21,329 nucleotides of DNA from Chthonomonadales bacterium (GTDB taxonomy: Bacteria > Armatimonadota > Chthonomonadetes > Chthonomonadales > Chthonomonadaceae): assembly GCA_038217285.1 (NCBI GenBank), contig JBBQPO010000079.1, positions 1 to 21,329 on the forward strand, in the 5' to 3' direction. A model generated the notes under the pieces. The model saw only the letters and a program-made list of their open reading frames with translations. It was not told the origin of the DNA and did no database searches. This document shows, piece by piece, positions 1 through 21,329 of the stretch. The stretch's first letter is position 1. The number at the start of each line of letters is the position of its first letter. Both the position numbers and the translations under genes were made by a program.

Positions 1-127
1 TTTATGGCACTCTGGTACAGCGAACGGGCTATACCTAACACGCCATAAATTCCTGGCAATACGTTCGCGAAATGCTTTTTGATCTCATTTGCCTTCGATG
101 AGGCCGCACTTGAAGGTTCAATTTAGT

Positions 128-721
128 CTAAACGTCAACTACTATTTCGACGTAAGCAGGCGTTACCAGTCGCTCTGGAAAGACAACGAGACAATGCGCT
201 CCCGCAGACTGCGCAGAAGGATAACGGATCGCCTGTATGCTGGCGCAATCAAATGCGGCTTGCCCTAACAGTTGCGTTGCCACTGCATGACCGCGTGCCT
301 GCGCTAAACGCCAGGGGCGCAACAGTTCCCTGTTGGTTGTTTGGAGGGTCTGCTGGATGGCCGCATCTGTTATGTCCAATACGCTATCGAGACGCGCACG
401 CACGGAGATCAGAACGGTCGGCGGCAATACGGGCGCACTTGCTGGGGCGCTGCGCCAGGCTTGCGTATGTACGCGATTGGCTTCTGCATAGGCTGTCTGC
501 GGATCAAGAGCCAGATATAGCGAAGCTGGTCCGCCAATCGGCGTATACCGTGCGCCGCGCTGCCGCGCTCCTTCGCTAAAAAGAGGCAATGGCTGCGGAT
601 AAGGGGTGGGTTGATGAAAACCGAAGAGCGCTTCCAGGTCTATGGCGCGATAGAAAACGCCCTCGAAAGCGTGGGTCGGAAGCGATGGCAACGTTGTCAG
701 TAAGACAGCCTCGGTGAGCAT
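128..721 (-). CDS. RES-domain toxin (RES family NAD+ phosphorylase/ADP-ribosyltransferase-like)
   Basis: 197 aa with the R-E-S signature motifs FYRA, ARYTP..G..SLYLA...TAYAE and IRYPSA....CLVVFP. Its start overlaps the stop of the upstream antitoxin. Confidence 0.9.
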   Translation of the reverse strand: MLTEAVLLTTLPSLPTHAFEGVFYRAIDLEALFGFHQPTPYPQPLPLFSEGARQRGARYTPIGGPASLYLALDPQTAYAEANRVHTQAWRSAPASAPVLPPTVLISVRARLDSVLDITDAAIQQTLQTTNRELLRPWRLAQARGHAVATQLLGQAAFDCASIQAIRYPSAQSAGAHCLVVFPERLVTPAYVEIVVDV

Positions 722-1497
722 CAGGCAGGCTCACCACGCAAAACGTCCTCAAGGAGATCCGCCACAACCTCTCCCTCCCCGTTAAGAAGCAACGCAAGAG
801 GCGTCTCCTCTTCCAGTTCAGGATGGCTTGCCTGCATCCAGGTCCGCAGGCCAATTTCCGAACCCGTCAATCGTAAAAGCATCGCGGCAATCCGTTCGTA
901 AACCCGTAGAGCGGGCTGGATTCGCGGGCTGTTCGGCGTCTTATGCACGGCCTGTTCCGAGCGGCCGAGGGCACGCGACAGGGCCGCCAGGGAGATTCCA
1001 TAGAGTGCGCTGACCGCCTGGGCATCCAGACGACCGTTACTGGCATGCAGATGCGGTAATGTGTGCTGCAACGCGCTGTGCAGGTTTGCGGTAGGCACCT
1101 TATCGATGCCGGGACGCGCAGTACCGGTTTCCCTGCCCCGTGCCAACAGACGCGAAGCTCGCAGACGCAGCTCGCGCGAATCACTTGTATTCAGCACGAA
1201 ATCGACGTTAGGCTGCTGTAACGCATTGCTAAGACCTTCCAACCCGGTCACATCGGCACCGGCAAGATAGAGAACCCCAGCGTTCGGCATCGTGGAAGGA
1301 AGCCGCATTAATACGTCGGTTTGCGGGGCGTTCTCACCCGACAAATCATAAATGACCAATGCCGGAGCCGAATCCTGCCGGGCATGGAGAAAAGTCGTCC
1401 ACTGTTTGCGAACCACGCGGACCGAGGTACCCTCTAAACCCTGATCGATCAGACGAGCACGCCGGGGTCCCGCGCCAACAACAAGCACATGGCTCAT
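721..1497 (-). CDS. Xre/MbcA/ParS-type antitoxin with N-terminal receiver-like domain
   Basis: The C-terminus (WMQASHPELEEETPLALLLNGEGEVVADLLE) matches the DUF2384/MbcA pattern and is preceded by an HTH-like segment (LDAQAVSALYGISLAALSRALG). Start placed at ATG 1497 (GAGG RBS) because ATG 1539 lies inside the -10 box. Confidence 0.85.
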   Translation of the reverse strand: MSHVLVVGAGPRRARLIDQGLEGTSVRVVRKQWTTFLHARQDSAPALVIYDLSGENAPQTDVLMRLPSTMPNAGVLYLAGADVTGLEGLSNALQQPNVDFVLNTSDSRELRLRASRLLARGRETGTARPGIDKVPTANLHSALQHTLPHLHASNGRLDAQAVSALYGISLAALSRALGRSEQAVHKTPNSPRIQPALRVYERIAAMLLRLTGSEIGLRTWMQASHPELEEETPLALLLNGEGEVVADLLEDVLRGEPA

Positions 1498-1537
1498 AGC
1501 TTCTGGCCTCTTTTCAAATAGGTTGCCTACTGCTCTC

Positions 1538-1570
1538 ATTTTACCATAGGATCAACTTTTTATCAACTTT
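1538..1570 (-). promoter_or_regulatory. sigma70-type promoter of the antitoxin-RES operon with overlapping direct repeat
   Basis: Minus strand reads TTGATA-N17-TAAAAT with TG extension. AAAGTTGAT is repeated at 1551-1559 and 1562-1570. Confidence 0.7.
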
Positions 1571-1672
1571 ATTGGCACGGTGGAAGCGGGAACTCTATCT
1601 CGCCCGCAAGCGGAGAGGGAGGCAATTCCTGTTCGTTTCGATGCACAAGGGCTATTGTTTAGTCATTTCTAT

Positions 1673-2878
1673 CTATCCTAGTTCGAGGGCGCGGACGACG
1701 GTCTCCATATCTTTGTCGCCGCGACCGGAGAGACTGATCGCCACAATGGTCTCGGGGGTCAGCTGCGCTTCCATCGTTTCCAGGTGGGCGAGCGCGTGGG
1801 CGGTCTCCAGGGCGCAGATGATGCCTTCGGTATGCGCCAGGTTTTCCAGCGCCTTCAGGGCGTCGCTGTCGGTGACGGCAACGTAAGTGGCACGACCGGA
1901 ATCTTTCAGATAGGAGTGCTCCGGGCCGACGCCGGGATAGTCGAGACCGGCCGAGATCGAGTGCGTCTCCGCCACCTGGCCGTCGTCGTCCTGCAGCAGA
2001 TAGCTGGCCGAGCCGTGCAGGACGCCCGGCGTCCCTGCGGTCAGCGGGGCGCAGTGCTTCCCGGAGTCCAGCCCCTCGCCCGCCGCCTCGATGCCGATCA
2101 ACTGCACCTCCGTATCCGCCATGAACGGGTAGAACATCCCCATCGCGTTGGAGCCGCCGCCCACACAGGCCAGCACATAGTCCGGCAGTCGGCCTTCGCG
2201 CTCCAGACACTGCCGACGTGTCTCGACTCCGATCACCGCCTGAAAATCGCGCACGATCATCGGGTAGGGATGCGGCCCCACCACGGAGCCGATGATATAG
2301 TGCGTATCGCGAACGTTCGTGACCCAGTCGCGCATCGCCTCGTTGGTCGCGTCTTTCAACGTCCCCGTGCCGCTCGTGACCGGAATGACCTTCGCGCCGA
2401 GCAGGCGCATTCGGGCCACATTGAGGGCCTGCCGCCGCATATCCTCCTCGCCCATATAGACTTCGCAACTCAGTCCGAAACGGGCGCAGACCGTTGCGGT
2501 CGCCACGCCGTGCTGCCCGGCCCCCGTCTCCGCGATGACCCGCTTCTTGCCCATGCGTAGAGTCAACAGGATCTGCCCGGCCGTGTTGTTGATCTTGTGC
2601 GCCCCGGTGTGGCACAGGTCTTCGCGTTTCAGGTAGATGCGCGCGCCGTACTGCGCGGAGAGCCGTTCGGCATGGTAGAGCGGCGTGGCGCGACCGACGA
2701 AGTCGCGCAGATGGTAGTCGAGTTCGCGCTGAAACTCCGGATCGGCTTTCGCTTTCTCATACTCCGCCGCCAGCTCATCCAGCGCCGGAATCAGGGTCTC
2801 CGGTACGAATCGCCCGCCATACGCCCCGAACCGTCCCCGCATGTCGGGAACCGCTGCCGTCAATTGCTCCGCTGCCAT
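1673..2878 (-). CDS. trpB: Tryptophan synthase beta chain
   Basis: Motifs [27 protein letters not shown] (PLP lysine), [34 protein letters not shown] and LSGRGDKD. Confidence 0.98.
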
Positions 2879-2913
2879 GGCCTCTTTGCTCCTTACAAAT
2901 CGTTGGTGCCTCT

Positions 2914-2922
2914 ATTATACCA
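2914..2922 (-). promoter_or_regulatory. Extended -10 promoter for trpB
   Basis: Minus strand TGGTATAAT about 35 nt upstream of the trpB ATG. A divergent TATAAT lies at ~2989-2994 on the plus strand. Confidence 0.5.
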
Positions 2923-3067
2923 GCCCCAGTCGCCCCTCTGCCGACCTGACACGCTGCGAAAAAACAGGCAAGTCGCTCCCACATAGGATATAATAGGGGT
3001 GAAGTGTTCCAGGCTTCCTCGCCGATGCGGGCGGGAAGGCCTCTGTGTGGGAGTTCAGCACAACGTT

Positions 3068-4408
3068 ATGCAAAACTCGAGAGTCAAAGGCGCGGCTCTG
3101 TGGCTTGGCAGCCTGTTGCTGTTGCCAATCCTGTGTCTGGCGGGCGGGGGGCAGCAGGAGGACGACTTCGGTCACCCGGCCATTCAGTACATCAAGCGGT
3201 CGCCGGACGATCCGATCAGCCGCCTGCAAAAACAGATGGATGCCGGGCAGATCCGTCTGACCTACAATGCGCGCAACGGTTATTTGAGTTCCGTATTGGC
3301 GCAGTTGAAAATTCCGATCTCGTCACAGATGCTCGTCTTTTCCAAGACCAGCTTCCAGCGCGAGCTTATCACCCCGAACGCCCCACGCGCCCTCTACTTC
3401 AACGACAGTACCTACGTCGGCTGGGTGCAGGACGGCTCGGTCGTGGAGGTCGCCACGCAGGATCCGCAACTGGGCGCGGTCTTCTACACGCTCACGCAGG
3501 CGGCGACCGGGCATCCCCGTTTCCAGCGTCAGACCTACGAGTGCCTCCAGTGCCACAGCACCTCCATGACCGCCGGGGTGCCGGGCCTCATCATGCGTTC
3601 GGTCTATGCGCACGCCGATGGACAGCCCGAATTTCGCGCCGGAACCTATCTCACCACCGACCAGAGCCCGCTGACGGAACGCTGGGGCGGATGGTACGTT
3701 ACCGGCAAACATGGGACGATGCGCCACATGGGCAACGTCTTCGCGCAGGGCGACGAGAACGTGGTCATCGACCGCGACAAAGGCGCCAACCGAACCAGCC
3801 TCAAGGGCCTGGTCGATACGACGCCCTATATCGTTCCTACCAGCGACATCGTGGCTCTGTTCGTGGCCGAACACCAGACTCGCTTCCATACGCTGCTCAC
3901 CAAGGCCAACTACCACACCCGTATGGCCCTCTTCGATGAGGCCCTGCTCAATACGGAGCTAAAGCGCCCGGCCAACTACCACTCCGACAGTACTTCCAGT
4001 CGTATTCGGAGCGTCTGTGAGCCGCTGCTGAAGGCCATGCTTTTCGTGCAGGAGGCTCCGCTGACCGATACCGTCACCGGAACCTCCGGGTTCGCAGAAC
4101 AGTTCGCGGCGCAAGGGCCGTTCGACCATCAACACCGTTCGCTGCATCAACTCGATCTGCACCATCGGCTTCTTCGCTACCCTTGCAGCTATCTCATCTA
4201 CTCCGAAGCCTTCAACGCCCTGCCGCTCGAAGCCAGAAGCTATCTCTATCGGCGACTGCACGAAGTGTTGACCGCTGCGGACGCCGGCAAGGATTTCGCG
4301 CACCTGACGCCATCCGACCGCAAGGCTATCCTGGAGATATTGACCGACACCAAACCCGACTTCGCTGCCCTCTCCCGCTCCGCCCCTCCGGAAGCCGCTG
4401 CGCGCTAA
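3068..4408 (+). CDS. Secreted hypothetical protein with single CxxCH (putative c-type heme) motif
   Basis: Signal-peptide-like N-terminus (MQNSRVKGAALWLGSLLLLPILCLAG), CLQCH motif, and conserved-looking segments LVFSKTSFQ, PRALYFND and ERWGGWYVTG. Confidence 0.75.
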   Translation: MQNSRVKGAALWLGSLLLLPILCLAGGGQQEDDFGHPAIQYIKRSPDDPISRLQKQMDAGQIRLTYNARNGYLSSVLAQLKIPISSQMLVFSKTSFQRELITPNAPRALYFNDSTYVGWVQDGSVVEVATQDPQLGAVFYTLTQAATGHPRFQRQTYECLQCHSTSMTAGVPGLIMRSVYAHADGQPEFRAGTYLTTDQSPLTERWGGWYVTGKHGTMRHMGNVFAQGDENVVIDRDKGANRTSLKGLVDTTPYIVPTSDIVALFVAEHQTRFHTLLTKANYHTRMALFDEALLNTELKRPANYHSDSTSSRIRSVCEPLLKAMLFVQEAPLTDTVTGTSGFAEQFAAQGPFDHQHRSLHQLDLHHRLLRYPCSYLIYSEAFNALPLEARSYLYRRLHEVLTAADAGKDFAHLTPSDRKAILEILTDTKPDFAALSRSAPPEAAAR

Positions 4409-4472
4409 TTCAGATGGGAAGACTGAAAATAGGGTATCTTAAGCAGACTTATCAGAAGAGGAGCGGAACTAG

Positions 4473-5213
4473 ATGACCTACTGCCTGGGGATTATGCTGC
4501 GGGAGGGGCTGGTGCTGGCCTCCGACTCGCGGTCGAATGCGGGCTATGACCAGGTCAATGTCTGCCGAAAGATGCATGTTTTTGAAAAGCCCGGCGAACG
4601 ACTGTTCGTTGTTTTGACCAGCGGCAGCCTCTCCCTCTCGCAGTCGGTGCTCACCCTGCTACGCGCGGAGTGGGAACAGGGAGAAGGCCTTGCGAAGGCT
4701 GAATCGATGTATGAGGCGGCCCGCGTACTCGGTGACAGGATACGGCGTGTCTCCGACCTCGACCGCACGGCGCTGGAACGGGACGATTTTCGGTTCAATA
4801 CACACCTTATTCTTGGCGGTCAGATCGCCGGTCAGCGCCATAATCTCTATCTCGTCTATCCGCAGGGCAATCCCCTGTGCGCGGCGGAAGAGACGCCCTA
4901 TCTTCAGGTGGGAGAAACGAAGTACGGGCGCCCCATTCTGGATCGCGGGGTCCATTACGACTATACGACGCTGGAGCAGGCCGCCAAATACGCACTGATC
5001 TCGCTTGACTCCACCATCCGCTCCAACCTGACGGTCGGTCCCCCCATCGACCTGCTGGTCTACCCGGCCGACTCGCTGCGCGTGACGCAGCACCGCCGCT
5101 TCTCCGCGCGCGACCCCGATCTGCTGGGAATCCACACGCAGTGGGAACAGGCGTTGCGCCGTGCCGTCCTGGAGCTGCCCTCCATTCGTTTCGAGGGCGA
5201 CCCAAAATCTTAG
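4473..5213 (+). CDS. Anbu proteasome-type Ntn protease
   Basis: N-terminal M-T(1)-YCLG...GLVLASDSRSNAG.D, plus LQVGETKYGRPILDR and SLDSTIRSNLTVGPPIDL, typical of Anbu. Confidence 0.92.
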   Translation: MTYCLGIMLREGLVLASDSRSNAGYDQVNVCRKMHVFEKPGERLFVVLTSGSLSLSQSVLTLLRAEWEQGEGLAKAESMYEAARVLGDRIRRVSDLDRTALERDDFRFNTHLILGGQIAGQRHNLYLVYPQGNPLCAAEETPYLQVGETKYGRPILDRGVHYDYTTLEQAAKYALISLDSTIRSNLTVGPPIDLLVYPADSLRVTQHRRFSARDPDLLGIHTQWEQALRRAVLELPSIRFEGDPKS

Positions 5214-5277
5214 CGTTCGGAACTCTTCTCTGCGCCGGTTCCCTGTTCCTGATAAAACACTCAGGGTGCGGGCTTGT

Positions 5278-5313
5278 TTGCAAAACGCGCATTCAAGGTG
5301 CTATTATCAAGCC
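5278..5313 (+). promoter_or_regulatory. Promoter for the GT4 gene, probably leaderless
   Basis: TTGCAA-N18-TATTAT with TG extension. The ATG follows 6 nt after the -10 box and there is no Shine-Dalgarno. Confidence 0.55.
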
Positions 5314-6420
5314 ATGAAGATTCTTCAACTCTGCTCCAGTTCCCGTATCTCGGGCGCGGAGAAACATGTGGTTGTTCTCTCGGAGCGTCTGCGGCAGCGT
5401 GGGCATACCGTTCATGCGATCTGTCCGCCCGGAGGCTGGCTGCCGGACCAGTTGCGCGCAGCCGGCATACCCGCCACGGAGATGGATATGCGCGGGTTCC
5501 TGGGCTCCTGCAACGCGCCGAGGAATCTGACGCGCTATGTGCGCGAAAACGGTTTCGACCTGATTCATGCCCATCTGACGCGGGCGACGTATGTTGGGCT
5601 TCTGGCGGGACGCTGGGCGCATGTGCCGCTGGTCTCCTCCATCCACTGCCGCACGACCGACGTCGTCTATCGCTATCTTTTTCCGCCGCGCAACGGACGC
5701 ATCGTCACCGTTTCCGACTTTTTGAAAGACGGCCTGATGCGCAAAGGCGTCCCTGCCGGGCGCATTCAGACCATCTATAACGGCACGGACTTCGTCTCCA
5801 GCGCCGAGGGCGCGGCCGAGGCGGAAGCGCGCAATGCGCTGCCGGTTCGCGCCGAGCTGAGCCTGCCGCCCGACGCCGAGTTGGTCGGCATCTTTGCCCG
5901 CGTGGAAGAGTTCAAAGGCCATTTCGTCCTGGCTCAGGCGGTCAAGAAGTTGGTCGCGGCGCGGCCTCGGGCCTACGTCGTCTGTGTTGGAACTGCGGAG
6001 CCGGCGACGCAAAAACAACTCTGGGATATTACGGCGGCGGATGGGGTCGCGGAACGTCTGCGCTTCACCGGACAGCGTGAGGACGTGCAGCGGCTCATGT
6101 CGGCGATGGATGTTTTGACCCTGCCCTCACGCTACGAGGCGTGCAGCATGGCGATCATCGAGGGGATGGCGCTGGGTAAGCCCGTCGTGGCGACCCGCGC
6201 CGGAGGCAATCCCGAGTTGGTCGAGCATGAGGCGACAGGCCTCCTCATCGAACGCACCCCCGAGGCGTTGGCGGACGCACTGATACAGATACTTTCTGAT
6301 CCCACGCGCCTGCGCGAGATGGGGCAGGAGGCACGACGACGGGCGGAAGCCCGTTTCTCCGCGGATGTCATGGTCAACCAGATCGAGAGCCTATACGGGG
6401 AGATGCTAGCCGCCGCGTGA
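5314..6420 (+). CDS. Glycosyltransferase family 4 (GT-B)
   Basis: MKILQL...SGAEKHV, DLIHAH, IYNG, RVEEFKGH and PSRYEACSMAIIEGMALGKPVVATRAGGNPE (EX7E motif). Confidence 0.93.
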   Translation: MKILQLCSSSRISGAEKHVVVLSERLRQRGHTVHAICPPGGWLPDQLRAAGIPATEMDMRGFLGSCNAPRNLTRYVRENGFDLIHAHLTRATYVGLLAGRWAHVPLVSSIHCRTTDVVYRYLFPPRNGRIVTVSDFLKDGLMRKGVPAGRIQTIYNGTDFVSSAEGAAEAEARNALPVRAELSLPPDAELVGIFARVEEFKGHFVLAQAVKKLVAARPRAYVVCVGTAEPATQKQLWDITAADGVAERLRFTGQREDVQRLMSAMDVLTLPSRYEACSMAIIEGMALGKPVVATRAGGNPELVEHEATGLLIERTPEALADALIQILSDPTRLREMGQEARRRAEARFSADVMVNQIESLYGEMLAAA

Positions 6421-6436
6421 GACAGGAGTCCTGGCA

Positions 6437-7189
6437 ATGACAGCGCCGATCCTCATGTACCATAAAGTAGGCGCTTCCGTCGATCGTCCGGAAGAGACCT
6501 TCCTGAACGTATCCGCAGAGACTTTCGAGAGACAGATGCGCGCGCTGGCGCGCATGCGCTACCGTGCCCTGACCTTCGCACAGGTCGTGGAGGCGCTGCG
6601 CGACGGGCAGCCGCTGCCACGCCGCAGTTTCGCCATCACGTTCGATGACGGCTACCAGTGTGTGGGGGACGTCGCGGCGCCGATTCTGGAGCGATACGGC
6701 TTTCCAGCGACGGTCTTTGTCGTTTCGGGGGCCGCAGGGGGAGCGAACATCTGGGATGGGCTCACGGGCCGCCCGGTCCTTCCGCTTATGCCCTGGGACC
6801 GGCTGCGGGAACTTACACAGGCGGGCTGGGAGATGGCAGGGCATACCTGCACCCATCCCCATCTGAACGAACTGGAGGATGCCGAGGCTCTGCGTGAGAT
6901 CGTGGAAGGCAAAGCAGCCACGGAAGCGCAGTTAGGCATTCGCCTGCAGACGTTCTGCTATCCGTTCGGCCATTTCAACGCGAAGACGCCGGATCTGGTC
7001 CGTGCCGCCGGATTCGCGGGAGCCTGCACCACCCGCAGCGGACTGGCCAAGAGAGATACCGACCCTTTTCTGCTTCCGCGCGTCAAGATCGCCTACCGGG
7101 ACGGCGTTGCAGGAATGCTCTATCGCCTGATGGTACGTCCTCGCCTGCCCAGTCTTCGCCGCAATCGTTCCCCGCGCAGCGCCTGCTGA
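6437..7189 (+). CDS. Polysaccharide deacetylase (CE4/NodB family)
   Basis: PILMYH, ITFDDGY, GHTCTHPHL, FCYPFG and LLPRV motifs; AGGAG RBS. Confidence 0.93.
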   Translation: MTAPILMYHKVGASVDRPEETFLNVSAETFERQMRALARMRYRALTFAQVVEALRDGQPLPRRSFAITFDDGYQCVGDVAAPILERYGFPATVFVVSGAAGGANIWDGLTGRPVLPLMPWDRLRELTQAGWEMAGHTCTHPHLNELEDAEALREIVEGKAATEAQLGIRLQTFCYPFGHFNAKTPDLVRAAGFAGACTTRSGLAKRDTDPFLLPRVKIAYRDGVAGMLYRLMVRPRLPSLRRNRSPRSAC

Positions 7190-7399
7190 TCAATCGCGCT
7201 TGTCGGGAGGCTTTTCCGTAGGGGTGTAGAGGCTTGCAAGCGCGGCATAGGGGTCGAGCGGACCGTCCTGCTTCTCCTGCTCGGCCTTAAAAGCACGTAC
7301 TCCGGCATTGAGACGGCGCACATTGCGCACGACCCGCCACGCGATCCAGACAGTGCAAATCACCGCCGTCACGATTCCGATCTCTCTTCCCAACGCCAT
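7190..7399 (-). CDS. Small membrane protein (69 aa)
   Basis: GGAGG RBS before ATG 7399; single hydrophobic helix (IGIVTAVICTVWIAW) followed by a charged tail. Confidence 0.6.
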   Translation of the reverse strand: MALGREIGIVTAVICTVWIAWRVVRNVRRLNAGVRAFKAEQEKQDGPLDPYAALASLYTPTEKPPDKRD

Positions 7400-7623
7400 A
7401 CGGACCTCCCATCTCCTCATGCCTACCCCTGGCACCCCGACTGCAACCCGCTTCAAATAGGTGAACCCATTCGGTGCTTGGCGCCGTCTAAATGTATGAG
7501 AGCGAAATTCAAAGCCGCACCATTGCGCCTCCGCAAGTCTCCATACCTTTCTGCGATAGCCCCCTTTTCAGTTTGCATCGCACCGTTCCCTGTCGGCAGC
7601 GCGCGGAGGTTGTAGGGCTCACC

Positions 7624-8355
7624 ATGAACGCGGTTGTTTTAAGAATGGGAAGGAAAAAACCCCCGGTGCGAAAGTGGAGCAAAGATACGATCGCGGGCGA
7701 AATACAGCGAATGTTCCAGACCGGTGAAAACCTGAACTACGCCAGCATCGCCGCCGAGGAAGTGGCGTTGCTGCGCGCGGCCACACGCTACTTCGGTTCC
7801 TGGCGCATCGCGATAGAGTACGCCGGACTGAACTACGACGATATTCGGCGCTATAAGACATGGACGCAAGAGCGCATTCTGGAGCGCATTCTGGAACTGA
7901 ACACATTGGGAGAAGACCTGAGCTGGCGGCATGTCAGCACCGTGGTCGACCCGCAACTGGCGGCAGCAGCGACCAAACACAAGCACTATGGCTCCTGGCG
8001 CGCCGCCGTCACGGCCGCAGGGCTGGACTATGGACAGATACGGCGCTACCGTGAGTGGGACGCCAAGACGATCGAGCAGAGGCTTCGCGATCTCCACGCC
8101 CAGGGTATCAATCTGAACGCCCGCCATGTCGAAGAGTACGACATCACGCTCATTACGGCAGCGCGAAGGCGGTTCAGCAGTTGGGATGCGGCCTTGACGG
8201 CCGCCGGCCTGGACTACCGCCAGATCGTCCTCCGCGCGCCTTTCAAGCGGCGCGCAAAACTGGCCCCGGCGACGGTTGTAGAGCGACGCCACTCGCCTCA
8301 AGCGGTGACGTCTGTCAGGGCAGGAGCAGAGCCTGTGGCGGTCGGCGCGAAATAG
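7624..8355 (+). CDS. Protein of three tandem ~63-aa repeats, resembling homing-endonuclease-associated repeats; putative nucleic-acid binding
   Basis: Repeats begin at Trp codons 7675, 7861 and 8056 with consensus W...I...I.....G.+L......L..AA...(F/Y)GSW..A+..AGL+Y..I. Start is uncertain (7492/7624/7645). Confidence 0.75.
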   Translation: MNAVVLRMGRKKPPVRKWSKDTIAGEIQRMFQTGENLNYASIAAEEVALLRAATRYFGSWRIAIEYAGLNYDDIRRYKTWTQERILERILELNTLGEDLSWRHVSTVVDPQLAAAATKHKHYGSWRAAVTAAGLDYGQIRRYREWDAKTIEQRLRDLHAQGINLNARHVEEYDITLITAARRRFSSWDAALTAAGLDYRQIVLRAPFKRRAKLAPATVVERRHSPQAVTSVRAGAEPVAVGAK

Positions 8356-8375
8356 CCGACGGTCGAAAAGAAAAC

Positions 8376-8403
8376 GGGGCGAAGGAGGCATCTCCTTCGC
8401 CCC
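8376..8403. terminator. Bidirectional intrinsic terminator between the repeat-protein gene and gyrA
   Basis: GGGGCGAAGGAG-gcat-CTCCTTCGCCCC, a 12-bp stem flanked by an A-run on the left and ATTT on the right. Confidence 0.85.
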
Positions 8404-8410
8404 ATTTCGT

Positions 8411-10969
8411 TTACGCTTTCGCGTTGAGCGCGTTCGCCTGCGCCTCTTTTTCGGCTAGCTCGGCGTTCGCAGCCTCCTCGGCATCTTCCGTACTGAGCAG
8501 CGGCTCGATCGTGGTGACGTGATCTCCATCGTTGAGGTTGATGAGTTTCACGCCCTGTGCGCTGCGCCCGGTCTTCCGAATGGGCGCGATGTCCATGCGG
8601 ATCGCGACGCCTGCCTCGGTCAGCACCATGAGTTTGTCATCGAGCTCGACGACGGCCGCGTCCACAATAGGGCCGGTCTTGCTGGTAACATTCATCGTGA
8701 TCAGGCCGCGTCCACCGCGCGACTGATCCCGATAGTCGGTGAAGTCCGTGCGTTTGCCGTAACCGTTGGCGCTGCAAACGAGCAGTTGGCTGGTGCCGGT
8801 CACGACATCCATCGCGACGACACGGTCCTTGAGCAGTTTCGTCTTCGGATCGCGCATCTCGATGCCGCGCACACCCCCGGAAGTATGCCCGCTGACACGC
8901 AGATCGCTCTCCTTGAATCGGATCGACATGCCGCTGCTGGTCACCATGATCAGCTCCTGCTCACCGTCGGTATGGCACACCCAGCGCAGGTTGTCGCCCT
9001 CTTCGATGTCGAAGCACTTCTTGCCGTTGACGCGCAGATTGGCGAAGTCGGCGAGTTCCGAGCGTTTGATCTCCCCGAAGTCCGTGGCGAGCAGCAGATA
9101 GCCGCCCACGCGCAGATCTTTCATCGGCAGGATCGCGGTGATCTTGTCGCCGGGCTCGACCTGGATGAAGTTGTTGATATGCTGCCCCCGCGCCTGCCGG
9201 GAGGTCTGCGGAACCTCGTAGGCTTTTAGACGGTAGACACGGCCCCGGTCGGTGAAGAAGAGGATGTAGTGGGTCGTGGTCGCCACAAAGAGATGCGCCA
9301 GCGCATCCTCGTCCTTCAGGTTCGCCGCCTGTACGCCGCGTCCGCCGCGCTTTTGGGTGCGGTAGGTGTTGATCGGTACACGCTTGATATAGCCGTCTCG
9401 GGAGATGGTGACCAGCGTCTTCTCTTCCGGGATCAGGTCGTCCTCCGTGATCTCGTCGGCCTCCATGGGCAGGATACGGGATTTGCGGTCGTCACCGAAC
9501 TTGTCGCGGAGATAGCGCAGCTCCTCTTTGATGATTTTGACGACGCGGGCGGGCGTGACGAGAATGTCTTCCAGCCGCGCCATCTCTTTGAGTTGGCCTT
9601 TGTAGTCGTCCTCGATACGCTGCCGTTCGAGCTGCGAGATCTGGCGCAACTGCATATTGAGGATCGCTTCGGCCTGGATCTGGGTCAGTCCGAACCGCTC
9701 GACCATCTGAGAACGGGCCACCTCGCCGCTCGGCGCGGCTCGGATGAGCGCGATGATCTCATCCAGGAAGTTGAGCGCGATCTGCAGACCTTCCAGTCGA
9801 TGGGCAGCCTGCTTGGTGCGGGCGAGATCGTAGCGGGTGCGGCGAACGATGATCTCTTTGCGATGCGCAAGATAGAGCCCGATCACCTGCGCCAGATTCA
9901 GCACCCGCGGTTGTCCGTTGACCAGCGCCAGCATAATGATGCCGAAGGTCTGTCGCAGGGCCGTGTGCTTGAGCAGGAAGTTGACGATCCGTCGGGGCAT
10001 GACATCGCGCCGCAGTTCAATGACGATGCGCATGCCGTGCTTGTCGCTGAAGTCGTTGATGGCGGTGATGCCATCGACTTTCTTCTGGTGGACCAGCTCG
10101 GCTATATGTATGATCAGGCGGGACTTGTTGACCTGATAGGGCAGTTCGGTGACGACGATGGCGTTCTTGCCGTTGTCCATCGGCTCGATCTGCAACTGCG
10201 CCTGCATGATAACGCGCCCGCGCCCGGTGCGATAGGCCTCTTTCGCGCCCTTCGTGCCGAGGATCAGCGCGGAGGTCGGAAAGTCAGGACCGGGAATGAA
10301 CTTGATCAGATCGTCCGGCGTGGATTCGGGATGGTCGAGGGCGTAGAGGCAGGCATCCACGACTTCACGCAGGTTGTGCGGCGGGACGCTGGTGGCCATG
10401 CCGACCGCGATGCCTTCGCCGCCGTTGCAGAGGAAGTTCGGGAACTTGCCCGGCAGTACGATCGGTTCGCGCCGTGTCTGATCATAGTTGGGGCGGAAAT
10501 CGACGGTGTCCCGCTCGATATCTTCCATCATCTCCATCGCCAGCGCCGTCAGACGGCATTCGGTATAGCGGTAGGCCGCAGGCGGGTCGCCATCGACGCT
10601 GCCGAAGTTGCCCTGGGGGTCGATGAGGGGATAGCGCATACTGAAGTCCTGCGCCAGACGCACGAGCGTTCCATAGATGGAGGAGTCTCCGTGCGGATGG
10701 TAGTTGCCCATCGTCTCGCCGACGACTTTGGCGCATTTGATGCGGGCCGAGCCAGCACCGACCCCGAGGTCGCGCATCGCGGTGAGAATACGGCGCGCAA
10801 CCGGTTTGAAGCCGTCGCGGATGTCGGGCAGAGCCCGGGAGACGAGCGTCGAGACGGCGTAACCCAGATAAGAGCGGCGTAGTTCCTGCTCGATATCTAT
10901 GTGCATCAGGCCACGGTCAGGGGCCGCCGGAACTTCATCGGGCTCGTTGGGAAAAGTATCGTTTGCCAA
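8411..10969 (-). CDS. gyrA: DNA gyrase subunit A
   Basis: [36 protein letters not shown] (catalytic Tyr), GyrA-box QKRGGRG and beta-pinwheel repeats. TTG start with AGGAG RBS. Confidence 0.97.
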
Positions 10970-11064
10970 CCTGTTCTCCTGAAAAATGGGGACTTGCAGC
11001 GAGGAGCGAAAAGCCCCTGCACCTGCAACAAATCGGTGGGATTGCGAGCGTTTTACTGCTTACT

Positions 11065-11093
11065 ATTATACCATTTACGTGTACCTTTGTCAA
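11065..11093 (-). promoter_or_regulatory. Consensus sigma70 promoter of gyrA
   Basis: Minus strand TTGACA-N17-TATAAT (perfect match) with TG extension, about 95 nt upstream of the gyrA start. Confidence 0.9.
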
Positions 11094-11514
11094 CTGCTGA
11101 CGCAAGTTCGCAGATATTGCCATTTCGCGCCGCCCGACGAAGGCGGTGGTCTTGTCGCACACTCTTCCACTCCCGGCCGGAGCCGGGAACCGGAAAACGA
11201 GGAACCCGGAATCGGCCGACAGGGAGGCAAACCGGGCCTGCAAAAGATCTGCAAAATCGCGGGAGCGCACGGGCTTTTCTAAAACTGATGTGATATTTTA
11301 ATGAACCCTATGACAAAAAGAAGGAACTTGCGAACAGACGACGAATCCCTGTAGGGAGAGATTTGTTCAGGGTTCTGTCCGGGCACGGTAGCGACGCTCT
11401 TTTTTCGCTCGTCTCGTAAATCATGCGGGCAGGCAGACCCGGAGTGCCTAATCGTCTTCACGCGTCCGTAAAGTACGCGGATTGTGATCTTTGCAGAAAA
11501 GGAGTGTATTGCTT

Positions 11515-12171
11515 ATGCGCGTCCTCTCTCGTATCGTCTGGATCGTCTCGCTGCTGGCGATCCTCGGAATGACGTTCTTGTTCATTACGCAGCCGCCTTC
11601 GATGCCGAAACTGGATCCGATGACCGCCTACGTCTCTGCCGACAAGAGTCTGGCGCTCCAGTATCCAGGCAACTGGAAACCGCACGAAGCCTCCTCGCAT
11701 GCGGTCGCCGGAAGCCTCTTCTTCGATCCCAACGCCAACACGCACTTCGCGGTAGACACCAGTCTTGCCGGGTCACTAATGGGCGATGTGGTGAAGTCTT
11801 CGAATGCCTCCCTGGGCTCTCTACCGGGAATGCCTCCCGAAGTGGCGGACAAGCTAAAATCGCCACTGGAGACGATGCATGAGAGCTCTCTGAAGACGAT
11901 GGCCAAGAGTAAAACGCGCTATTCCGAATTCGAGCAGGGCGCGACGCAGAAGATCCGGGTCGGTGACCAGGAGGCCCTGTCCACCGATTTCACCTTTAAG
12001 CGAGGCGCGGTCTGGGGCAAGAAGGAGATGTTCGGAACCTATGTCACCGTCCTGGCGCCGGATCGTGAAGTGAGGGTGACCGCCACCTGCTCGAAAGAGC
12101 TGCAGCAGACCATGAAGCCCATTTTCGAACAGATGATCGCCAGTATGCGTCTTGGCCCGACAGGAGGTTAA
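11515..12171 (+). CDS. Membrane-anchored hypothetical protein (possible PsbP/DcrB-like fold)
   Basis: AAGGAG RBS before ATG 11515, an N-terminal TM helix, a LALQYPGNW motif and C-terminal PIFEQMIASMRL, as in PsbP/DcrB-like proteins. The fold assignment is inference. Confidence 0.7.
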   Translation: MRVLSRIVWIVSLLAILGMTFLFITQPPSMPKLDPMTAYVSADKSLALQYPGNWKPHEASSHAVAGSLFFDPNANTHFAVDTSLAGSLMGDVVKSSNASLGSLPGMPPEVADKLKSPLETMHESSLKTMAKSKTRYSEFEQGATQKIRVGDQEALSTDFTFKRGAVWGKKEMFGTYVTVLAPDREVRVTATCSKELQQTMKPIFEQMIASMRLGPTGG

Positions 12172-12175
12172 AAGA

Positions 12176-13033
12176 ATGCAGTGTTTCTCTTGTGGAAGAC
12201 AGAGCAGCCGCACCGACTACTGCGAATGGTGCAAGCGGCCCCATGACCGACCGGGGCAGATGCCGCCCGGCCCCGCGCCTCTTTCCGGCGTCCAGCCGAC
12301 CCAGCCACTGCCGCTTGGGATGCAGCCGACACGTCCGCTGCCGCCCGGAGCGCAGCCGACCATGCAGATGCCGCCACCGACTCCGTCGCGCCGGGTCGCC
12401 CTGACCGGCGAGGTGGTGGAAGGCCCGTCGTCCGCGCCTCCCATGCCCACGCAGGCGATGCCTCCCCACGGCTATGGCGGCGCCCCTTCTCCCTACATCA
12501 ACGCCCCTCTCCCGGCCGGAGCCTACTCAGCCCAGGCCATGGCTCTCCAGTTCGATGACATCGCCCCGGCCGGCGAACGCTGGGAGAAGGCGCTGGCGAT
12601 CTGCTTCTCGCTAGTTGCGTTCTCGATGCTGTTGATCCATTTCGTGCCGGGCTCCATCCTCTGGGTGACGTACGGCGACATGTTCCTGCTAATGCTGGCG
12701 CTGGGAGCCACACGGGCTATTCCCTTCTTCGAAGAGGCCATGCTGGACTGCGGCATCATGCTGGTCGTTAGTTTCCTCCTCGGACCGATTGCAGCACTGA
12801 TCGTCTATCTCATCGTCTGCGCTATCAAGCAGGAGTGCAACGGCGCGATCGTCACGCTGCTGATCGTCAGCATCGTCCTCCCCCAACTGCTGGCGATCAC
12901 CCTGCTTACCAGCCCCACCGAGGTCAATCCCTTCATACTTCTGGGCCTCTTCGGCATCCTCGGTTTCCTAGTCGTCTTCGTCGGCTTCCTCGGCTGGCTC
13001 TGCGCCAGTTTCTTCCGCCCTCTCAACGAGTAG
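12176..13033 (+). CDS. Membrane protein with N-terminal CxxC...CxxC zinc ribbon, Pro-rich linker and ~5-6 TM helices
   Basis: AGGAGG RBS, MQCFSC...YCEWC start and a hydrophobic C-terminal half. Lies 4 nt downstream of the previous gene. Confidence 0.8.
   Translation: MQCFSCGRQSSRTDYCEWCKRPHDRPGQMPPGPAPLSGVQPTQPLPLGMQPTRPLPPGAQPTMQMPPPTPSRRVALTGEVVEGPSSAPPMPTQAMPPHGYGGAPSPYINAPLPAGAYSAQAMALQFDDIAPAGERWEKALAICFSLVAFSMLLIHFVPGSILWVTYGDMFLLMLALGATRAIPFFEEAMLDCGIMLVVSFLLGPIAALIVYLIVCAIKQECNGAIVTLLIVSIVLPQLLAITLLTSPTEVNPFILLGLFGILGFLVVFVGFLGWLCASFFRPLNE
12293..12382 (+). repeat. Three 30-bp coding tandem repeats (QPTxPLPxGx)
   Basis: CAGCCGAC starts at 12293, 12323 and 12353. Confidence 0.8.
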
Positions 13034-13046
13034 CCCTTACGATACG

Positions 13047-13080
13047 GAGAAGGCGGAGTCCACATGGACTCCGCCTTCTC
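13047..13080. terminator. Perfect 15-bp inverted repeat between convergent genes
   Basis: GAGAAGGCGGAGTCC-acat-GGACTCCGCCTTCTC; no clear U-tract on either side. Confidence 0.65.
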
Positions 13081-13702
13081 ACTTACCGGTATAGACGGGA
13101 CGAGGGTACCGAAAAAGATACTCGTTTCCGCGCGGCTTCCTGCCGAGCCGCCCACCGTCGAACTTTCCGTGCTCACCTACCGAGTACAGCACGAAACCTT
13201 CTCCCTCTTTCCGATACCGGAGCGCGTGAAGATCGAAAGGATCTAGAGGCGTCGGATGGAGGCATTCCGCCAGCGAATCCGGGAAATGGCCGTGTCGGGT
13301 CTTCCAGGTGAGAAGCGCGGCTGCCGTGCGAACCGTCTCTGCGCGGGCCTGAAGGCGCGCTTTTGTGACCGGCAGGTTCGACCACATTCCGATACTGATC
13401 ACGGCAAGAGAGTAGTCCGGGTCGGCCACATGCCTGTCCGCCTCGCGGCTGATGGCGGTTAACCCGGCCAGGGCCTCGGGATAGGGTCGGTCGGCTAGCG
13501 GAAGGATGCGGCGGATCCACGCGAGATAGTGTGCATCGTTCATGTCGAGGAACCTGGCCACAGCCAGTTTTGGATCGGTCGGGTACTCATATTTTTTTGT
13601 CCAGAGGCGATACTCCTTCGACTTTTCGAAGGGTGTCCCTGACGCGTCGCCTGGATCGCTCATGAGCTTCTCGGGGGTCATGCGCCGTTGTAATTCGGTC
13701 AT
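13079..13702 (-). CDS. C-terminal part of a secreted protein with a pseudopilin(GspG)-like tail; probably a split-gene fragment
   Basis: ALLTWKTRHGHFPDSLAE...DPFD..LRYR....FVLYSVG..GKFDGG tail. No signal peptide or RBS; ATGA overlap with the upstream ORF. Confidence 0.6.
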   Translation of the reverse strand: MTELQRRMTPEKLMSDPGDASGTPFEKSKEYRLWTKKYEYPTDPKLAVARFLDMNDAHYLAWIRRILPLADRPYPEALAGLTAISREADRHVADPDYSLAVISIGMWSNLPVTKARLQARAETVRTAAALLTWKTRHGHFPDSLAECLHPTPLDPFDLHALRYRKEGEGFVLYSVGEHGKFDGGRLGRKPRGNEYLFRYPRPVYTGK

Positions 13703-14190
13703 CGCCAGCGGGCATAATCACGGAACTGCGCGTTCCGTGGAAAGGTGTCAGGCACCGGGGTGCCGTCGATATAGAGAAAGTCTACGGGCTCGACATAGAA
13801 GGGACACTGAGCCATACGGCGGGTGAGAAGCGAACGCTCATGATGTCCCTCCAGGGCTCTTCTGCCCCGCGCGACCTGGTCAGGAGTGGGAGCGTACATG
13901 TACATAGCTTCCAGCGCTGTGATCTCTTCGCGCGACACCGGAGAGGCCTTGTCCAGTTCCCGGATCTTCGCCATATAAGTAGCGGCGTTCTGATCTGCCT
14001 GCACGTTAGGGGGGCGGAGATCCGCAGGAGTTATGGGGATGCCCTCTCGGCGAGCGGCCTTGACCTGCGCAGCCCGCGCCTCTTCCCACATCGGTCGCGT
14101 CTGCTGCGCGACCGCCTTCGTGCCAGCAAGGGCAGCAGTAAGACCCGCCAACAGCAGGCAGCAGCCACATAACTTGAAACGCACTCGCAT
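13699..14190 (-). CDS. N-terminal part of a secreted hypothetical protein; probably a split-gene fragment
   Basis: AAGGAG RBS and signal peptide MRVRFKLCGCCLLLAGLTAALAG..AVAQ; ends abruptly at FRDYARWR. Confidence 0.6.
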   Translation of the reverse strand: MRVRFKLCGCCLLLAGLTAALAGTKAVAQQTRPMWEEARAAQVKAARREGIPITPADLRPPNVQADQNAATYMAKIRELDKASPVSREEITALEAMYMYAPTPDQVARGRRALEGHHERSLLTRRMAQCPFYVEPVDFLYIDGTPVPDTFPRNAQFRDYARWR

Positions 14191-14393
14191 CAGAAGGCTC
14201 CTTGTGCCCGCCCAGAATATACTCTCTCTACTGGCATTGCGGTTCTCGACGACTATCGAATGACAGAGACAGGCGAAAGGCACGTGGGACTACCATAACC
14301 AGTGCAAACTCGCGCACAGAGCCATGAAAGAACGAAACGGCGGTCCGCCGGCGATCTGGTCTTACGCGCCGGAGAAGTTTCGATCCACGAGGG

Positions 14394-15043
14394 ATGGCTT
14401 ATTCACGGCAGCCTGCCTTCCGCCGCCGTGTCGTCGAACTGGTGACGCAGCAGCAGGACGCGCAAGTCAAGGATATCAACGTCGGACGCGTGATGCTGGA
14501 TTTCGCGCACATCGCCAGTGAGAACGCGATCCGCATGCCTGCCGAGCTGACGATGCTGAGCAAGACTCTGCTCAACCTCGACGACATCGGCACCGCCCTC
14601 GACCCCAATTTCAACCCGAACGACTCGATACGCCGCCATGCCGGAGAGATCATGCAGCGGCGGCGGCTGAAAAGCATTTCGCTGGGCAATCTGGTCACGA
14701 CGGCGATGGAGGCGCAGGAGTTCGCGCGCGAAATGCCGGGGCGCGTGAATCACATTCTGGACATGGTGGCGAAGAATCAGGTGAAATCCGCGTCGATGCC
14801 TTCGACGAAGCCACCCTGATCGAAGGCTTCCAGAAGGTCGCCAACCGTATCACGACCGGACTGGTGCTGGCGGCGCTAATCCTCGGCGCGTCGATGCTGA
14901 TGCGGGTTCCCAGCAAGTTCGAGATCTTCGGCTATCCGGGCCTGGCAATGCTTTGCTTCCTGCTCGCTACCGGTGGGGGCTTCTGGCTTATCATGACGAT
15001 TGTCATGAGCGACCGCGCCGTCCGCCACAAGAAGAAAACATAA
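14394..15043 (+). pseudogene. 3' remnant of an ABC1/AarF/UbiB-family kinase gene with a frameshift
   Basis: IRMPAELTMLSKTLLNLDDIGTALDPNF is typical of the ABC1 C-terminal region. One base is missing at gtgAAAtccg (14784-14786); the shifted frame continues IRVDAFDE...ANRITTGLVLAALILGAS...KKKT* to 15043. The kinase core is absent. Confidence 0.8.
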
Positions 15044-15076
15044 GCGTCAACGAAAAACCCCGAAAAGGCACAGATA

Positions 15077-15156
15077 TGGGCGCGGCAGGACTCGAACCTG
15101 CATGCACGCGGCGGGGGCTTTACAGGCCCTTGCTCACTCCGGCAAGCAGCGCGCCC
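15077..15156 (-). tRNA. Atypical tRNA-Tyr(GTA) or tRNA-like RNA
   Basis: Acceptor GGGCGCG/CGCGCCC+A73, D stem GCTT/GAGC, anticodon loop CTGTAAA, 12-nt variable region and T arm GCAGG-TTCGAGT-CCTGC. Non-canonical C8 and G14; CCA not encoded. Confidence 0.7.
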
Positions 15157-15211
15157 GAATGGGTCGGTGTCAGGCTGGAATAGTCGGTCTCCATGGTTAT
15201 CTCCTTCAAAT

Positions 15212-15287
15212 TGGGGCGGTTGGCGGGAATTGAACCCGCGTAAACGGATCCACAATCCGTCGCCTGAACCACTCGGCTACAACCGCC
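15212..15287 (-). tRNA. tRNA-His(GTG)
   Basis: G-1:C73, acceptor GCGGTTG/CAACCGC, anticodon arm ACGGA-TTGTGGA-TCCGT, T arm GCGGG-TTCAATT-CCCGC and encoded CCA. Confidence 0.93.
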
Positions 15288-15304
15288 ATATCCTTCATCG
15301 CACA

Positions 15305-15376
15305 TGGAGACGGAGAGACTTGAACTCTCAACCCTCTGCTTGCAAAGCAGGCGCGCTGCCGTTGCGCCACATCCCC
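15305..15376 (-). tRNA. tRNA-Ala(TGC)
   Basis: Acceptor GGGGATG/CGTCTCC with G3:U70 and A73, anticodon loop TTTGCAA and T arm GAGAG-TTCAAGT-CTCTC. CCA not encoded. Confidence 0.9.
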
Positions 15377-15480
15377 ACAGAAACTTTCTCGGTCATCCCA
15401 GAGGAGCGCAGGGCCGGACACAATCTCCCACCAACCGGCCCCGCTCTTTTCAAAGTCAACCGCAACAACAAAACAAGCGC

Positions 15481-15518
15481 AACACAAAACGGCCCGGTCT
15501 GTCGCGCAGACCGGGCCG
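15481..15518 (-). terminator. Intrinsic terminator (candidate attenuator) upstream of the tRNA cluster
   Basis: 12-bp perfect stem CGGCCCGGTCTG-cgcga-CAGACCGGGCCG followed on the minus strand by TTTTGTGTT. Confidence 0.85.
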
Positions 15519-15540
15519 CCCTTCCCACAAAATTGTGGGC

Positions 15541-15705
15541 TTATGGCAAGCGACGATCTTCCGGCAGAGCGGCATGGTAACAATAGTGGACAGGATGCGG
15601 TACGGGCAGCGTGTTGTTCAGAATCAGGCGCAACGCGGCACGCTCCATTGCCGGTGCGGCGAGGGCGAGGTTCTGTTCTGCGATCTGATTTCTGCGAGTA
15701 TCCAC
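15541..15705 (-). CDS. Putative 54-aa leader peptide (MDTRRNQIAEQNLALAAPAMERAALRLILNNTLPVPHPVHYCYHAALPEDRRLP)
   Basis: GAGAGG RBS 7 nt before GTG 15705, open to TAA 15541-15543, ending 22 nt before the terminator stem. Below the ORF-track length cutoff. Confidence 0.6.
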   Translation of the reverse strand: MDTRRNQIAEQNLALAAPAMERAALRLILNNTLPVPHPVHYCYHAALPEDRRLP

Positions 15706-15905
15706 GTGACTGCCTCTCTAGTGTCTGAAAATCGAGCGTTCGGGTTCTCCGTGCGTCTCACCTCTCTTGACCGGGTCGCCAACAGAGAAGTTGCAGGGCG
15801 CAATAACTTTTTTGGAAAGGAATGTCAGGGGGCGCGAAGGCCGGGAATCCGTGACGCCTCTCCTGCCGTTCTTGCGTCTAATGAACAGAGAGTGAGGAAG
15901 AGAGA

Positions 15906-15937
15906 AGCCAGATCGTTGTAGAGCCAGATCGTTGTAG
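15906..15937 (+). repeat. Perfect 16-bp tandem duplication
   Basis: AGCCAGATCGTTGTAG occurs twice, immediately before the AGGAGG RBS of the ankyrin gene. Confidence 0.9.
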
Positions 15938-15950
15938 AGGAGGTCCGAAG

Positions 15951-17453
15951 ATGAGCTTGGAGCTGTTTGCCGCTGTTCTCACGGGGGATAGTACAATGAC
16001 CGCCGACCTGCTATCTGCCGGTGCAGACCCGAATGTCCGCAGGGCCGCGCAGTGGAGTGGAGCGATGGAGATGGTAGCGGGGCACCCTGAGTTCGCTCCG
16101 CACCTTCTTCGCACGGAGTATAGCGATCCGAACCCACTCATCATCTGGACCTGGACGCCGCTTTTGCTCGCCTGCGCTCAGAGCTACTGGGAGATTGCCG
16201 GGAAACTGCTCGACGCCGGCGCGGATGCGGATATCTCCGATGAGAGGTCCCAGACACCGCTGCTGTTCGCCATTTGCGGAGCGCAGTCCGGGCTGGTGCG
16301 GCGACTGCTTGCGCGGGGCGCCACCCCCCACACCGCGACCGAAGAGGGCGTCACCCCCTTAATGACGGCTGCTGCGCTGGACACCGGCGACCAGCCCTAC
16401 GCATTCCTCGGGCTCCGCCGTATGGCATCCATCTACGGACCTGCTCCCACAGAACTCTGGGCGGACTATGCAGAGATCCTGAGGGTGCTCCTGGAGCATG
16501 GCGTCGACGTCAATGCCGCTACGAAGGAGGGGGACACCGCCCTGACCTTCGCGGCCTCCCAGGGATGGACCGACGGCGTCCGCCTGCTGCTGAATGCCGG
16601 GGGGAGGCTGAGCTGCGAAGGCCAGTTTACCGGCACGCCCCTCATGGCTTGCCTGCCGACCTACACCGAAACCGCACGCTTGCTCATCGAGAGCGGCGCG
16701 GACGTCAACGCCCTTGACCGCTGGGGCGGCAGCGTTCTCACGCACGCTATCGGCTACTGGCCGGAAGAACGCCTCCTTGCCTCCCGGTCTTCGCCCGGTC
16801 AGCCTATCGTCGAAAGGGCTCCTTTTCGGTTTTCGAACCCGCGCGACTTCATCCAGACGACCGAGGATGCGCCTGCGCAGGAAGATTTGACTGCACTCAC
16901 CCTGCTGCTTGAAGCTGGGGCTGATCCGAATCAGGCCTGTGGGAAAGAGTTCGGAACGCCCCTGAATACTGCGGCCACGCAGGATGCTGTCGACTCGATT
17001 CACCGTCTCGTGGAGTACGGCGCGGACGTCAACGGTCGTGATTCTCACGGCCGCACGCCTCTGATGGTCGCTGCATGGCAAGGCCGCCCACGTGCCGTTC
17101 AGGCACTGCTGGAATGCGGTGCAGACTACACGCTCCGCAGCCATGGCGGCAATACCGCGCTTATGGCAGTATCTGTTCCAGGCCAGCAGGAGCGCATGCT
17201 CCGGAAGCTCGATTCCATGCCGACCGCGCTGCAGTCCGATCCGCAGATGGAGGAAAGCTTTCAGCGCCTTGCTGAGTTGAAAGAGAAGCTCGGAGAGCAC
17301 GGTGATAAGATCCCGGACATCGATCAGATGCGACGGTTCCCCGCCGACATCCGCGAGGGAATGCGCGCCTCGTTAGAGTATGAGGTGGCGAAACAAGCCC
17401 GCAACCGTGAGAAAGTTGTCAAAATCTTGAAAGGAGCAGGCGCGACTGAATAG
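15951..17453 (+). CDS. Ankyrin repeat protein
   Basis: Many TPL..A......+..LL..GAD.N repeats (e.g. GDTALTFAASQGWTDGVRLLLNAG, GRTPLMVAAWQGRPRAVQALLECGAD); AGGAGG RBS. Confidence 0.93.
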   Translation: MSLELFAAVLTGDSTMTADLLSAGADPNVRRAAQWSGAMEMVAGHPEFAPHLLRTEYSDPNPLIIWTWTPLLLACAQSYWEIAGKLLDAGADADISDERSQTPLLFAICGAQSGLVRRLLARGATPHTATEEGVTPLMTAAALDTGDQPYAFLGLRRMASIYGPAPTELWADYAEILRVLLEHGVDVNAATKEGDTALTFAASQGWTDGVRLLLNAGGRLSCEGQFTGTPLMACLPTYTETARLLIESGADVNALDRWGGSVLTHAIGYWPEERLLASRSSPGQPIVERAPFRFSNPRDFIQTTEDAPAQEDLTALTLLLEAGADPNQACGKEFGTPLNTAATQDAVDSIHRLVEYGADVNGRDSHGRTPLMVAAWQGRPRAVQALLECGADYTLRSHGGNTALMAVSVPGQQERMLRKLDSMPTALQSDPQMEESFQRLAELKEKLGEHGDKIPDIDQMRRFPADIREGMRASLEYEVAKQARNREKVVKILKGAGATE

Positions 17454-17468
17454 GTCGGCCGTGCTCTC

Positions 17469-17729
17469 CTAGTTCGTAGTCGGTGCATCGCGCACGATGC
17501 CAGCGAGGGCTATGGCCCGGTGCGCGGGGCTTGGAATGAGCTGCGCCATCTCGACCGCGCCTGCGAAATCGCCGACAGACAGGGCCGCGCTGCGCTCCGA
17601 ACGGCTCGTGAGTTTGCCGACGATCGCCTGCGACTCGCTCAAAACAGTTTCCCTGGTCGGCGGCGCGGCGAACGTCGCGCTGGGAAGCGTAAGCATGGCT
17701 ACAATAAGGAATCGGGCAGAAACAGACAT
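17469..17729 (-). CDS. Small secreted hypothetical protein, possibly truncated
   Basis: AAAGGAG RBS, signal peptide (MSVSARFLIVAMLTLPSATFA) and a helical repeat-like remainder. Confidence 0.55.
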   Translation of the reverse strand: MSVSARFLIVAMLTLPSATFAAPPTRETVLSESQAIVGKLTSRSERSAALSVGDFAGAVEMAQLIPSPAHRAIALAGIVRDAPTTN

Positions 17730-18045
17730 ACGAAAACTCCTTTCGACGCGACTTCAATTTGCCTCACAATCGACACCCACGATCCCCTGCATAACGACAC
17801 TCCGCTCTCCAAATCTCTGTCTGTCAGTATACCCGCGACGCGTTTTTTGCCCCTCCTAGAAGTCAGCCAGATGCTCTTTGAAGCGTTACGGAAGAGGAAT
17901 TCATACTAGGCCTTGTCGAAGTTAACGAGAACTTGGCAACAACACCGTGACATGTACGCCGCCCATTCCTCAAAGAGCTGGGTTTCGGTGTCGCTGGCGT
18001 CAACTATGACGTAGACGACCTAATGGCGCAAGCGGAGGCTCCAGC

Positions 18046-18669
18046 ATGAGGCGAGAAGAGCTTACGGAGCTTCATTATATTACGCCCCATTCAAATCTTT
18101 ACTCTGTTCTGCGTTATGGTATCCTCTCGAATCACTGGTCAAAAGTCGGCGAAGCACGTGGAAAGATTGAACCTGCTTCTGTCGCTATGGCAGAAGTACA
18201 AGATGTTAGAGAGGGGGTTCGTGTTCCTGGGGGACGCGAGCTACATCAATATGCGAATCTCTACTTTTGCGCTCGTAACCCGATGATGTTTAAGCGGCAT
18301 GAACGTCATTTGGAACTCTGCGTTCTGCGGATCGATATCGCCGTTCTGGACCTTAAAGGAGCCATCGTTACCGATATGAACGCCGCAAAGCGCATTCGTC
18401 GCTTCGCACCTGCGTCTGAAGGATTGGTTCATGTAAACCGTGAAATGGTTTTTGCGGAAGATTGGCGGCATCACGGCGACCCAATCGCGTATGACCGCCA
18501 CAAGGCCATCAAGTGTGCTGAGGTACTGATACCAGACACAGTTCCGTCCGCGTACATAATCGGAGCTTACGTTTCCTGTCCTGCCGCTGCCGAGAGAGTG
18601 AATGAGATAGCTCCTCAGCTTACTGTTACGATTAACGGTAACCTGTTCTTTTACGAGGAACCACGATGA
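18046..18669 (+). CDS. darT: DarT ssDNA ADP-ribosyltransferase toxin (DUF4433)
   Basis: LHYITPHSNL..+L..GILS, YANLYF.ARNPMMF, TDMNAA and catalytic KCAEVLIP. ATGA overlap with the downstream macrodomain gene; GGAGG RBS. Confidence 0.9.
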   Translation: MRREELTELHYITPHSNLYSVLRYGILSNHWSKVGEARGKIEPASVAMAEVQDVREGVRVPGGRELHQYANLYFCARNPMMFKRHERHLELCVLRIDIAVLDLKGAIVTDMNAAKRIRRFAPASEGLVHVNREMVFAEDWRHHGDPIAYDRHKAIKCAEVLIPDTVPSAYIIGAYVSCPAAAERVNEIAPQLTVTINGNLFFYEEPR

Positions 18670-19793
18670 TTCGCGTGATGATAAGCGATATGTTTGAATC
18701 TGACGCGCAGACCCTGGTGAATACGGTTAACTGCGTCGGCATCATGGGCAAAGGAATAGCGCTTGAATTTAAGAGCCGCTTTCCTGAAATGTACGAAGAT
18801 TACGTGAAGTTGTGCAAGGCAGGCGAGGTAAACCTTGGAAAACCTTATCTTTATCGTTCGCTGTTGCCGCCATGGGTCTTAAACTTTCCGACAAAAGGCC
18901 ATTGGAGAGCCGTTTCAAAACTCTCGGACATCATTGCCGGACTGGAATACCTCGAACAACATTACAAGGAATGGGGTATCACCTCACTCGCATGTCCGGC
19001 GCTTGGCTGTAGCAACGGACAGTTGGAATGGCGCGTTGTTGGCCCAACCTTGTACCAGCATTTAAGCCGTCTGGACATTCCCGTAGAGCTCTATGCGCCC
19101 TTCGGTACGCCTCAAGAGCAGATGACCATGGATTTCCTGGCCCAAGAGGTAGATTTGAGCGCGGCGACTCGGAGTTCCGCCGAGGCTGAGCGTATTCCCC
19201 CGGCATGGGTCGCATTGACAGAGATTCTGGCACGGGTCGTGCGAGAGCGGTATCACTGGCCTGTCGGCAGAACGACTTTCCAGAAGATGGCTTACTTCGC
19301 TACCGAAGAGGGACTGCCAACGCGCCTGGAGTATCGTCGAGGCAGTTACGGGCCGTTTGCGGAAGGCCTCAAAGCGATGATTGCCCGTCTGGAAAATAAT
19401 GGGCTTTTGCAGGAGGAGCCGCTTGGCGAGATGTTCGCTGTGCAGCCTGGAGTAACTTACCAGGCGGCGACCGAAACCTATAAGGGCGACTTGCGGGAAT
19501 GGGAGCCACTGATTTCCAGGGTATCCGACCTGTTCCTGCGAATGAACACCCATCAGGCAGAGGTTGCTTCTACGGTGCATTTTGCAGCCAAGGAATTGGC
19601 ACAAAGATCGACTGAGGCTGTTACGGAGAAGGCCATTCTGGAGGCGGTCCAAGAGTGGAAGGAACGCCGCAGACCACCTCTCGAAGAGATCGAAATCGCC
19701 CAGGCCATTCGCGACTTGAATTTACTCGACTGGATACACGCCCAACCCAGCAACGATTTGCCTCTTCACGAACAAGATCTGCTGGAAGTCTGA
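18666..19793 (+). CDS. darG: DarG macrodomain antitoxin (DNA ADP-ribosylglycohydrolase)
   Basis: D+FES.AQTLVNTVNCVGIMGKGIALEFK, NFPTKGHW and PALGCSNGQLEW; C-terminal QKMAYF...YGPF domain. Confidence 0.93.
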   Translation: MIRVMISDMFESDAQTLVNTVNCVGIMGKGIALEFKSRFPEMYEDYVKLCKAGEVNLGKPYLYRSLLPPWVLNFPTKGHWRAVSKLSDIIAGLEYLEQHYKEWGITSLACPALGCSNGQLEWRVVGPTLYQHLSRLDIPVELYAPFGTPQEQMTMDFLAQEVDLSAATRSSAEAERIPPAWVALTEILARVVRERYHWPVGRTTFQKMAYFATEEGLPTRLEYRRGSYGPFAEGLKAMIARLENNGLLQEEPLGEMFAVQPGVTYQAATETYKGDLREWEPLISRVSDLFLRMNTHQAEVASTVHFAAKELAQRSTEAVTEKAILEAVQEWKERRRPPLEEIEIAQAIRDLNLLDWIHAQPSNDLPLHEQDLLEV

Positions 19794-20232
19794 TGCCTTT
19801 GCATTGGCCCAAGGGGACCGGATGTCGCGGCTGGCGGTGCATTAGCCGTATCACCTCAACAAGTCGAGGTGACCTTTTCACGTTCCCTGCCGTCAAGTGC
19901 AACGACTGTTGGCGGAGTTGAAAACCGAACAAAGAATTCAAAATCTAGGTCGGACAAACGCTTCACGGTGACACTCCGGTTCTGAAAGGCAGGGGGATTG
20001 CACCGAATTAACCTTTTAGTGCAATCGTGGTGCAATAACGGTGCAATCTTTGAGGGCTCTCATAAACTTCGATTAAAGGCCGGGCGAACTCTTCCCCATG
20101 AATCATAATCCAAAATGCCCCTAAATGGCGATGCGTGCCCAACGGAAACGTGGGCCAAGACGCGCTTGCGGGACACCCCAGCCTCGATTTGAAATTGGAA
20201 ACAGTTGCAGAACGGAGAGATGTGCCGCGAAT

Positions 20233-21056
20233 ATGGATATGAAACTCCTGAGTGAAAGGGACATCTGCACGAAGTTCATCACGCCTGCTGTCAAGCAAGC
20301 GGGTTGGGATGAGATGACTCAGGTTCGCGAAGAGGTGAGCTTTACCAAGGGACGTATCATCGTGCGAGGCAAACTGGTTACGCGGGGAAAGAGCAAACGT
20401 GCCGACTATGTGCTCTACTACCGGCCGAACGTCCCGCTCGCCCTGATTGAGGCGAAAGACAACAAGCATAGCGTGGGAGACGGGATGCAGCAGGGCCTCG
20501 AATATGCCGAAACGCTGGATATTCCTTTTGTCTTCTCGTCAAACGGGGAAGGCTTTGTGTTCCATGATCGCACCGGCACAAGCGAAGAGTTAGAGGCGTC
20601 GCTTCCTCTGCATGAATTTCCCTCACCGGAGGCGCTCTGGGCAAAATATCGCGCCTGGAAAGGGCTAACACCGGACGAAGAGGAGGTCGTCCTTCAGGAC
20701 TACTACGATGATGGAAGCGGCAAGGCTCCGCGCTACTATCAGGTCAACGCGATCAACGCGACGATAGAAGCCATTGCAAAGGGACAGAATCGCATTTTGC
20801 TGGTAATGGCGACAGGCACAGGCAAGACTTATACTGCCTTTCAGATCATCTGGCGCTTGTGGAAGGCAGGGCGCAAGAAGCGCATTCTCTTTCTTGCGGA
20901 TCGGAATGTGCTTATCGATCAGACGATGGTGAACGACTTCCGGCCTTTTGGCCCGGCGATGGCGAAACTCAGCACAGAGGCCAAAACCATCCAGCGTGCG
21001 GATGGAACCGAAATTGAACTCCCGCTTGCCCTCGATAAGAAGCGGAAGATCGACAC
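20233..21056 (+). pseudogene. hsdR: Type I restriction enzyme R subunit (EcoEI/EcoAI-like), truncated
   Basis: [31 protein letters not shown] nuclease motif, PRYYQ.NAIN, Walker A MATGTGKT and FLADRN.L.DQ. Similarity stops near RKIDT, after about 275 aa, and a stop follows at 21123. Confidence 0.88.
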
Positions 21057-21116
21057 TATGGCGATCAAAGTGGGCCAAAACCGAGTATCGAAATGGGCCA
21101 AGTTGGATTGTCAAAA
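21057..21116. mobile_element. IS-end-like remnant (IS21-family style repeated transposase-binding motifs)
   Basis: ATCAAAGTGGGCCAA (21064-21078) and ATCGAAATGGGCCAA (21087-21101) form a 23-bp-period direct repeat exactly where hsdR breaks off. Confidence 0.5.
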
Positions 21117-21329
21117 TCTATGACTGCCTTTTAGAAGAGTTTGAGGGCGTGATTGCGCCCTCACCCCATGCAGCAGCGGACCATCAGACTGCTCTGGACT
21201 ACCTGCCCAAAGGGACACAGGAACGGCGCCCGCCACAGGAAACAGAAAGCGTAGAAGGACCGGCGGCTTGCTTTCGGGCGAGCAGAAACAGTCACGGCAC
21301 CATCGCACCAGAAACGGACACGTCGGAAC

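Follow-up and report, generated by a model that had tools for sequence, protein, structure and literature searches.

The window, i.e. the whole stretch of 21,329 nucleotides that was analysed, carries on its minus strand a set of elements that are best explained as a regulatory leader placed at the head of a tRNA gene array; all its positions are given here as read on that strand. The first element, recognised by its conservation and recurrence, is an ECF-like promoter motif (15767–15795) that consists of TGCAACTT (15795–15788), 15 nt and GGTCAA (15772–15767). It is followed by a 5' untranslated leader (15706–15766), which includes a Shine-Dalgarno-like GAGAGG (15718–15713) located 7 nt before the GTG start of a leader ORF of 54 codons ending with TAA (ORF54, 15541–15705; delimited by ORF reading and by its homologues). 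According to the predicted fold, a small hairpin, CCCACAA-UU-UUGUGGG (15524–15539), stands directly 3' of the stop codon. Then come an intrinsic terminator with a G+C-rich 12-bp stem and a U tract (15481–15520; fold and conservation) and a spacer in which consensus scans recognise no sigma-70 promoter (15378–15480). The array itself includes a tRNA-Ala(UGC) gene (15304–15377; ARAGORN, and 62.9 bits with the Rfam tRNA model), a tRNA-His(GUG) gene with encoded G-1, C73 and CCA (15212–15287; ARAGORN and Rfam), an AAGGAG motif with a 24-codon mini-ORF (METDY..., 15120–15206; sequence reading) and an atypical tRNA-Tyr-like gene (15077–15156).

All the elements listed by the original prediction are present where it placed them, although its third gene, presented as a tRNA-Tyr, does not deserve this name without qualification. 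Indeed, ARAGORN does not call it and its best Rfam match is to tRNA-Sec, at 37.7 bits, i.e. under the 47-bit threshold. It has a GUA anticodon in a CUGUAAA loop, an acceptor stem and a T arm as in true tRNA-Tyr genes, and a discriminator A. Canonical bacterial tRNA-Tyr have a long variable arm and U8, whereas this gene has a short variable arm and a C at position 8. BLAST finds sequences 88–90% identical in G019, G015 and G022, with compensatory changes in the anticodon stem, and ARAGORN calls the G052 counterpart tRNA-Tyr; a canonical tRNA-Tyr is found on contig C106. The mini-ORF runs into the Tyr-like gene and its TAA stop lies inside the anticodon loop. Its Shine-Dalgarno sequence and ATGGARASCGACTAT are kept in L018–L022, and its frame relative to the tRNA-like gene is not.

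The tRNA-His(GUG) gene is the only tRNA-His found in this 95%-complete assembly. Therefore, this gene is not clearly supernumerary, and the 'replacement tRNAs' of the original prediction are doubtful. A second ARAGORN call of tRNA-His, on contig C136, was rejected (89 nt, 73% G+C, absent from the Infernal list). A different tRNA-His, driven by a sigma-70 promoter, occurs in G015, with relatives of that type in 15 of the 42 family genomes; none was detected in the own genus, where a partial match in G003 corresponds to a tRNA-Gln. Among the closest relatives, ARAGORN calls the tRNA-His in L019 and L020 and not in L018, whose copy has diverged. The array of the window is restricted to Ala, His and the Tyr-like gene; those of relatives include at least 12 (G052), at least 5 plus 8 (G022) or 12 genes (L005).

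The leader belongs to a module of about 320 nt that is kept across genera and displays a constant order: an ECF-like promoter (TGCAACT-N-GGTCAA), a leader of 249–311 nt with an ORF of 54–71 codons, and a near-invariant hairpin, GGCCCGGUCUG...CAGACCGGGCC, followed by Us. It was found in 4 of the 42 genomes of Chthonomonadaceae (Armatimonadota), belonging to three genera, as well as in five metagenome loci; for one of the latter, L021, the contig end removes everything upstream of the hairpin. Loci L018, L019 and L020 have the same order as the window: promoter, ORF54 homologue, hairpin, tRNA-Ala, tRNA-His position, mini-ORF and Tyr-like gene. In these three loci and in the window, exactly 249 nt separate the -10 element from the hairpin. 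Identity with the window is uneven, reaching 83–93% for the promoter, 95% for the terminator (hairpin and U tract), 70–71% for the ORF and only 37–59% for the flanks, a pattern expected of regulatory elements. In the other genera, the same promoter motif and hairpin precede different arrays: Trp, three Ala and His in G022, 12 tRNAs in G052, and Glu, Met, Asp and Ser in G001; behind the hairpin of L021 are Trp, Ala, Pro and His. Array content changes directly behind the hairpin, with junctions at 15474 and 15478 in related contigs. Conservation thus exceeds chance for three features: the promoter motif, the ORF (its presence and its position) and the hairpin. These data support the existence of a real, conserved leader, made of promoter, ORF and terminator and physically coupled to tRNA genes, as originally proposed. 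The own genome carries no detected paralogue of the leader or of its peptide; a 31-nt match in G004, devoid of ORF similarity, was considered a short chance match.

The promoter motif is present in 8 of 8 leaders and stands 249–311 nt 5' of the hairpin in G022, G052 and G001; relative to L018–L020, identity falls to 37–50% in the flank immediately upstream of it. The strict motif occurs at three sites of this genome, all upstream of genes, against an estimated 0.2 or so expected by chance, and the other two lie 5' of a sigma-70 gene and of a MatE transporter gene. A looser pattern gives four matches in this genome versus none for the reversed control. Furthermore, G022 has a second array (locus L061; Ser, Ser, three Thr, two Val, Ile) whose first tRNA starts 11 nt 3' of the motif, with no leader in between, which argues that the motif is a promoter. 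The consensus of RpoE-type ECF promoters is GGAACTT-N16-TCAAA. The motif resembles ECF sigma promoters by the AAC of its conserved -35 element, the GTC/TCAA of its -10 element, its fixed spacing, its location upstream of several genes and its few genomic sites. The initial call of an ECF-like promoter is thus reinforced by conservation and by recurrence, including directly before another tRNA array. The transcript would start downstream of this motif, in a 5' untranslated leader that is 69% identical to those of L018–L020 without net length change.

The leader ORF encodes a peptide with 9 Ala, His at codons 37, 40 and 44 and Tyr at codons 41 and 43. Its homologues, of 52–54 residues, include P0001–P0004 and those of L018–L020 (hmmsearch E-values from 2e-25 to 5.5e-30). 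At 30% DNA divergence, ORF54 shows no indel, its dN/dS is about 0.5 versus 0.76–1.2 in shifted frames, and its differences are distributed as 16/15/19 over the three codon positions, suggesting a weak constraint at the protein level. GC content by codon position is gene-like in the own clade only (0.71/0.47/0.60), being flat or inverted in the leader ORFs of G022, G052 and G001. All five leader types carry an ORF of 54–71 codons that starts 48–66 nt after the -10 element and stops 23–30 nt before the hairpin core. For each leader, a comparable ORF is found in 3.3–5.8% of 2000 dinucleotide shuffles, by criteria set after the data had been seen, and ORFs of 45–67 codons also occur in other frames of the leaders. 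The Shine-Dalgarno sequence is weak in G022 and lies 10–12 nt from the start codon in L018–L020. All 8 members of this leader family retain a patch rich in His and Tyr (codons 37–45), seven of them with Tyr at codon 41; the patch does not form a run of such codons. Between genera, the leader sequences can be aligned only at the promoter, the stop-codon region and the hairpin; the peptides are unrelated and those of the other genera lack the His/Tyr patch. Pfam gave no family match for ORF54, the ESM Atlas no usable match for the peptide, and JGI metagenomes, scanned with the two closest peptides, no relative. When the G001 and G022 peptides were used to search for homologues, no candidate emerged, a result without bearing on whether those ORFs are real. 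A weak peptide match in G016 (E = 0.004; hmmsearch E = 0.025) was treated as chance.

The terminator is the best defined structure of the leader. Its 12-bp stem (15518–15490), closed by a 5-nt loop, precedes UUUUGUGUU (15489–15481), and the 68-nt 3' part of the leader folds at -39.5 kcal/mol (z = -5.5), a value reached by none of 200 shuffles. A simple terminator scan listed nothing at 15481–15520, probably because the stem extends into the U run through G-U pairs, as the fold suggests. G001, G052 and L021 have the identical stem core, from which G022 departs by a single G-U change. This identity across genera occurs without covariation, and a plain terminator would not need it. Because the U tract is interrupted in both G052 and G001, termination may not occur at the hairpin in these two genomes. 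Another hairpin, differing in sequence, is found directly after the stop codon in every leader type. RNAalifold, applied to the window and L018–L020, supports the terminator and this small hairpin only and detects no supporting covariation (term of +2.38).

In the minimum-energy nascent folds of three of the five leader types (L019, G022 and G052), CGGUCU(G), the loop-proximal part of the terminator 5' arm, pairs with (C)AGAC(C)G, located 12–20 nt before the stop codon. The leader may adopt an alternative structure mutually exclusive with the terminator. Each of the five leaders offers candidate helices, but the best pairing between the 5' arm and upstream sequences is in no case better than in shuffles (fraction at least as good, 0.47–0.89).

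The original prediction depended on the tRNA genes having no promoter of their own 3' of the terminator, and this point held. No sigma-70-like promoter was found between hairpin and tRNAs at any locus, the best matches to TTGACA-N16-18-TATAAT reaching 7/12 in the spacer of the window, at most 8/12 in any spacer and at most 9/12 when leaders are included. In contrast, 28 of the 41 tRNA units of this genome score 10–12 of 12, i.e. are near-perfect. The hairpin is separated from the first tRNA by 16 nt in G052, 24 nt in G022 and 30 nt in G001 (113–133 nt in other loci). With gaps of 16–30 nt and no sigma-70 promoter, transcription of the tRNAs likely passes through this leader and its hairpin, and they are probably switched by read-through of the terminator.

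We tentatively favour, with a confidence just short of even, a ribosome-mediated attenuator that would report the general state of translation, using the leader ORF as its sensor. Transcription would start at the alternative-sigma, ECF-like promoter (TGCAACTT/GGTCAA) and produce a leader of about 280 nt that carries the 54-codon ORF, the small hairpin and the strong intrinsic terminator. The tRNA-Ala, the tRNA-His and the Tyr-like gene would be made only when RNA polymerase reads through. A ribosome reaching the stop codon, 23–30 nt before the hairpin core, would melt the structure that occupies the 5' arm of the terminator, which could then form. If ribosomes were stalled or scarce, the sequestering structure would stay and transcription would proceed into the tRNAs. 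The leader may respond to stress. Besides the weak coding signals of the ORF and pairings no better than in shuffles, another point counts against this best explanation: if the terminator is efficient, it would be an odd design to make the sole tRNA-His gene found dependent on read-through.

The alternative that survives best, although we consider it less probable, is that the leader senses nothing. The leader could be an independent small gene or small RNA whose terminator is leaky; otherwise, the hairpin could serve as a signal for processing, stability or recombination at the head of the array. The tRNAs would then be made by constitutive partial read-through and the ORF would have no control role. 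The invariance of the stem without covariation, the poor U tracts of G052 and G001, the switch of array content right behind the hairpin and the second array of G022, which uses the promoter without any leader, all agree with this reading, as do the weak coding signals of the ORF and an antiterminator that is not significant. It accounts poorly, however, for an ORF placement kept in five leader types despite unrelated sequences, for a leader length of exactly 249 nt despite 30% divergence and for the post-stop hairpin of all leader types. Furthermore, a strong unregulated terminator before the sole tRNA-His would be costly.

The central idea of the original prediction was that the leader senses the very tRNAs that it controls: ribosomes would stall at its Ala, His and Tyr codons when these tRNAs are short, and an antiterminator would allow the cognate tRNAs to be made. 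This antiterminator would pair GCCGCUCU (15573–15566) with AGGGCGGC (15522–15515) through 8 base pairs, one of them G-U, and would share 4 nt with the terminator 5' arm. This pairing is the minimum-energy nascent fold of the window, the His/Tyr patch is kept throughout the leader family, and a Tyr-like gene lies behind the leader in every relative seen. Nevertheless, 54% of shuffled upstream sequences of the window pair equally well with the terminator arm. The helix is broken in L018–L020, where the counterparts of the two strands are GACGCUCC and AUGGCGGC, and four related contigs carry a G-to-A change at 15521. Moreover, the first strand begins right after codon 44, so that a ribosome stalled at codons 40–44 would presumably cover it. 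The codon match with the downstream tRNAs does not exceed chance. A UGC anticodon reads GCA and GCG directly by the wobble rule, and among the 9 Ala codons only 4 are of these two kinds. No sequence relationship is seen for the leaders of G001, G022 and G052; that of G001 is devoid of any His, and the tRNA-Ser(CGA) of the G001 array suits just 2 of the 12 Ser codons in this leader. In contigs from runs X2 and X3, the same leader, His/Tyr patch included, is even joined to the Tyr-like region while both tRNA-Ala and an intact tRNA-His are missing. We therefore regard sensing of the cognate tRNAs by this leader as improbable.

The idea of self-sensing could be realised elsewhere, in the mini-ORF instead of the leader, if the cluster contained two feedback loops on tRNA supply, nested and both coupled to translation. 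In the first, the 54-codon leader with its terminator would tie transcription of the array to ribosome progress, and no leader-peptide attenuator of tRNA genes would have been known before it. In the second, the mini-ORF, with its Shine-Dalgarno sequence and ME[T/S]DY start, which runs into the atypical tRNA-Tyr, would gate the folding and 5' processing of the latter. Ribosome stalling at Tyr codon 5, which is conserved, would allow the tRNA to mature, whereas a continuing ribosome would unfold it. If so, a tRNA would set its own level through ribosome traffic, but we give this scheme little credence. A non-ribosomal reader that would set termination versus read-through, i.e. a small molecule, an uncharged tRNA recognised in a T-box-like manner or an RNA-binding protein, would fit the moderate conservation of the whole leader (about 70%), its fixed length within the clade and the conserved hairpin sequence, but is quite unlikely, as the leaders cannot be aligned between genera, a divergence seldom seen in ligand-binding aptamers, and as Rfam gave no match for five leaders at E up to 1, except a chance-level one (Thr_leader in G022, 23.9 bits versus a 55-bit threshold, E = 0.62).

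The favoured ribosome-mediated attenuator would share with known ones (trpL, hisL, pheL; ermC, cat) a promoter, a short leader ORF with a ribosome-binding site, whose translation is predicted here, and an intrinsic terminator not followed by a promoter for the regulated genes. However, known attenuators regulate biosynthetic or resistance genes and not tRNA genes. In addition, the ORF is long (54–71 codons) and lacks a run of regulatory codons, none of the antiterminator candidates is conserved or backed by statistics, and the promoter is ECF-like instead of housekeeping. T-box leaders also combine a leader and a terminator in systems tied to tRNA supply, but they bind uncharged tRNA and control genes of aminoacyl-tRNA synthetases and amino-acid metabolism, whereas tRNA genes are concerned here; Rfam gave no T-box match with E up to 1, either for the window or for four other leaders.

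In the textbook view, regulation of bacterial tRNA genes takes place almost exclusively at the promoter, through growth rate and the stringent response. The one tRNA array with a regulation that appears worked out, the long array of Anabaena sp. PCC 7120, is induced under translational stress and is reportedly controlled by the repressor TrcR, which binds direct repeats at a sigma-70 promoter (PMC8421152, PMC10272220). This trn operon and the leader described here have in common clustered tRNA genes under one regulated upstream promoter and the notion of additional tRNAs being induced by impaired translation. Attenuation as control of the Anabaena operon is contradicted by PMC8421152, in which 'attenuat-', 'leader' and 'terminator' have no occurrence. 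Here, by contrast, a leader ORF, a terminator and another type of promoter are present, and the local array has only two tRNAs, one of them apparently the sole tRNA-His, and one atypical tRNA-like gene.

In the literature searched, no ECF-type promoter driving tRNA arrays is described, and the listings returned for tRNA operons included no circuit made of a leader ORF and a terminator. The motif defines a putative alternative-sigma promoter with a small regulon that would include tRNA arrays, a sigma-70 gene and an efflux pump. The module is compact and conserved across genera of a poorly studied phylum. A leader ORF and a terminator placed before tRNA genes would couple tRNA synthesis directly to ribosome movement.

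The elements listed by the original prediction are all found in the window where it had placed them, the exception, in kind, being its 'tRNA-Tyr', an atypical tRNA-Tyr-like gene (15077-15156, minus strand; hereafter the Tyr-like gene). On the minus strand, the promoter motif (TGCAACTT, 15795-15788; GGTCAA, 15772-15767), whose AAC and GTC elements resemble those of ECF promoters, is followed by a Shine-Dalgarno-like GAGAGG (15718-15713) located 7 nt ahead of a GTG start codon, by the 54-codon ORF54 (15705-15541), by a small hairpin (15539-15524) and by a terminator made of a 12-bp stem (15518-15490) and then UUUUGUGUU. The ORF54 peptide contains 9 Ala, three His (codons 37, 40 and 44) and two Tyr (codons 41 and 43). 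The 68-nt 3' part of the leader folds into two hairpins (-39.5 kcal/mol, z = -5.5), which none of 200 shuffles equals. The terminator is not listed by a consensus terminator scan because, according to our reading of the fold, its stem extends into the U run through G-U pairs. The leader occupies part of a divergent intergenic stretch of about 570 nt, flanked by an ankyrin-repeat gene (from about 15951, plus strand) and by the tRNA cluster (minus strand). The window spans an entire contig (C79), one of the 459 contigs of a 6.2-Mb draft genome (completeness 95%). This contig also carries gyrA, and toxin-antitoxin or defence genes are found around the tRNA cluster (128-1539, 7492-8355 and 18046-21123); the surrounding genes include those of a RES protein and its Xre-type antitoxin, an HNH-associated-repeat protein, DarT with its macro-domain partner, as well as the beginning of a type I restriction R subunit gene.

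This anatomy is real and conserved. Two protein searches gave four relatives of the ORF54 peptide (52-54 residues, 46-83% identity); searches for the peptide in the 41 other family genomes gave one weak match and nothing in the remaining 40, and a first scan of JGI metagenomes was negative too. A pattern search of JGI metagenomes for the Tyr-like element led to five loci (L018-L022), three of which (L018-L020) carry the full module, with ORF54 homologues detected by hmmsearch (E 2e-25 to 5.5e-30). Their order is promoter, ORF54 homologue, terminator, tRNA-Ala, tRNA-His position (ARAGORN calls it in L019 and L020; the L018 copy is diverged and goes uncalled), mini-ORF, Tyr-like gene and more tRNAs. 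In the window and these three loci, precisely 249 nt separate the -10 element from the hairpin, and identity between the window and L018-L020 reaches 83-93% in the promoter and 95% in the hairpin and U tract, with 69% in the 5' UTR, 70-71% in the ORF and 37-59%, with gaps, in the flanks. ORF54 differs from these homologues at 48-50 of 165 positions without any indel, the differences being distributed 16/15/19 over the codon positions, and dN/dS is about 0.5 in its frame versus 0.76-1.2 in shifted frames; judged from these comparisons, protein-level constraint on ORF54 is weak. In contigs of related organisms from the public runs X3 and X4, the ORF body has the same length and is diverged, and both ORF ends are kept.

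The hairpin extends beyond this clade. Its core (GGCCCGGTCTG...CAGAYCGGGCC) is present in 4 of the 42 family genomes, i.e. the source genome, G001 from the same genus, G022 and G052, as well as in L018-L022. At every one of these loci it heads a tRNA array, and TGCAACT-N-GGTCAA is found 249-311 nt upstream at all of them but L021, whose contig starts just upstream of the hairpin. The stem (15490-15518 in the window) is identical across genera, with zero covariation, although loops, U tracts and surroundings have diverged, and its CCCGGTC recurs in the promoter -10 region. When matches to TTGACA-N16-18-TATAAT (score of 12) were sought within 130 nt upstream of the first-in-unit tRNA calls of the source genome, 28 of 41 scored 10-12 and 31 scored at least 9, five of the ten low scorers being called by ARAGORN only and absent from the Infernal list. 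The tRNA cluster of the window scores 7, and consensus promoter scans find nothing there. The hairpin is separated from the first tRNA by 16 nt in G052, 24 nt in G022 and 30 nt in G001, which leaves no room for a promoter after it; furthermore, the best sigma-70 match does not exceed 8 of 12 in the spacers and 9 of 12 across leader and spacer. The arrays therefore appear to be transcribed from upstream, through the hairpin, and it is likely that the tRNAs depend on its read-through.

Among the mechanisms that could control this read-through, a ribosome-sensing attenuator is the best one, although it can only be proposed tentatively. In all five leader types, an ORF of 54-71 codons has its start 48-66 nt downstream of the -10 element and its stop 23-30 nt upstream of the hairpin core, with peptides that are unrelated between genera (MDTRRNQ..., MNFGKSTSAY..., MNIGRLYTIC..., MTAKIRSK...). 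Of 2000 dinucleotide shuffles made for each leader, 65-116 contain an ORF that fits looser versions of these limits (set post hoc, in lineages that share ancestry), figures that are suggestive of placement beyond chance and are not a formal probability. Three observations speak against translation of the ORF: reading frames of 45-67 codons also exist in other frames of these leaders, GC content by codon position is gene-like in the ORF54 clade only, and the leader peptides of G001 and G022 have no relatives in the protein collection. In every leader, a hairpin, different in sequence, directly follows the stop codon. In the nascent fold of three of the five types (L019, G022 and G052), the loop-proximal CGGUCU(G) of the terminator arm pairs with (C)AGAC(C)G located 12-20 nt before the stop codon, a position where the window has AGAUCG. 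A ribosome positioned on the stop codon would mask this strand, which would fit a sensor of general translation progress.

The antiterminator originally predicted (15573-15566 with 15522-15515) does exist and is the minimum-energy state predicted for the window's nascent transcript, but equal or better pairing is obtained with 54% of shuffled upstream sequences, and its conservation did not hold, the L018-L020 strands reading GACGCUCC and AUGGCGGC. Likewise, the best duplex between the arm and upstream sequence is no stronger than in shuffles in any of the five leaders (fraction at least as good 0.47-0.89), and RNAalifold gives no covariation support. The layout is like that of leader-peptide attenuators, but two of their defining features, regulatory codons and an antiterminator, are less clear in this leader, which has no run of His or Tyr codons and whose candidate antiterminator is no better than shuffles. 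No known Rfam family matches any leader; a sub-threshold match of the 3' part of the G022 leader (L047:1493-1578, minus strand) to the threonine operon leader (23.9 versus 55 bits, E = 0.62) is probably explained by the hairpin and U run alone. Functionally, the Anabaena trn array comes closest; it is induced under translational stress, and its control relies on the repressor TrcR, which acts at a sigma-70 promoter (PMC8421152, PMC10272220). The words 'attenuat-', 'leader' and 'terminator' do not occur in PMC8421152. Among the papers listed by full-text literature searches, no leader-peptide attenuator of a tRNA operon came up.

That the leader senses the very tRNAs that it controls is, by comparison, improbable. 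The His/Tyr patch is kept in all eight members of the leader family of the window and is absent in other genera. It is also kept in related organisms (X2 and X3) that have neither tRNA-Ala nor an intact tRNA-His downstream; in G001, only 2 of the 12 Ser codons match its array's tRNA-Ser(CGA). The sole observation in favour of Tyr sensing is that the Tyr-like gene always lies behind a window-type leader.

The tRNA-Ala(UGC) and tRNA-His(GUG) genes are solid calls, the latter encoding G-1, C73 and CCA. It is the only tRNA-His found by ARAGORN and Infernal in this assembly, and the idea of 'replacement' tRNAs is therefore doubtful, although the draft is devoid of 5% of marker genes and of its rRNA operon tRNAs. 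Another ARAGORN 'tRNA-His' (contig C136:7704-7792; 89 nt, 73% G+C, no promoter, not in the Infernal list) is treated as a false positive. The identification of a tRNA-Tyr stands in part: the Tyr-like gene has a CUGUAAA anticodon loop and Tyr-type acceptor and T arms, but it is atypical, is not called by ARAGORN in the window and has tRNA-Sec as its best, sub-threshold Rfam match (37.7 bits versus 47). A canonical tRNA-Tyr is found elsewhere in the genome (contig C106). The Tyr-like gene is conserved across genera (BLAST identity about 88-90% in G019 and G015, 88% in G022), with compensatory anticodon-stem changes, and its G052 counterpart is called tRNA-Tyr by ARAGORN. In G022 and L022, where its 3' acceptor strand is replaced, the gene resembles a pseudogene. 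True tRNA-Tyr genes of other phyla share the acceptor and T arms of the window's gene, and these are identical in tRNA-Tyr genes of Saccharibacteria, of Sungiibacteriota and of a Humisphaera tRNA array, which hints at horizontal spread. Between tRNA-His and the Tyr-like gene, a 24-codon mini-ORF (METDY..., 15120-15206, minus strand) behind a strong Shine-Dalgarno AAGGAG extends into the latter, its TAA stop lying within the anticodon loop. The Shine-Dalgarno and ATGGARASCGACTAT are kept in L018-L022 apart from a synonymous GAA/GAG difference. The reading frame with respect to the tRNA varies, the stop preceding the Tyr-like gene in L019 and a different frame being used in L021. G052, G019 and G015 lack the mini-ORF.

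The tRNA content behind the hairpin is variable: Trp, Ala x3, His in G022 and L022; Trp, Ala, Pro, His in L021; Glu, Met, Asp, Ser in G001; and Trp, Ala, His, Tyr, Pro, Glu, Glu, Phe, Gly, Asn, Met, Ile in G052. In the X2 and X3 contigs, leader and terminator are joined directly to the Tyr-like region, 15254-15477 being skipped in X2 (6 letters between the two sides) and 15168-15473 in X3 (44 letters), and these contigs therefore lack tRNA-Ala and any intact tRNA-His. Both synteny breaks lie within 4 nt of each other, directly after the U tract (15474-15478). The leader may behave like a cassette placed ahead of variable tRNA content.

The promoter motif is conserved in all eight leaders and is also found without them: in a second array of G022 (Ser, Ser, Thr x3, Val x2, Ile...), on G022:C60 and about 10 kb away from the first one, only 11 nt separate it from the initial tRNA, and both leader and hairpin are missing. 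In the source genome, the strict motif has three sites (chance expectation estimated at about 0.2, assuming 14 fixed bases and 5 spacings on both strands of 6.2 Mb), located upstream of the tRNA array, of a sigma-70 gene encoding regions 1.1 to 4 and of a MatE transporter gene. Sites and near-matches are found at C103:15430, C197:5142-5170, C128 and C40, near-matches preceding an HNH endonuclease gene and a BlaI-type repressor gene, and the sigma-70 site comes with its own leader, an upstream ORF of 8 codons and a hairpin resembling a terminator. Together, the motif-bearing genes of this genome may form a small stress regulon.
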